Shown here in pieces: positions 1-64,000 of a stretch of DNA of 64,000 nt. The stretch comes from Tricharina praecox (Eukaryota). The stretch spans positions 496,001 through 560,000 of the forward strand of contig NW_026250426.1 of the NCBI RefSeq assembly GCF_024521635.1. The letters are read 5' to 3'. The notes under the pieces are model-generated. The model saw nothing but the letters and a program-made list of their open reading frames with translations, did not search any database and was not told the DNA's origin. The translations under genes were made by a program, and so were the position numbers. Within the stretch, counting starts at the first letter, position 1. Every line of letters starts with the position of its first letter.

Positions 1-305
1 CACCCGGCACTGGTCCGTCTAATACCTACTGTTGGCTAGGGGTGCCGGTGAACGCTGCACTACTGGTAGTATATCTTCCTTCGGAGCCTTGAGCTACGTT
101 TCCATGGCGGCACGGTACGGAATGGGACACTGGCCAGGACAGGACGGTGCGGTACGGCACGAGATGGTACGAGATGGTACATACGGAGGGAATTGAGTCA
201 CGAACACGGTAGAGTGGAGTATCGTTCAGCTCCCGACCACGGAGGGGAGAAAGCCTACGGGCCTTTTCTAGGGAGTAGGACTAGGAGAGGACATCGCGGA
301 GTAGA

Positions 306-396
306 CGGCTCGGCTCGGCTCGAACTGGACTCGGACTCGAAGTGGACTCGAAGTGGACTCGAACTAAACTCGAACTCGGACTCGGACTGGACTCGA
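306..396. repeat. Low-complexity GGACTCG/GAACTCG-type tandem repeat
   Basis: Repeated tggactcg/gaactcg/ggactcg units. Confidence 0.6.
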
Positions 397-1150
397 AAGA
401 GACAGGAGACGGGGCGGGATGGAATGGAATACCACGGCCAGCGCCAGGCGTTCGCAATATACACACTGCTTCCGATCTCCTTCCGATCTCCTTCCAGCAC
501 TGGGCCTGGGATGGTTCCCTTCCTTCCTGCGGGCTTGCTGGGAGTACCTACCTACAGGCTACATACATAGTGGTCACACGGGGGTAGCAGTACATACGAG
601 CGAGTCGATCTTAGCAGAGACGCCCATATCTTGGTGGGCATGTGGGTGAGAGATGTGATGTTCTCGGTAGCGGTTATGAGAGTCACTCGGTTATTGGACT
701 CTGGACCTTTCGAGCCCAGCAGCAGGGCGATTAAGGCATCGGCCAAATCACGGAGCTTAAATCCATCCAATCTAGGTATACGATCATTGACTAGCTACGG
801 CAATGTTCACGGGTACTTACCTATCCTCGAGTCCAATGTAGGTTCATACCAGTATTTCACAAGTCTCGAATTACAATACTTGCGGGAGATACAAAGCAAG
901 GTGTCTGTCTAGTAATAGGTTCTTAATATACACACCTACTCCACGCAGCTCGTCGGTTCATTAACGCACTCACTTCTGTCACACAGTCTTCAACACAAGG
1001 AGTCCACCATCTTCACTCAAGACTCAGTATCAATCAAGGCCCCTTCTCTACCGAAGGAAATACCCTCAACATTAGGAACAGTCCGCCGCTCCCATCTCAA
1101 TCAATGTCCAGAAGTACAGACAAGTAAGGATGCCCAACAAAGAAAAGAAG

Positions 1151-1300
1151 AAAAAACATCGAAAGAGATACACGTCATGTAGAAAACCAGGTGAAAATCA
1201 GAAAAACATCAACAAAGATACACGCCATGAAGAAAACCAGGTGAAAATCAGAAAAACATCAACAAAGATACACGCCATGAAGAAAACCGGGTGAAAATCA
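1151..1300. repeat. 50-bp minisatellite, 3 copies, downstream of the DUF262 stop codon
   Basis: Unit ~GAAAAACATCAACAAAGATACACGCCATGAAGAAAACCAGGTGAAAATCA at 1151, 1201 and 1251. Confidence 0.95.
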
Positions 1301-1410
1301 AACAAAAAAATCCGCTACTGCGGTATCCTACTCGTCTCTAACAAAAAATGAAGAAAAAAAAAAGCCCCATTTTGAAAACACCGAAACTCCCGTCAACGCA
1401 ACCAACCAGT

Positions 1411-3208
1411 CTAGTCAAGTCTCTCCTTCTTGATGGTGACTCCCAACCCCCCCTCGCCATCATCCGGGCGGACGCGTTTCAGGCCCTCACTGCGGACGGC
1501 CTGAAAACGGGAGCTGAACTGGTTCGCAGGTACAAAACCGTTCTGGCTTCCAAAGTAGGTTACCGGCCGAGAATGGCCCTGTGCAAGGAAACTTCTCGTC
1601 TCCTGCGGTTGTTGATGCAACTGTCTCTGGAGAAGTCGCTCGTCTTTATGCGGCTGTTGCTGCTGCGGTTGCTGCTGTGGTTGCTGCTGTGGTTGCTGCT
1701 GCTGTTGCTGCTGCAACTGTCTGCGAAGTTGCTCGCCTTCATGCTGTTGCTTCTGCTGCTTATAATGGGAGGAGCGTTTCCGGGCGTTTGGAGGTGGGGG
1801 AGCGGTAATCAAGACCGAGGTGTTCTTGGTTTGATTCTTGTTGGCAGGTCTACCGGTGTGGAGAGGGGCGGTCGGGGTCTTTCCGGTGGCATCAATAGAC
1901 GATATATTCGCGCCGGCGACGGGAGGCGCAGCGGCAAAGCTCATGGCTCCTTCCGCGGCCGAACCGAAGATATGGTTGGGACCATTGGGTACCACAGCTC
2001 CGCGGAGTTCTTCAATGTCCAAAATGGACGCTACCAGGGACCTCCAGGTTTCTGTGTTGGACCGTAGGTCTTGCCTCTTCTCACGTAACTGTTTCCGTAG
2101 CTCGAGAATATCTCCCGAGAGGAGACGGGTGTTCCGAGTCGGAAATCGGTGGATCAACACCGCGACGCCGACAAACTCCACAGGCGAGAACTTGGTTGCA
2201 TGCTTGTACCCGTGGTTCTTAAACGTATCGGGGTACTCCCGATAAACTTCCAAGTAGCGTGTGAAAACAGTCCTTGCGCTCTTCTTGAACTCCTCTGTCA
2301 AGAAGACAGTCTCCGAACAGAAACCCTTCAACGCACCGGCCCCAGCAGAGTACTTGGGATCGAGGTCGTTGGAGTCGCCTTTCAGCAACTGTTTGAATAC
2401 TTGAAGGATCAGTTGGAAACCGCGGGCCCGACGATCGTCCACCACGCCGTCCACCAGTTGTTTAAACTCGTCTCCGACGACAACTGCAAAGTCCTGCCAA
2501 AGTCCAGAACTGGCACGGAGCTTCTCTGCCGGGGTAAGGGGTACTCCCAGCTGTACCCTTGAGAACAAGTCCTCTTCTTGGTGTTTCTCGAGCCCGCTGT
2601 ACTCCACACATATAAGGTCCTTCTGCATGAACCTCATCTTTTCATGCTGCGGCAGGATCTTTCTAACGGTCTTGCTAGGTATGTCGGGGTTTTCGCAGAA
2701 ATAGAATTTCTTTCCGCCCCTGTCATGGCACGGGATCTTGCCCTTGACAAACTCACGTATGGAAGAGAGTCGCTGCTTCCCATCGACCGACCTCCTGAGG
2801 AACTTCGCCGAACCGTCTTCCGTAATTATATCGACCACATTGAAGATCAATGGCGGAATGTAATAGCTGGTCATCAAAGAGTCGACCAACTTCGTCATAC
2901 GCTCAGGGCTCCAGACTAGGTCTCTCTGGTAGCTCGGGTTGAGATCCAAGTTCGGACTATCCATCATGTCTGTATAGCGAAAAAGAAAAAAAAATCAGCA
3001 ACTGCACACACAGATAAAGTCTATTTATTTACTTGCCGACAAGGTCTTGGATCGTACGACGATGGAAATGCGCCTCAGGCAAACCCTCTGGAGATTTGAA
3101 GTTATTGTTGTCTTCGTCGAAGTCGGACTCCGACTCCGAATCTGACTCGTGTTCGTCGACATCCTTGGCGGGGGTTTTCTTGGCGGGGGTATCCTTGTAC
3201 GAGACCAT
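1411..3208 (-). CDS. DUF262 (GmrS/ParB-Srx-like) domain protein with Q-rich low-complexity C-terminus, ~576 aa; exons 3208-3037, 2969-1411
   Basis: DUF262 motifs PSYQRDLVW, SLMTSYYIPPLIF, VDGKQRLSSI, LFSRVQ. Frame is kept only with a GC-AG intron at 3036-2970 (G|GCAAGT donor, GCTGAT branch, CAG acceptor). A CAG acceptor directly before ATG 3208 suggests a further 5'UTR intron. Confidence 0.85.
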
Positions 3209-3572
3209 CTGCACTCACTCGTCGATTAGTACACCGCATGCGACGACAAATAGTGAACGCGAGGGGTGAGAAGTGGTGATGAGCCATCCCATTGCGGACA
3301 TGCCATTCGGTCTTGCGGGCTTGTCGCGGCAAATAGTACCGACGGAGCGACCGCGACCCAGATAAATATTTCTCAATGGAATTGGAGAGTGCGATTTGAT
3401 GAGGAGCTCTGTGGGGTTGAACCACTGTGGGGGAAGATGGAGATGCAAAGAGGTGGGAAGGGGTGATGACAAAACAAAGAAATTTGCAAAATGAAGATGT
3501 AAAAGAAAGAGAATTAGTGCAATGAGGCTTACTATGCAGATGATTTATTTGTCTGGAGAAGGTTGGGTCTGA

Positions 3573-3657
3573 AAATTGGATTGTGAAAGGAGAATTGGAT
3601 TGTAAAAGGAGAATTGGATTGTGGAAGGAGAATTGGATTGTGGAAGGAGGATTGGAG
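3573..3657. repeat. 19-bp tandem repeat (~4.5 copies) upstream of the DUF262 gene
   Basis: GAATTGGATTGT(G/A)(A/G)AAGGA units. Confidence 0.9.
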
Positions 3658-3913
3658 TTGTGTGTCAGGAAAATGGTTGTGGATGTCTGGGATGAGAGCA
3701 GAGTTGGGATGAGAACAGAGGTGGAAGAGAGACTTTGGTGTGGGACAACCTAGTCTGTGAGCCACCTTAGTGTGGGACCCTAGTGTGAAGCGTTCCAAGA
3801 CTCTCGTAGTGTGTGACGTGTGTGACGTGCTAAGACTCTTGAGAGGACTCATTGTGAATTCGAAAGGTTTCAACATTCCATCCTACTTCCGAATTGGGTT
3901 TGTTTATCATACT

Positions 3914-4690
3914 ACGGCAAACGTCTATAATGCCATGGTTTTTGGCACGATAGTCAGTAATGCCATAGTTTTGGGAAAAGTCTATAATGCCATATATTTT
4001 CTCTCGATGTTTCGACCCCACCACCACGCAAACCCACCACCACTCAAACACCCCTCTCCTCGACGACATTAGCCATCCGGGCAAATGGCTGCGCACTGGA
4101 GTTTTTTCGACTGTATTTCTTTTGGATAGGTCACCGCCGGATGGTCAACAGGTGTCTAATAACGCCCCCTCCTCATGAATGTGCCATCGACTGCCATAAG
4201 CCAACCCAAATATCGAAATGCCAGCGAATACGTGAAAGACAGACGAAAATACGCTGGAATCACTTGGTCTCAGGGTCCTGCATGATACAACCGTATAGGC
4301 AGCGTTCGGATTTGCAGCCCTCAGCCGACAGGTGTAGGCTGGTAGCTGCGGGTACTGCTTTGTACGGTCCTCCACTACTCCCTTGTGATGGAGCAACGGA
4401 GGAACTGTCGGTGAGAGGCAGAGGTGAAGGAGGAGGTGTCAGCGAGAGGAGGAAATGAGGGAGGACTCCTGTCGGCGGGAGCAAATGAATGTGGTTAATA
4501 GCGGTGGGCATCAACGCTGGTGGGAATCAACGTTGGCGGCCATGGCGGGGTCTCCTGCTTCTTCTTCTTCTTCTTCTTTGGATGATTGCCTTTGATTTTG
4601 TATGTGCGCGAAATGATCGCGCTCGGAAGACCTCGGCGCAGACATTTGCACGCATTTCCCCAAAACTATGGCATTACAGACGTTTGCCGT
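3914..4690 (-). mobile_element. Internally deleted, non-autonomous Mutator-like (MULE) DNA transposon, 777 bp
   Basis: ~30-bp imperfect TIRs (ACGGCAAACGTCTATAATGCCATGGTTTTTGG at 3914; reverse complement ending at 4690). 10-bp TSD TTATCATACT at 3904-3913 and 4691-4700. Disrupted minus-strand fragments DPETK*FQRIFVC and LAFRYLGWLMAVDGTFMRRGRY resemble the MULE transposase DGT catalytic motif. Confidence 0.85.
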
Positions 4691-5608
4691 TTATCATACT
4701 AGGTATGTAGCTGAGAAATCCTTGAGCATCACTTACCGCATCGAGGATCAGCATTGGATGATTCCCATCGAAGACCGATGCGCTTCCTCCCTATGGATCT
4801 GGCCACGGAGGAGGACGTGGTGGAGGCGACTGGCCGCCTCGTATAATTTTGCTTATGATAGTCATGTACTCTATGTACCCGTCAACTCGGCTCTTGTATA
4901 ATAAGGGTCCTCAAAGAGTCAAAGTTGCTGGAGGCAGGAGCAGCAACTTGCCACCCCCCCCCCCCCCCCCCCCCCCCACCGCCATTCCGTCTTTAAGCCG
5001 CCGCGAGGTGACTGGCGATGGCCGAGAAGGCAACGGTAACGTGGACGAAGAGATGTCGAGCTGGTGGTATCACGATTGCCTGTGCGCAAGAACCGGGCCG
5101 CAAGTCCTCGGTGGAATTCCGTACTGTGGTGGGCCCATGCGTTCTCCGTCTGGTGGATATGCCCTCATTGATACCGGGCCTCTCAGATCTTGCTCCTGCG
5201 GACCAGCGGACCTGCGGGGCCCTGGACGGGTTGGGTTGTGAATCGTTGCCGTACCATAGATGCCGTACGGTATCCAAATTGGCCGCCTCCTCCCCACGCC
5301 CGTGCCTCCCGAAGACTGCTCTATGCCGGGGTCTACTACCTTCAACCACACCCGCTCCTTCTCCTCCTCCCCAGGGCTCTTCTTACCACTCCGCTTCGTT
5401 TCAAGTTCTCCCTTTTCTTGCCCTTCCGTACGTACTCGTACTGAATCTTCCTCCTCCGAACTCTCGGAACATGACTCTTCTGAACTCGTGCCTAAATATG
5501 AGCTGGACTCTGAGCTGGATTCTGATCAAATACCCGTAAATGTTCCGAACTCGGGCCTCCCTCGAGGTATGGAGATGTTACCATTACCTTCCATGCCTCG
5601 GCAGATAC

Positions 5609-6874
5609 TTTTTTTTGTTCATTCATTGATTGCGTGCGACCTATCTAGATCATAGCAATGTCCACCCGTTCGCCCCCGTTTCCCCGCCACTGTCCAACCC
5701 GACTTTCGTCAGGTGGCCCAATGTGGCTTTCCCTACCCCCGCCGTGGCCTGTCCCGAAGATGTATGAGCGCACCAAAGAAATGACACTAGGAAAAGACAA
5801 CTTCCACTCCCTCGACTCGCCCCTGCCCCACCGCAAGTTACTAGTCCTCGTCGCCGCCTCCTGCCTCTTCATCGGCAGATGCCATGAAGGAAGGTGTGGG
5901 AAGGAACAGCGGGTGTGACCCCGGCTCCTCAACCTCAGCACCCTCCTCCTCCTCTCGCCTAAGGTCCGCCTCCCTTTCCTCCCGCTCCCTGAGCTCCCAC
6001 TCGGATATCTCATTCACTGCATCTTCCTCCATGACCTCTGGCATCCCTGGCATCCGTCTGCCCACATCAGTGGAGAAGAGGAACTCTAGAATGGCCTTGC
6101 TGCATCGCTCATCTGCGAAGAGGTCCCGGATTTTGAAGCGGTCTTTTCCCTCCTTGTCTGCTTCCGGACTTTTGCCCATAGTGCCTTTTGCTGACTTTTC
6201 CATTCAGGGCAATTTTTGAAGAGGTGCTCCCGAGTCTGTGTCTTGTAGCGGCACTAGCCACAGCGGGCGTCCGGGCGGCTTTTCGTCCACTGGAGGTACT
6301 GGCCGGTGAGGCAGTGCCCTGTCTTGAGTTGGTAGAACCTCGAGGCGAGGCGCTTGGTGGCCATCTCTGGATTTGGGTCGGGTCGCTGGCCGGATTTCCG
6401 GCTGTACCGATACTTCTTGTGAGTGATCCTGTTGTCTGCCCATCCCTTGGCTTCCCTCCACTTGGCTTTGGAGATACCGCGTTTCAGGTAGGCAGGCGAT
6501 GGCGGTGGCAGAAGTCGGGTGCCATACTAGTGCAGGTAGCGGGTCCCCTCCACCCCGCGAGCGGTAGGATTGTCGGCCGCCAGTTTAGCCCATTCGTCCG
6601 CCTTCTCATTCCCTGGCATATCTTTGTGTGCCGGGCACCATCTAATCTCAATGGTGATCGCAGGTTCCCTTTCCCGGAGAGTGGCGATGTGTTTCCGTGC
6701 CTGGAGGGCATACTTCTGGCCGGGGCCAGGTGCATCGTGAGTCATCCTCCTAATCGCGGCTTGTGCGTCGGTGTAGATGGTGACTCGTTCTAGGGTGTGG
6801 CGTCTGTCAACGGCTGCTTCTAGTGCTCGGGCAATTGCTGCGCATTCCGCATCATAGGCCTCCTGTTGGAAACC
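5609..6874 (-). mobile_element. 5'-truncated non-LTR retrotransposon (Tad1-like LINE): RNase H plus C-terminal CCHC knuckle, degenerate
   Basis: RNase H motifs YDAECAAI, IYTDAQAA, WCPAHKDMPGNEKADEWAK; QLKTGH followed by CG*CRYKTQTREHLFKNC. A8 tail at 5609-5616 (T run on +). 15-bp TSD TGCCTCGGCAGATAC at 5594-5608 and 6875-6889. Contains stops and frameshifts. Confidence 0.92.
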
Positions 6875-6889
6875 TGCCTCGGCAGATAC

Positions 6890-7465
6890 CCAAGCAGGCG
6901 CGAGCGTGGACTCGAAAGTCGAGAGTGACTGTGTGTGCTTGATCACGGTGAACTGGGTACTCCATGGTGACCATGGTGATCATGGTGAGGCTAGGACTTC
7001 AGTGATGTCCCCACCAGAATCCTCACCAGCATCCTCCCAGTATCCTCACCAGTATCCCCACTTGTATCCTCCTAATACACCTCGCGAAGTTCATGGCGCG
7101 AAAGCATAGATAGGTAGGTAGGTACTGCGATGATCACAGCGGCCAGTTCTTCCAGAAAAGTTCGAGTAAAATACCCGCAATCGGGTATCGAGTGGAGTAC
7201 CTTAAGATATAGAGATGTTACCATTACCATGCTTCAGCACTGAGCAGATAGGCAGGGCCGAGCGTGCGCGAGAGTCGAGAGTGACTGTGTACTTGATCGT
7301 GGTGAACTACCTCTACGGTGACCATAGGTAGTGAGACCTAAACTTCAGCGATGTCCTCACCAGTATCCTCCCAATACACCTCGCGAAGTTCATGGCGCGA
7401 AAGCATAGGCACATAGGCACTGTGATGATCACAGCGGGCAGTTCTTCCAGAAAAGTTCCAAGTAA
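6890..7465. repeat. Degenerate tandem duplication (~250-350 bp unit); copy 1 starts near 5572 and is interrupted by the LINE
   Basis: Shared blocks GAGATGTTACCATTACC (5572/7213), AGTCGAGAGTGACTGTGT, CACCTCGCGAAGTTCATGGCGCGAAAGCATAG, GATGATCACAGCGG, CAGTTCTTCCAGAAAAGTTC. Confidence 0.85.
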
Positions 7466-7750
7466 TATTCCCCTATATACCACCGTTACTGTCCCTTCCA
7501 ACCGATCGCACAAGTCAAGTAGAATACACTGTCCAGACCGACCGAAGACCACACGGCAAAGCAAAGGAACACAGCTCAGCCACAAGCGTAATACCGTAGG
7601 GTATGGACCCATTCCCTCCATCCCTCCTGCTTGCAATCCAAACCCGAAAGAAAAGAAAGAAAAAAGAAAAGAAAAAAAAGAAGTATCAACATGTAATCAT
7701 CATGACGCCAGGAACAAAGGAAAAACCCAACCACGCATCGAGCATCGAGT

Positions 7751-9510
7751 TTACAACTCGTCCGCAGCAAAAGCAGCAGGGATACCCGCCATCTTCGCCG
7801 CAACCAATGCGATGAGTGCAGCGCCGACGCCGCTTCCGTCCTTAGCAACGCCCATCCTGACTCTCTTCTCGTTGTCGGATCCAATTTCCGGGACTTCGCG
7901 CAGTGCCTCGCGCAGATATTTCTCGAAACCGGGGTAGAACTCAACGACGCTTCCGTCCACTCCGATATCAATGACGTCCAGTTCCTCTTTGGTCTCTGCT
8001 GCGTCCTTATCGCCCTTGACTGTGGTGGTAGTGGCAGGAATATCGGCGACTGGTGGTTGGCCGCCGAAGACGCTCTTAATCGCCTGGATTCCCTGCTCGA
8101 AGAGAGACAAGTTCTGCATCGAGACGTCGAGCGATGCTGACGGCTTCACCTTTCCGGTGGCGATGAGGATCGCGGCAACGGGGACAGCAGAGAGACGCGC
8201 AGATCGCTTTCCGATAGCGTGAACGAGGATCTTCACTGCACGTGCCTCTTCGGTGGACACATGTGCGGCAGAAACACCCAATTGCTCCTCGAGCACGGAC
8301 TTGGCTGTTGCCAGGTCTTCCGAGTCGTCGGCTTCGATGTACGAGAGCACACTGGTATCCACGCTCCAGGGCGTGTTGAGGGCTGCAGTCTCTTCGATCG
8401 TAGCGGCGGAGAACAAGCCCACATCCTTCTGAAGACCGAGAATCGCGTTTCTCAAAATCTCACCCAAGAACATGCCAGAGATGCGCTTCTCGAACATCTG
8501 GATGCCAGGGTTGACAGAATTCTTGTCGAGCTGTCTATCGTAGAGGGTGTCGGGCAGAACCTGCATCGCGTTGTCGAAGGAACCCCATTCGGTGTTTACC
8601 ACCATTTCACCGGTGGATTTGTCGTATTCTCCAACACCCGAATCGGGCTTCGTCATCTTGCTAATCTTGCTGAGCTTCTCAACGTACGCTCCGTTCGTTC
8701 CGGTTCCGAAGATTGCGCCCAGCAAAGTGCCAGTCTTTCCCGGGGAAGTGTACGAGCGCGCCATGAGAGTCCCGACGGTATCGTTCACCAGAGCCGCAAC
8801 GGTGACGGGTATGCCGAGAGCATCGATTTCCTTCTGGAGGAGCTCGCAAACATCCTTTCCGATCGCATCAGCGATGTCGAAACCTTTCGTCCAGCGAATG
8901 AGATAGCCCTTGTTAACGGCCCTCTGATCGACGGGGAAAGAGAACGTGAAACCAAGCTGAAGATGGTGGTCAGCGGTTTCGGCGAAGTGGTCTCCGTGGT
9001 GCTCGTCAACGAACTCCTTCACCTGCTGGGCAAGGAACGAGAAGAGAGTGTGCGAGTCCGACGTCATCATCAATTTTGGGATCGCGGCTTTGGACTGCGT
9101 GAGAGTGAATTTGGAGTCACCGGTCAGATAGACCGAGCAAACACGGAAGTTCGTTCCTCCGAGATCGACCGCTAGGTAGACGCCCTAAAAGATTTCGACA
9201 TGAGCACGGAAATCAGAGCCCCGTTCTGAGCGTTCGGTGCAAACCTTTTCCGTTCCATTCGGGACACTAGTGACGTATGTGGGGATCATGGTCATCGCCT
9301 CGCCATCGTTCTGAAGACCAACATCTAGAGACACCCGCAATCGTCAGCGTGTTCTTCCGCAGAATTCAACAGGCGCGGAGTAAAGGGGTATTCACCCATC
9401 AGCCGCAAAAACTCCTTGACGCCCTTTCGCACATCGTCAGCGCCATACTCGAACTCCTTCGAGATGGCCTCCGCCCTCGCAATCAAAGCCGTCGAATCGA
9501 TAGGTGCCAT
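7751..9510 (-). CDS. GLK1: Glucokinase (hexokinase family), ~542 aa from ATG 9510; exons 9510-9396, 9324-9245, 9184-7751. Possible longer isoform from ATG 10158 (see findings).
   Basis: [86 protein letters not shown]; canonical introns keep the frame. Confidence 0.93.
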
Positions 9511-12500
9511 GGTGTCCTCTTTGTTGTCAATGCGTGGTTGATAAGTAGATACCGCTTTACAACAACCACTGCTGCTGCTGAATATCTCTCTTGGTTGCCT
9601 GTGCGCTGTCCAACGACTGGTTGGTTCTGGTTGTGGAGGTCTTATGCGTCGAGGGTATGCAAAACCACCACTACTACTGCCACTTGTACTGTAGCCTTCG
9701 AAGTCAAAGAAGCGGACACCGATGCCAAGGACAAGCAACGTAAGCACGACAATTCTGACGAGGGGTCGCGAGGAGGAGAACGAGAAGTAGAAGTAGAAGA
9801 AGGAAGTGATATCTTGGTCTCCGTTCGAGGTTGCAACCGACGGATCTGGCTCAAAGATATCGGGGAGAAATATGGAGGAAGATTTATGAGAGAGAGGAGG
9901 AGAAGGAGGAGAAGAAGGAGGAGAAGAAGAAGATATCTCGTCAGTCACGACAAAGGAAGATGAAGGCTCCGAGATAGTGGTGCTGGGCAGCAGATGGGGA
10001 GCATATGGAGACGGGTTGCGCGGGGCGGAAACAGTAGTGGTAGCGGTAGCGCATCGGCTTACATGTCTCTGTGACGCTCGATGACGCTGCTGGCTGGCTC
10101 CTCCCAGTGCTCCTCCACCTTTGCCTTGAGGCACTTTGTTGGATTCCCCAATCAACATCCGGTGTAACCGGCCTTCTCTCCTTCTTCCGATCGATTACTG
10201 CTGACCTCTCTTCTCGTCCGCACTTTGCTCTCTTCCACACACACCCTTACCAGGTTTCCGCAATCAGTTCACGTTTTTTTGTTTCGATAATAATGGATTC
10301 CCCAGAATCCGGTTCCCTGCAAGTGGGCTCTTGTCCGGAATCACGGTGCGAGACACACACAGGACACACACGAGACAGCCCTTTCCACACGCCGCACTTA
10401 ACCGGGGCTTGCGTTGAAAGTTTGTGTGTGTGCTACGAGCGGTTTTTGGACGGATTGGCTGTCGTCGTGCAGGGCGATGTGGTGGGGTAGAAGAGATGGG
10501 GGGCAGGAAGGGCGAAAGTGCGTGCGAGCGAATAAAAACAGATGCGGCAGAAGTGAGTATGAAGGAAGGGGTAAACGACACGTTCCGTTATCTAGAGTAG
10601 AGGATGGTGCGTACTCTACAGGCACTCTGGAGGGAGGGGAGTGAGGGAGGGATTGTCGAGTAGGAAGGGCTCAGGGAGGGAGATGGGCGGTCGAGGTAGT
10701 GAGCGGCCCGGGGGAGGGAGGGGGAGCTGTTTTTCCGGGCTTTCCAATTTGCAGTTCGCAGAGGCCACGAGCGGCCAACCAGGACAGAGACCAGCCGCAT
10801 TCGGGCTAGAAAAAAAGAAAAAACGTTTGCGGAAGTGCTGCGTCGCATGCAGATGCTGCCAAGCCGGCCAAGCCGCAGCGAGTCGCACCCACGTCTCGAT
10901 GGGGAAGGTCTCACGCAGCTGACAAGCACAAGGCAGCCGAAGCCGCCACACAGCGCTCCTCCCCCGCCGCCACCAGAACGCCAGCCAGGTGGCAACGCTA
11001 TGTACGGCTCCCTGGCCGGCCATGTGGATTCCCCGCAAAACGGGAGGTGGAGTCAGATAAGGACGTCGAGTCGGTGATCATGGGTGACATGTGCCGGATG
11101 CTGAAGACTGAATCTGCGAGCTTGATACCGTATCACGTTTCAGGGTTCAGGCGGGGACGGTGATGCCCATCTCAATCCCATTTCTTCTCGAGCTCTCCTT
11201 CACTTCCACAGGTAGCCCTACGACCAGTTCGACTCGCCAGCCGCGGAAACGTCACATCACCTGGAGCTCTCGTCGAGACCAGTTCAGCCGTCGTCAATCA
11301 CACGACTACCTCGATCTACGATCCGTAGCAAATGCGGAGCTAAAACTTGCTGTAGCTTGAACGGGGAAGTGGGCACACCCCTCCAGAAACGCCCGTGGCG
11401 CTTACGTTCAGTACAGTTGGTGGCGAAACATGTGGTTCACTGTGTGTCACTCGATTCATGCGAGGGAGACAACAGATGTCGGGGGTCATGAAGCCAGAAG
11501 GGTTGTATGCGGAGGAAATGGGTCGCTGCCTGCATAGCGCTGGATATCTGGACTGTAGACAGGACGTCTGGAGTGCGTAGGTATGCCATGATCTAGAGAG
11601 GCCGAGTGCATTAGGTACCTATGGTTGAACCTGGGTCGTAAACCATCGCGTTTTCCCTCCTGACTGCCGCGGGGTCGGATGGGCACATACCACGTTCTTT
11701 GTACCCGGTATGATTAGTTTCAAGTAAAATAGTAAACACTAGTCAGCCTTGTACCGTAGTATGTAGCCTGTGCATTCCCGGACATCAAAGCATCATCACG
11801 CCGCGCGGGGGAGGCAATGGGATGATTACTTGGTGGTTGCCACGGAGCCGGGTTGGCGGTATTGAGGGTGATACTGGTACTTGCAGGTTCCTTGGGTATC
11901 GGTGGGTCGCTGTTGGTTTATTCTCCGCATAGAAGAGCGAGTGTGAATGTGTTATGCCTATGGTTTCGGCGTCTGTGATGGGCAATTCGTCCTGGCAGCT
12001 TTATTTGTTCGAGGGCTATTCACGATCTACATGTACCTAATTACCAATATCCCTCCAAGTCTGGTATGCTCCATTCACAGCTGTTCGGACTCCAGGGCCA
12101 GCAAGACTACCCATTGACCACTGATATCCCCCAGTTGTGCCCTCTGCCACTGCTTGTTGCTAGCCAACGCCCTTCGAGGCTATTCGCAGCCGGAGAAGTC
12201 AACGGCCTCCATTCAAGCCGTGGGTATGAGGTACCTAGATGGCTAAATCAGTATCTTCCCAGGAGAAGGCTAGAAATCCTCTAGTATGGAGCAAGGAATT
12301 AACCTCGAGTCCGAGGTGAGCAATGGTGCTCAAAGTCATCATGAAGTGGCCATTGGTGCTCATAAATTATTACACTGAGAGCAATCAATGACACATAACT
12401 ACCAGCTTACCGGGGAAAACGCTATAAACCAGTGCAAGGCTGAGTGGGTGAATGAAGCCTCTGATGATTGTTGTCGTAGCCAACTGTCTTGACCGATTTC

Positions 12501-12799
12501 TCGCAGACTTGTGCGAGAGCCCATAGACCACTGGAAGTCAGAATCCGCTGGTGCAATGGTCTATTGCTTGCGAGATACTCTTAAAACAGCTGGTCAAGAC
12601 TCAACAATTCAAGTCTCCAGCTATCGCCATACAACCGCTGAAGCCGATGCACGGTTCAGTGGTCCCACAACACAGCTCCTGGTATACTTGGGATGATTCC
12701 GTTCTCTTCCTGAATCTCGTGCTTCCGTGATATGGAACGGAGGCTGATGCCCTGGAGTCGTGTGTTTGAGCTTCCCACAAATCTTCGGCCTGGGATAAG

Positions 12800-13020
12800 T
12801 ACCCATGCCATGATCGATCATACTTGTCGGCGCTGAGCGTGAGGCTACAGTGAGAAAATGTGACTATTGCAGAGTGGAGCTACGTTTCTGGGAGGAGCTT
12901 CCCATGAATCTTCGACTCGGGATACCCATGCCATGATCGATCATGTATGATGTCGGTGCTGAACATGAGGCTGCAGTGAGAAAACGTGTCTGCCGCAGAG
13001 TGGGGTTACATTTCTAGAAG
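12800..13020. repeat. Degenerate tandem duplication, ~124-bp period
   Basis: TACCCATGCCATGATCGATCAT...GTCGG.GCTGA..TGAGGCT.CAGTGAGAAAA...GCAGAGTGG at ~12800 and ~12924. Confidence 0.85.
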
Positions 13021-13259
13021 CTCACGGACTCGGATTGCAGAAAATCCAATAATTTGACGGGTTTCTAGAACATCCGTTCTTCTCCGCATCATTCCAGGCA
13101 TCACATCACGTTGTCCGAGTGAGCTGAGACCGTCATTGTCACCTTTCATCTCGCCGCACCGCACCGCTCGCTCGCTCGCTTAACTCACCACCCCTGACGC
13201 ACCTTTCCTCCCCACCATCCACCCACGCACGGAGGAGCTCACCACGACAGCCAGCCGCA

Positions 13260-13789
13260 ATGACGACCACCGCGCTCCCCACCACCATTGTACGTCCCCT
13301 CCCCCTCCCCCCTCCCTCCCGCCCCCCCACTAACGCCCCCAGACCGAAAACGAGCTCACCTCGCTCCTCGCGCGGCTCTCCTCGAAGCCATCCGTCGACT
13401 CGCTGCTCGTTCTGGCGCGGGACACGGGCGCGATAATCCGGTCGACCGGCCCCCTCTCGCGCAGCACCAACACGACGAGCCAGGAGTATGCCGCCGCGGT
13501 GTACAAGTACGTGCAGGCGTCCGAGGAGCTCGCGGGGACGCTGGAGGGGATCGACGGCGGCGTGATGGGCGGTGTTGTGGTCGAGAAGGAGAGGCGCGAG
13601 CCGGGGACGGAGGAGGAAACTGTGAGGGATGATGTGCGGCTCTTGAGGTTTAGGACCAGGAGGAGGGAGCTGGTCGTTGTGCCTGGTGCGTTGAAGCCGT
13701 GAGAGGGGGGTTGGAGGGCTCAGGCTAATGTGGAAATAGATGCGAGGTTCATTCTGGTTGTGTTCATTGATACGCCTGCGGCGCCTTAG
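13260..13789 (+). CDS. Roadblock/LC7 domain protein, ~140 aa; exons 13260-13289, 13343-13685, 13740-13789
   Basis: Spliced product LLARLSSKPSVDSLLVLARDTGAIIRST...DDVRLLRFRTRRRELVVVPDARFILVVF is typical of Roadblock/LC7. Introns GTACGT..CTAAC..CAG and GTGCGT..CTAAT..TAG. Confidence 0.85.
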
Positions 13790-13869
13790 ACGGTGCACGC
13801 GGCCAGGGCAGATGATGATAGATTCACGGCGTTCGGGCGTTGTTACATATACCAATACAAGTACTGAAT

Positions 13870-15387
13870 CTAATGACATATGCTCTCCTTCTTTCTCAAT
13901 TCCTCAACCCGTTCCCTCCACCCAGTAGCACCTCCCTCCCTCCGAACAACCTCCGCCACATCTACCAGGAAATTGGTCTTCCTCCTCCGGCCAATGACAG
14001 CGACATTCCTCGTGCTCGGAATCCTGAGCACCTCTCGTTCAACAACCCATCCGCACTCTCGTGCGATCCTCTCCACGTACGCACACAGACTAGCATACGT
14101 ACTCTTAGAGAGGTTCATATTCAATCTCAGATCCCCGCTCTGCTCACTCTGCAGATCCTTCGGCGGCGGAAACCGTTTCTTCGCGCCCGAAAGATCATGC
14201 GAGCAGCAGGGGATAGCAATGAAGGGGCAATTACTCGCGGCCGCCAGAATCGGCGTCCACGGCGTCAGCTCATCCGTGTGATTGGAGATGATGAACGTGC
14301 CCTCCTCGAACCGTCCATCATGTTCCCCCTTCCCCGTTTCTATGCCATCATCCATTAGATACGGCACCAACACCATCTCGCGCAGCCTCTGCCTCGTCCT
14401 TGCCTCAAACCCATCCCAGCTCTTCCTCGCCCTGGCATCGAACCCACTGCCCGTCCAGCCCTCGCGGAGGAGCACATCGACCAGCACGCCATTGCCACAG
14501 CCGATATCGACAAATCCCATCCACCCCTTCTTCTCCTTGCCCTGGTACATGCGTTCCCACAGACATATCAAGAACGTCGCGATGAGTATATCCTCAAAGA
14601 CATGTTTCCTGGGATCCGTCTTCTCCCTCCACCCGCCAACGAGGCGGGTGGCGTGCTTCGCCCGCAGCGCAAGATACCGGTCCTGGAACTCCTCGCGCGG
14701 AATCACCAGGTCGTGGTGCACGCGCTTCTCGTAGCCCGCCTCGATCCCGCCCGCAAGCTTGATCGCCCGGCTCAGCAGGTGGTGCGCCGTGCGCTCCAGC
14801 CGCACATTGTTAGGCTCGCCGTTGGCATTGAAGTAGCTGTAGAGCAGGGAGACGCAGTACTGCGTCTCATCCCCGCCGTCGTCGTCATCGCCGTCGTCGT
14901 CCGACGATGACGCGGGGAAGAGCAGCCATGCCACGCCCCGCACCTTCGGCAGGTAGTACGGCGTGCTCTCGGCGCTGTCGCAGTGGTTGAGGTATACCAC
15001 TAGCTCGCGGATCTCGCCGGAGAGCGAGGCGTGCGTGAGGAAGTGGCAGGATTGGAGGGCCGGCGCGTCGCGGTGAGGGTTGCGCGGGACGAAGCGCCGG
15101 AGGAGCGTGCGCGTGGTCGCGAATGACGGGAGTGTGATGGAGCGTGGCTGCTCGGATTCACTGGGCGTGAGTGTGTCCGACCGCAGGATCCACGACGTGT
15201 TGTGTTCGGGATGCTCGAACATTTGGTGCAGTGAGGCGAGGAAGCTCGATGGCTTGTAGGGGAAGCGGGAGGTCAGCAGCGCGCTCCATATTTGCGGCGT
15301 GTTGGTGTGGTCGAGCGCGTATAGGTCTGGGGGGTGTGGGCGTTGCGGAGGCGGTGAGGACGGACTCGGACTCGCTGGAGTCGTCAT
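13870..15387 (-). CDS. TRM44: tRNA (uracil-O2'-)-methyltransferase Trm44, 505 aa
   Basis: YEKRVHHD, TDPRKHVFED, FVDIGCGNGVLV..L..EGW.G.GFDAR.RKSW, FIISNHTDELTPW, IPCCSH, LRIPSTRN. Confidence 0.92.
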   Translation of the reverse strand: MTTPASPSPSSPPPQRPHPPDLYALDHTNTPQIWSALLTSRFPYKPSSFLASLHQMFEHPEHNTSWILRSDTLTPSESEQPRSITLPSFATTRTLLRRFVPRNPHRDAPALQSCHFLTHASLSGEIRELVVYLNHCDSAESTPYYLPKVRGVAWLLFPASSSDDDGDDDDGGDETQYCVSLLYSYFNANGEPNNVRLERTAHHLLSRAIKLAGGIEAGYEKRVHHDLVIPREEFQDRYLALRAKHATRLVGGWREKTDPRKHVFEDILIATFLICLWERMYQGKEKKGWMGFVDIGCGNGVLVDVLLREGWTGSGFDARARKSWDGFEARTRQRLREMVLVPYLMDDGIETGKGEHDGRFEEGTFIISNHTDELTPWTPILAAASNCPFIAIPCCSHDLSGAKKRFPPPKDLQSEQSGDLRLNMNLSKSTYASLCAYVERIARECGWVVEREVLRIPSTRNVAVIGRRRKTNFLVDVAEVVRREGGATGWRERVEELRKKESICH

Positions 15388-15496
15388 AGCGGTGATGTTT
15401 TACTGCTGCTGCGGGGGTTTTGGCGCGGGGGGATCAGGTCCCATCCCAACCAACCAACCACCATGGTGACACCTAGCTTTATCCTGAATACCTTCA

Positions 15497-15580
15497 CCTC
15501 TCAACAACACCATTAACACGTCGATTTCAATCTATTCCGCCTCTCATCAACCCCATTAACACGTCCAATTCAATCCATTC
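15497..15580. repeat. 43-bp tandem duplication in the short TRM44/GNA1 divergent region
   Basis: CCTCTCA.CAAC.CCATTAACACGTC.A.TTCAATC.ATTC at 15497 and 15540. Confidence 0.8.
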
Positions 15581-15590
15581 AACCGCAACA

Positions 15591-16260
15591 ATGACCGCCC
15601 CCCTCTTCTCCCCTTCCCTAATCCCCGTCTCAATCCAATCCCAGCTTCCATCCGGTTACAAAGTCCGACCCCTAGAGCGCACCGACTACGGCCTGGGCTT
15701 CCTCGACGTCCTCCGGGTGCTCACGACCGTTGGTGACATCAGCGAGGAAGCATGGACGGAGCGCTACGACTGGATGGCAGAGCACTCGTCCGAGTACTTC
15801 ATTGTGTGCGTCGAAGACGACTCTGGGAAGGTTGTCGGCGTAGGCTCTCTCGTTGTTGAGCGGAAATTGTAGCTCTCCAACCCAACCCATTCTTATTCTT
15901 ATTCTTCTCCATTGACTTGGCAATGCTAATGAACGGGTGGGTGCATAGTCTCCGTAACCTAGCAGCGTGCGGCCACATCGAGGATATTGCCGTTGCGTCC
16001 GAGCAGCAGGGAAAGAAGCTGGGCCTGCTGATTATTCAGACGCTGGATGCCATTGCGCAGGCGGTGGGATGCTACAAGGCTATTCTTGATTGCTCCGAGA
16101 AGAATAGGCCGTTCTATGAGAAGTGCGGGTACAAGCTTGCGGGTATCCAGATGGTAAGTTGCACTGCCCGAAGGAGAGATGTGGGATGGGAGGCTGATGC
16201 GGACAGGCGAGGTACTACGACGGTAGCACGCCGAAGGATGCTCCTAAGGAGTCGACGTAG
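15591..16260 (+). CDS. GNA1: Glucosamine-6-phosphate N-acetyltransferase, ~178 aa; exons 15591-15868, 15949-16153, 16207-16260
   Basis: VRPLERTDYGLGFLDVLRVLTTVG, VERKF, GHIEDIAV..EQQGKKLG, GCYKAILDCSEKN..FYEKCG. Confidence 0.95.
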
Positions 16261-16783
16261 GTTTGGCATACCCGGGAGTTATAGAATTGGATGCTTGAGG
16301 GTGATAGATAGACGGTGTTGGAATTGTTTCAGTACTGTGGGAACATTACAGGCCTTCTTCTGTATAGCCACTCTATCCTGTCCTCTCAAGTCATCAACAC
16401 CCAATAACCACCCCACGGTCCAAAGCGTCATCAAGTGATCATCCCAAAACATACACTCGATTCATCAAGGTCACATCGGCCCGTATTGACGCAGAAGCCC
16501 ATAGCTCCGAAGGTGATGGGGGGCACCCAGACGAGTTGATAGCTCCGTTGTCTCATGCATTCTAAAGCAGCCAATACGACCATGAACTCACGCGTAAGAC
16601 AATATACAGCTGGAACCCAGGAGATCAAGCCTGCCGCTCTCGACTGATACAGCGAAGATCACTGAGCCGTCACACACAAGTGGTCGTCATATTTTTTCGA
16701 TGACGTATTCTCATGTTTTGAAATTATCATCGTAGAACGCCCACCGAAAAACCTTGATCCAACCCGCCCAACCCATTTAAAAC

Positions 16784-17700
16784 TTAACGAGTTTTGGGAG
16801 CCGCCTTGGGGGCAGCACCCTTGGCACCCTGCTTAGATACCTTCTGTGCCTGACCGCGGGCAGCACCGGCAGCGTTCTTGGCCTTCGCGGCCTTCTTCAC
16901 GCTCTCAGCGGCAGCCTTCTTCTCCTTGCCCTCCTTGATGGCGGCGGCACGGACAGCCTGGCGGGCCTCGGGACGCAGCGAACGCTTCTCCTTGATCACA
17001 TCGAGCGACAGACCAACGATGGGACGCTGGGCCTTGACGGTGCGGCGGGTGCGCTTCTTGGCGGTTTCCTATAGTGGTTGTCAGTCGTCACTCGCACCTA
17101 TGCGTATCTGTGACATGACAATGACGAACCTCGTGGACACCCTTCTTGTGCTGGCGACGGAAAAGAACAGTCCAGGCGATCCGTCTGGGGTTCTTGCGCT
17201 GAAGGAAGAGCGACTCGGACTTTCCGTTCACGAAGCGGAAGATCTTGGAGTCACCGCGGACAAAGAGCTTTCCCTTGGAGGGGTAGATCTTGCGACCTAG
17301 CAGTAGCGAAGGTTCGTTAGATCATGCTCGGCGGGTAGGAGTGAATAGACGCGGTCGGTGGATGGACTGAGTAGGCAAAGGCATACCGGAAAACGAATCT
17401 TGCTCGACCTGTTTGTACCAATAGTCAGCTTCTCGAGATCCCCATCAAGCTTAAAAAGCAACGTCCGCCTAAATATCCAGCTGTTGCTCAGAGCTGTGTT
17501 TGAACATAATCCCGTCCCTGCCTCTTCGCCAGAATAATCCCATCTCTTCCCGTTTCATTCTTGCAGCACTTCCCCAGCTTCCCAGCAATTCCCCCTATGT
17601 TCAAACACAGCTCTGCTCGCCTCCTCCTCTTTCCTCCGTATCGCCCCGCAACAGCCTCGTATTTTTTTCGGCCGCGACGCAAAAACAAACGTACCTTCAT
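16784..17700 (-). CDS. RPL24: 60S ribosomal protein L24 (eL24), ~159 aa; exons 17700-17695, 17408-17387, 17296-17130, 17068-16784
   Basis: MKVEQDSFSGRKIYPSKGKLFVRGDSKIFRF..GKSESLFLQRKNPRRIAWTVLFRRQHKKG..KKRTRRTVKAQRPIVG; canonical introns. Confidence 0.96.
17489..17615. repeat. Perfect 20-bp inverted repeat (87-nt loop) inside RPL24 intron 1
   Basis: CAGAGCTGTGTTTGAACATA (17489-17508) and TATGTTCAAACACAGCTCTG (17596-17615). Confidence 0.95.
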
Positions 17701-18691
17701 TGTAGCTGGTTAGTTCGTCGAAGGAAATCGGGGGGTCGGTCGGTCGGGGTCGTTGTTGTCGTCGTTTGATATTTCGTTTGTGGCGTTAGATTGGGGATGA
17801 TTTCCGCACCCGGCCGTGGTGCGCGCGAGAGTTCGTGTGTGTGGGGCTTTGGGCCCAAAAGACAAGTCACAACTAGAGGGCAAGGTGCGTGCTGTTTGTG
17901 GGCTTGGCGTAAGTTCATGACGTAGCACTCGGCTGGGAGAAGAACGGTGGCTTGAAGTGGCAATTTTTGATGATAATTGAGGCGTAGCTTTATGCACAAG
18001 AATCATAACGACTATGGTCGGCAGACGAGAATTGAACTATCCTCGCGGCAGAAGTTCGTCCTTGCGCACAAATAAATTGGGAAGAGAATATTCACACCAA
18101 CTAGGACCACGATGTGGATTAGCCACTCTAACGAAATGGGCCGCCAAAAACTATGCCCAATGCCAATGCTCACTCTCAGCATTTAAATAGGCGCATCAGC
18201 CGCAGTTGTGCGCTTCTCATTCGCTTACATGGTCGCTCATCCTGAACCCGGGGAGGTCGATACATACACTATCTAAATCGACAAACACCATCGATTGCCT
18301 TTGTGGCGTTTGACTATTGTCAACGATTAGATCTTCAATCTTTTACAGCTATCTTGTGTGTCCATACTAAAGATGGGGCAATGGCATCTGGTAGAGCTGA
18401 TGGGGATTGTCCTCTCTGTGAGGTATAAATGAAGCTTCCGTGCGGTTCGAGAAGGGGACAGTCCTTGGACATTAATTTCTCACAGCTGGCGAGACCAAAA
18501 CAACGCCGTAATATTTTTTGGAGTACATAGCCGGGTTACCCCCGCCGAGCGAACGATGTCTTGGGGGATGGAGGAAGTCCGTCATGATCGGGGTAACGGT
18601 CTTCTCATACTTTCTAAAGCAACATCTACTGGATATTCTGATGTACAGGAGTAAAAAATCCACCAGTTGTTCATTGATTCGACGTAGTAAA

Positions 18692-19544
18692 CTACAACTT
18701 CGCCGCCCCATTGGCCGCCCCATTGGCGGCCCTGCATTCATCAGTCCTCCTCCCATACCGGCATCCCCAAGCTACCAAGCACTTACAAAGTCTCCTTCAG
18801 GAAGTGCACCAGCTTCTTGTACCCCTTCTCATAGTACTCCAAATTCTCCTTATCCTTCAAGTTCGCCCTTGCAGCCATGAACCCGTGGAATGTTCCCTCC
18901 CACCTGAGCACCAGACTCTTCTCGCCGACGACGCCCTTGACGGCCTCCAGCACGGTCCTGAACCCCTCCGTCGCCGCCGCATCTTCATCCTTCGTCGACA
19001 AGCAAAAGTGGGGAATGGTGATCTTCGCAGCGTCGGCGGGATCCAACATAGCGGGATGCAACTGGGCACTCGCGGCGAACCCCTCGCCGGCACTCAGCAG
19101 CGTAACAATCTTGCCGCCCCAGCAGTAGCCAATGACGGCCCACCTATCGACGGCGGGGTAGGTCTGCTTAACGGCGGGCAGGACCTCCGCGCGGATTTTC
19201 TGCACCATGGGGCCGGGGTTGGCAAGGCCCGCAAAGAACGTCTGCAGCGCCTGCTGCTTCTCAGGGGTGTCGGGCGGGAAGTTCGCCATGTCCATGGGCG
19301 CGCCGTCGAATAGGTCGGGCATCACGACGAGGTGCCCAGAGGACCCAATGATGTCGCACCCCTGAAGCGTCTGCGGGAAGTCCATGCCGAAGATGTCGTA
19401 GATCACGAGCACGCCCGTCTTCGATGTGGTCGGGCCAACGGCGTACGTTCGCAGCGACGAGATCGTCGTGTACGTGCCCTGCGTCTGGTAGTTGTCGGTG
19501 TCCGAGACGACCGGGGGGATGGTGCAGCAGGCTTTGGATGTCAT
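18692..19544 (-). CDS. Dienelactone hydrolase family protein. Unspliced form 19544-18783 (253 aa, ends KETL); spliced form (intron 18786-18732) 265 aa, ends -AKL (PTS1).
   Basis: ACCTIPPV, YDIFG, VVMPDLF, GYCWGG nucleophile elbow, HGFMAAR. Terminal intron GTAAGT...ACTGAT...TGCAG. Confidence 0.9.
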
Positions 19545-19953
19545 TGTGGAGGTTGTGGTAATTGGTGATGGTGGGTTGGCGGTTGATTGATGTTGAGATG
19601 AGGTTTATGTATTATGTATTGACGGAAGGGAGTGCTGCTTCTTCTAAACAGCGGTTAACCCCGCCGGACTTAGCTGACTTAACTGACTTAACTGACGTCA
19701 ACATGGGCTCCCCAACCTCGGCGTATGCACAATCCCTGTTGCCGATAAACAATGCGACGATGTCTGGACAACGAAAAGTGCACACATATGGCAGCGGGTG
19801 CAGGTACTTCACAGAAAAGATTTAGACTGGTTACTTCACGCGAATGGTCGACCAGTAAACGACAGATCCCTCTCCACCAGTTCCATTACTAACTATATCC
19901 TTCTAATCCCACTGCAAAAAATCAAAGAGGTATCAAACACTGTCCATCCCGCT

Positions 19954-21132
19954 CTACACAGTCTGACCACCACCGTACACCTTTCCGAGCGCCACGTTTT
20001 TCGCGTTGGCAACAAAGTATTTCCTTCCCTTGACGAACCAGACCAACACTCCCCACACCTTCCACTTGTTGAGGATACCCGTTCCCATGGCGAAGCCACC
20101 TCCAACGGGCACCACCATCGGTGTCTCTTCATCCTTGTACTCCTTGAACGCCTCCTCGCCCTTTCCTCCAACCACCGCCAGGATATTTTCGACCGCGGCC
20201 TCGAGCATGGGCTTGGTGGTGATCGTCTTCTTCTGCTTGACGGCCGCTGCGTCTCCAATCGCCCAGATGTTCGCTTGAACGGTGCTCTGCATGTGCGCCG
20301 AAACCTTGACGCTGCCGGACTCATCCAGCAACTCCGCTGGGAGGAACTGGGTATTCGGGGTGATTCCGTAAGTCGGAATGTGCAGGTCCGTCACCATCGT
20401 CTCGCCATTCGACAGCGTGAGCGTCAATCCCTCGTCACCGGCGACCTCGGTCGTGACCTTCACGCCGACATGCACCTCGACACCCAGACCCTCCAACAAC
20501 TTCTGCGCCGTCAACCCAACATCCTCCCGGACCATCGGCAGACACCGCTCGCCCGACGACAAAAGTATAATCTTCTTCCCCTTCCCCTTGTACAGCGTTG
20601 CGATCTCGCCCGCCGTCTCCACACCCGTCGGGCCCGCACCACTCAAGACAATCGTCTTCGCGGCCTCAATCTTCACCTGACAGTCCTTGAGCGCCTTCGC
20701 GGTCTGCACATGAGTGCCCACGGCCTTGAACGGCCACGCACCCGCACCAGCCGCGCCAGTCGCCACCACAAGATGCGCATACTCGACGACCCTCTCGGCG
20801 CCCTCGACACCCTCATCATCCACGCTCTTGATGGTGACCTTATTCGTGGCCGCATCGACGGCGCTTGCCTTGCCCTGGATAAACTCGAAGCGGTCCTCAG
20901 CGTAGGCGGCGAAGCCCGGGGTGATGGGCGCAAACACGTCCGCGTTGTCGGTAGAGAACTGGTTATCGCGGGCGACGGCGCGCGGCGCCGCAATGTTCCA
21001 GAATATGTGTGTCGATGGGTTGACGAGGATCACCTTGTACTCGGACGGTAGCGCACGGAGGAGCTTGTGCGTCGTTGGGATGCCGGCGAAGGAGGCGCCG
21101 AGGATCACGATGGTGGGTGTGGTAGTGGCCAT
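19954..21132 (-). CDS. AMID/AIF-like FAD-dependent pyridine nucleotide-disulfide oxidoreductase (FSP1/AIFM2-like), 392 aa
   Basis: IVILGASFAG, FWNIAAPR, YAHLVVATG, GAGPTGVETAGE, PNTQFLP, IWAIGD. Confidence 0.9.
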   Translation of the reverse strand: MATTTPTIVILGASFAGIPTTHKLLRALPSEYKVILVNPSTHIFWNIAAPRAVARDNQFSTDNADVFAPITPGFAAYAEDRFEFIQGKASAVDAATNKVTIKSVDDEGVEGAERVVEYAHLVVATGAAGAGAWPFKAVGTHVQTAKALKDCQVKIEAAKTIVLSGAGPTGVETAGEIATLYKGKGKKIILLSSGERCLPMVREDVGLTAQKLLEGLGVEVHVGVKVTTEVAGDEGLTLTLSNGETMVTDLHIPTYGITPNTQFLPAELLDESGSVKVSAHMQSTVQANIWAIGDAAAVKQKKTITTKPMLEAAVENILAVVGGKGEEAFKEYKDEETPMVVPVGGGFAMGTGILNKWKVWGVLVWFVKGRKYFVANAKNVALGKVYGGGQTV

Positions 21133-21265
21133 TTTTGTTGTGAGTGGGTGGTGAGGGTGAGGGGCGGGTGGGTGTGCGTGAGGGCGGGTGCGGGATCGAG
21201 GTGCTGGATGAATTGTATGGGGACTGCCTCGTGGGAGGGGGTTTTATATGGCTGGCTGGCGGCAA

Positions 21266-21305
21266 GAGAGAAAGTTATCGGAAGGGGTTGAGAGAAAGTT
21301 ATCGG
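21266..21305 (-). promoter_or_regulatory. Duplicated GATA-containing 16-mer next to a TATA box upstream of the AMID-like gene
   Basis: GAGAGAAAGTTATCGG at 21266 and 21290 (GATAAC on the minus strand); TATAAAA on minus at ~21242-21248. Confidence 0.4.
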
Positions 21306-22444
21306 GAAGGGTTCGAGAGCGGGAGCTAAGCCAGGGACCGTTTTTGTGGGACGAGCGGGTAGGGAAGATCTAATCTCGAAGAACGATATGCGCAGCTTGA
21401 GAGACAGAAGTGTAACCGCAAGGAGTAGCAGTGAACCGAAACTAGGCGGCGGACTACGGACTGTTGACTGTGGACTGACTGGGGATTGTGGACTGCGGAC
21501 TGTGGACTGGGACTGCGGATTTATATCCTCAGTCCACCTCACTTCACGACTTCAAAGAGGCTGATAAGAAAATCGCTTGCCGGCAGATCGATCTGTCGCC
21601 TACGTAGTTTCAAGTAGTCCGTAGACCCTGCATGTGCTTGCAGGAACACCAGGAACTCCGAGGCCGCTCCGTAAGCGTTTTTTGTGTGCTTGTTAATTCC
21701 AGCAGAGCTGCGGGGCTTCCTTGCACAGAACCACATAACCACATGGGACCCCACATACGATGCTCTCGCGAGCTGCCCGGGAAATTCGCAATGTCCGATC
21801 GGGGAGGCAAGACACGGAGCGAACATGGGCCGCCTATGGAGAGTCGCAGTAGCAGGGGCCGGGTTGAGGAATTTCCGAAGGTCCGTGTGCAGTTACCACG
21901 AGCGATGGAACGTGATCTCTGCATACATAGGCTAAGCGTGACTCAGTGAAAACCCGTGGTGAGTAACAACGGAGCACTGAGCATACGCGGCGCCGACAGA
22001 TTGGACGTCGGGCGTATCTACACTGTAATAATCACTCGAGCTGTAGCTCATTGGAGGTCGGATGTTCACGGTACTCTATGACCGCACAAAGACTGGAGAC
22101 TTGGGCTCGTTCGTTTGATGCTTGTTGCTTGACCATACGACACTCATATTCCCATGTACTTGTCGCACATCTTTGTCCTTTCCCGAGAGAGAGGAACATC
22201 AATTTGTTATTACATATGGCCCTTCTAGACTACCTATGGCGACCTTCTACCCGATCTTTGCTGCTTTTTTGTGTAGTCATTAATCGCATGTCACCTACTG
22301 AAGTTCCTACCGGTATGTACTCTATCTACTCCAGATCATGGCAATACCTACCGGTATGCCCCGACCTTCCTGCTTTTACTCGGGCTCGGCGGGACTCACA
22401 TCGCCGAGTAAGCTCCCGTGATCCTTCACATATGTATCTCCAGA

Positions 22445-23806
22445 TCATATTCCTCCGCCTCCGTTACAACTCGCCCGCCTGTCTCCGCCACTCCAAGATC
22501 CTGTGCGAGATATCATTATCATACGTCGGCCCCACGATCCCCGATACACCATTCCCAAAGCCATTCTGTGGCCCATCGTCAGCATTTCACATCCACTGCC
22601 CAATTGACCACTTCGGGATGGGTAACTCACATATACACCTTTCCACTTATACCGCCTCCTTGCCGCGACGATCTCAGTATACTCGCACCACTTCCCCTTC
22701 CCTTTAGCCTCAACGCCGCACCTTAAAGCCCTTACCTCACCCTTCAACACCGCCTTGCCATAAACCTCCCTCGCCCCCCAATCCCTTTCCAGAATCCACG
22801 CGAGCAGCCGCGTATGCCCCTTCCCCGCGGCGATCACCACCGCCGCCGGCGCCTGCGCCGAGATCTGCGTTGTAAAATCTGGGCGGCAGTCGTCGTGGTC
22901 GTCGTCGGAGCAGGTTAGGAGCATAGCCTCCACCACACCCAACGCCGCGTCCTCATCCTCCAGCGCCACCGCGATCTGCACCGGCGTGCGCACGCCTAAA
23001 TGGCGGGAATTAACGCGCGCCCCACTCCCCACCAGCAGTCTTACCGCCTCCGCATCGCCATTGCCGACCGCCGCTCTCAGCGCGCTATCCGTCGCCTCCG
23101 CGCCCGCCCGTAACAAGACCGCCAGCGCGCCGTGCCGCCTGCACTCCACCGCAACCTCCACCGGCGATCTCTTCCCAGTATCCAACCGCGCCCCCAACCC
23201 CAGCAGCGCCCGTAGCACCTGAACATCCCCCCGCTTCGCCGCGGCATGTACGGCACCCCACCCATCCACACCCACAAAATCCACATCCGCGCCCGCCTCC
23301 GCAACCAGGAATGTCACCATGTCCACCCCCCGCGCAACACAGATCGCGCCCGGATCCACCACCGCGCCCGCAGCAAGCAGCAGGCGCGCATGCGCCACTG
23401 CACCATCGCCCGCCGCCGCCGCAGCCAGGAACGGTGTGCGCCCCGCGTGGTCAAGCGCGGCCACGTCGGCGCCGGCGCGCAGCAGTGCGGCTAGTACGGA
23501 CGGCCGCCCGAGCCGCGCGAGCCAGTAGTGCAGCACCCACTGCCGGCCCTGGATCGTGGCGGGCGCTGCCGCACGGATGAACACGGGGAGGAGCACGGCT
23601 TGGAGGCGCGTACTGGCGCTGGAGAGGGCGAGGACTGTGAGCACGGGGGTGCTCGGTGGGGTTAGGGGGGACCAGACAAGCTGGGTTTTCTGCAGTGCCG
23701 CGGAGAAGCGTGGGATCCACTCGCCGCTGGAGGGGGAGAAGGGTTGTGACTGGATGTAAGAGGCGATCTGCAAAAGGAGCTCGGGAGGGAGGGTTTGTAG
23801 TGACAT
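22445..23806 (-). CDS. Ankyrin-repeat protein with N-terminal F-box-like motif (3' end uncertain; possible donor GTAAGG near 22735)
   Basis: MSLQTLPPELLLQIASYI; ankyrin repeats GRTPFLAAA, GWGAVHAAAKRGDVQVLRALLGLGA, SALRAAVGNGDAEAVRLLVGSGARVN, RTPVQIAV. Confidence 0.8.
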   Translation of the reverse strand: MSLQTLPPELLLQIASYIQSQPFSPSSGEWIPRFSAALQKTQLVWSPLTPPSTPVLTVLALSSASTRLQAVLLPVFIRAAAPATIQGRQWVLHYWLARLGRPSVLAALLRAGADVAALDHAGRTPFLAAAAAGDGAVAHARLLLAAGAVVDPGAICVARGVDMVTFLVAEAGADVDFVGVDGWGAVHAAAKRGDVQVLRALLGLGARLDTGKRSPVEVAVECRRHGALAVLLRAGAEATDSALRAAVGNGDAEAVRLLVGSGARVNSRHLGVRTPVQIAVALEDEDAALGVVEAMLLTCSDDDHDDCRPDFTTQISAQAPAAVVIAAGKGHTRLLAWILERDWGAREVYGKAVLKGEVRALRCGVEAKGKGKWCEYTEIVAARRRYKWKGVYVSYPSRSGQLGSGCEMLTMGHRMALGMVYRGSWGRRMIMISRTGSWSGGDRRASCNGGGGI

Positions 23807-24448
23807 GGTGGTGCGGATTGCGGGTGGACTCTGGGGGAAGGAGTAAGGCTGGGCTGCGGTATATATTTATGGAGGGGATGTAGGTATTGCGGGGATGGTG
23901 GGGTTATGTAGGGACGGTGATACGGGAGTTGCGGTGACTCGGTGAGTCATGGCCGACAGGCCACGGTTTCGGACTGCGAATACGGGGGGAGGAGTCAGTG
24001 GGATATTTCTGCATAGAAGCGAGATAGACGACGCTGCGGTGGGAAAAGAGTGAGTGATATCACGTGGCTAGTGATATGGGCGACGGCGCCGCCCATTGGC
24101 TCACCCAGCCGCACCCGAGTCAGCACTATGACACGGGTAGGTGCCTTCAGCTTCTTATCTATCTGGTCGAGCCAGAAAGCGGGTCAGGATCTAGATCCGT
24201 TTGCGCTCAGATATGTAGTCTGGGCACGCATCATAAAACGAACTGCCTCTCATTATCATATCAATCACGTAGTGTTACAATTTACCACATATACACGGCG
24301 TAACTCCTGGTATCGCCTCATCATTTGTAGCAGTTAGGAAACCAAAAGAAAGGATACAAAATGCGTATCCATCCCAGCACAGAAACACAGAAACCCACAG
24401 AGCGTTAACCCCGACCAAAGGTAAGTAAGTAAGCAGCGCCTATCTGGT

Positions 24449-25089
24449 TTACGTCATCGCATGGGTGCGCGTCCACTCCCGGGCTGCGTACATACCGTCA
24501 GCACAGCACAGCACAGCACAGCACAGCACAGCACAGCACATGCAAGGACGGAACAAGGAAACTCACCGGTGTTGATAGCCGCCTTTTCGTCCTCCTTCCA
24601 CCTCTGGGCGACATCGTTCGCGAGGGGATCGTCCGGGTTGGGAGCACCAAGGAGCGCTTGGATGGATAGCAGGATGGTGCGGATCTGCAGAGCGGGCGAC
24701 CAGTTTCCCTTGAGAACGTCGAGGCAGATGCGCCCGAGACGGTCAATGTTAGGGTGGTAGATCTTCGTCAGGAACCGGATTTTTGGCGGCGTCATCGGGT
24801 AGTCCTCCGGAAGGAAGAGCTCGAGACGGAAGATTCCTCCTTCGTACGGGGACTGTGCTGGGCCGTGGATCTAGAGGTGCGATTAGATGGGAGGGTGAAA
24901 GGAGGGAGGGTGATCGTTACAGAAACATCAAAGTAACGGAGGTTGTCGTCGTGCGGGACTGCGTTGATGCCGGGGACTCTAGATGGTCTTAGATGCATGT
25001 GGGTGCTATCGTGGTAGAGCTAGTACTTACGGCTCCGCGACGAGACGTTCAGTCTCCTTGATGATCCTCTTGGGAAGACCGGAAGCCAT
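24449..25089 (-). CDS. UBC13: Ubiquitin-conjugating enzyme E2 Ubc13, ~151 aa; exons 25089-25031, 24978-24921, 24870-24567, 24483-24449
   Basis: [79 protein letters not shown]. Confidence 0.96.
24499..24540. repeat. (CAGCA)n microsatellite in UBC13 intron 3
   Basis: About 8 copies. Confidence 0.9.
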
Positions 25090-26794
25090 GGTGTAGTGCG
25101 TGTTGTGGGTTGCGGCGGAGGTGAAGTGGAAGGCGGTGGTAGTTGTTCTGTCGGACGCGGGGGGACTTCGGACGCGTAGTGTGTTCGAAGCAGTTGTGAG
25201 TTGGGCGGTGGTGGAGGGTGTCGATGTGATGGAGTGTGCGTGCGGGGTTCTTTTCGCTTGCACGGGTCGGCAGCTAACTGGCTGCCAGCAGTAGGGTTTC
25301 AGAAGGCTTGGAAATCGGTGGCAAGGCTGTGAACCGTGGTCGAAGAAGCAAAGACCTGAGCAAGATGATGGAAGGTTTCCACGGGGCACATCCTATCGGT
25401 AAGCTGACTGCCAGGTCCGTAGTACCGTAAGGCGGACAAGAGCCGACCCGATGCCGGAGTGTTCTGGGCGGAGATATCCGGAGGCTCCGAGTCAAGAGAT
25501 CAATTTTGGCAGCGCCGAACCGAGTCCTAAAGTCGTGCCGTTCCATGCTGCCATCCATCCCGCAGCTTCCCATCCTAGCGTGCCTGTGTCGTCCAACTCG
25601 TCGAAAATCGGCGAGTTCCGAATCCATCGCGGCAGCGGCATGGAGCCACCCACCCCAGGGAAATTCTTCTCAACACATCGTCCCACCAATCTGCGTCTCC
25701 ACTGCAGAGAGAAATCAATCCTTCCCTCCCGACGCACGCCCATCAGCAGCCGGCGCGGCAGTCCAATCAGCGCACGTTGCTGCAGCACAACGGCTCCGAA
25801 CAATCCATCGTCGATCCCCCTCTGCGCTGCTCCCTACTCTAGAGTAGAGTAGCTCATCATAGCGGTGCTTGCAGCCAGCACCAGGTTGCTCGGTAGTGAC
25901 GCTGTCAAGGCAAACCCCGTTTAAACGGCGCCCTGCCCATCGACGGAGGGAAGAAGAAGGAAAAGCATACCGTGCTCGCTCTCGGCACTATCCCCATCTC
26001 GTCGCCGTCGAAATACGCAGTCCGACCTCAGTCTCCGCGGTCCGTGGTCCGTCGCACATACGCTGTCCATCGTTCATCGTCGTCATCGTCGACCCGCCCG
26101 CTCAGCCAGACCGAAACGAGCATCGCTGGCCTGAGTGAGGCACGAGTCAATCCACCCCACCCCCGCGTGCGTGGCCTGAATGGTCTACTTCGATTCGCCA
26201 CCGGACTACACCGCACAAGAGCAACTCGAGCGGAGCAACCGGAGCAGCAGGAGCCTCGGTCTGTCGAAAAAAGGGTGCGCATTCACTGCGCGCAGGATAT
26301 TGCAGTTGTCGTCGAGTCTCCACACCGAGGGGAAAGGAGGCGAGAAGTTGGCCATCTCTTGAAGGATTGGCGTGGCCATTGCACGTTGTTGCAGCAAGGA
26401 AGAATTTTGGATTCTGTACTACGACACTGCAGAGTGTGAGTGTGTTCGACTTCTCAGCCTCGTTCACCGCTCGGCGCATCATCACGGATCAGCGCAGGGC
26501 AGAGGTTCATAATACGTGTTTTTTTTTTGACGGGGATCACACACGGCGACAAGCATACCACGCCGGAACACCTTGGGGGTGATCAAACCGCAGGACACAA
26601 CTTATATATCGGATACATATTCTCATAGGTACGTGCAAGTGGGAATATGCATAGAACCACTGCTGGGAAGCTGTCCATGGCGTGCTAAGGCTGATTTATT
26701 CGTCGGAATAGCATCATCATCTCTGTTTCCACTTTTCTCTCGGATTGAGCGAACCCATCCTCGCGTAGCAGCAGATTAACACTTTTCCGCCGCG

Positions 26795-29700
26795 ATGAAC
26801 TCCTCTTCTCCGTCCCCTACAAAGGGCGGCGTAATCGACTCGCCCTTCGACTCGCCGACTTTCAAGTTGGACATGTCTATAAAGGTCGACGCACCCGTCG
26901 GAGCCATGTCAATTTCGCCATCCAGCAGAGATGTCGTGCTGGCTTCCAGGCAGGGACTACATATCGTGGATCTGGACAACCCCTACGATCCACCAAGATT
27001 CCTACAGCATCTGACCGCCTGGTCAGTGGCCGACGTTCAATGGTCTCCGCATGCATCGCACTCGCACTGGGTCGTGTCGACGAACAACCACCGCGCGATA
27101 GTATGGAACCTGGCAATGCCATCGCACAAGGCGATCGAGCACGTCCTTGCATCACACACCCGGGCCATCACGGACATCAATTTCTCAGCGCACGAGCCGA
27201 ACGTCCTCGCGACATGCTCGGTGGATTCATTCGTGCACTGCTGGGACCTGCGCGCTCCGCGGCGCCCAGCAATCAGCTTCTGCGACTGGCGGGCCGGCGC
27301 CACGCAAGTCAAGTACAACCGCCAGAACCCGTACATCCTTGCCAGCGCCCACGACCGGAACGTTTACATCTGGGACACCCGCATGGGAGCGCGAGAGATC
27401 CGGAAGATTGTGGCCCATTCGACCAAGATTTACGGACTGGACTGGAACAGGACACGGCCTACCGGTATCGTGACTTGTGCGCTGGATAAGAGCGTCAGGT
27501 TCTGGGATTACGAATATGCGCCGCACGATACGCCGGAGAGGATCATCCACACTCCGTTTCCGGTCTGGAGGGCGAGACATACTCCCTTCGGATGGGGTGT
27601 TCTCACGATGCCGCAACGCGGCGATACATCGCTTTACCTGTGGGATCGCCGCGCTAAGGGCACAAATCAGGACGAACCGGTAAAGAGATTCGAGGGACAC
27701 ACAGACAATGTCAAGGAGTTTCTGTGGCGGTGGCGAGGTGGAGAACGCGATGACGGAGGCGACAGTCGGGAGTTCCAGCTCGTCACATGGAGTCTAGATA
27801 AGGACATCAGGCTATGGGATGTCAGCCAGGACGTCATGGCGAAGATCGGCCACGACCCGAATAAGAAGATGCGGTTCCGGGTCACCAGGAAGGGCGCAAA
27901 ATACATTACTTTCCGTGATACCGATGCGGTGGTCAAGGAGTTTGCCGAGAATCTGAAGGAGAAGGAGGTTTCGAAACTGCCGCCGCCGCCGAAATTGACC
28001 TTGACGGTGGACGGAGCGCGGATTCGCAAGGACGGACTATTTATCGGGCAGAGCAAGGGCGGCTTGTCGCACGGCATCGGCCAGCAGCTGAACGGGAATC
28101 CCCCCAACGATGATGGTGATCGGCGCTTCGAGAGGGCTTTGACTGGTGCCCGAGAAGGCGGATTCATGCGTGTTGGTCGTAGGAGGCCTCTCGAGATAAA
28201 TCCGATCACCTGGATGAAGGGAGTGAAGATCACTCGGAAGGTGCCGGAAGGCGATGGCAACATGGACGGCAGCCGTTCAAGTGCTCGTGGTGATTTTGGC
28301 ATGAGCTGGGACACGCCGGAAAACCTGGGAGACGAGGTCTCGCTGGTGGGGTCCAAGCTTAAAAATCTTAACTTCGAGAAAGTCAACATCGCTACCAGGA
28401 CCTGTACGGTCTCGCTCACTGGCCCCTGGGGACACGACGGCAAACGAATCTTTGTTCGTGCGGATATTTCATTCCCGGCGGAGTATCCATCCAACGGATG
28501 CAGCATTCCCGAATTCAAGTTGGAGAGGACAAACAATCTTTCTGACGAGAACATCGACACGATTGATTTTCAGCTCCGACGGATCGCGACGGCATATGTG
28601 GCCCGGAGACGTGTCTGCCTCGAGCCGTGTCTGCGCCACCTGATGGGCGAGCTTGCCGACGAATCTGAATTCGCAGGATCGGATGACGACCAGGTCTCTT
28701 CTTCTGACGACGAGGAGATTGTCAATACCAGCATCCTCGGGGACGAGGAGGAGGGCCTCAGCAGCTTGCTTAACAGCGCCAAGCAGGAGTCTGTTCCACT
28801 GCCGAAAGCCTGCGGTGCGATATGGGCGCCCGATGGTCGGTTGGTATGTTTTTTTCCGCTCAAGGAAGAACGGACGGCAGGAAAGGGTTTGCTGTCTTCC
28901 CTCGCAGCACGCGAAAACGAGAGAAGCATGCGGATTCCAGGCGGCGGACGGCTGTGGGAGGGTTTTGGAAGGCTTTACATGAGTAACTCTGCGAGAGGTC
29001 GTGCCGACGATGGCGACCACGATAGCTCCGACACCTCCAACAGCTCCTACTCCAGCGACGACACGAGTGATGGAGATACCGATCTTCATCACACTGGCCA
29101 ACTGAGATCGAGCTTCGGCTGGAGACTACAAGCCAACTCTACATTGACGCGGATTCGGAGAGGTGGCAGCACAGACAGGAGTACGCAACGTAGCACGGGT
29201 ACCGGAGTCAGAACTGCCGCCACGATTACTCCCGAGAAGAAGAAGAGTGTCGCTTCGATTCACGACTTTTCGTATCTCCTCCCTGCAAAGAAGGAGCTTG
29301 CGTCTTTCTATCATATCGGGGAAGGTGCTGAGGTGTGCAAGCATAACGCGGAGGTCGCCGAGAGGTTTGGCTTGAGGGATCTGGCCGACGTGTGGCGGTT
29401 GGTGGAGATGGTGCTCTGTGACGACGTCCCGCTGGAAATCTATAATAGCCCCAAGAACCACGGGGAGATGGTCATGGTCATGGCTAGACGGGCGTGCTTG
29501 GAGAGTGGTCGCAGAGACAGCGGTCTGGGAATGGAGTTTGACGATGATGAGGACACTATGATGGCGATGCCGGAGAGCGAATTCTGGGGAAAGGTCAAAT
29601 GGGGTAGCCATCCGATGGGCGGCCGCTGGTTGATTGAGCAGCTCTTCGAGTACTTTGAGAGGAAGGCGGATATTCAGATGCTGGCGATGTTGAGCTGTGT

Positions 29701-30913
29701 CCTCTGCGAGACGGACAATAGGATTGGGCATACCGAGCCATCACCTGTAGTAGGCATCGTGAGTGTGCCCTCTACCCGTGCCGTCCGGCAATGGCTGATT
29801 TCCACGCAGAACATACCGTTTAAGAAACAGAATGTTTCGCGCGACTACTATGCCAGCATCGAGATGATGCTGCAGTCCCAGCAGCAGTCGGTGGCGTTCT
29901 CGGTTTCGCCCTCGCATCACTCAGCTAACCTGACTCCGATGGGGACCGCGGGATCGTACAGCTCATCTGTAGGTAGCAGGATGCATTTCGGCAGTGACCC
30001 TCTGATACCATACTCGACCGGGACTACACCTCCAACAGCAGGTTTCCGCCTCGGCACAGAGGACTGGTCCGGCCCGATCTCGCTCTCGGCGTCACCCGAA
30101 CAGTCTCACAACCACATGTTCCGCCGCAACCGGGCCTTCGGACCGGGCAATGCGTCGCCACCATCCAGAAGACAACCTCGCCCATCGCCGGCCGAGAGCG
30201 TACTGGGTCCGTTCGCGAACTCGGCGGTTACGTGGGGGGTCACCACCACATTCGGTTCGGGCAGTAAGGCAGCCTCCGACACGGTGACAGACTCAGACAG
30301 CGGCGACCCGATGGACCCGATCACGATCACGATGTTCAACGGCCCGCTGATCGACGACGCGCCGCTGCTCTCCCCCAAGCGGCGTACATTCTACCGGGCC
30401 TACCGCGAAGCCTACGCGGACCTCCTCTTCGCATGGGGGCATACGATCTCGCGGCTCGAAATGCTCAAGTTCTCTGCGCTCGAGCCGCCGCCGGCGTCGC
30501 CGATCCTCCTGCCGGTCCGCAAAGCCGCGCCAATGGGCCTCGAGATCGCCGGCTTCTGCAGCAAGTGCGGCGGCGTCCTCGACGTCACCTCCGGCGCCCG
30601 CGGTGAGTGCAAGGTCTGCAAGCGCAGACAGGTCACGATGAACTGCGTCGTCTGCGAGGTCATCATCAAGGGGTTGTACGGCGCGTGTCTCAAGTGCGGA
30701 CACGTCGCGCATGCGACGTGTTGGCGCGGTTGGTTCGACGGCGTAGGTACTAACAGCTTGGATAGGGGTTGTCCCACTGGCTGCGGTTGTGTATGCCTCT
30801 TTGAGGAGGAGGGCGATCTGCTGGGGCCTGAGGTCATCCTCGAGCCGCCCGTAGTGGGGACGCCCGGTGTCGAGAGGGACTGGGACGCGTTTGAGGGCGA
30901 GGATCTGTGGTAG
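26795..30913 (+). CDS. MTC5: SEA/GATOR2 subunit WDR59/Mtc5 (Sea3): WD40 + RWD + C-terminal RING-like Zn finger; probable in-frame intron 29759-29809
   Basis: ADVQWSPH, HTRAITDINFS, LATCSVDSFVHCWDLR, PVWRARHTPFGWG, GHTDNVKEFLWR; RWD-like FPAEYP; ADIQMLAMLSCV; CVVCEVIIKGLYGACLKCGHVAH...CPTGCGCVC. Confidence 0.92.
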   Translation: MNSSSPSPTKGGVIDSPFDSPTFKLDMSIKVDAPVGAMSISPSSRDVVLASRQGLHIVDLDNPYDPPRFLQHLTAWSVADVQWSPHASHSHWVVSTNNHRAIVWNLAMPSHKAIEHVLASHTRAITDINFSAHEPNVLATCSVDSFVHCWDLRAPRRPAISFCDWRAGATQVKYNRQNPYILASAHDRNVYIWDTRMGAREIRKIVAHSTKIYGLDWNRTRPTGIVTCALDKSVRFWDYEYAPHDTPERIIHTPFPVWRARHTPFGWGVLTMPQRGDTSLYLWDRRAKGTNQDEPVKRFEGHTDNVKEFLWRWRGGERDDGGDSREFQLVTWSLDKDIRLWDVSQDVMAKIGHDPNKKMRFRVTRKGAKYITFRDTDAVVKEFAENLKEKEVSKLPPPPKLTLTVDGARIRKDGLFIGQSKGGLSHGIGQQLNGNPPNDDGDRRFERALTGAREGGFMRVGRRRPLEINPITWMKGVKITRKVPEGDGNMDGSRSSARGDFGMSWDTPENLGDEVSLVGSKLKNLNFEKVNIATRTCTVSLTGPWGHDGKRIFVRADISFPAEYPSNGCSIPEFKLERTNNLSDENIDTIDFQLRRIATAYVARRRVCLEPCLRHLMGELADESEFAGSDDDQVSSSDDEEIVNTSILGDEEEGLSSLLNSAKQESVPLPKACGAIWAPDGRLVCFFPLKEERTAGKGLLSSLAARENERSMRIPGGGRLWEGFGRLYMSNSARGRADDGDHDSSDTSNSSYSSDDTSDGDTDLHHTGQLRSSFGWRLQANSTLTRIRRGGSTDRSTQRSTGTGVRTAATITPEKKKSVASIHDFSYLLPAKKELASFYHIGEGAEVCKHNAEVAERFGLRDLADVWRLVEMVLCDDVPLEIYNSPKNHGEMVMVMARRACLESGRRDSGLGMEFDDDEDTMMAMPESEFWGKVKWGSHPMGGRWLIEQLFEYFERKADIQMLAMLSCVLCETDNRIGHTEPSPVVGIVSVPSTRAVRQWLISTQNIPFKKQNVSRDYYASIEMMLQSQQQSVAFSVSPSHHSANLTPMGTAGSYSSSVGSRMHFGSDPLIPYSTGTTPPTAGFRLGTEDWSGPISLSASPEQSHNHMFRRNRAFGPGNASPPSRRQPRPSPAESVLGPFANSAVTWGVTTTFGSGSKAASDTVTDSDSGDPMDPITITMFNGPLIDDAPLLSPKRRTFYRAYREAYADLLFAWGHTISRLEMLKFSALEPPPASPILLPVRKAAPMGLEIAGFCSKCGGVLDVTSGARGECKVCKRRQVTMNCVVCEVIIKGLYGACLKCGHVAHATCWRGWFDGVGTNSLDRGCPTGCGCVCLFEEEGDLLGPEVILEPPVVGTPGVERDWDAFEGEDLW

Positions 30914-30949
30914 TACTGGATTGTTGTGTGTGTGGGTATAATATACTCT

Positions 30950-31310
30950 GTGATTGTGTTCATCATGGGAGGTCACTCGTCAAGGTTCATTTGTAAAAGT
31001 AGTGTACACTGGTAGTGAGAGCTATATCATATTCCCTCTTTCCCCACCCGCGCCTCTTTTCCACCGCCGCCGCCGTGGTTCTTTCCCTTCTTTCCCTTTT
31101 CCTTGTCATGACCACCGCCTCCGCCTCAGTGATTGTGTTCATCATGGGGGATCACTCGTCTAGAGGATCTATGGGAAGGTTCATTTGTAAAAGTAGTGTA
31201 CACAATGGTGATGCTGATGGTAGTGAGACTCGAGAGCTATATCATATTCCCTCTTCCTCACCCTCACCTCTTTTCCGCCGCCACTGCCGTGGTTCTTTCC
31301 CTTCTTTCCC
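30950..31310. repeat. Degenerate tandem duplication (~180-bp period) just 3' of WDR59
   Basis: GTGATTGTGTTCATCATGGG..AAGGTTCATTTGTAAAAGTAGTGTACAC..GAGAGCTATATCATATTCCCTCTT..CCGTGGTTCTTTCCCTTCT at ~30950 and ~31129. Confidence 0.9.
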
Positions 31311-32530
31311 ACCTTCTCTTTCTCAACACCCGTCCAGCAGCAGCTTGCTCTCTAGCATCCTCCCCGGCGTCCCCCCCGGTGTCCTCCCCGGCCCCTTCCT
31401 CTCCAGCACCCCTCTGAATACTACCAGTCTACCACCGCTCCGGAAGGTCTTTGTTGTGTTGTGTTGCTTTTACTCGTATATAGGCCGAGCCCTTTTCCGG
31501 TCACTTCGTATACATATCCAGTCACTTCGGCAGGCAGGGGGCCGGTCACTTGGCCGGGTGGCCGGTGCATTTATAAAATACTATGATGGTTTTGCCCGGC
31601 AGGTTAGAACAGTTAGAACACATACCTGGTATAAAGGAGCTTCTCCGAGCCCGCCCGCCAGCACTGTACTTGCGGTAACGCGGGAACGCGGGAACACCGA
31701 ACGTTGAACGGCACGCCGCACGCCCTACACAGATCTATTCCTTCCTCGTTCCTCTCCTCTTGATCTACCTATCTAGGTGGGTATCCAGGGGACGTCCTCA
31801 GTAGGTACCTAGTAGGTACATGAAGAAATCGAACCATCCGCTCTGGTGTACGTTGGTGTTGGTGTACCCACATTCTCTCTAGATCTACCACATTCTGGCT
31901 CGTTTCTAGCCCGTACATAAGTTCATCGGCAGGATGCCCCAGTTCCAGTTCCCAGTTCCCGAGCCCGAGCCCGATCCCGATCCCGAGCCTGCGCGGGCCC
32001 CGTCGGATACCTACCAGTCGGCAGCGCTTTCGGTCACGCTATATAGGTATCCGGTCCCGAGTCCCGACTGAGTTGCGGCCGCGCGCTGATCGCCGTGTTA
32101 TATAGAGCTAGGGGGAGCTCGGGTGGTGGGAATGATCTCGGCATACATAAGTAGAGCCATGGCCCGCCCATACGAGGGCGGGTATAGGGGTGTGGGGGAG
32201 GGTGTAGGTGTGCTTTCGGTTACTGCGCGCAGGATGCGGGAGGAGATGAGATTCAGGGGCGGGCTGCTGCCTGTGAGTGTGGAGCTTTGGTGGATAGTAC
32301 GGTAAGTGTTGGTTCTTACCATTGAAAGCTACATATACCTATTAACATCTAGTATATACCATCATTGTGCGTTTCCCAGTCCGGCACGGCACGGCACGCA
32401 ATCATTCCGACGCACAAATTACAATGGGTGCTCTAGCTGAGGTTGGTTGGGAGAATTGAGTGATAAGCCATGTAACGATTTAATATTCGGTTATACTCTG
32501 ATATGTAAAATGGCAAGAAGAACAACAGCA

Positions 32531-32601
32531 GCTTCCGTGGTCCAACGGTAGGATAATTGCCTTCCAAGCAATTGGCTCGGGTTCGACTCCCGACGGATGC
32601 A
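32531..32601 (+). tRNA. tRNA-Gly (anticodon TCC), intronless
   Basis: Acceptor stem GCTTCCG/CGGATGC-A; anticodon arm ATTGC-CTTCCAA-GCAAT (TCC at 32563-32565); T-arm TCGGG-TTCGACT-CCCGA; Pol III T-run terminator immediately downstream. Confidence 0.95.
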
Positions 32602-33002
32602 GTTTTTTATTTCATTTTTTACCCTCTTTTGTCCGGCTTTTGCTCGTGCGCCGAGAGCATATGTATCGCAAGCAACAGGTTTTGACGAGAGGGGTAGTAA
32701 AAAACAACAGATGCAAGATCAAGACGTCATTATATATTCCCTTAAACAAACCCAACCCGCTGAACGTCAACGACGGAGCGCCCATGATACGTATAGTATG
32801 TATATGCAGCAAACCCAGCACCGGTATCACCAAAGCAACGGAAAGCAAAGCAAAGCAAGACGAAACGAGAAAAAAAATCCCCCCAACACCGTAATCCAAC
32901 GACAGAGAGCCCATTATACTCTCTGCAAACACAACCCGAACGCCAACGTATGCCTGCCAGACTTGCTTGACCGGTCGATTCCACGAATGCCATCGTTCTC
33001 AA

Positions 33003-33736
33003 CTAAGGGATGGCCCTCTCCATAGTCGCAGTGCGATCCTTAATGATCCCCACCCTCGCCAGGGCGCCCATGATCGCGCTCCTCCTCGAAGTAGCCGACG
33101 GCTGCTCGGACGGCGATGGCTCGGGAGACGGGGTCGTCGTCGTCGTCGTGACCTGCGAGCGCATCTCCATATCTCTCTCGCCGGCACCCCTGCCGGTACC
33201 GGTACCGGTGATGCCCAGCACTCTCAACCCGCCGAACAGCGCCAAGACGAGGAGGAGGAACGCCGTGATCCCGCTCAAAGCCACTCTTGCGCGGAAGTTT
33301 AGCTCGCTCTCGCCGACATGTCCGCTCTGCTGCACGCGCGCCTTGCGGCTGGGGAACGTGTTGTTCGGATCCATGATCTCGGCGACGGTGGCGACGGCCC
33401 AGGCCACGCCGAGGATGAACGTTAGTACCGCGGTGCTGCCGTGGCGCGAGAGCGGGCGGTAGTACGCGACCAGCACGGTCAGGTACAGGAGCGACAGGAT
33501 CGCGAGCGCCGTGGTCAGTAGGATTGCCCTACGTGAGTGAGCGAGTGGGTCAGCTTGGCGGTTGGTGAGGGACGGAGTGAGCGGAGGAGAACACACCAGA
33601 ACACGACGATCCGCGCCTTGAGCTCCCGTCCGATCTTTGCGGCGGCGAGGATGAAGATCGAGAAGATGGTGATGACGCACACGCTCAGCACGACGAAGGC
33701 CGCCTCTTTTCGCGTGCCGGATGATGGGCGCGGCAT
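33003..33736 (-). CDS. Hypothetical integral membrane protein (~4 TM, MARVEL-like topology), ~221 aa; exons 33736-33597, 33528-33003
   Basis: Four hydrophobic stretches; intron GTGTGT..GCTGAC..TAG joins two ORFs in frame (VFW-AILLTT). Confidence 0.7.
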
Positions 33737-34843
33737 GGCTGGCTGGCTGGCTGGCCGAGTACGGCCCGCAGTCGACGCGAGGTGGCTAGTGCTAAGCGAC
33801 GACTGACATGTGGTGTTGGCGGTGCGGGGGATGTTGGCGACGACGACGCGGTGTTGGAACGGCGGGTTTTCGTGTGATGATGGCGTCGGCTGTCAGCTGC
33901 TGTGGTTTGTGTTCTCTCGTCTCGTCAACTGCGCAGCGCACGAGCTGTCGTTGTGGTGCAGCTGTAACTAAGCCTGCAACGGAGAAGCGAAGTGCAGCGA
34001 CGCCACGGCCCACGGTTGCTAAGAATAGCCTCAGCCCAGTGTTGAGTTTCTGAGTGTGGACTCTGGAGTTGCTGTGCTGTGGAGTACCCGTAGCAGCAGT
34101 AACCATGGCAACAAGCAGGATGCCGAACAAGTTTGGCCATCGTGTGGTGATGTCTGCGGCCCCACTCGACTCCGCCAGGCCGCTTTCGACAAGCTCGATG
34201 GAAAACAAGCTTTGTGGATTGCGTCGATCATCCGATCGGCTGCATCGACGACGAGGACGGAAAAGTGTGAAGATCAGGCCATAATGTGGGTCGTGGTTTG
34301 CAGCAAACAGCTCGTGTTCGCATTTTTTGGCTGGTGAGGAAGACCCGACAAAGACAGCGGGAAGACAGGACAAAGACAGCGTGAAGACAAGACAAGACAG
34401 CGGAAGACAGCAGGTGCTCGGGGGGCAACGGAGGCAAGGGAGAGGGAGCAGTGGAAGGGAACAGATGTTTGGTAAATGTGGGGGACCGCGCAGCAAACTG
34501 CAAGTGGGGCGCATGTAGAGCAGAGCGGGCATTGTGTGTTGCCGAGATCCGCGCAATGCAAGCGTCACAATACCATCATCGTCATCATCGTCATCGCCGT
34601 CGTCGCCCGTCTTCACCCCGCACAACGGTACCTACCGGCACGCTCCGAGTGGGATGCGATTGGGAATGGACGTCACCTACTTAATCCTGCGAACCCTCCT
34701 GGTTCGACGTCCTTTCTCCACGGCATTAAAGATCCTCTTCCTGTTCCTTTGCTCCCGTGCACGAAACGCCATTGCCAACCGCGAACTGGAAGCCACCTGC
34801 TACCTTCTCCTTCTACTGTTGTTCCCGAAGCAGAAGCACAAAC

Positions 34844-36861
34844 ATGTCGCTTTCAAAACACGTAGGTCTCTCCTCTCCAGAGTGAGTGAGTGTGACCCCG
34901 AATGCTCACGATCAATCCAAGATCGATCCGGATGAGCTCATCGCCTCGCTCCGCGAGAACCCGATCAAGCACCGCCCTCTCGCCCACCACGGCGCCGACA
35001 GCTCCACCAGCCACAATGTCTACGGCAGCCGGTACCACACCGACGTCGCGATCCCCAAGTTCCGCATGCCTGAGAAAGGCGGAAACACCCAGTCCATCTA
35101 CCAGATCATCAAGGACGAGCTGGATCTCGACGGCAAGCCGAATCTGAACTTGGCGTCGTTCGTGAATACCTTCATGGATCCGTATGCCGACAAGTTGATG
35201 GCCGAGAACATATCCAAGAACCTCGCCGATGCCGACGAGTACCCCATCGTCCAGGCTATCCATTCGAGGTGCATCTCGATGCTCGGAAATCTGTGGAATG
35301 TGCCGAAGGGGGAGACGGCGATCGGTACGGCGACTACGGGAAGCAGTGAAGCTATTCATCTGGGAGGTCTGGCCTTCAAGAGGCTGTGGCAGCAGAAGAG
35401 GAGAGCCGACGGAAAGAGCACTGAGAAGCCAAACATCATAATGGGCGCGAATGCGCAGGTCGCACTCGAGAAGTATAATGCGCATCCTTCAACTTGACGG
35501 GCAGTCTGTGCTAACGACGATCCAGATTCGCAAGGTACTTCGAAGTGGAAGCGCGCATCCTCCCCGTGAGCGCCGGATCGCACTACTGCCTCGACGCAAA
35601 GTTGGTCCGTGAGAACATCGATGAGAATACCATCGGCGTCTTCGTGATCCTAGGCAGCACGTACACCGGCCACTACGAGCCTGTCGAGGAGATTTCTAAG
35701 ATCCTCGATGCATACGAGCAGGAGACTGGCCATGAAATTCCGATCCACATTGACGGTGCTTCAGGAGCCATGGGTACGCCCTCTCCTCCGGGTTTGAATT
35801 GAAATTTATACTGACAATCCCCCAGTTGCCCCTTTCACAAACGCCGTCGACGGCCTCTGGGACTTCCGCCTCCCCCGCGTCCACTCTATCTCCACCTCTG
35901 GTCACAAATTCGGCCTCGTCTACCCTGGTCTCGGCTGGGCAATCTGGCGCTCCGATAAGTGGCTTCCCAAGGAGCTGATCTTCGAGCTGCACTACCTCGG
36001 CGGCACGGAGCAAACCTTCACCCTCAACTTCTCGCGGCCATCGGCGCAAGTGATCGCCCAGTACTTCAACTTCCTCGCGCTCGGCAAAGAAGGTTACAGC
36101 AATATTATGCATAACGCGCTATGTAATGCTCGCCTATTGTCGAAGGCTCTCGAGGCAAGCGAGTGGTACACGTGTGTTTCCGATATCCACCGCAAACGTG
36201 GGAACTGGGGCGGCGAGGCGCAGAGTAAGCTCGGTGTCATCTCGAATGACGATGCGAAGTTGTACAATCCCGGCCTGCCGGTGGTTGCTTTCCGTCTCAG
36301 CGATGAGTTCCGTAAAGAGTATCCGCATGTCAAGCAGCAGTCCGTCAGCACGCTGCTGAGAGTCAAGGGTTATATCATCCCCAGTAAGTCTTCCGCTCAG
36401 ACAACTTGATCCTTCCTCCACTGACCACCCAAGACTACAATCTTCCCCCCGCCGTCGAAGGCACCGAGATCCTCCGCGTCGTCGTTCGCGAGAGCATGAG
36501 CGTCGACCTGCTCGACATGCTGATCGCCGATATCCTGTCGACGACCGAGACGCTGATGAGCTGTGACGCGGGCGACATCGACGCCTTCGCGAGGCCGCAG
36601 GCGCCGCGCATCGAGAAATCCGTGCAGAGCCTTGGAAAGAACAGTTGGATGGGCCGCAGCATCGCTCTGCTCGAGAAGTATGTGGAGCCGTGGGAGAGAC
36701 ATAACGGGCCCGCGGGCATGGAGGCGAAGAAGGAGCACGAGGAGCACCAGGGCGAGACGACTTCGAGTACTGCTGCCACTGCTGCTCCTGGTGCCGAGGA
36801 GAGGTTTGGAGGCCTCATGAAGAAGTGGAGGTCGAAGGGCGTGTTTAGTGCTACCTGTTAG
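34844..36861 (+). CDS. GAD1: Glutamate decarboxylase (PLP-dependent), ~600 aa; exons 34844-34861, 34922-35472, 35526-35773, 35826-36383, 36434-36861
   Basis: [84 protein letters not shown] (PLP lysine). Confidence 0.95.
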
Positions 36862-37085
36862 ACCCGCAGCGTGTTATCTAAAAGCCCATGAATGCAATTG
36901 AGCTTGATGTCAAGACGTGGACCGTGCGTGGACCGTGGGTTGATCTCGTCACTGTGAGCCGCTGAAGTCTATGACGCCATGATTCTGCACCGTCCTGGAC
37001 TAAACCTAGCTGCGACTGCAGTATATATCACCTATGTAGAGTACCCACAACCCCATCCTCGTATGAACTCTATCCTCAGGTCAAG

Positions 37086-38938
37086 ATGTCACCCTCCCCC
37101 CGAATTCTAATCCTCTTATTCCGCCGGGACCTGCGGCTTCACGACAACCCGCTCTTCACCATCACCGCGCAAACGCAGCACACGCATCTCCTACCACTCC
37201 ACATCCTCAGCCCACTCTCACTCGAAGTCAGCGGCCTCCTCAGCAATCCACAGACACCATGTCCATACCCGCAGACCCGCTCCACGCTCGGGAAGTTCTG
37301 GAAATGCGGACCGCACCGCGTCAAGTTCCTGTCCGAGTCCCTGTGGGACCTTAAGACGTCGCTGCAGAAGCTCGGTAGCGACCTCGTGCTCCGTGTGGGA
37401 CGGCCGGAGGACGTGCTGCAGGGGGTTATTGAGGGGTTGAGGAAGGATGGAGCGGAGGTGGTGGGTGTCGCTATGGCGGATGCGGTGGGCGAGGAGGAGA
37501 GGACCGAGGTAGGGAAGGTGAGGAGTGTGGCGGAAAGGTTGGGAGTCGAGTGGATGGGGACGGAGGACGGGAGTTATCTCTACAGCTTGTACTTTCCCAC
37601 CTGCTCAGGATGGGTTCACGGGCTGACGCACAAACCAGAAAGGACCTCTCCTTCTCGCCGAAAGACACGCCGGCGGTATTTACCAGCTTCCGGAAGACGG
37701 TCGAGCCACTGCGGCAGACGATTCCTCCCGCGCAACCAACCCCCACCACGCTCTGTCCGCCCCCCCCGTCCATCCCTCCACAGCCCGAACCATTCAGCAT
37801 CCCGCCCACCCTCTTCAGCCTCATCACGGCGCTCCAATCGCCACTAGCCGACCTCGGCCTTCCCGGCCCACCACTGGTATATCCCCCCGGCGCCACGAGC
37901 GCACACGCTTTCGAGGGCGGGGAAACGGCCGCCCTGCAGCGAGTGCAGCACCTCCTCGCCAGCGGCGCAGTCACCCGCTACAAGGCCACCCGCAACGGCC
38001 TAGTTGGGGCCGACTTCTCCACGAAGCTCTCGGGTTACCTCTCGCACGGCTGCGTTTCCGCGCGGCGCGTGCACGGCGCCCTCCTCTCCTTCGAGGACGG
38101 CGCTGACCCCGCCGATCCCGCCTACGCCTCCGCCCCCGGATACGGCAAAGGCGAGAACGCCGGCACCGCAGCCGTGCGCTTCGAGCTGCTATGGCGTGAC
38201 TTCTTCCGTCTAACGGCACTACAAGCGGGCGCGGGGCTCTTCTCACTGCACCCCATCCCCCGCCCCAGTAGCTACAACAGCGCGATCTGGCACCCCGCCA
38301 CACCTTCCCCCACCCTCTCCCGCTTCCTCCGCGGCACAACCGGCTGCTCCCTCGTGGACGCGAGCCAGCGCGAGCTCTACCACACAGGCTGGACCAGCAA
38401 CCGCGCGCGGCAAAACGTAGCCTCGTACCTTGCAAAGCGTCTGCGCATCGACTGGCGCGTCGGCGCAGAGTGGTACGAGCAGCTGCTCGTCGACTATGAT
38501 GTTGCCAGCAACTGGGGGAACTGGAGGTATAACGCCGGCGTCGGGAATGATCCCCGCGGCGATAGGGTTTTTAATCAAATTAAACAGAGCAAGGATTATG
38601 GGGCTGGGGAGTTTGTCAAGATGTGGGTACAGGAGTTGAGGGCGGTGGAGGAGGGGGAGGGGTTGTGGGCGCCCAAGATGTTGAAAGGCAGGGAGAGGGA
38701 ACGGGTTTGTGAGCATGGTCAGGAGGCGAGGGAGTTGGTCGAGAGGCCGTTGGTGGTTATTCACGGTGGTGGTGGTGGGGGCGGCGGGAAGGGGAGGAAT
38801 GGTGGTGGTGGTGGAGGAGGTGGCGGAGGTGGCGGAGGTGGCGGACATGACAAGAAGAAGGGAAAGAAGGGAAAGAACCACGGCGGCGGCGGCGGCGGTG
38901 GCGGAAAAGAGGCGAGGGTGGGGAAAGAGGGGATATGA
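37086..38938 (+). CDS. Cryptochrome DASH (photolyase family) with Gly/Lys-rich tail, ~600 aa; exons 37086-37588, 37639-38938
   Basis: FRRDLRLHDN, FWKCGPHRVKFL.ESL, FEGGETAA..R, YKATRNGLVG.DFSTKLS, FELLWRDFF, TGWTSNRARQNVAS, AEWYEQLLVDYDVASNWGNW.Y.AGVGNDPR. Confidence 0.93.
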
Positions 38939-40327
38939 TATCTATACATTAGGTAGCTCGCTCTCACTACCATCACTAGCAAGCAGGCGTGTACACTACT
39001 TTTTTTTGTTTCATCATCGTAGCATTCGACCTTAGCAGATGTGTGTACACTACTTTCATAAATGAACCCTCCCCCCCTCCCCCCCAGACAGACAGACATA
39101 GAGCCGAGTGATCTCCCATGAATTGTGAACACAACCACTGTTAGTAGTATCTATTACTGCTGGGCCGCGCTCATAACCTGTGGAGAATGTGAGTGTGAGT
39201 GTGATATTGTTCAGTTGCGTACTCTAACTACGCTAGCCAGCTCGCATCCCCGAGTTCGGGCGCACGCATGTTAGTTGGCGCTGTTGGAGATAATGATACC
39301 TATCCATCGGAGGAGGAGGAGCAGGAGGATAAAGAGAGAGAGAGAGAGATCTTCCTGTTTTATATCGCATGCAGCCTATGGGAGGAGAATGAAAGATGAA
39401 TCGCCACGAAAAGTAAAGTCCTGAGTGATACCGATGACGCGTGCAAAACCGTCCGGCGTAGATGGGCCACTAACCATGTAACTACAGAGGAGGAGGAACG
39501 GGAAGAGGGCGTGACTGTGTGAGATGTGGTGACTGCTCACCGCTGTGATGGGCTAATACATATGTTGGTACCTGGAGGGAAGAGCGAGTGATACAGAACC
39601 TCACGCCCATCAGCCCTTCAGGGCCGCTAACTCGGGACAGCATTCCGTAACTTGCAAGAACACGGACTAATTAGGCGACGGACGGAAAGACACACCGAGG
39701 AGGAGGAGCAATTGCCACCACCACCACCACCACCACTGTCGAAATGGCCACTGTCGAAATGGTACATACATGACTTACGTACCGCGGACTTGCGAGATTT
39801 ACGCTATGTACTGTACTGTACGATCGTCGGGGCGGAACTTTGGTGCAGATGCAGATGTACTCTACATAGGTATGCATTTGGGCAATGTTTCCGCTTCCAT
39901 TTCGTTTCGGACTGGGCAGTAGGCCGTGACCACTGACCACTGACCACTGACTACTGACTAGAGGATAGTTACGGCGAACCCAACCCAACCCAACGGCCGT
40001 CGATCTCGACTCTCAAGTTCCAGGCAGCAGTAGTTAGCAGCAGTAGCAGCAGTAGCAGCAGTAACAGTAACTAGCAGCCGAGTCTACCCAGCTCCAAGCT
40101 TCAAGCCCGGCTTGCGGCCATGGGCGTTTCCCGGTCTCGTCTCGTCTCGTCTCGTCTCCTGGGATATCCAGCCAGCCAGCCAGCCAGCCAGCTCTCGCGA
40201 CAGCAGCTAACCACCTAGCAGTTAACTTCAGCCCAACCCCGCAGACACACTCTCCAGGCTCCAGCTCGTGACCATGATCATGATCATGACCAAGACCATG
40301 ACACACCGATTCCGGTACATGTCCATC

Positions 40328-40445
40328 TACTGACTGCTGACTACATACTCACACGGCCGGAAATTTTGGCCGTGTGAGGACTGACTAGATTACTGACTAC
40401 TGACTACTGACTAGATTACTGACTACTGACTACTGACTATTGACA
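40328..40445. repeat. (TACTGAC)n repeat interrupted by an 11-bp-stem palindrome
   Basis: Multiple TACTGAC units; CTCACACGGCC (40348-40358) pairs with GGCCGTGTGAG (40368-40378). Confidence 0.85.
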
Positions 40446-43400
40446 CATCGATTTCCGCTATCCGCCATCCGTCGCCTTCGCCTTTGGGGCCCTAGATCCA
40501 GAGTAACTAGAGTCTGCACCCAAATTCTACAGTAGTCGTCTACACACCCGCTTGCGATCGACCGACCGTGGTCCGTGGGCTGTACAGTGTATGTACGCAT
40601 CTATGCATATATGCATAGATGTAAGTATGAACATGTATGCTCGCTCGCGAGTCAGACTCACCGCTCAGCTCAGCTCATTGTCGAGACTCGAGGACCAGCC
40701 GCCATCGCCATCGCCGAAATCAGAATCTTCACCTCCATGTGCAGCTCCCCGATCCGGAGGAGCGAGGGAAAGAGCCAGGGAAAGATGGGATGGTGTGGGG
40801 TAGGGTGTGGGGAATTTCCAAGTCTGAGTCTGAGGAAGTGATGTGGGCCACTGCGAGCTGTGACCGTGACTGTGTCCGTGCAAGCAAGCAGCCCAACTAG
40901 CTAGCTCTATGTAGCCGTGCGGATTCAAAGAAGCGAGAGTTCCAGCAGCTCGAGAGAGAATCCCGGCTGCATAGACCACTGTGAGCTGTGATTCAGCCCA
41001 GCCCAAGTCAGGACCAGTCACCAGTCCCCAGTCACCCACTCCAAGACCACCCCCCCCAGAGCTACCGGAACTAACTTGCACAGTTGTCCAGCCGCAAACA
41101 AGCTCGTGGCTCGTAGCTCAGCCCGCAAAACGTGAGAGTAAGAGTGAGAAGCGAGGGGTATATATTGTATTGTACGTACATGTACAAATGCTCTCATGTC
41201 GAAATGATTACGGTATGCTATTATGCATCCACTAGTTGTGCCGGAGATAGGAAGAAGACGGAAGAGAGGTTTTCTTCTGCAGAGAATGCTCTTGGACAGG
41301 TCTTCTCGAATCTCGATGCCACATACGACGTTTCTGGCCGTGAGTACACTCAAAGCAGCTTCTACTCCACTGTAGGTAGTCAACCGAGTAAGAATGCCGT
41401 CATTTCCGGTGCTCGCCAAGTAACAAGATGTATGTAGCCACATATCTACCTACATACACACTGATGAACGGCTGGAAGCTACTCATAATTGATGGGTATA
41501 AACGGCAGCGGCAACGGAAACGGGAAGTGTATTCCCACTTCCAAGCAAGTGTGGTCACCGACTCACCGCCGCTTACCTCGTTCCCCGTCTTCATCTTCAA
41601 AGTTCAGGGCTGAAGTTGAAGCTGAAGTTTACACAGTGCTAAGGCGAGGTGAAGGCTACCTACTCCGGCGAAGGTTCTTGGTGATACTAGTAGTTACTGG
41701 TCAGCATCCATCCATTCATCCAGCATCCAGCTGCTCGAAATAGCGGCATCACGCATTGCTAATATCATAATATCATACCATCGTAGACGGACATATCTGT
41801 AGGTACCATCAAAACTTCACGTCACCGCCCACCAAGCCCCCAGCTTTCCGCACCACTGCATCTTCATTTCATTTCATTCCGGCCATTTCATTCATCACCG
41901 ACGAGAAAGAAAGTGCACCTCGAGTGATTTCGCGTGAACCACGGTTTTGATGGATATTGGATATTGAGCCTTCACCCACGCCGCCGCGCCGCCGCGCCGC
42001 CGGGCTGCCGCTGCGTTCTGGAGATCACCGTGTATGATCCGTTTGTTTGTTCTATGTATCCAGCCGACAGACAGACAGACAGACAGCAACAGCAATAATG
42101 AACCCATCCATGCACCGGTGCGGCGCTGTGGGTATGCATACATATGTCAATGTAGGTACCGGTACGCTCCGGCGGAGGTTGCATATATGTACCCCTCTAC
42201 CTACCTACGCAGCTACATACGCTGTAGTATGTAGGTGGAGAATGTAAGGTACGGTGCAATTCTCCGGCAGGCCGTAGGCCGCAGTACTTTCGTGGCGCTG
42301 CGCGGCGGCGGGGGCAGCGGCGGAGGTGCAGAGTACCTGATCAATGATCAGTGATCACTCGAGAGAGACCCGACTCCCGAATACTTCCGGGGCGACCAAA
42401 ATGCAATGCAATGCGGAAAAAAAATGCACCCATTCCATTGACGAACCCGCCGCATGAGGGGGGGTGGGGTAGGAGGGGGGAGGGGATTCCGCACTTCTTG
42501 CGGTGAAGACGGTTTCCTTGGACCCCGGGTGCGGATGCAATTTCACTTTTCACCCCAATACTTTGGGGACTGACCGACCGACCGAAACGGATGAGCGCCA
42601 CCCCGCCCCACCGCCCCTTGCTTCGCGCTCGTCTACTTGAGTAAAAACCGGTCATTTGCGTCGCCGCCGCCGCCACCACTGGACGAAACGGGACAGGCAT
42701 ATACGGTAGAGTAGGTACGGCAGCGGCGGCGGCGCGGTCGTTCCCTCGTGCATAGGACCATATGTAGGTCCAGCAAAATTCACCGTGATTGTATATTCTT
42801 TCACATGGTCTAAATCACGGATATTCTTGCGCTCCGACGGACAAGATGGAGGAACTGCTGGACCCCGCCGGTCAAGCTCTTCATTCACATGCCATAGAAT
42901 GCGGTCATCGTCGCGGTGGTCCAACGCCAGCCATGTCCGCGAATTTACTCTAGTTTGTCGTCCCTTACCTTCCGTGAAATCCTGCAAGTCATCCATCCCC
43001 CTCATCTCTTCCGCATGGTTGCCGCCACCGTATGTACTCTAGAGCGGACGGACGGAATGGGCATCGCGTGTTCTCATTCTCCAATATTGGTCATGATGAT
43101 ATTCAGTCGGTGACCTTGACTTGCAAGTTGCAACTGTATCGGATGGATGCTCGACACGACCGCCCCACTCCCATCGCACCAATCGCACCCATTCGCACCG
43201 AAACGAGCACATCGACTATACCGCCCCAGACTCGTGCTCGGGGATCACCATATGAATCTTTAGCCCCCACCGTAGGCCGGGTGAAACATCGCGGGGTCCG
43301 TCCTACGCGAGTGATAGCACGTGCCCCGGTCGTCCTGAGCATGTATCTATGTACTCGAGTGACGTGCCATGAGAGTCCTAGGCGCTCGCATACGCCTGCA

Positions 43401-46400
43401 CCTCGCCGATAGGTCAGCAGCTCGGTCACACTCGTTTCGTCTCGTGTGGTCGGTCTCTGCGTAGTTTTTTTTTTTAGTTTTTTTCCTCTCTCTCCGGGTT
43501 TCGTTTCTCGTACGTGTTTTGCCATCGGGAGGCGGGGTGGCGGCCCGTGCTAACTAGCTGTGCAGAGCTCTAGAACTTGTCGGTGCAGAGAAAATAACCT
43601 CACTAGTTCGACAGTCTGCGACTCCATGTCAGCGCCGTTCGCCGCACCCGACGACTTGCTTCCCTTCCCTCCCGCCGCGCCACAAACAGATCGGACACGC
43701 GCGGGGCGCTGCGTAGAGTATGGTAGATTTGAAATGGAGTGGAGAAAAACGTGCGTCAATTGAATCGACGGGCATCGTGGCTTTTCCTCCATCGGCGGTA
43801 TGTATGCATCTCTGGAGCCTTCACATCACATCAACAACCAACGAAAGAAAAAAGAAAAAGAAAAAGAAAAAGAAAAAAGAAGAAAGGAAGAAAGAAAAAA
43901 AAGCTCAAAAAAGCTCCGATATGTATTCTCTGGAGTGTGGTGTGCTTGTGCTCGTGCTTGTGCTTGTGCTTGCGTGTGTGTGTGTGAGAGGTGTGTGAGA
44001 GGTGTGTGCGCAAGAAGAATCGACATATAGACTACTTCCGTTAGAAAGTACTTGTCTGGGTGTTGGACTGTTACGTTACCATGGAACCAGCAGCGCAACC
44101 ACGACCAACCAGACGGTGTCAGACGGTGTCCTCACCACCACCACACATGTTTCGCGTCGGCGAAAAGAGAAGGTTTAGTCGGAGGAGAGGGGGGCGGGTG
44201 CACAGGGCTCTCCAAGATAAAACCGCTCCCCATGCTCTGCGACGACCAGGTGAGGGGGGCCCCACCCAGTCAGCGTGCGGCACACGTCGATTTCTATCAA
44301 TCACTTGCGGGAAGTGGTTGGCAGCGGAAGGGTAGAGGGACAGAGGCGATGAGCATATCCGCCGAGTCCATCCGAGAGGGGCAGCGAATAACAAGAGATG
44401 ATTGCTCGATCGAATTCGCCGGTGGCCGGCCGGGGGGAGTGGGAGGGGGTGGAACGGGAACGGCGGACAGAAAGAACACACGGTGCTGCTGGTGCTGATG
44501 CTGATGCTGTTGGTGCTGTGAACCGCACCACCTGCATTGCACTCGAGCGGAAGGAAGGCGACGGTCTTCAAGAACTCCAGTGCGCATGGCGCATCGCACA
44601 CAAGATTCCGAAGCAATTGGGATCCGGACGTGTCGGGGTAGGGGGGAGGGGGAGGCGGTGGAGGAGGGCGGTTGTGATCTACAAACAGTCGGGGAAGCAC
44701 GACACTGGCCAATCCATGGCGCTGGTACCTTCGACGGGTCGTTCGTTCGACGGTACTCGGTGGGGTCCCGTCTCCCTCCCACGCCCGAACAAGAATATGC
44801 CAGTCGCACATCCCTAACCGAGCGGTTACACAGGGCGAGACAGCAGCTGACAGGGGCCCGGGTTGCTTTCTCGGTGCATTATTATGCAATATTTGCAATC
44901 TTGCATCCGACGCATTCGGTACGACTGTGCTATCGGCCGCGTCGGTCGCGATTGGACCCTCGAGGCCGGGAGAGTTGGGTCTGTGATGCGGTGGGGGTGG
45001 TTACAGGCGAGCCTTGCGCTCATTCCATTCGCCCGTTCAAAGAAGAAGTAAAAAAAGAAGAGGAAGAAAAAAAACCGAAGCTGCGCAGGGGAAATGGATT
45101 CGAAGCGGAAGGAGACATTCTGGAAGGCGAGCCAAGCACACACCGTGCCCACACTTCCGACACACCGACAATCCGACATCACCTCTGTCGTTCTTTTGCC
45201 GGAGCGAGAGAGAGCACGAACGAGCGTTGCTTTTTGCCAATCGAAAGAGTTCTAGGCGGCTGCGTGCATGTCACCCGTGCGACATTCCGGGGCTGGAGCC
45301 GGCGATGATGGCTTGGGATTTGCTGCGTACAAAGTAGAGTACTTACCTTGGTATATGATACTATTGTACTCTAGAGTACTCAAGTAGCAGAAAACGATGT
45401 CCGTCCCTTCGAATGGGTGCGATGGATGGACGGATGGTTGGATGGATGGATGGAGGGGCGGGAAACAGATCCACAGCTGACGAGTGGTCCCGTGGGCGGG
45501 CGGGCGGGAGTGGTGGGGTAACTTCGAGATTGCCATGTGCATGTGAGCACGGGATGTAGTGACAGAGTAACCATCTGTGTACTTGTGTACTTGGCTACAT
45601 ATCTGTTGGATCCCGGCGTCTGCATGGCCCAGTCAGGTAGGACGTATGTAGAGTATGAGAGTATCTATATTACTCTGCGTGTTACGAGGAGGAGGAGGAG
45701 GAGGCGAGAGTGCTCCACAGTTGAGCGCGTCGGCAGAGTATGGACATATGTACATGCTATATCATACTTGCCTACTCTCAGGTACATACCTTCGGTACTC
45801 AAGTACTCGCCTTACTTACTTGTTTGCCGGTCGGTTTGCGTTCGGCATAATCAGGCCGGTAAGTTCCGTTGACGATCGGTATATCGTCCCGACAGTATCA
45901 GGAAGACGCAATTGCAGACACCACGATCATCCACCGCGGCCGGGAAGCTGTCCGCAGTGCTGACGGCGGCTGGAGGGGTACAGATTCGCTCGCCGCATCC
46001 CTCGAAACCCAAGCAAGAAAGCAGACAAGCAATCAAGCAATCAAGGAGGCAAGTAAGCAGTAACCAGTGAGATGATTGCTTGCACCTGAGACGACGGAGA
46101 ATTTGCGAACTCCGTCCCGTCCAATTTTACATGGGGCGACAATCAAATCCCATCATGAGGGATCACCCACCCACCCACCCACCACACACACGCATGGAGA
46201 GTTCCGGTCGCATCCCGACTAGTTACTTTAGCTCGTCTGGGACTGGGGACTCGGGTGGTTAGGTTACACGGGGCTTGACGGCAAGTTAGTTAACGAGCGA
46301 ATGAAGTGACACGAAAGAAGCGAAAAGGATGCCAGGGAGCCCCCTGGCCACAACGTGGCAAGACGCGGAACCCCGTGGCCACTTGTACCACCGGACTGGG

Positions 46401-47707
46401 CAGGCCAGCTAGCTGGTACATAGGGCCCCGCCCGCTGAAGGGCCCAGGCTTCGCGCGAACGAGGCATGCGGATAGAGTAGTCTACATACCCAAATTGGAG
46501 TGCTGCTCTACTCTACTCTAGCTATCCTCATACCCCCCGTTGGTTCTGGTAAGCACCTGTTCCCACAGCTGAGCCTGCGTCGGCTCATCATGGCGATGGT
46601 TAACGACTTTCTTGGTTATCGTAGAGTAGGATATGCATAGGGTAGCGGAGTCCGCTAGAGTAATCTACCCAACATACGCGGGACCCCGTCCGGTACTCTA
46701 GCCTCCGACGGCAACATATTTCGGAGCTCTTTCGATGCCATGTTCCCACCACGACCGAACGTCTGACGATTTCTCGGCAACGCCGATGGGGCCCAAACTG
46801 GGGTCTCGGAAAGGGAAAGAACCGATGCCAATGCCGGATGGAAGGATGCACGAGCTCGAGATGGCATGATGATGGGAGGGAGGAAGCGCTTCTTGGATTG
46901 CAATAGGTACTGGTACATATGACAGCTCGGTGAGGGGGGGATTGCGCTATTTACCAAGCCTACCGCCGCCGTCACCGTCCGGTCGAAGCCGCCGCCACGA
47001 CCGTTGAACCACCGCTGTGGGAGTCTGGAGTCTGGGAAACTGCTCGAGCCAAAACGCCGAGAGACCCCTTCATCATATCTACAGATAATTTCAGTGACGC
47101 ACTGCCTAGAGCAGAGTATAGTGAAGTAACTTGGACTGCCAGCCGCAGGTCCATACAGTACGATTCGGTGTGTATGTAGAGTACTCCACTCTATTCTGCC
47201 TATGATATGATAGGTGTTCCAGAGTATGTAGAATAACTTGGTCCTACCAAGGGCCAGCAGAAGCCAGTGATATCTCGGCCGCCACGCAGATGGATCTACC
47301 ATCTCCATCACCACACATCGATCAATCAATCTCCCCGAGAACGCCACCACCGCCGCCGCCTCCGCCGCCGCTGCCGCTGCGAGCCACGACGCCTCCACAA
47401 CCGTCCGCACTCCTCCACGATCATCATCACGATCATCATCGTGATGAATCGGATTCGTGCAGAGTATTTATGTACCCGAAATATATGCGAGACGTTGCGG
47501 GATCTATGTAGATATGTGGAGATCGGAATGCTCGCACATGGAGGCTGTGGTTATGCTACATATTCTATATACATCCATACCATTCATACACAAATACCAT
47601 AGATATGATAGGTACATCCATAGGTAGCAAGTTAACTACGGTACTCTACATACCAGGACACCCACGTTCGCTAGCCAGCCAGCCCGCCATCCTTGCGCCT
47701 TCCCTAA

Positions 47708-47756
47708 GTTCCCTTCCCAGTTCCCTTCCCAGTTCCCTTCCCAGTTCCCTTCCCAA
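47708..47756. repeat. 12-bp tandem repeat AGTTCCCTTCCC x4
   Basis: Seen directly. Confidence 0.9.
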
Positions 47757-50700
47757 GCTCCCAGGGGGGTGGGGAGGGGAGGGGAGGGGAGGGGAGGGAC
47801 GGACGACAGCAAGCGAGCCGCCATCATGGGATTGGTGGCTTGTCTGGGGAAAGAAAAAAGTACTCTATCGCAACGGCGGAAGGGGGGAAAAACGTGTGGG
47901 CCTCTCTTTCAAGGTGGCGACAAAATTAAAAAGACAAGGAAGGAAGCAACTCGCAGGCAAGCAAGCACAGCCCAAGCGGGGCCAAGCAACCCGGCTACCC
48001 ACTGCGGGAAATCCTAAAGTCCACAGTCGTTCGGTTGCGCGCGAGCAGTGCCGTACTCTATACCTCCTAGAGTAGTAGTTGTCTGAGACGTGTGTAAGAT
48101 ACTCTATAATATGATAGTCTATGATTCTACTCTACTCTACTCTAAATGGTCCGTCCGCGACGGATAATTATACGCAGAAATAGGAACTATACAGCGATGA
48201 TATAGAGTAGAGTACGTGTTTTTGGCACGCGGCATACCGGTATTTGGGATGTCTCTCTTTTGACCCGACAGAAAGGGCGAGGCGAGGCCGTGGGACTATT
48301 ATAGGTAGTACTGGTACTTATGTTACATGTACCTACTGGTAATTCTGCGTGTATGCATGTATCTATATGGTAGTATAGTACGGTACTAGGTAGAGTAAGT
48401 AGAGTACATAGAGTACATAGTACCTATCTAGGTAGGTAGTCCAGAGTACTTACCTCTATGCTCAGAACCCCATGGCATCTACATAGGTATGTGGAACAAT
48501 CATCTCGTCAAACTCCGGACTAGATATCTAATGGGCTCTAGGATCTTGTCTTTCTTCACGGCTACTGTGCATACTACTTGGTAGTAGGTTTCATGCATCA
48601 CGCTCATTCCAGTCAGTCAGGCTATGATGGTCAGCGACTCAGCGTGCGAGCGTGCGCAAGGGCGGCGGCTGGCTTCAGTATACATATGGCATATCCATCT
48701 AAATCTCCTCCATGTATGTAGAATAGAGTCTAGAGTTAGGTAAAGCACATCCTGTCAAACCTGTGTGTTTGTGTTTGTGTCTGTGTGTGTGAGCACACGC
48801 ATGGCATGGCCCCGCCCACGCAAGCGTCTTATGTATCAACTGGTACAGTCTTGGTTCGGTTTGGTTTAGTTCTTCCTCGCTTGCACCATGCAGCAGCATC
48901 GACAAACTTACTTGTGTATGTAGAGTACTCGGGTGTAAGGGTAAGTGCTGCCTCACCAGTTTTTTCCCCATACAGCTTAGCATTTTTTCCCCATACAACT
49001 TAGTCACAACCACTCACTCACTCATTTTATTGTATCTGGCTTAGTGCACTCCTAGTATAGACTAGTGTTTATTTGCCTTATAATTCGTAATGGTGGTGAG
49101 GCACCACTTATTGGCAGCTCCTAGTACTTATCTCTGGCTGAGCTGTGCTGAACTGTGCTAAACTGTGCTGAGCTGAGCTTTAGGTAAATTTTGCTTGGCT
49201 TGGATTGGCTTGGCTTGGGAGGACTGTGTCTGTGTCTGTGTCTGTATCTGTATCTGTATCTGTATTTGTGGCTGTATCTGTCTATATCTGTGTCTTTCTG
49301 TGTTCGAGTGAGCTGGAGGCCGCAGGCTCGCAGCTCTCTCTCTCTCTCTCTCTCTCTCTCTAGGTCGACTCTGATCGGGTGGGGGGGGTATGTAGGGTAT
49401 GTAGGGTGAGTGGGGGAGGAGGGGGAGGAGGACAATTGACGGCCGAACCTCCCTCTCAACTGAACCACCACAGGACAGGCACGGACGGCATGTCGGTACA
49501 TAACATAAAACCCCAAACCGAACGTACACCATCTGGCTTCTGGGTATTTAGATCGCGAGATACAGTACCGGCAAGGCCCGAAACCCAAAACCCAAACCCA
49601 AAACCTAGCTGCCGGTGGAGCGTGGTGCGTAGAGTAGTGCGACAAGGGGAAAGGAGTGCACGCAGGCAGGCAAGCAGGCCGGCTGCGGATCACGGAGCGC
49701 ACGCATAGCCTGCAGAATCTGGAATCTGGCCCCCCCCAGCCGGCAGCGAGGAACGGCAGCGATACACGGCAACGCACGCTGGAAACGGAATGCTACTCTA
49801 GAGAGAGAGGCGAGGAGAGACACTGCTTACAATGAGCCTATTCTATTTACTCTATGTACTTGCATAGAGGTATAGTAGTATTGAGTACTCAAGCTGCGGT
49901 GGGAATGTACAACCAGTACCGATGTCCAGGCATGCGGGTTACGGGTTATTTACTGTATCTTCCACCTCCTAATATTTCAGCATTCATTTGAATCATTTCG
50001 TCGCCGGGGGGACTGGAGATCGGTACATACTGAAGCCGGGAAAATATCATACCGTGGACGAGATGGAACTTCACACGTGTGTGCAGAAGAGATCAATCTG
50101 CCCGTCGTATTGTTGTACGGTACGTAGTTACGCACGGCAAAGGAACAGAAAGCTTCGAATTTCATCAAATGTCTTATGTGCTACGAAGCATGGCAAGGCC
50201 TCATTGATGTGATGGTTCACCTGCGTCGATGTCGAAATTGAGTAGAGTTTCATATGTACCGTACCATACATACGGGTCTGGCTTCGGAACGATATCATAC
50301 CATATCATATCATATCGGACGGCCATGGCTCACGTTTACTATACTATACATAGGGGAGAGCGGGATCCAGCAGCAGCAGCAGCAGCAGCACGGCATCGAA
50401 GTACATATCTACCATGGGTTGGGACGGTGGGTACGGTACTGGGTACTACTCTATATAGTAGTTGTAGGATATCTACACCATGTAGATGCTTTAATATACC
50501 TCGTACCTCCACCTCCACCATCCTCGTGGCAGCCAAAGCCGCAATTGAGACCATCACGATCTTCGTGGCAGAGGGTGTACCGAATGTTTCGCTACTCGGG
50601 CCAATCCGATGCCCATCCAGCCACCGGCCCACCGAATCTTGTTTTCATTTCGCTTATGTACAGTATATAGGCAAAAGCGAGTGGCCGCCGGAAATACCTT

Positions 50701-52743
50701 CCTCCTTTTTGCTTTCCGTGTCTGTCAGACTGTCGGACAGGAACAGAGGTTTCACGGGCTATCATACCCAAGCAAAGGACTCGCGATGGTATGGAGGTAT
50801 ACTTGGGTATCTAGATGGATAGATAGATGGATAGATAGATGGATACCTCCAGCACGGAGATGAATCTGAGCAGAGCCAGAAGTTAGAACTTCTGCACCAT
50901 CCGTATGATAGGTACGTACGACGGTTGCATGGCTAAGTACATAGGGTACCTCAGTAGCCAGATGTCCGGACGGAATGTCGTTGCTGATGACCAAACCAAG
51001 CCGTGATTGCCGGAATAGGTGCCATCATGATCAACATCCATCCCTTTTTTCTTCCGTGATGATCGTCAGCCGTCGTCGTTGGATGGAACTCAACTCAACT
51101 CCAGTCCCTGACTCTGACTCTATCTATCGCGGAAAACGAGGTACGTGCCACTCACAACTGCAGAGTGACCGCCGCCGCCGCTCGCTCGGTTTGTTTGCGG
51201 AGTAATGTTATGTATCATATCATATAGAGTAGAAGCACGGTTTGGGGTATTATCCATGCGTGCTTTTGTCTCGCAGGTATGTAGGATATGTTCCGGTTGG
51301 TCAAAGTGCATACTACTCTATATCTACATACGGAGGAGTCAGTCTGACGGGTGCAGGTTTGCGGGTGGATAGTACCTACTGTGAGTGAGTCCGTGACTGC
51401 ACTGCAATTTTGGAGAGAGGAGGAAGTGAAGTGCTGTGTGCTATACTGCGTATCTATAATAGTGCTCTACCAGTACCACTATACCCGCAGCGTCAAACGA
51501 GCTCTGGTGTTGCTCGGAACGGACTGTGAGCGAACTGCATGTCTGTTTCCGCGGGTCCCTCATCCATCACAACCCTTCGGTCCTTGCTGATTGACTCTCC
51601 GCTACTCATTACTTGCACTTTCGATCCATTGTCCGGGACACAGGACGAGGCGTTCGCTTCCTCTCTCTTTCAACGTAACGGCGACCGAATTCGAATTCGA
51701 ATTCGAAAAACGAAAGAAAGAAAGAAAGAAAAGAAAGAAGAAAAAAGTCCAGTCACCGGAATTCACCCTGCATACCAAACAGGAAAAAACTGGGCCGTGG
51801 ATGCGCATGCCGTGATTACTAGAGCATGTGCACGCCGGCAAACGTCGATGCACACACTGCACAGAGTGAGGTGAGAGGGGAATCGCGGTTCATCCCATGT
51901 TCTCGCAATCGGTGTATGATGCGTACGTACTTACATACATATCCAGATACGGACAGCCATAATCGACAATCGAAGTCTCGCTCGTACCGCTTTTCCTTCC
52001 GCGGGGATTCATAATTCTTCAGCGCATCGCCCCTTCGCCCCCCCCCCCCCCCCCCCCCCCCCCTTCGCCCGTTCTCCGGAGAACATGTTGGAAGGAGGGA
52101 CCGGGGGAGGGGGGAATTCTTCACGATGCATCATCTCGCAATCGCAACTGCCCACCCCGCTCGCTCAATCATCATTACCTAGCAGCTCTTGCGCTAAATT
52201 GGGGCCGTAGCACTGCCCAACTATTCGCGCGCCGGGCTGAGCGAACATCACCCCCCCCCCCCAATCCCCGCCGCCGCCGCCGCCAACCTGGACACTACTC
52301 TGGATGGAGAGCACTGGCCCACGTAACCGAAACAAACCGGCCCTTACATAGGTCCTCATGTACCATACCGGTATTCGAGCCTGGAAGCACGGGGAGAGTT
52401 GCAGAGCCAGCTTCACGGCCGGGCGAAACGAAACAGTGCATGTTGCGTCTCACCTCTACAGAATTGTCAGGTATGGTATGTATGTACTCCTATCGCTCGG
52501 TCAGGTCAGTCAGGTCAAGTCTCTCAACCCCCTCCCTTGATGAGGACCTAGCGCGCCGGAGGAGAGATATGAGAGAGAGAGAGGGTGAAGACCAAAAGAA
52601 AGAAAGAGAGCATGATGTTTGTCTGGGCCGTTTCCCTTGGCTTACGCGGGCGGTCCCCTGTCCCTGCAGTGTGTCCTGGTCGTGTCTTTCCCAATCCCTC
52701 GGTGCTGCATGGGAGAGGGGCACATTTACATGCTAGTATTAGC

Positions 52744-52814
52744 ACTCAATTTACTCGATTCACTCGATTCACTCGATTCATTCGATTCATTCGATGCACT
52801 CAATTCACTCAATT
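52744..52814. repeat. 9-bp tandem repeat (ACTCGATTC-like, ~8 copies)
   Basis: actcaattt actcgattc actcgattc actcgattc attcgattc attcgatgc actcaattc actcaatt. Confidence 0.9.
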
Positions 52815-54483
52815 ACTGGCCATCAAAGCGAGCGCTGGCCGCACCTATCCAATGCAAAGGCCACAAAGTCGCAACGGCATACAAACCTTTGAGCCTCCTC
52901 GACTGCTACAGATTTACATAGGAGACCGACCGTGAACTGGACTGGGACAGATAATACTTCCTTACAGAGTTATCTCCTTGAAATCCGGGCTGGTATGATA
53001 TGATACTCTCGGCACTACTATTAGGGCCTCTCCCATGCCAATCGAGAAATGGCGGCTTGACCAGGCCATTTCCGCCGCAGCACTGCTATGCACGATCAAT
53101 TCGACAACGACCTGTCCTCTGATTTTTTGTGTCCCTCTGTGCATGCACTTGGGTTATCCCCTCGCCTCGTCGTCGCCGCTCTAGGGTTAACTGCTGGACC
53201 TCCCGCTAGCGAAAAGCCTGGAGTCTCTGAGGATTGCAAGGGTGGTCGAGACGACATTGGTACCTGTAGGTACCAGATCCAGACAGATCCAAGTGTGTCT
53301 CAATATTATTTCTTTGCCTCCAGCCAGGTTCGACTATTCCGTTCCTATCGACACTGCCAAATTCGAAATCTGCCCTCCCCCCCCCCTACCCCCCTCCAGG
53401 TCTCCAAACTCCTCTACTGCTGGCGCGAATGGGTAGTCAGTTTAGTTCCCTGGAACCGTCCACCACCACCACCACCACCCGTACCCGTATGAAGCTACGC
53501 AGGTACATATAGATATCTTGATGAATCGTCCACCACCACCCGTCAGCCAATCCACCTCGATCCGAGGTGCTCACGTTTTTTTACTGATATAAACTGCCAC
53601 ATCTTCACCGACGCTCCGTTCGATCGCCCACTGTCCATCCGGTCTTGGTCCAACGAATTCATTCGGCTCTTCGCAATCTCTCGGCTAACAGTCATCTCCT
53701 CCCTCCTCACCACCATATAATAACCTTAGGGTCGATCCGCGCGGCACCGAAAACGTGGTGATCGTCGACTCCTTCCCAACTTCGGCACAGAAGCATCATC
53801 TAGCTATCATCCTTTCTGACCGACCAACTCCGTCAACAAGGAACACCACCACCACCACCACCCCCTCCAAAAAAAAAAAAAATTAATAAAAATAACAACA
53901 ACAACAGCACCTCCGGTACTAAAGGACTCTGCATATCCTTCCTCGCATGCTCCCGGAAACAAGCAAAAGCAGCACATCATAGCAATTTTACTTTGACGCC
54001 CTTGCCATTGCGGGGAGACATCGCCTCGAGCTGGTACCTGGTCCACATACTATATCTACCCTAGTCGCAAGTCGCTAGCAAAAAAAAGGTGCGCGCCCTC
54101 TGCTGGATTCTGGCTCGCATATATCCCCACCCTCCTCGAATGTCGCCCACTGTCGTCGTGATCGTCAACTCTTTCCCTGCTGTGCTGTAAATGCATCTGC
54201 TTGCTTTTCATGTTCATATACACTTCTCGAGCAACTTCCTTGCTCCCCTCCACTACCACCCTCCGCCCCAATTATATAATTAGCCTTCAACAAACACACC
54301 GACTTCAGCTCTGAACACCATCTGACTGTAACATCGATACATATAGACGGACCACAGAAACGCGGGCAAATCAGCTTCTCTTCCTCGAATTCAACCATCT
54401 CGAAAACCACGTATACTTTGAGTGCAGAGTCCTCAAAGTTTTCAGCTACGCTTTTCCCCCTAATCACCCCACAAGCCGCCAAA

Positions 54484-56299
54484 ACGGCCGCCATTAACTA
54501 TCCCCCGTTTCCTCGGGGCCCTGCCTCCCCACTCGACAACCTCTTCCTCCCACCAACACCGCAGTCGCCTTCCTCACCATCCTCCGTGAACGGGGCGGAT
54601 AAATACTTGCTGCCCTCCCTGGACCTTTTGGGCCAGCAAACCCAATACTGGGGTGGAAGCAGCAGCAGTGGTCCTGCCTCCGATCTTTCTCGCCCGGCAA
54701 CTGCATCCCCGCCGCATTCGACATCTTGCTTCTCTCCCGTTTCCTACGTGTCCACGAGACCCCTCCCAACGCCCCCCGGCTCGAGTGATTTTGACGGGCG
54801 ACCATACCACCCGGTCTCTCGGGAGGAGTTTGCAGCTGCCACTCTATGCCAACAGCCTCTGCTTTCCAACATCAATAATATTGCTGCTAGGAGACACCGC
54901 GACAATCTCCCGCAGTTTAACCTGACAGCTACCCGTTCGTCGTACGCCACTTTTGGAAGCTTTCCTACCCCGCCACCTTCCGAGATGACAACTTCGTTGG
55001 CCTCGGCCTCAAACAACGGCGTGTCTTCGTCTAGCACCGGCCCGTATTCGGGCTTCCAGCACAGCAACAATAACAACAACAACAGCTCTCCGTATGGTTA
55101 CATTTCGACCACGCAAAGTTATTCGTCTCCGGGTATGCAGGCATTAAGAAGTTTCACTTCGCCGTCGGGCTACGGATCGGCCCGAAGCAGTAGACCGGAC
55201 AGCCCTGCCACCGGTGAAATGCTGCCGTCTTCACCGTACGATGCGAATGGAGCTTCATATCCCACCGTCAACAGCATGGGGTTGACCAGCAGCAGTACTC
55301 ACACCAGCCTTCCTGCTGCAGCAGCACCCTTAAGCAGCCTGCCATCGATTGGGCAGGGGAGCAATAGTTCTTACGCTTCTTCACCCTACAACATTGGTGG
55401 AGGGCATGGCGGAGGGCATGGTGGTACTGCAACCACGCAGCAGCAGCAGCAGCAACAGCACCACCACCACAATGCCATAAATAGTCAGCCGCTGCAGCCC
55501 ACCCACGACACTTATTCTCCACATAACGCTGGCCTCCCCCCACCACCCGCACCTTCTTATTACACCACCGCCTCGACCTCATCATCTTCTCCATCACTCT
55601 CATATCATCATTCATCGGCGCCACTACGACAGATGTCGCCCACCACCCCCACCACGTCTTCAACGATGACTCGACCCCCGTCGGCAGCCAACAACAACAA
55701 TTACCCCCCACCTCTGTTGCCACTTCAGCCGCAACCGCAGTACAGGTTGCCTTACCAGCTTCCGGGCATGGCTTTGGGGATGGGACAGATGACCCACCAC
55801 CACCACCCTGGTTCGCTTCACCATCCTCAACCGGATAGACCTTTCAAGTGCGACCAATGCCCGCAGAGCTTCAGCCGTAACCATGATCTGAAACGCCACA
55901 AACGCATACATCTGGCGGTGAAGCCTTTCCCCTGCGACAACTGTGAGAAGAGCTTTAGTCGTAAAGACGCTCTCAAGGTTAGTTTTTATTTTTTACCCTA
56001 CAGCACATGGTCCAATGAGGTCGTTGAAGACTAATACATATCCACAGCGACATCGTCTTGTCAAAGGTTGCGGCAAGGCCTCTGATGCGAAACAAGCCGC
56101 TGCTCAGCAGCAGCAGAAGCAGGAACAACGATCGCCGCCCTACGATCAGCGGTCGCAGCATCAGCAGCAGCAACAACAGCACCAGCCGCAGCTTCAACGT
56201 CATCACCAGCTTCCACTACGACAGAGCGGCCTCCATTCCTCCTCCCCTGTCCCCCACCACCTCGGGAATTCGGTGATCGTCAAGTCTGAGCGATTATAA
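54484..56299 (+). CDS. nsdC: C2H2 zinc-finger transcription factor, NsdC-like. Start uncertain: first in-frame ATG is 54985, but the frame is open from 54280; the start shown is a candidate ACG. Intron 55978-56047.
   Basis: DRPFKCDQCPQSFSRNHDLKRHKRIHLAVKPFPCDNCEKSFSRKDALK|RHRLVKGCG; intron GTTAGT..CTAAT..CAG. NsdC assignment is from recalled finger sequence, not from a search. Confidence 0.75.
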
Positions 56300-59200
56300 G
56301 ACCATTGCCTCTACCAACCGCCCATTTCGCTATCATCATCATTCCGACTTCTATACATGTATTATTCTGGGTTCTTTCCTTGCTTTTTGTGTTTGGCTTG
56401 TGGCTAGGCCGTGCGTCGTTCCAACAAAATGGCGCTGTACATACAATTAGCCTCGTGGGGTTCGGTGCTGGAGTCAGTGTGAATTGGCAGATGGGTTTTC
56501 TCGTTCTTGGTTTTTTTTTTGGAGCGTCTATATCTTTTGGTTCAACTTATTTGGTTGGGGGGAGTGGGATCACGATACACTTCGTTCTTTTTTTTTCGTT
56601 GCCTCATTTCTCTTCAAAAATACTGGCGCCTCGAGTCTGCTTTTTTGATTCTTTTTTTTCTCCCCCTTCCATTCGAATTTTATCTTTTGGTTCATGGATT
56701 TTTGGAGGGAGGTGTATTTATGGGTATATGTGCTCTACGTTTTTTTTCCTTTGTCTTTTTTCATTTTTTTTCCTGGGAGGGGGAGGGGAATGGGGAAGGA
56801 AATACGCGGAGGATGGGGCACGGGGGGCATGGGGGGGCGTGCAAGGCCGCGCAATCATAGGCCTTGCTTTTCGGACGGTGATCGGGAGTTATTTTATTTT
56901 ATTTTTTGGCGCTCTGTTTTGGATCTGGTATCTACATGCATGTTGGTTGGAACTTGGGGGATCACCGGGGACCGAAGGGTTTGAAGGTTGGATGGTTGGA
57001 TGGATGGATGGATGGATGGATGAAAAAGACAAGGAATTTTGACCATGGACTCGCCGGAAAGATGATGGGAGATGGGAGATGGGAGTCGGGAGTCGCGACA
57101 CACATCAATGGTCGGTTCGTAATCAATACATCACACACACATACACACAGAAATACAAATACACGCACGCACAATGGCTCTATGACTTCTGCTGCTGGTT
57201 GAACACATTTTAACCACATGGGATCCCACGTACATACTTCCTACATACATATAATCATATCATACATCATATGTGATCGTCGTTATGTGGGCACTAGGTA
57301 TGTACACTGGGGCCTCCTCTTGTCTCGTCTTGTCTTGTCTTGACTGCGTCAAAATCGCCCCAACTCGAGGTGGGCACATGGTTATCAAACGCACATCATC
57401 CATCATCCATCATCCATTTCTGGGGGCATTGGGCGGTAGCCGTTAGTTACATGATATGTAGGGTGCTCTGGTTGCTCTGGTTCGTTGCTCTGGTTATTCT
57501 GATTGGGGTGGCCGGTCACTATTTAGCGTTGCGATATGTACCTAGAGTACGCAGAGTGAGTAGGTGCAAACCTGCAACCGACGGCGACGGCGGAGGTTTC
57601 TTTTTCCTTTTCGTTGCTTTCCTTTCATTTTCGTTGCTTTTCTTGAGCTTTTCTTTCCTTGAGTTTTTGTTCCGCTGGCTCAGTTTCCTTTCGAATCGAA
57701 TTGCCAGGAGCAAACCGGTGGTGGTGGCGGCGGGAAGCGTGCTGCGTGCTGCGTGCCCCATCTTCGGTGCGGTGGAGGATGGAGTACGGACCACGGTACC
57801 GCAGACCTGGGTACGTGCTACAGGCCTACGGCTTTTCCGTTGGTTCGTTGTGGAGAGGGTGGTGGTGGTGGTGGTGGTGGAGGGGGCGGTGGAGGGAGGG
57901 GGAGGGGGGATCAGCCAAGCAGGTGGGCGGGCAATCACTGCCAATACCTACTAAGGTATATACCTAGAGTAGAGTGCATACATAAGTCCATAAGTAAGGC
58001 AGGTTAGGGTAGTTGTGTGTTGCTTCTTCACGCTCGATATCGATGTATCGTATTGATGTATCGATGTATGATAGTTCTACCCTCCATCTCCTCTGCACAA
58101 TGCACACCTCTCCCCGCCGCTGGGTGCAGTGGTCCCGACGCCCCTCCCTCACCCATCCTGCAGCCCAGAGCGAAACCAGGGATCCATCCATCCACACGGA
58201 ATCCTCGTTCAGCATCAGCATCAGCATCAGCATCATCAGCATTATGTTTGGATTGGGCTGGGCTGGGCTGGGATGCTTCTGCTTCTTCTGCTTCTTCTGC
58301 TTCTTCTTTTTACACTACATACACACTTGGGTCCTTGGGTCGCGGTTCTTGGATGGGTGCACTTGTTGGCGGGGCAAGATACACAGATAGGTAAATCCGA
58401 TTGCTTGCAGCACACAAGTTTTGGTTTTGGCTTTTACACAGTTTTAGTTTTTTGGCCGGAGGTTTTTACAACCTACCGTACTCTATTGTCAGGTTGGCAG
58501 GTTGGCAGGTAACAGGTGGGCCTCCACCTGCGGGATGGCAGGGAGGAGGGGGGGAGGGGGGACAGTAGTTGGAACTTGAGACTTGGGTGGGGCTGGAGAT
58601 GCTACTCTAGCGAGCGAGGGAGGGCTTTTCTCAGTTCTGCAGTTCTGCACCCGTGGAGATGGTGCGGATGGTGCGGATGCGGATAGAGTTGGGGGAAGTG
58701 CGGATGGAGGCTGCGGTGGTGGTGGTGGTGGTGGAGGTGGTTGGAAGCATGTGAGGGAGAGAGCTCGGGCTCGAGGCGTCCGTAGGTATCACCATCATAC
58801 CACCCATCTGGCTACGGCTGGCTGGCTGGCTGGCTGGCTGGCTGGGGTGGTGCGAGACGCACAGAGACGTCCCGTCCGTGGCTGGAATCCACATCCATAT
58901 CACACATATGTAAGTACAACCACCCCCCGTCACGGTTCGTGAGATCCCGAGAATTGGGTAAGTACTATAACACCGTACTACTATATAGTTACCGTCCGCG
59001 TTCCTCACTCCGCCATGCGATGTATTCGCTACACTAAGTAGAGTAGTTACCGGTGCTCGTCTCCGGCCCTTCTCTTGGCCGGCAGCATGCGCTTCTGTAA
59101 TCTCCTTCTCCTCCTCCACCTCCTCACCGCGCCCCGCGCCGAGCCGCCCCGCCCGATCCGCTCGATCTATGAAGCAGTGCTAACAAGACTCTAGAGCTCG

Positions 59201-62200
59201 CAGTTATATGTACATACTAGAGTATGTATAGTTAACTAGCATGTAGCATCTCGATTGAGGGATATCGAGTATGGCCATGTGTTTTGGATCCCGGATTCCG
59301 CACACCCTCGCAGCTCGCACGCTCGAATCCACCCCGGGAAGCTGTCCGGAAGCACGCAGACGACGTCCACTTGCTCGCCACGCTCTCGCCACGCTCTCGC
59401 TCGGAGCGTAAATAAGCTTAAGCATTTTTGCTTTTTTTCCGCTGCTTTCTCTCCTCGTTGTTGTGCGGGCTGGGGTGGGGCTGCCTGAAGCACATGGGGG
59501 CGGGGGGGAAGACAGAGAGACAGACAGAGACAGAGCACGGCCATCGTCAGTCCTTGTCTCGGCCCGCATGTGCTCGCACAATAGCCCACCCAAACAAGCC
59601 TCGCCCAGGCCAGCCCCCAAAGAACCCATGCCCGAATGGTCGCAGCGGCCATGGCAGGCGGCGGACGACGGCTAACGGCGTGGCCTCCGCCTTCTTTTCC
59701 AAGAGAATTAGTCGAGACTCGACTTGACAGGGGGAGGTGGGGAGGGGAAGGGGAATCGGGGGGCTGCTGCTTGATGGAGATGGCCGTTTGCTTTTTTTTC
59801 TCTTTCTTGAAGGGAAGGGAAAGGCCAATCATCCACTGGTCAATTGGGCGGCGGCGTGGCGGGGGTTCAGATCGGATGTCTCTCCTCTAATAGCAGACCC
59901 CACTCCCCCTGTAGATGTGGTAAGTTCCGCGGCGAGACCCCGACCCCGACCCCCCAGTCACGCTCCGCACCGTGAGGGATCTGAACGATGAGCGAGCTCT
60001 GCGAGAACGAAGCTGCGAAGCTGCGATTGGGGAGTGCGCGCTATTAGTGAGAGGCAAGACACGACCGGCCGTTGTGAGATGTGATAGGAATGTATCTAAG
60101 TATTTAGAGTAATATAGCAAAGTGGTTGGTCGGTAGGTTGGCTGGTTGGTGGTCGGTTGGAAAGGCGGGCGGGGCGGGTGGGCGGGCGGCGAGGATGCAG
60201 GATGGATCGAAGTGTTTCCATTCGATGGCCGGAGCGCGTATGTATGGGTAGTAGATGCAGTTCGATCTCAGATTCCTTTTCTCGTGGACCATAGGAACCT
60301 CTGCTATGCTTCGGAACCGATCTTGTGGCGCCCTGGACACCGGAAGGGGGTGGTGGTGGTGGGCATTGACGCGCGGATGCCCTCCCACCCCCCATCGAGT
60401 TTCGGAGTCGAGTCTTCACTGTTGGCAAATCCGTCACTCCCCTCCCTCCTCCCAGCTGCGGTGTACGCACCAGATAGATAGTAGAGTAAGTAGTGACCTC
60501 ACTCAGCTGTGACTGATGGGGGAATCAAACAACCCGAGTGCAATATTGGCGTCCTACCGAGCAGACGGCGTCACGGCGGCGGCGGCGGAGCACATCCATC
60601 TTCAGCTTCTGCTCCTCGATGTGTCCTCGTAGAAAAGCAACCACGAGCAGTGACAGAATGCGTGGGACAGCATCGGACATCCCCCTCCAAGCTCCCGCCC
60701 CACCACCGGCGGTAGTCATTCCGTATCCGTCCAACACCTAGGCAGTTAGTTAGTAGGTAGAGTACTTGGGGGGGACTACACCGTATGCAATGTTTTGTTT
60801 GTCGTGATTGTCTCGCAAAAGTACTCACCTATACGCAAGGTGGTGGCGGCGGCGTAAGCTGGCAATCAAAGTGCTATTTGTTTGGTAAAGTATTCTCCGT
60901 GCCACGAGACATTCTTGAGTCTTTTGTGGCCCGAACGACACTCTAACTGTAAGTACTCCACCGCCCCGTGCATAATACATCCTCTACATACATACTCACA
61001 TACATACAGACTCATTTTTCATCGCTCCAGCCAGTCCAGCCAGCCAGCCATCCATTCACCAGTGACCAAACGCGCAATCATGTCCAGTCCAGTTCTGTCG
61101 CGTGCCAAAAGCCGGGCTTCGCATCCGTCCGTCAGTCACTCCAGTATCACATGTAGAGTAGATAGGACAAATCAACCGGACAACGGAAAAGCAAAGAAAA
61201 AAGAAAAAAGAAAGCACGCACCCAATCCGCAGTTGCCCAAGCAGCCAAGCTATGCATACATACATACTCTTTTCAACGCATCGCCAGTCTCCTCGTTCGC
61301 TCGCTCGCTCACTTTTGGAACAGGATCCAGATGAACCGAGATCAAGTCCGAATCGCGGACGAGTCAGAGTTCCAGGCCAGCCAAGAGTAGGGTCAGCCAG
61401 TGGTGGTGGTGGTGGTTCCGATTTGTGCTGCTGCGATCCGTGGGAATGAGGAGGAGGGGAGGACTCCTTTTTTTTTGCTTTCTTTCTTTCTTTCTTTCTT
61501 TCTTGCGATTCGTCACCGATAAGCGTACTGCGTGATGTGTGCTGCGTGCTGGTGCGTACAACATCATCATCACCATTATCATCACGGCGAAGGAAGAAAA
61601 GGAAAGAAAAGAAAAAAGCACCCCGTGCGGAGCGGAGAGAGCGGGTGATGGCTTGTGAATAGGTACACCAGGATCCGCCAGGCCAGTTACCTACGCTGGA
61701 AGAAGGAATCTATGTCGTGGCCGAAACAGGCAGAGTCCATACATAGTTGAACTCCGTGACTCAATCTGCCCGCCGAGCCGGATCGATCGCACCGACTCTC
61801 ATTTTCTACGACTAAAAGCCCCCCGCGCGTGATCACGACCGCCGTGCCGGTACACACATACACACATACACACATACACACATACACACATACACACTCA
61901 CATAGGTCCAGTACTACATATACGCCCCCTCCTCCCGAACAGGCGGATACATACCCAGCTACGCGATGCAGTGCAGTGCGTGCGGGATGGGCGTACATTG
62001 AAACATTCCGAGCACGACCGGCTCAGTTTTGGTGGTGAATCAGCAGCAGCAGTCACAGTATGTACACATAGCAGCAAGAGCTGGCACGGGTAGTTACTAT
62101 AGAGTACGTGGTTTGCAGCACAGTGAAGCTTGTCGCACTCGGACTCGGATTCGGAGCCTGCCTGCCTGCTTGGCAACGGCGGTTATTGGGCGCGCGAGGG

Positions 62201-64000
62201 CGCGCGGAGAGTTCTGTTGCAGACTTGCAGACTTGCAGTATTGCAGACTTGCAGTTGCATCGATGATCGATCCTTCGATTCTGGCGGGCGGAGAGCTAGA
62301 GTAGGTGCTGCTGGTGCTGATGCTGCTGGTGCTGATGCGCATAGATACGGTCAGCTTCCGTCCAGACAAAACTGGACAAAACTAGACACGGGTGGAGCGT
62401 GGGTGGGCATTGCGTACATACCATACATACCTAGGTAGATACGTTGGACTCGTGCGGGAACCGTATTTCTTCCCAGATGCAGTTTCAGGATGCGTATGTA
62501 CATACACACCTACATACAGTGTACACACGCCGTCATCATCCTCCACTGCGGAAAAGGGGATGAATCATGGATTGATGGATGAAAAGCTTTTCGTTCCAGG
62601 CTTCCAGGCTTCCAGCTCATCCGTTCCTGGTTTGGTTGTGCTGCATGCACCTGGGATTGCTTTTTGGAAGTTTAATCTTCATCGCAGTCGATCGTGCTAT
62701 GTCCAGGTATATCATGGCAGTTACAGACAGAAATGGCACACGGCGAGTGATGGTGTGTGAGGAAATGCAGGTGGCCGTCCGCAGTAGGTATACCGTATAC
62801 CTAGTACATGGACACTGGCGGTGGCTGTTGGTCCACTGCAAGGTTTATTGATTGGATATGTCAGGCTGGCTACACATTCCGTCCATAGGAAGGAGGCATT
62901 TATCGATCTCAAGTTACTATGGTGCAGATGTCGAGCAGTTTGTTAATTTTTGCAGTCACTGGCACTGCATGGAATAAAATAACCTTTTCCTTCCGGTAGC
63001 ACGATAGCAGTGAGGATCTCACTGGTTGGCGTTGTACTCTATGCAATTGAATCAACGGGTTAGAGTCCGTCCTCTTTTTCGGTGAACTGAATGCCGTACC
63101 TAGGTACCTATGTGACTGCATGATGAAAGTTGAAACGATTCCAAAACTGCAACGAGATACCTAGATAGGTATTTTCCTGCTCACCTGGGAAACTTACTCA
63201 GCTTTAAGCTAGACCTAGTTCTTTTTTCGAGACGATCAGATGTCAAACGGCCAAAATAGGCAGCAAAACAAGCAGCCAACAGTTTGGGGGGTTCGGTAGT
63301 GCCGCATCCCCCCCTGAGTGACTGAGACTCTGAGAGCAGTAGTGTTGAGCGAGTATGCGAAAAAAGTGTTGGTATATAGAGGGGTTATGAAGGCCTACAT
63401 GGTACATGTCATAAGTGCAATATTTGACTTATGCCCATCGGTTGACTAGCCTGCCTTTGACTCGCGGGGATGGTGGGGCTGGCAGACTTGAATGCGTATG
63501 CCCCTCCCCCCTCCCCATCCCCCATTGATAATAACCGAACGGTTTCACAGGATGCACAGATATGTGGGCCGTTGTAACTTATAACTTGTGATCCGCGGGC
63601 AGAAATAGGTCGTGTTCGGCTCAGGACTTGGGCCCGGGCCTGAAGAATCAGGCGTGGACTCCGTATACCTGACTGTGTACATATACAAACAGTTCATACA
63701 TATCATACCGGTTCGATTCGGCCGAAACTGAACTGAATTCGACCAAGGGTTGGCGGATGTGGCACAACGTATTATGTCAATCGTTTTTGTTCAGCACGTG
63801 TGATGGGAACTTCATTGCATTAGGCGTTCAAGACTTCGCGCCCCCTTTCGTAATAGTACAGCTGGTGAGCCCTTTTACGCATCGCTTCTGATGGAAAGTA
63901 TTGGAATCTGGATGGGAGCCGTTTAGATCAGCGAAATCAGAATCTGGGTTGCGTGTTCGTATCCAGTTTCATGGGCTGGGCTGCGTGGTGGGATATTTTG

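Follow-up and report, generated by a model that had tools for sequence, protein, structure and literature searches.

The 648 nucleotides directly upstream of the conventional start codon of the glucokinase gene in the window (64,000 nucleotides of Tricharina praecox contig NW_026250426.1, positions 496,001-560,000; all coordinates are window positions) very probably encode an N-terminal extension (10158-9511), and therefore one gene would specify two proteins, a soluble glucokinase and a putative membrane-anchored one. Glucokinase is a core enzyme for sugar entry to glycolysis and for glucose signalling in fungi, where it is regarded as soluble and cytosolic. An earlier note on this DNA had proposed that a second, membrane-anchored isoform is encoded upstream in frame, and colinear RNA, conservation across relatives and constraint on the reading frame all support that proposal.

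The gene lies on the minus strand (Table 1). Its protein is 100% identical to P0001, which bears PF00349 and PF03727 (Hexokinase_1 and Hexokinase_2); 5668 relatives were matched, and identity to the named glucokinases of Wilcoxina, Rhizina and Tuber is 69-80%. The two domains, together with the similarity to fungal glucokinases, mark the predicted product as a member of the hexokinase family of the glucokinase GlkA type. The annotated soluble enzyme, read from AUG 9510, has 542 residues. The open reading frame 10158..9325 (minus strand, 277 amino acids) begins at ATG 10158 and continues through the conventional ATG into intron 1.

Table 1. Features of the glucokinase gene and its upstream region, in window positions
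Feature	Position	Strand	Basis or remark
Farthest upstream reach of RNA contigs; a long transcript may have its distal 5' end here	10621..10659	-	Colinear contigs; contigs cannot prove a transcription start
In-frame TAA, upstream limit of the open frame (228 codons to 9510)	10195..10197	-	Frame scan
In-frame ATG, weak context caccggATGt	10156..10158	-	First ATG on any transcript starting at 10710-10158
Three out-of-frame upstream ATGs with short ORFs	9941..10064	-	Frame scan
In-frame GTG (V71 counted from ATG 10158), candidate near-cognate start	9946..9948	-	Upstream edge of a block conserved in five Pyronemataceae sequences
CT-rich tract coding for a Ser/Pro-rich run	9890..9940	-	18-nt indel relative to L001 at 9890
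Transmembrane-type hydrophobic segment LVRIVVLTLLVLGIGVRFF	9706..9762	-	Kyte-Doolittle 19-mer mean 2.32; homologous segments in L001 and L002
Linker from helix to conventional Met, 65 codons	9511..9705	-	Motifs YPRRIRP, PTSRW, PREIF, GCCK..TY.P
Exon 1, conventional coding sequence from ATG 9510	9396..9510	-	RNA splice joining 9396 to 9324; NCBI-sourced model P0002 begins MAPIDS
Intron 1, 71 nt, GT..AG	9325..9395	-	Gap in contigs of X1, X2 and X3
Exon 2	9244..9324	-	RNA contigs
Intron 2, 60 nt	9184..9243	-	Gap in contigs of X1, X2 and X3
Exon 3, with hexokinase_1 and hexokinase_2 domains; stop TAA 7753-7751	7751..9183	-	Domains of P0001
C-terminal codons A-D-E-L	7754..7765	-	Protein ends AFAADEL; ending not conserved

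Scanning the region upstream of ATG 9510 confirmed that the glucokinase frame (frame 0) is open for 648 nt to ATG 10158, as the earlier note had stated, and showed it to be stop-free from the TAA at 10197. The minus-strand ATGs over 10710-9511 are just those at 10158, 10064, 10054 and 10004, which leaves 10001-9511 free of ATGs in any frame, again as had been claimed. Three of them open short frames: an ATG-TAA at 10064-10059, 37 codons from 10054 ending at 9941, and 19 codons from 10004 ending at 9945. The closest relative, L001, likewise keeps the frame open over 228 codons and, like the window, has codon 12 as its first in-frame Met; ATG 10158 is kept there at equal distance (-648) and is missing from L002 and L003. 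Out-of-frame ATGs in L001 likewise number three, all within -608 to -497. The hydrophobic stretch said to follow a Ser/Pro-rich run, LVRIVVLTLLVLGIGVRFF, was located immediately behind a Pro codon (9765-9763), and its helix starts 132 residues past ATG 10158 and 62 past GTG 9948. The head ahead of it, for which a mitochondrial presequence was considered, is Ser-rich and basic in its first ~65 residues and acidic from 9948 to the helix; a basic/Ser-rich head also occurs in some other lineages. Behind it, the linker contains the invariant residues Y168, R170, R171, R173, P174, P179, T180, S181 and W183. A Pfam search with the extensions of the window and its relatives returned no family above threshold.

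RNA contigs cover the extension. Contigs from which both introns of the coding sequence have been spliced out run through the whole extension unspliced, in one X2 contig as far as 10532; in these contigs, which do not give the strand, extension and coding sequence are transcribed colinearly. The X2 contigs span 9396-10532 and 10503-10659, and an X1 contig spans 9938-10621, terminating at 10621 in Illumina adapter sequence, a hint at most, as contigs give no transcript ends. The metatranscriptomes X3 and X4 contributed contigs over parts of the gene and leader, reaching 9755 and 9830, and the missing cover beyond these points carries no weight. The two X1 contigs break at 9887-9937, with depth 1882 downstream and 118 upstream, figures that are no measure of transcript levels, and the break is at most a hint of a second, proximal start. 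A GTAAGC donor near 10062, raised in the earlier note as the possible mark of a 5'UTR intron, was found at 10062-10057; no joint lies there, and the unspliced X2 contig, colinear over 9396-10532, rules such an intron out. The 3'UTR of a neighbouring gene is an unlikely source of the RNA over 9938-10659, because no large minus-strand ORF lies upstream any nearer than 13870-15399, 3 kb off.

We then compared the region with the DNA of relatives (80 loci). Of 81 sequences, 75 yielded a start exon; they form 64 clusters, 57 of them without a contig-end cut. Quantification of open codons upstream of the Met in these 57 non-redundant loci revealed a frame-0 median of 132; the two other frames had medians of 26 and 37 (Wilcoxon 4e-7 and 4e-10), and 45 of the loci had frame 0 as the longest. 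A helix with a Kyte-Doolittle value of at least 1.9 is present in 38/57 loci, ending 40-94 residues (median 53) ahead of the Met, and in 5 further loci it is split at one conserved position, where canonical introns of 58-66 nt restore the frame. The splice search gave no convincing intron in L067, L012, L062, L076, L054, L074 or L004; the upstream segment of the first three contains a half-helix. The helix-bearing extension is missing in 10/57 loci, including three Aspergillus-like ones (open for 3, 26 and 44 codons). Where present, it spans Pezizomycetes, Orbiliomycetes, Lecanoromycetes, Dothideomycetes and Leotiomycete-like lineages. Among the 120 glucokinase relatives listed, 8 proteins have N-terminal extensions, 7 of these with a hydrophobic 19-mer of at least 1.96 on the same scale, and the conventional-start Met is retained in all 8. 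Profiles made only of the extension, searched against billions of proteins, matched solely hexokinase-domain proteins, namely fungal glucokinases (11/11 and 6/6 matches, plus 2 more Pyronemataceae ORFs). Judged from these loci, an in-frame, helix-bearing extension is common to most filamentous ascomycetes sampled and is usually omitted from gene models.

The openness and conservation of the extension in most lineages, as well as several deposited models with an upstream start (for example in Zasmidium, Meristemomyces, Setomelanomma and Paraphoma), are also what one would expect if the long form were the sole product, ATG 9510 an internal Met and glucokinase constitutively membrane-anchored. 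We regard this as unlikely. All 75 loci with a located start exon have a Met at the conventional position, and the region between helix and Met in the 38 helix-bearing loci holds 49 ATGs in any frame where 167 are expected, with none at all in 16 of the 38, a depletion that is the signature of a leader scanned toward a downstream start. An in-frame ATG upstream of the helix is missing in 26/38 loci, as would suit a minor isoform initiated weakly at a non-AUG codon. Moreover, the codon bias of the coding sequence is absent from the extension (GC3 0.42-0.49 vs 0.68 in exon 3), and the Aspergillus-like loci do without an extension.

The sequences suggest where translation of the long form may start. 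The extension is in frame, stop-free and conserved at the protein level, and an ATG-free stretch precedes the main AUG, as looked for in an alternative start. Relatives without an upstream in-frame ATG point to a non-AUG start or alternative transcripts; since most lineages have no in-frame AUG before the helix, the long form probably begins there either at a near-cognate codon or within an exon farther upstream. For the window, GTG 9948 is a candidate start codon: it reads GTG, preceded by a purine at -3, in 3/3 DNA sequences (window, L001 and L002), the window and L001 having the in-frame ATG as well, and the encoded V71 and the following T72 are invariant in 5/5 Pyronemataceae sequences. 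The string 'ACN CTG GC' is conserved in 4 Dothideomycete-like loci. In the mechanism we propose, the long form would arise from long transcripts, on which AUG 10158 comes first, and/or from the in-frame GUG 9948, and most scanning ribosomes would pass through the AUG-free leader downstream of 10001 to AUG 9510. The long isoform would be the less abundant one, made up of a weakly constrained Ser/Pro-rich head, the helix, the conserved 65-residue linker containing Pro and Cys, and the shared catalytic domain.

A non-coding 5' leader, kept open by CT-rich, stop-poor composition and hydrophobic merely as a by-product of T-rich codons, could account for several features: stops are low across frames (12 observed in 684 nt vs a mean of 23.1 in shuffles), an antisense ORF (9277..9963) is open in the window, the GC3 is unlike that of the coding sequence, and evolution upstream of the helix is near neutral relative to L001 (omega 0.76, with 34/34/32 substitutions by codon position and so no pattern). 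Nevertheless, frame 0 was open in 0/5000 dinucleotide-preserving shuffles of the 684 nt (any frame in 0.04%), and an ATG-free 9511-10001 arose in 1.3% of them. A leader open by chance is excluded for the extension. In a neutral simulation the frame remained open in 5% of trials. Indels relative to L001 are multiples of three in 5/5 cases within the extension, as against 4/13 upstream of the bounding stop. For the stretch from helix to Met, frame 0 gave pN/pS values of 0.49, 0.38 and 0.385 against the three closest relatives and the shifted frames gave 0.83-1.44, and omega of the helix relative to L001 was 0.24. That the long frame of relatives is specifically frame 0, that introns inside the helix restore this frame in five loci and that extension-only profiles recover glucokinases alone likewise speak against a non-coding leader, which we consider very improbable. 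An antisense gene was rejected as the source of conservation, the antisense frame being open over the whole extension in just 4/38 loci. By its substitution pattern the region from helix to Met is under frame-specific purifying selection, and the comparison of ORF, transmembrane segment and substitution rates that the earlier note had called for came out in favour of a coding extension. In P0135, a close relative, the far-upstream part is apparently in another frame; therefore the stretch from 10158 to about 9950 may lack a function as protein.

Returning to the putative anchored form, we examined the predicted orientation of its helix. The hydrophobic core is 17-23 residues long (median 20; 38 loci), and an AlphaFold2 model of P0122 is helical at residues 60-82 (pLDDT 84-89), with low confidence for the head (1-56) and most of the linker. 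Mean flank charges over the 38 loci are +2.58 on the N-terminal and +1.00 on the C-terminal side, the N-flank being more positive in 27/38, less positive in 5 and equal in 6 (p = 1e-5); in the window the values are +1 and -2. The earlier note had read the window's charges as weakly favouring a luminal, hence non-cytosolic, catalytic domain, in agreement with this family-wide bias (27/38 vs 5). One hydrophobic segment with a positive N-flank is the arrangement of a type II-like signal anchor. Since the N-flank is the more positive, the N-terminus is expected on the cytosolic (or matrix) side, and the catalytic domain is predicted to lie in the secretory-pathway lumen or the mitochondrial intermembrane space, as far as the positive-inside rule, a statistical tendency, allows. 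We only tentatively extend this to the proposal that most filamentous ascomycetes make a type II-like anchored glucokinase from hidden near-cognate starts in what is annotated as 5'UTR, with its catalytic domain outside the cytosol, a generalisation that may well fail. The cytosolic head may be regulated via conserved RRxS / RSxSxP-type motifs.

The charge polarity and the C-terminus AFAADEL, correctly reported in the earlier note (ADEL at 7765-7754, followed by TAA 7753-7751), would suit a signal-anchored form with its catalytic domain in the ER lumen, retained by -ADEL via the K/HDEL receptor, yet this is scarcely credible, given that, of 65 loci whose C-terminus could be read, the window alone has the DEL ending, which also occurs in 2/133 proteins, both from this species, that the anchor is conserved across classes and -ADEL is not, and that a retrieval signal for soluble cargo would be superfluous on a membrane-anchored protein. 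The closest relatives end in -AVEL and -ADGL, and others in -NVPS, -IPSSD, -VEVS and -MQYSQ. The protein resembles K/HDEL-retrieved proteins in ending with the tetrapeptide ADEL; it differs from them in that a conserved xDEL would be expected and is not kept in any relative examined. Because -ADEL is found in this species alone, its reading as an ER-retrieval signal is unsupported, and on this distribution the ending is a lineage-specific accident.

If the soluble and anchored forms are both made, most gene models for fungal glucokinase are incomplete, and hexose phosphorylation in filamentous ascomycetes would have an unrecognised spatial dimension; if the non-cytosolic orientation also holds, a compartmentalised hexose-phosphorylating activity would be missing from current metabolic models. 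The gene would offer a clean, testable case of isoforms produced by alternative or non-AUG initiation, and losses such as those in the three Aspergillus-like loci sampled provide a natural comparison. Long AUG-free in-frame leaders merit screening for hidden targeting signals.

Anchored hexokinases are known from other groups. Mammalian HK1 and HK2 have an N-terminal hydrophobic helix, and in plant type-B hexokinases the anchor lies at the extreme N-terminus with basic residues after it. The plant enzymes, for example Physcomitrella PpHxk2 in the accessible part of its description (PMC3045890), resemble the proposed fungal form in that a hexokinase catalytic domain is tethered by a single N-terminal hydrophobic segment and that soluble and anchored forms occur in one organism. 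They differ in that the plant forms come from separate genes, whereas isoforms of one gene are proposed in fungi, and in that the fungal helix follows a variable head and is separated from the conventional Met by 40-94 residues, with the N-flank more positive and, in the window, an acidic C-flank. The extension profiles, which match fungal glucokinases only, gave no homology with the plant type-B anchor. The analogy drawn in the earlier note thus holds for function and fails for anchor position and charge polarity.

A related system is fungal 6-phosphogluconate dehydrogenase, in which the available part of Kremp et al. (2020, PMC7214817) describes a cryptic peroxisomal PTS2 in the annotated 5'UTR, reached from a non-AUG start. 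Both are fungal enzymes of sugar metabolism with a conserved in-frame signal before the annotated AUG that yields, or would yield, a minor, differently located isoform; the difference is that the PTS2 and initiation at AGG AUU were shown experimentally there, and the glucokinase signal, a helix plus linker, is predicted from sequence. The same part of that paper mentions hexokinase 0 times. A transcription factor gene of the same taxon as the window, with an N-terminal extension that bypasses uORF control (2017, PMC5487733, as far as available), shares an in-frame, stop-free extension whose protein sequence is conserved, near-cognate codons with a good context and disagreement among deposited models on the start; its extension has no membrane segment, and neither glucokinase nor hexokinase appears in the available main text. 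A search of the literature found no published description of an anchored fungal glucokinase isoform. Anchored hexokinases and cryptic N-terminal extensions are both known, and the proposed isoform would be a further variant on them.

The window's glucokinase gene is on the minus strand, and the open reading frame beginning at ATG 10158 continues past the conventional ATG 9510 into intron 1 (-). This glucokinase frame (frame 0) is stop-free from TAA 10197 to 9510, or 228 codons, and the only minus-strand ATGs within 10710-9511 are those at 10158, 10064, 10054, and 10004. We refer to the in-frame region 10158..9511 as the extension, with a head upstream of a helix and a linker from the helix to the conventional Met. 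An earlier note had listed this open frame, ATG 10158, the hydrophobic segment, an -ADEL ending (the protein terminates in AFAADEL), and the lack of ATGs from 10001 to 9511, all of which were correct in the window sequence. Of 5000 shuffles of the 684 nt that preserved dinucleotides, none left frame 0 open, and 1.3% left 9511-10001 free of ATG; these features are not a chance effect.

Features of the glucokinase gene and its leader (window positions)
Feature	Position	Strand	Remark
ATG	10158	-	in frame with glucokinase
ATG	10064	-	ATG-TAA
Hydrophobic segment LVRIVVLTLLVLGIGVRFF	9762-9706	-	
Glucokinase CDS	9510-9396, 9324-9244, 9183-7751	-	542 residues

Exon 3 as a query returned 5668 relatives, the best named of which was a Tricharina praecox protein (P0002; 502 residues; 92% listed identity) that starts with MAPIDS and ends in -ADEL as in the window and has an internal segment missing from its sequence. 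On this match the window belongs to T. praecox or to a species very near it (Pezizomycetes, Pyronemataceae). The roughly 40 residues absent from this model (VSMQNLSLFEQGIQAIK...VKGDK; 8010-8130 (-), inside exon 3) are uninterrupted in the window's exon and have homologous residues in Wilcoxina, Pyronema, and Geopyxis; probably, a false intron was taken out of the model. The nearest large upstream minus-strand frame (13870-15399 (-), 509 codons) has a DIGCGNG-type motif and is possibly a methyltransferase gene. Opposite exon 1, intron 1, and the extension, a 228-residue frame is also open on the other strand (9277-9963 (+)). Relatives do not keep antisense frames open, with just 4 of 38 helix-bearing loci open across the whole extension, and this frame is a compositional by-product.

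Two small runs (X1 and X2) include contigs from which the two CDS introns (71 and 60 nt, GT..AG) have been spliced out and which are therefore of RNA origin. One X2 contig is colinear with the window from 9396 to 10532, and the contigs, which hold no information on transcript ends, strand, or levels, reach as far as 10621 in X1 (where the end is adapter sequence) and 10659 in X2. No splice joint was found in the leader anywhere in the X1 and X2 contigs, and the extension is therefore part of the spliced RNA; the GTAAGC donor at 10062, which might have removed it as an intron, is unused there. X1 contigs are interrupted at 9887-9937, the depth being 1882 downstream and 118 upstream, which does no more than hint at another, proximal start. 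Just beyond the farthest contig reach, a long CT-rich tract (ccctccctcc repeats; 10625-10770 (-)) resembles a pyrimidine-rich core promoter of fungal type, which would serve the long transcript.

Within the window's clade, a metagenome locus with a catalytic domain 88% identical to that of the window (L001) shares the 228-codon open frame and the window's in-frame ATG. All five indels between the two extensions are multiples of three (3, 3, 18, 9, and 3), as are 4 of 13 upstream of the bounding stop. Omega against L001 was 0.24 for the helix, 0.50 for the linker, and 0.76 for the head, where substitutions showed no pattern by codon position (34/34/32). Between helix and Met, frame 0 had a pN/pS of 0.49 (window-L001), 0.38 (window-L002, a second relative), and 0.385 (L001-L002), compared to 0.83-1.44 for the same pairs and aligned columns in shifted frames. 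In a neutral simulation with the observed substitution rates the frame was still open in 5%. A profile of these three extensions, searched against 1.84 billion representatives, recovered two further proteins (P0134 and P0135), in the first of which the extension is continuous with exon 1. Residues V71, T72, Y168, R170, R171, R173, P174, P179, T180, S181, and W183 are invariant in all five sequences.

Scanning metagenome contigs yielded 80 glucokinase loci; with the window there were 81 sequences, in 75 of which an HMM of the conventional N-terminus found the start exon, and at 95% identity there were 64 clusters, 57 of them without a contig-end cut. In these 57, frame 0 was open for a median of 132 codons before the conventional Met, versus 26 and 37 for the other two frames, and was the longest in 45 (Wilcoxon 4e-7 and 4e-10). 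A segment with a Kyte-Doolittle mean (KD) of at least 1.9 was present in 38/57, ending 40-94 residues (median 53) upstream of the Met, and a Tuber-like locus (L003) had a weaker one (KD 1.64). Ten of the 57 lacked a comparable extension. By the class of the nearest named protein, from which all metagenome labels are taken, helix carriers occur among Pezizomycetes, Lecanoromycetes, Dothideomycetes, and Leotiomycete-like groups; the Orbiliomycete case is a protein match (P0058). In five loci (L007, L027, L035, L058, and L079) the helix is interrupted by a canonical intron of 58-66 nt, always at the same conserved place, with the frame restored, and database ORFs P0069 and P0074 carry the uninterrupted form. 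Loci L067, L012, and L062 have an upstream half-helix with no resolved splice. Three of the ten extension-less loci have at most 50% identity to any named reference. Another three of the ten, L042, L046, and L075, nearest to Aspergillus glucokinase (75-78% identity), have just 26, 3, and 44 open upstream codons and no hydrophobic segment, which suggests loss in an Aspergillus-like lineage; this may be why the extension went unnoticed in model Aspergilli.

Among 120 relatives listed, 8 proteins have N-terminal extensions and all 8 keep the conventional-start Met. Seven, including those of Tuber aestivum, Drechslerella dactyloides, a Seirophora genome bin, and four other proteins, contain a hydrophobic 19-mer (KD at least 1.96), and the eighth begins within such a segment. 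An extension-only profile matched 11 longer proteins at E <= 10, all with a hexokinase domain (including Zasmidium, Meristemomyces, Hortaea, and Friedmanniomyces), as did a second profile (6/6; including Neocucurbitaria, Setomelanomma, and Paraphoma). For some species, databases already contain extended gene models with uninformative names, and a Pfam search of the extension matched no family. The capnodialean extension is strongly conserved, in the order ELPFLRELHG, basic run, helix, PRLP, SCP, NPFVQELYCRAP, to SMALA. Upstream of the helix, Dothideomycete-like glucokinases (L026, L034, L070, L015, L017/L018, L020, L024, and P0121-P0124) keep the motifs RRTRSLP, RHHRS[HY]SDPA (similar to the RRxS sites of kinases and the RSxSxP sites of 14-3-3 proteins), and ELPFL[RQ]EL[RH]G; these motifs suggest a regulated cytosolic head. 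Capnodialean glucokinases (P0093, P0094, P0109, P0110, P0121, P0122, P0124, P0125, and P0127) also have an additional C-terminal tail, ending ..F[FI]Q..L..[IL]NR.[IL]R.RV, a predicted helix at residues 667-683 of P0122 (AlphaFold2).

Across the 38 helix-bearing loci the hydrophobic core is 17-23 residues long (median 20), and in P0122 residues 60-82 are confidently predicted as a helix by AlphaFold2, the head being disordered and the linker modelled with low confidence. Mean flank charge is +2.58 on the N-side and +1.00 on the C-side, with the N-flank more positive in 27 loci and less positive in 5 (p = 1e-5). Under the positive-inside rule the more positive flank is cytosolic, and therefore the catalytic domain of an anchored form would lie on the non-cytosolic side, the side that the earlier note had weakly favoured from flanking charges; in the window these are +1 and -2. 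Its reading of -ADEL as an ER-retrieval signal is not supported: DEL ends 1 of 65 loci, the window itself, and 2 of 133 proteins, both from the window's own species, and relatives end in -AVEL (L001) or -ADGL (P0005).

As to the start of the long form, 26 of the 38 helix-bearing loci lack an in-frame ATG upstream of the helix. Across all 38, the open regions are poor in ATG in every frame (49 versus 167 expected), and 16 loci hold none. In four Dothideomycete-like loci the conserved RRTRSLP motif is immediately preceded by 'ACN CTG GC', with A at -3 and G at +4, and two of the four have a stop five codons upstream. In the window, ATG 10158 would be the first ATG on any transcript starting up to 10710. 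Because this ATG has a weak context and is shared by L001 alone, GTG 9948, which has a purine at -3, is kept in the window, L001, and L002, and P0135 appears to be in another frame upstream of that point, we regard 9948-9511 as securely predicted to be coding and 10158-9949 as possibly coding in the window's lineage.

Full-text literature searches did not turn up any account of a fungal glucokinase anchored to a membrane, and neither hexokinase nor glucokinase is mentioned in the main text of the two closest reports. These precedents are a peroxisomal isoform of 6-phosphogluconate dehydrogenase that fungi make from a non-AUG start (PMC7214817) and the cpc-1 extension in Pezizomycotina (PMC5487733).

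Follow-up and report, generated by a model that had tools for sequence, protein, structure and literature searches.

The window, a stretch of 64,000 nucleotides from the genome of Tricharina praecox, carries on its minus strand an intron-free open reading frame for 253 amino acids, whose product belongs to the dienelactone hydrolase (DLH) family (PF01738; E 1.6e-19, score 70.8 bits with a cut-off of 21, covering positions 1-216 of the 217 in the profile). Homologous sequences belong to the 'AIM2 family' dienelactone hydrolases of the Pezizomycotina (filamentous ascomycetes), the nearest named ones coming from Pyronema omphalodes (67%), Trichophaea, Sphaerosporella and Geopyxis. The AIM2-family enzymes C30D10.14 of S. 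pombe and AIM2 of S. cerevisiae have the same fold, family and length as the hydrolase of the window, and the N-terminal KACCTIPP sequence as well as the cysteine motif GYCWGG are common to both sides. In an alignment of 12 relatives, the nucleophile C141 (GYCWGG, equivalent to G-x-C-x-G-G) and H220, the histidine of an HGF motif, are invariant, and both align with the Cys and His of the solved dienelactone hydrolase 9n2w (profile E 3e-4). A PDB search with the single hydrolase sequence returned no match, and the profile search returned distant dienelactone hydrolases only. A Cys-His active site is predicted from these alignments, with a less certain assignment of the catalytic acid residue. 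Three relatives at 60% identity (P0010, P0434 and P0435) depart from the family at the C-terminus, diverging after ..YYEKGF into Pro/Gly-rich tails of varying length; a frameshift, another intron or noise in the assembly may be the cause.

The distinctive part of the gene is its very end, where the stop codon forms part of a predicted 5' splice site (Table 1). The initial annotation had placed the TAA within a donor TT/GTAAGT at 18786 and had proposed a 55-nt intron with an ACTGAT branch site and a TGCAG acceptor at 18732, a leucine codon rebuilt across the joint and a new end at AKL-stop; this description proved exact to the base. Upon splicing, TT (18788-18787) and G (18731) restore the leucine codon, in agreement with a script translation, and the codons that follow this G are GCC GCC AAT GGG GCG GCC AAT GGG GCG GCG AAG TTG TAG. 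The spliced product of 265 residues closes with AKL-stop, a C-terminal tripeptide of the type [SAC][KRH][LM]; at the extreme C-terminus of a protein, this pattern defines the PTS1 motif. Within the micro-exon the two units of a tandem duplication are followed by GCG GCG AAG TTG, and two close relatives (L001 and L003) carry one unit. The 55-nt intron is the sole intron-like match within positions 17000-22000 of the window, and most homologue models end at the residue homologous to the last one before the TAA of the window. Readthrough of the TAA was considered as a route to a PTS1 and was rejected, the frame meeting a TGA after 13 codons without a PTS1.

Table 1. Features of the hydrolase locus, in positions of the window
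Feature	Position	Strand	Remarks
Open reading frame	19544..18783	minus	253 aa, intron-free; ends CTG AAG GAG ACT TTG TAA
Exon 1	18787..19544	minus	ATG (19544) to TT of the Leu253 codon; AIM2-type dienelactone hydrolase
TAA stop	18785..18783	minus	read on intron retention, giving the 253-aa untagged product
5' splice site GTAAGT	18786-18781	minus	overlaps last base of the Leu codon and TAA; phase-2
Predicted terminal intron	18732..18786	minus	55 nt
Branch-site-like ACTGAT	18745-18740	minus	A at 18741, 9 nt ahead of the acceptor G
3' splice site TGCAG	18736-18732	minus	
Micro-exon	18692..18731	minus	G completes Leu, then 12 codons AANGAANGAAKL; TAG at 18694-18692
AKL codons	18703-18695	minus	C-terminal end of the spliced product
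12-nt tandem duplication	18707..18730	minus	in-frame, 2 units, each A-A-N-G with one CCAAT
CCTCGG hexamer	19716-19721	plus	about 175 nt upstream of the ATG; probably meaningless

Upstream of the gene, a CCTCGG hexamer, which we take to be the FarA/FarB motif of the fatty-acid regulon, had been offered in the initial annotation as weak evidence in favor of a peroxisomal enzyme. This argument has to be given up: the window holds 27 copies against 45.6 expected, and of 36 orthologous loci, 13 have the hexamer in the 600 nt upstream, only slightly more than the 22% of shuffles and unexceptional among hexamers of the same composition. The promoter has other features. About 125-155 nt upstream of the ATG (19667-19700, minus strand), a palindromic TGACGTCA (CRE/bZIP-like) is followed by three copies of a 9-nt unit, GTTAAGTCA / GCTAAGTCC, an array that by its sequence could form a stress-type bZIP site cluster for the hydrolase gene. 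A near-identical GC-rich motif, CGGCGGGG(T/G)TAACC(C)G, flanks the gene on the minus strand at 19651-19667 (promoter) and at 18531-18547 (about 150 nt past the micro-exon), a pairing that may be due to chance. The upstream neighbor of the hydrolase is an ORF of 392 aa (19954-21132, minus strand) with an N-terminal dinucleotide-binding motif GASFAG; it resembles AIF/FAD-dependent oxidoreductases, and there is no PTS1 at its end.

A stop codon within the donor is nothing special as such, since it arises automatically in any phase-2 intron with a GTAAGT, GTGAGT or GTAGGT donor. A loose intron-like pattern is likewise not enriched across the window (9 found versus 7.1 +/- 2.6 in shuffles), which rules out the intron pattern by itself as evidence. 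When a donor overlapping the stop had to coincide with a YAG acceptor and with an in-frame PTS1 no more than 20 residues on, 81 of 9000 shuffled flanks (0.9%) qualified. For comparison, metagenome contigs were scanned with an alignment of 12 relatives. Of the 187 stretches that matched, 135 encode a relative; the 80 best were used. Removal of identical copies, of loci whose flank past the stop was shorter than 170 nt and of three loci with a match ending at an internal residue left 52 distinct orthologous loci, the window included. A locus was counted as PTS1-positive if splicing to a YAG acceptor, over an intron of 40-160 nt, joined on an in-frame tail of at most 20 aa ending in [SAC][KRH][LMI]-stop.

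Orthologues do show the conserved intron overlapping the stop for which the initial annotation had proposed to inspect them: the same layout is found in 29 of the 52 distinct loci, which are interrelated and hence do not count as 29 independent events, as against the 0.9% of shuffles. The wrong phases satisfy the PTS1 rule in 4/45 and 5/45 loci. The last coding base before the stop is G in 45 of 52 loci, and a full GTRRGT extends over the stop in 30 of 52. Among the 29 PTS1-positive loci the tripeptides are SKI (11), SKL (10), AKL (4), SKM (2), SRL (1) and AKI (1), and a CTRAY motif lies no more than 40 nt from the acceptor in 22. Their introns measure 46-153 nt and their tails 6-9 residues, extended to 12 in the window because of the 12-nt in-frame duplication. 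PTS1-positive loci include proteins only 33-45% identical to the query, with introns that cannot be aligned. The residual 23 loci have no strict PTS1 under the rule, and in seven of these there is no G/T donor. Near-PTS1 tails ending in PKI occur in L019, L020, L042 and L053, and non-YAG acceptors in L001 and L018, the flank of the latter being too short to count; L008, whose flank is too short to count as well, reaches SKL via an ordinary TAG acceptor. The comparative evidence is decisive in arguing that the stop-in-donor intron and the PTS1 micro-exon of the hydrolase family are not a product of chance.

The nature of the micro-exon can be judged from nine pairs of related micro-exons of equal length (L052 and L055 each enter two of these comparisons), in which 22 codons differ synonymously and nine non-synonymously and the tripeptide is constant. 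L040 and L044 specify the same seven residues with four synonymous changes and no non-synonymous one, and their introns are identical at 35 of 51 positions. The synonymous excess and the constancy of the tripeptide argue for a coding exon and not for a DNA or UTR motif. The terminal intron of one clade (L019, L020, L052-L055, L057, L059 and L066) can end at either of two acceptors: the proximal one (54-55 nt) restores NTG followed by a stop, such that the protein is the same as upon retention, and the distal one (about 87-97 nt) yields a tail ending in SKI or PKI. The evidence tips, if only by a little, towards a terminal-intron PTS1 switch of ancient origin that has been kept by selection and, in this one clade, refined by the proximal stop-recreating acceptor. 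Its presence in Pezizomycetes (the window), Dothideomycetes and lichen-forming classes suggests that it probably dates back to the ancestor of the Pezizomycotina.

The close relatives of the window locus present a more varied picture. L001 and L002 (82% identical) have the AKL in frame and keep the ACTGAT; in L001 the donor GTAATT and the acceptor AAG are weaker signals. L005 (68%) combines a GTAGGT donor, CTGAC, a TAG acceptor and a tail ending in AKL. Its near-twin L004 keeps the CTGAC and has an in-frame TAG in the micro-exon where L005 has CAG (L004:2320-2335), and in L003 (84%) a deletion of about 40 nt has left 16 nt of the intron and put AKL out of frame (L003:715-760). The PTS1 reading is accordingly broken in two of the five close relatives, by different routes (the deletion in L003, CAG>TAG in L004), losses which suggest that the peroxisomal isoform is subject to turnover in the close clade. 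Nothing else in the 3' flank of the window, L001, L003, L004 and L005 is as well conserved as the stretch GGC[GA]AAG[CT]TGTA[GA], and the changes of this AKL island in the close clade are TTG>CTG, which is synonymous, and TAG>TAA. An extended isoform was found neither in the 90%-identity clusters of the window protein nor in those of its Pezizomycete relatives. In a Pyronema model of 405 aa (P0422), the hydrolase sequence breaks off at the same donor (..KEV, with F in place of L) and gives way to an unrelated, membrane-like stretch, most likely because the model wrongly fuses it to the downstream gene. Judged from these sequences, the feature appears intact and well formed in the window, and the losses and weak signals in relatives, together with the lack of an extended isoform in Pezizomycete clusters, point to a constraint visibly weaker in the close clade than in Dothideomycetes.

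In other fungi, both isoforms exist. A PTS1 tail is present on 11 of 193 distinct homologues among the matches listed (P0040, P0045 and nine more). Ascochyta lentis (M3J09_004482) and Ascochyta rabiei (EKO05_0006544) each have an annotated 257-aa isoform ending in SKL and a 251-aa isoform, the prefix being identical at 251/251 residues in either species. Identical prefixes are likewise found in P0158 (257 aa) and P0212 (251 aa), both products of contigs of about 1 kb, and for Pyrenophora teres models of 256 and 250 aa occur within the 90%-identity clusters. In some species the long form alone is annotated, as in Curvularia (P0173) and Byssothecium (P0127). The contigs of about 1 kb (L006-L013, L015, L016, L024 and L025) are without internal introns in 12 of 12 cases, whereas long genomic contigs at similar distance have 1-2; L025 ends in poly(A). 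The comparison of L010 with the genomic L061 (92% DNA identity) is instructive: exactly the 93-nt internal intron of L061 (GT..CTGAC..AG) is absent from L010, and this cDNA-like contig is collinear with L061 through the terminal intron and the PTS1 exon. As the internal intron is gone and the terminal one kept, the retained form must be a processed transcript and not just pre-mRNA or DNA, in that species at least.

For Tricharina praecox, four runs (X1-X4) were compared with the window. A 912-nt contig of X1, which is not on record as RNA, spans 18666-19568 and runs without a gap over the 55-nt intron, the micro-exon included. Run X2, not on record as RNA either, is fragmented: among the 8 of its 26 contigs that were listed, 60-nt pieces at 18751-18871 reach a summed depth of up to 13985; variants, adapters or alternative forms may account for this fragmentation. 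An adapter-like loose end of X2 lies at 18703, inside the micro-exon. Neither X1 nor X2 has cover at 18300-18665 and 19601-19791, which was not counted as evidence, and no contig of X3 or X4, metatranscriptomes from the same study, matched the window stretch. The spliced joint 18787/18731 was seen in none of the four runs; contigs drop rare variants, and splicing in this species is neither shown nor excluded by them.

Taken together, these results favor, with reasonable though limited confidence, a hydrolase gene that makes both the untagged 253-aa enzyme and a 265-aa, AKL-tagged enzyme imported by Pex5, from one pool of transcripts. If the intron were retained, translation would end at the TAA and give an enzyme without targeting signal, presumably cytosolic; if it were spliced, the leucine codon would be rebuilt and a flexible tail of 12 residues ending in Ala-Lys-Leu added. 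With this tail, a canonical PTS1, the receptor Pex5 would carry the enzyme into peroxisomes, and incomplete or regulated splicing of the terminal intron could divide the enzyme between the two compartments. Because many related fungi keep the same arrangement, one gene probably supplies cytosol and peroxisome. From what is generally known of nonsense-mediated decay (NMD) in fungi, the retained mRNA should be stable, since about 120 nt follow the stop (the 3' limit being the end of the X1 contig, 18666) and there is no further intron. The proposal builds on the observed sequence anatomy, the conservation among orthologues, the protein-level constraint on the micro-exon and the occurrence of both isoforms in other fungi; by extension, both forms would be made in Tricharina praecox, AKL would work as a PTS1 in its context, and the enzyme would have a peroxisomal role. 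The original equation of retention with an untagged enzyme and of splicing with a PTS1 enzyme has therefore been strengthened for the family, by the 29 of 52 loci, the micro-exon constraint and the isoform pairs elsewhere, but in Tricharina praecox itself only an unspliced contig has been seen.

On the other hand, the micro-exon could be ancestral in the family and yet a relic in the clade of the window, where the intron would stay unspliced or be spliced at noise level and only the 253-aa enzyme would matter. It is in keeping with such a history that the window and its close clade have been seen in unspliced form only (the bridging contig of X1; P0002, P0258, P0251 and P0256), that the reading has been lost in L003 and L004 and is poorly signaled in L001, and that Pezizomycete clusters hold no extended isoform. 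A decaying element, however, would hardly be expected to have splice signals that could not be better (GTAAGT, TGCAG) and a frame still intact, which even the 12-nt duplication has preserved; nor would AKL-stop be expected to stand out, throughout the clade, as the best-conserved island of the 3' flank, its Leu codon changing synonymously. Moreover, minor isoforms are under-reported by gene callers and contig assemblies, and family-wide most homologue models come without the tail even where it clearly exists. A relic is considered unlikely on these grounds, although it keeps some weight. Less likely again is the opposite case of constitutive splicing, in which the 265-aa peroxisomal enzyme would be the real product and the 253-aa ORF an artefact of reading through a phase-2 donor. 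The automatic stop in GTAAGT or GTGAGT donors of phase-2 introns, the frequent failure of gene predictors to find micro-exons and the annotation of the long form alone in Curvularia (P0173) and Byssothecium (P0127) would all fit. However, the assemblies of the window gene and most of the orthologue contigs of about 1 kb hold the unspliced form, L010 has lost its internal intron but not its terminal one, and two isoforms per gene are annotated in Ascochyta; furthermore, a proximal stop-recreating acceptor ahead of the PTS1 acceptor, as found in one clade, makes sense only if both products are wanted.

It might also be argued that the conserved block GGGGCGGCGAAG(C/T)TGTAG with its CCAAT units is a regulatory motif of the 3' UTR or the DNA and that the splice signals around it are fortuitous. 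The block does contain CCAAT and GC-box-like strings, L003 has kept it although it is untranslatable there, and the window as a whole shows no excess of intron-like patterns. This explanation nevertheless appears very improbable, as distant orthologues that share no sequence in this region have in common the stop-in-donor intron and the in-frame PTS1, synonymous differences outnumber non-synonymous ones, and the shuffle rate is 0.9%. Dual targeting through the terminal intron accordingly stays the preferred reading. Should it be correct, the AIM2-type dienelactone hydrolase would have an unrecognized, conserved peroxisomal job, dosed by the efficiency of splicing, and peroxisomes together with the cytosol would become a hypothesis for its site of action. 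Most public gene models, which stop at the donor and miss the micro-exon, would be in need of correction, and further cases could be sought by a simple rule, namely a phase-2 donor that holds the stop and, beyond the intron, a PTS1 exon of 6-12 codons. For the window alone the gain is modest, since only the unspliced form has been seen in Tricharina praecox.

A hidden PTS1 is known to give dual targeting to a handful of enzymes from central metabolism; the hydrolase extends this group by an entire enzyme family, for which the comparative support is unusually broad. The mechanism as such is thus known (MDH, GAPDH, PGK, GND), and the dienelactone hydrolase family is apparently undescribed as a case of it. 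In the literature searched, no paper connecting dienelactone or AIM2 hydrolases with a cryptic PTS1 was found, nor was a published peroxisomal form of an AIM2-family enzyme, for which most gene models stop at the donor stop; the word 'dienelactone' is absent from the review PMC9549241, and the supplementary candidate lists of Freitag 2012 could already include the family. The raw fact is already in the databases, given the isoform pairs in the public annotation of two Ascochyta species.

According to excerpts in PMC4207609 and PMC9549241, GAPDH and PGK acquire a cryptic PTS1 by alternative splicing or readthrough (Freitag, Ast and Bolker 2012, Nature 485:522). As in the hydrolase, one gene conceals the PTS1 behind its main stop, a minor extended isoform is directed to peroxisomes, and the arrangement is patchy but recurrent across fungi; in contrast to these enzymes, the hydrolase of the window cannot make use of readthrough and is not a central metabolic enzyme. 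In the 6-phosphogluconate dehydrogenase of Candida albicans, alternative splicing gives a minor peroxisomal isoform that reportedly accounts for about 0.1% of the mRNA (Strijbis et al. 2012, according to the excerpted text of PMC7491326), which illustrates that a minor isoform can escape assemblies. The signal in that case is an N-terminal PTS2 obtained via alternative 3' splice sites, whereas that of the hydrolase is a C-terminal PTS1. The closest parallel in these excerpts is the fungal malate dehydrogenase of Aspergillus fumigatus, Lipomyces starkeyi and Yarrowia lipolytica, in which retention of the final intron gives a protein without PTS and its splicing a C-terminal PTS1 (Hurtig et al. 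2020, PMC7491326; Kabran et al. 2012 cited there). As far as this account extends, the two systems differ in the enzyme family (MDH versus DLH/AIM2), in the added tail, with 12 residues in the window (6-12 in the family) as compared with a single one in MDH, and in that no splice junction was seen in the four runs for the organism of the window. Along the same lines, the malate dehydrogenase of A. fumigatus is described there as having a proximal 3' splice site that leads to the same protein as retention and a distal one that leads to the PTS1, which is exactly the layout of the hydrolase clade with two acceptors (L019, L020, L052-L055, L057, L059 and L066).

Follow-up and report, generated by a model that had tools for sequence, protein, structure and literature searches.

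Conserved non-AUG starts have been documented for a small number of fungal transcription factors, namely, cpc-1 and, as cited alongside it, IDI-4. According to the accessible text of Ivanov et al. 2017 (PMC5487733), cpc-1 of Neurospora crassa carries a near-cognate-initiated N-terminal extension, and two context positions of its ACG, A at -3 and G at +4, are perfectly conserved. The same text cites Podospora anserina IDI-4, a bZIP protein for which a CUG start conserved to Neurospora only has been proposed, and near-cognate starts in Cryptococcus are reported in the available part of PMC7049704.

The stretch analyzed here (the window) comprises 64,000 nucleotides of Tricharina praecox DNA (contig NW_026250426.1 of assembly GCF_024521635.1, positions 496,001 to 560,000, forward strand) and contains a zinc-finger gene whose first in-frame AUG is preceded by a long AUG-less open stretch (Table 1). 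A preliminary description had compared this arrangement to cpc-1, and the comparison was the right one: the proposed mechanism is already known from cpc-1, and the gene family represents a new cpc-1-like case of predicted non-AUG initiation.

Table 1. Features of the zinc-finger locus, in window coordinates
Feature	Position	Strand	Basis
Conserved DNA element GGTGATCG (AAAACGT-GGTGATC in Pezizomycete-like loci)	53757-53764	+	Same strand upstream of the gene in other loci
11-codon uORF, poor context (C at -3)	53947-53982	+	Absent in L010
In-frame TAG that closes the spliced leader's frame before the leader intron	54076-54078	+	Spliced-leader translation
Predicted 5'-leader intron (AAG/GTGCGC ... 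CTGAC at 54322-54326 ... TAG/)	54089-54346	+	Aligned donors, branch point, YAG
Non-coding leader part of exon 2, open by chance	54347-54483	+	Frameshifting indels versus L010; in-frame stops in 11 comparison loci
Putative near-cognate start codon ACG, context AAA-ACG-GCC	54484-54486	+	Codon and context conservation; control Thr varies
167-codon N-terminal extension	54484-54984	+	Protein conservation; dN/dS 0.19 versus L010
10-codon out-of-frame uORF, poor context, species-specific	54846-54878	+	Stop at 54876-54878
First AUG in frame (GAG-ATG-A), where a 414-aa isoform may start	54985-54987	+	Met kept in Pezizales-like orthologues
Zinc-finger domain, one C2H2 and one C2HC, split by an intron	55837-56071	+	Pfam zf-C2H2; spliced translation
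Intron inside the second finger (GT..CTAAT..CAG)	55978-56047	+	X4 contig match ends at 55977; spliced form matches P0001/P0005
Last coding exon, stop TAA at 56297-56299	56048-56299	+	Spliced translation

Gene structure and family

Removal of the intron at 55978-56047 gives proteins of 581 aa from ACG 54484 and 414 aa from ATG 54985, in agreement with the lengths of about 580 and 414 aa first estimated, and the two fingers lie at about residues 456 to 506 of 581, near the C terminus. The gene is single-copy in this genome, and its nearest named relatives are proteins of Sphaerosporella brunnea and Ascodesmis nigricans. In a FastTree phylogeny of 52 sequences (292 columns, midpoint root, several weak internal nodes), the window sequence groups with S. 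brunnea and A. nigricans, and lichen-fungus, Dothideomycete, Leotiomycete, and Sordariomycete sequences form separate clades. The Fusarium graminearum member of the family is FGSG_13314; the finger sequence is common to the family, and the gene tree follows the fungal classes. By these comparisons, the gene is a Pyronemataceae-type orthologue of FGSG_13314 (GzC2H103), predicted to encode a C2H2/C2HC transcription factor.

For two names used below, we take FGSG_07052 to be Fusarium FlbC and YDR253C to be yeast Met32; Met31 and Met32 bind the sulfur regulon with Met4. FlbC/FLE1, considered as a first label, was dropped since the family maps to FGSG_13314 and not to FGSG_07052, which has a separate row in the accessible table of PMC7041293. 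The label NsdC-like, under which the gene had initially been described, did not hold either: in the available text of PMC3749384, Aspergillus nidulans NsdC has three fingers (C2H2-C2H2-C2HC) that span 80 aa halfway along the protein, and no such domain of about 80 aa is present mid-protein in the 581-aa product, which has one C2H2 and one C2HC finger near its C terminus and groups with FGSG_13314. In the accessible parts of PMC7041293, FGSG_13314 is listed as GzC2H103, with YDR253C as its best yeast transcription-factor match (E 2e-15), and growth of the Fusarium mutant on minimal medium is normal, with no sign of a sulfur role; Table S2 scores the deletion as 1,1,0,0 for sexual development and as 4, wild type, for virulence, with all else wild type. 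The text of that paper calls FGSG_13314 essential for pathogenicity; its Table S2 gives virulence as wild type.

A search of the PDB returned only generic C2H2 proteins, and the ESM Atlas returned unnamed C2H2 clusters; P0007 was dropped as a chance repeat match. P0008 and P0017 to P0019 represent a diverged paralogue that is nearest the window's lineage and has degenerate fingers and a repeated, Met-rich N terminus, and a paralogue of this type was not found in this genome. Identical C2H2 ORFs lie on two contigs of this genome (L004 on G000:C43 and L005 on G000:C31), one of them near a contig end, and constitute either a duplicate or an assembly overlap.

A conserved ACG at the head of an AUG-less extension

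Between 54280 and 54984 on the plus strand, the zinc-finger frame is free of stops, and each of the other two forward frames contains eight; 54985 is the earliest in-frame ATG, and 54846 is the sole ATG within 54213 to 54984. These counts bear out the open, AUG-free frame reported in the preliminary description, and the near-cognate codons listed there, ACG 54484 (GCCGCCAAA-ACG-G), ACG 54409, and ATC 54397, all lie in this frame, as stated. A sequencing error hiding an ATG, which had been allowed for, is spoken against by an independent contig from run X1 (its RNA status is a guess) and by the orthologues: the contig matches 54408 to 54689 with 0 differences and 0 gaps, which argues against an error around the ACG, and the part from 54690 to 54984, which lacks independent contig cover, also lacks Met in the orthologues.

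Although the frame is open for the 235 codons originally claimed, the coding extension is shorter. Compared with its nearest relative, L010, the window shows indels of 1, 1, 17, 4, 2, and 1 nt upstream of ACG 54484 and none in the 137 nt after it, and in-frame stops occur 8 to 69 codons before the ACG, the distance being 8 to 56 codons in the 11 comparison loci. From the indels and stops upstream of the ACG and the lack of indels just after it, we place the start of conservation at the ACG and the length of the extension at 167 codons. The first 68 codons (54280 to 54483) are open by chance and non-coding, given the six indels and the position of 54280-54346 inside the predicted leader intron.

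From the ACG on, the extension is common to six Pezizales-like proteins, in which similarity begins abruptly at K/T/I-T-A-x-I/L-x-Y/F-P-P and includes the motifs TAAI.YPP, LPSLD, YW, LPTPP, RR..LPxF, and FPTPP. Among lichen-type proteins reaching these positions, an LPTPP-type motif is present in 68/68 and an LPxLD-type motif in 58/59. The dN/dS of the extension between the window and L010 is 0.19 (bootstrap 0.11 to 0.29, 162 codons), versus 0.27 for the part from the AUG to the fingers; it is 0.10 to 0.16 among L012, L015, and L016 and 0.35 for L064/L079, so that the informative pairs range from 0.10 to 0.35 and indicate purifying selection in the main frame. Four pairs were set aside, L081/L084 as uninformative (three changes) and window/L017, L010/L017, and L079/L081 as near saturation. 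Orthologues thus do conserve the region as coding sequence. An untranslated relic, or an RNA or DNA element, with only the 414-aa AUG-started protein being made, might be argued from the sequence-based nature of the evidence for translation and from partial AUG-less remnants in Dothideomycete-like loci that change little at synonymous sites too. However, the low dN/dS observed here is accompanied by ample synonymous change, the stretch just past the ACG is free of indels, and the motifs persist among the lichen-type proteins, which makes this explanation highly improbable.

Among 79 metagenome loci available as DNA, 20 carry the N-terminal motif upstream of the first Met. In all 21 loci with the motif (the window plus these 20), the Thr codon of the start column is ACG; the loci represent about seven lineages (window/L010, L017, L012/15/16, L021, L073, L064/79, and L081/84) and group with Pezizomycetes and lichen fungi. 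ACG accounts for only 7 to 29% of the Thr codons in these genes, and the equally invariant Thr of LPTPP, serving as a control, is ACG in 4, ACA in 5, and ACT in 3 of 12 representatives; in the Ala codon directly after the ACG, all four third bases occur. Bases -3 to -1 are AAA or ACC, with A at -3 throughout, and +4 is G in 12/12 representatives. The comparison of orthologues upstream of the first Met, as proposed in the preliminary description, thus reveals codon-level conservation and singles out its first candidate, ACG 54484, as the conserved near-cognate codon, while its other two, ACG 54409 and ATC 54397, are not conserved and lie inside the indel-ridden leader.

The start column was also inspected in a set of 120 lichen-type proteins. 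After 15 of 66 rows anchored on a downstream motif had been dropped, 51 proteins reaching the region were counted by eye, of which 17 read x-T-A and 13 read K/T-L-A, the rest being diverged. A swap of Thr and Leu between a fixed codon starting with A and a fixed Ala is expected from an exchange of ACG and CUG, and the Leu in these 13 proteins is probably encoded by a CUG at the start position. We infer that the gene very probably starts at ACG 54484, 167 codons before the first AUG. A hairpin downstream of the ACG that might assist initiation was considered and rejected: a CCCCG/CGGGG stem at about +19 is matched in strength by synonymous-codon controls, both in the window (p 0.375) and in 9 of 11 other loci, and only L081 and L084 stand out.

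Another near-cognate start (ATT 54493 in GCCGCC-ATT, ACG 54409, or ATC 54397), used by itself or alongside ACG 54484, would have a precedent in cpc-1, which employs several near-cognate codons in the accessible text of PMC5487733, and ATT 54493 follows a purine at -3 and corresponds to ATC in L010 and L017. Its position is, however, occupied by CTT, CTC, CTA, or TTA, none of them near-cognate, in 9 of 12 representatives, which rules out AUU 54493 as a conserved start, and the other two codons lie where the leader is ridden with indels; we consider such a start very unlikely. Editing of the ACG to AUG in the mRNA would take a single C-to-U step, but we know of no nuclear C-to-U mRNA editing in these fungi, and the Leu occupying this column in 13 proteins could not be turned into AUG in this way. 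Entry into the frame by frameshifting from a uORF, which the available text of Ivanov et al. (PMC5487733) leaves open for cpc-1, would find no conserved uORF overlapping the start, and we give editing and frameshifting together almost no chance of being correct.

Predicted leader intron, upstream exons, and the first AUG

In the mechanism that we regard, as a whole, as very likely, the leader intron of a capped mRNA would be spliced out to leave an almost AUG-free leader, a fraction of the scanning ribosomes would initiate at ACG 54484 in its optimal context to give the 581-aa protein, and those scanning past it would reach AUG 54985 and give a 414-aa form with the fingers and without the conserved N-terminal motifs. 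Donors of this intron align among the window, L010, and L017, lying -395, -391, and -333 from the ACG, and each is accompanied by a CTGAC branch point and YAG at -137, -149, and -145, respectively. The S. brunnea protein call P0009, which comes from a contig without the finger intron, joins both flanking blocks about 14 residues apart, and the window has about 320 nt between them. The intron at 54089-54346 is predicted and conserved, and it is likely spliced in this species; its removal would take out three uAUGs (54140, 54191, and 54210), and the ATG of the uORF at 53947 is the only one remaining in the spliced leader from 53600 on. In the loci examined, most of the ATGs in the 350 nt preceding the ACG lie in the leader intron. 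RNA evidence was sought in five runs (word shares up to 0.19), represented by low-depth assembled contigs only; neither a junction across the leader intron nor a start site was found in these five contig sets, and four long skips in the contig matches were joins of simple repeats and were ignored.

Given that a leader intron exists, an AUG-bearing upstream exon might be spliced onto the extension, and the long protein would then start at a normal AUG, as several public models assume. P0001, P0005, and several lichen models (551 to 831 aa) start upstream of the Thr; the NCBI Ascodesmis model P0005 does so at a Met 33 residues before it, with Ser and not Ala after the Thr, and P0009 has an open frame of 116 codons up to an upstream M whose codon is not visible. 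Callers of the P0009 type print GTG as M, as exemplified by P0020 versus L064. The modelled upstream sequences are, however, mutually unrelated, and two S. brunnea calls conflict, differing upstream of their shared block. Liberal enumeration yielded formal joins to an AUG exon in 8 of 12 loci, with 34 such joins in the window, none common to different lineages and none at all in L010, L064, L081, and L084; ATG 54140, joinable in the window via a weak GTAAAT donor, is CTG in L010. Splicing of the leader intron supplies no in-frame AUG, the spliced leader of the window being closed by the TAG at 54076. In L010 and L017, a stop separates the conserved acceptor from the ACG, and L064 has no AG between the upstream stop and the ACG, so that no exon can feed the frame there. 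An upstream AUG exon, a possibility raised when the locus was first described, was thus not found at the sequence level in the window, L010, L017, or L064, and the upstream starts of P0005 and P0009 remain. As it would leave unexplained both the invariant ACG with its A at -3 and G at +4 and the Thr/Leu swap, we judge this explanation quite unlikely and retain initiation at ACG 54484.

Farther upstream, a GGTGATC(G/A) element occurs on the plus strand across four fungal classes; it is also found in L015, L017, L064, L036, L046, L047, L049, L050, L055, L060, L063, L065, and L078, and its form in Leotio- and Sordariomycete-like loci is CCA-GGTGATCGACGCTCCAC. It is possibly a promoter, autoregulatory, or leader-RNA element.

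Control of long and short isoforms by the uORF at 54846, as suggested in the preliminary description, is not supported, since 10 of 11 comparison loci, including L010, lack a counterpart of this uORF, and L017 has different uORFs in another frame. Conserved uORFs of the cpc-1/GCN4 type that are bypassed by a near-cognate start were not found among the 11 comparison loci. The Met at 54985 is kept in Pezizales-like proteins, which makes leaky scanning past the ACG to a 414-aa form plausible, and we lean toward its occurrence. Such a form would keep the fingers and lack all conserved N-terminal motifs, among them the RR..LPxF motif that AUG-started orthologues elsewhere keep. The first Met follows RR..LPxF in the window, L010, and L017, so that only the ACG product is complete there, and precedes it in 30 of 33 distinct ORFs. 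It is tempting, if rather speculative, to suppose that in the Pyronemataceae-type gene the ACG is the only start giving a complete regulator, that the 414-aa form is a finger-bearing, stripped antagonist, and that the long/short ratio, set by start stringency, is an ancient translational switch for fruiting bodies, with LPTPP as a possible phosphodegron limiting the long form. On motif likeness, we take LPTPP to resemble a proline-directed phosphodegron.

Range across fungi and comparison with known systems

Of the 59 entries extending at least 1300 nt upstream of the fingers, an extension HMM matched 22, and it matched 0 of the 37 Dothideo-, Leotio-, and Sordariomycete-like ones (best E 4.1); only the misses are informative, as the HMM was built from 12 of the loci scored. 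The absence of the extension from these 37 loci shows that it is dispensable in the three classes. L021 and L073 fall with the Pezizomycete clade in a tree without an Orbiliomycete and a sampling without a Eurotiomycete. The best explanation of this distribution is that a putative ACG start and an extension of 93 to 175 codons are ancestral to the Pezizomycete-like and lichen-fungus orthologues, with, probably, a switch from ACG to CUG in one lichen lineage. Sordariomycete-like loci have an AUG start just before the RR motif and no extension.

Seven Dothideomycete-like loci (L027, L032, L043, L048, L053, L057, and L076) carry a 60- to 80-codon in-frame AUG-less remnant (PLPTPP..NVAAA) upstream of the first Met, with little change at synonymous and non-synonymous sites alike, and L053 and L057 also have a long overlapping open frame. 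In four Leotiomycete-like loci (L025, L037, L065, and L035), the usual Met is preceded by another kind of N-terminal stretch, which is AUG-started and about 55 aa long (MSQT.LLS).

No earlier report of a non-AUG start in this gene family was found in the literature searched, which included few subscription papers. The gene would extend the few known cases to the zinc-finger factors; its orthologue in Fusarium is required specifically for perithecia and ascospores, and one and the same start codon would be maintained throughout the Pezizomycete-like and lichen-fungus lineages. An ACG start would explain why, in the public models examined, the protein is truncated or preceded by unrelated upstream exons, and such a start offers a one-codon experimental handle on whether initiation stringency tunes fungal sexual development.

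FGSG_13314 and the gene described here have the finger family and the RR..LPxF motif in common, and the extension is found only in the latter. NsdC resembles the family in having a C2HC finger and in acting in sexual development but has three mid-protein fingers versus two near the C terminus. IDI-4 is likewise a fungal transcription factor with a proposed conserved near-cognate start, in its case a bZIP protein and a CUG. The closest likeness is to cpc-1. Both genes encode Pezizomycotina transcription factors with an AUG-free in-frame extension under purifying selection and an ACG that, together with its A at -3 and G at +4, is deeply conserved, and in both, automated models include the extension without resolving its start; as for cpc-1, the region is free of stops and AUGs, the near-cognate codon stands in a conserved optimal context, and no upstream AUG exon was found. 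The gene differs from cpc-1 in being a C2H2/C2HC and not a bZIP factor, in having one conserved start and not three, in lacking a conserved uORF1/uORF2 architecture, and in being known from its sequence alone. Its extension has been lost in the sampled Sordario-, Leotio-, and Dothideomycete-like loci, whereas cpc-1 keeps its extension there.
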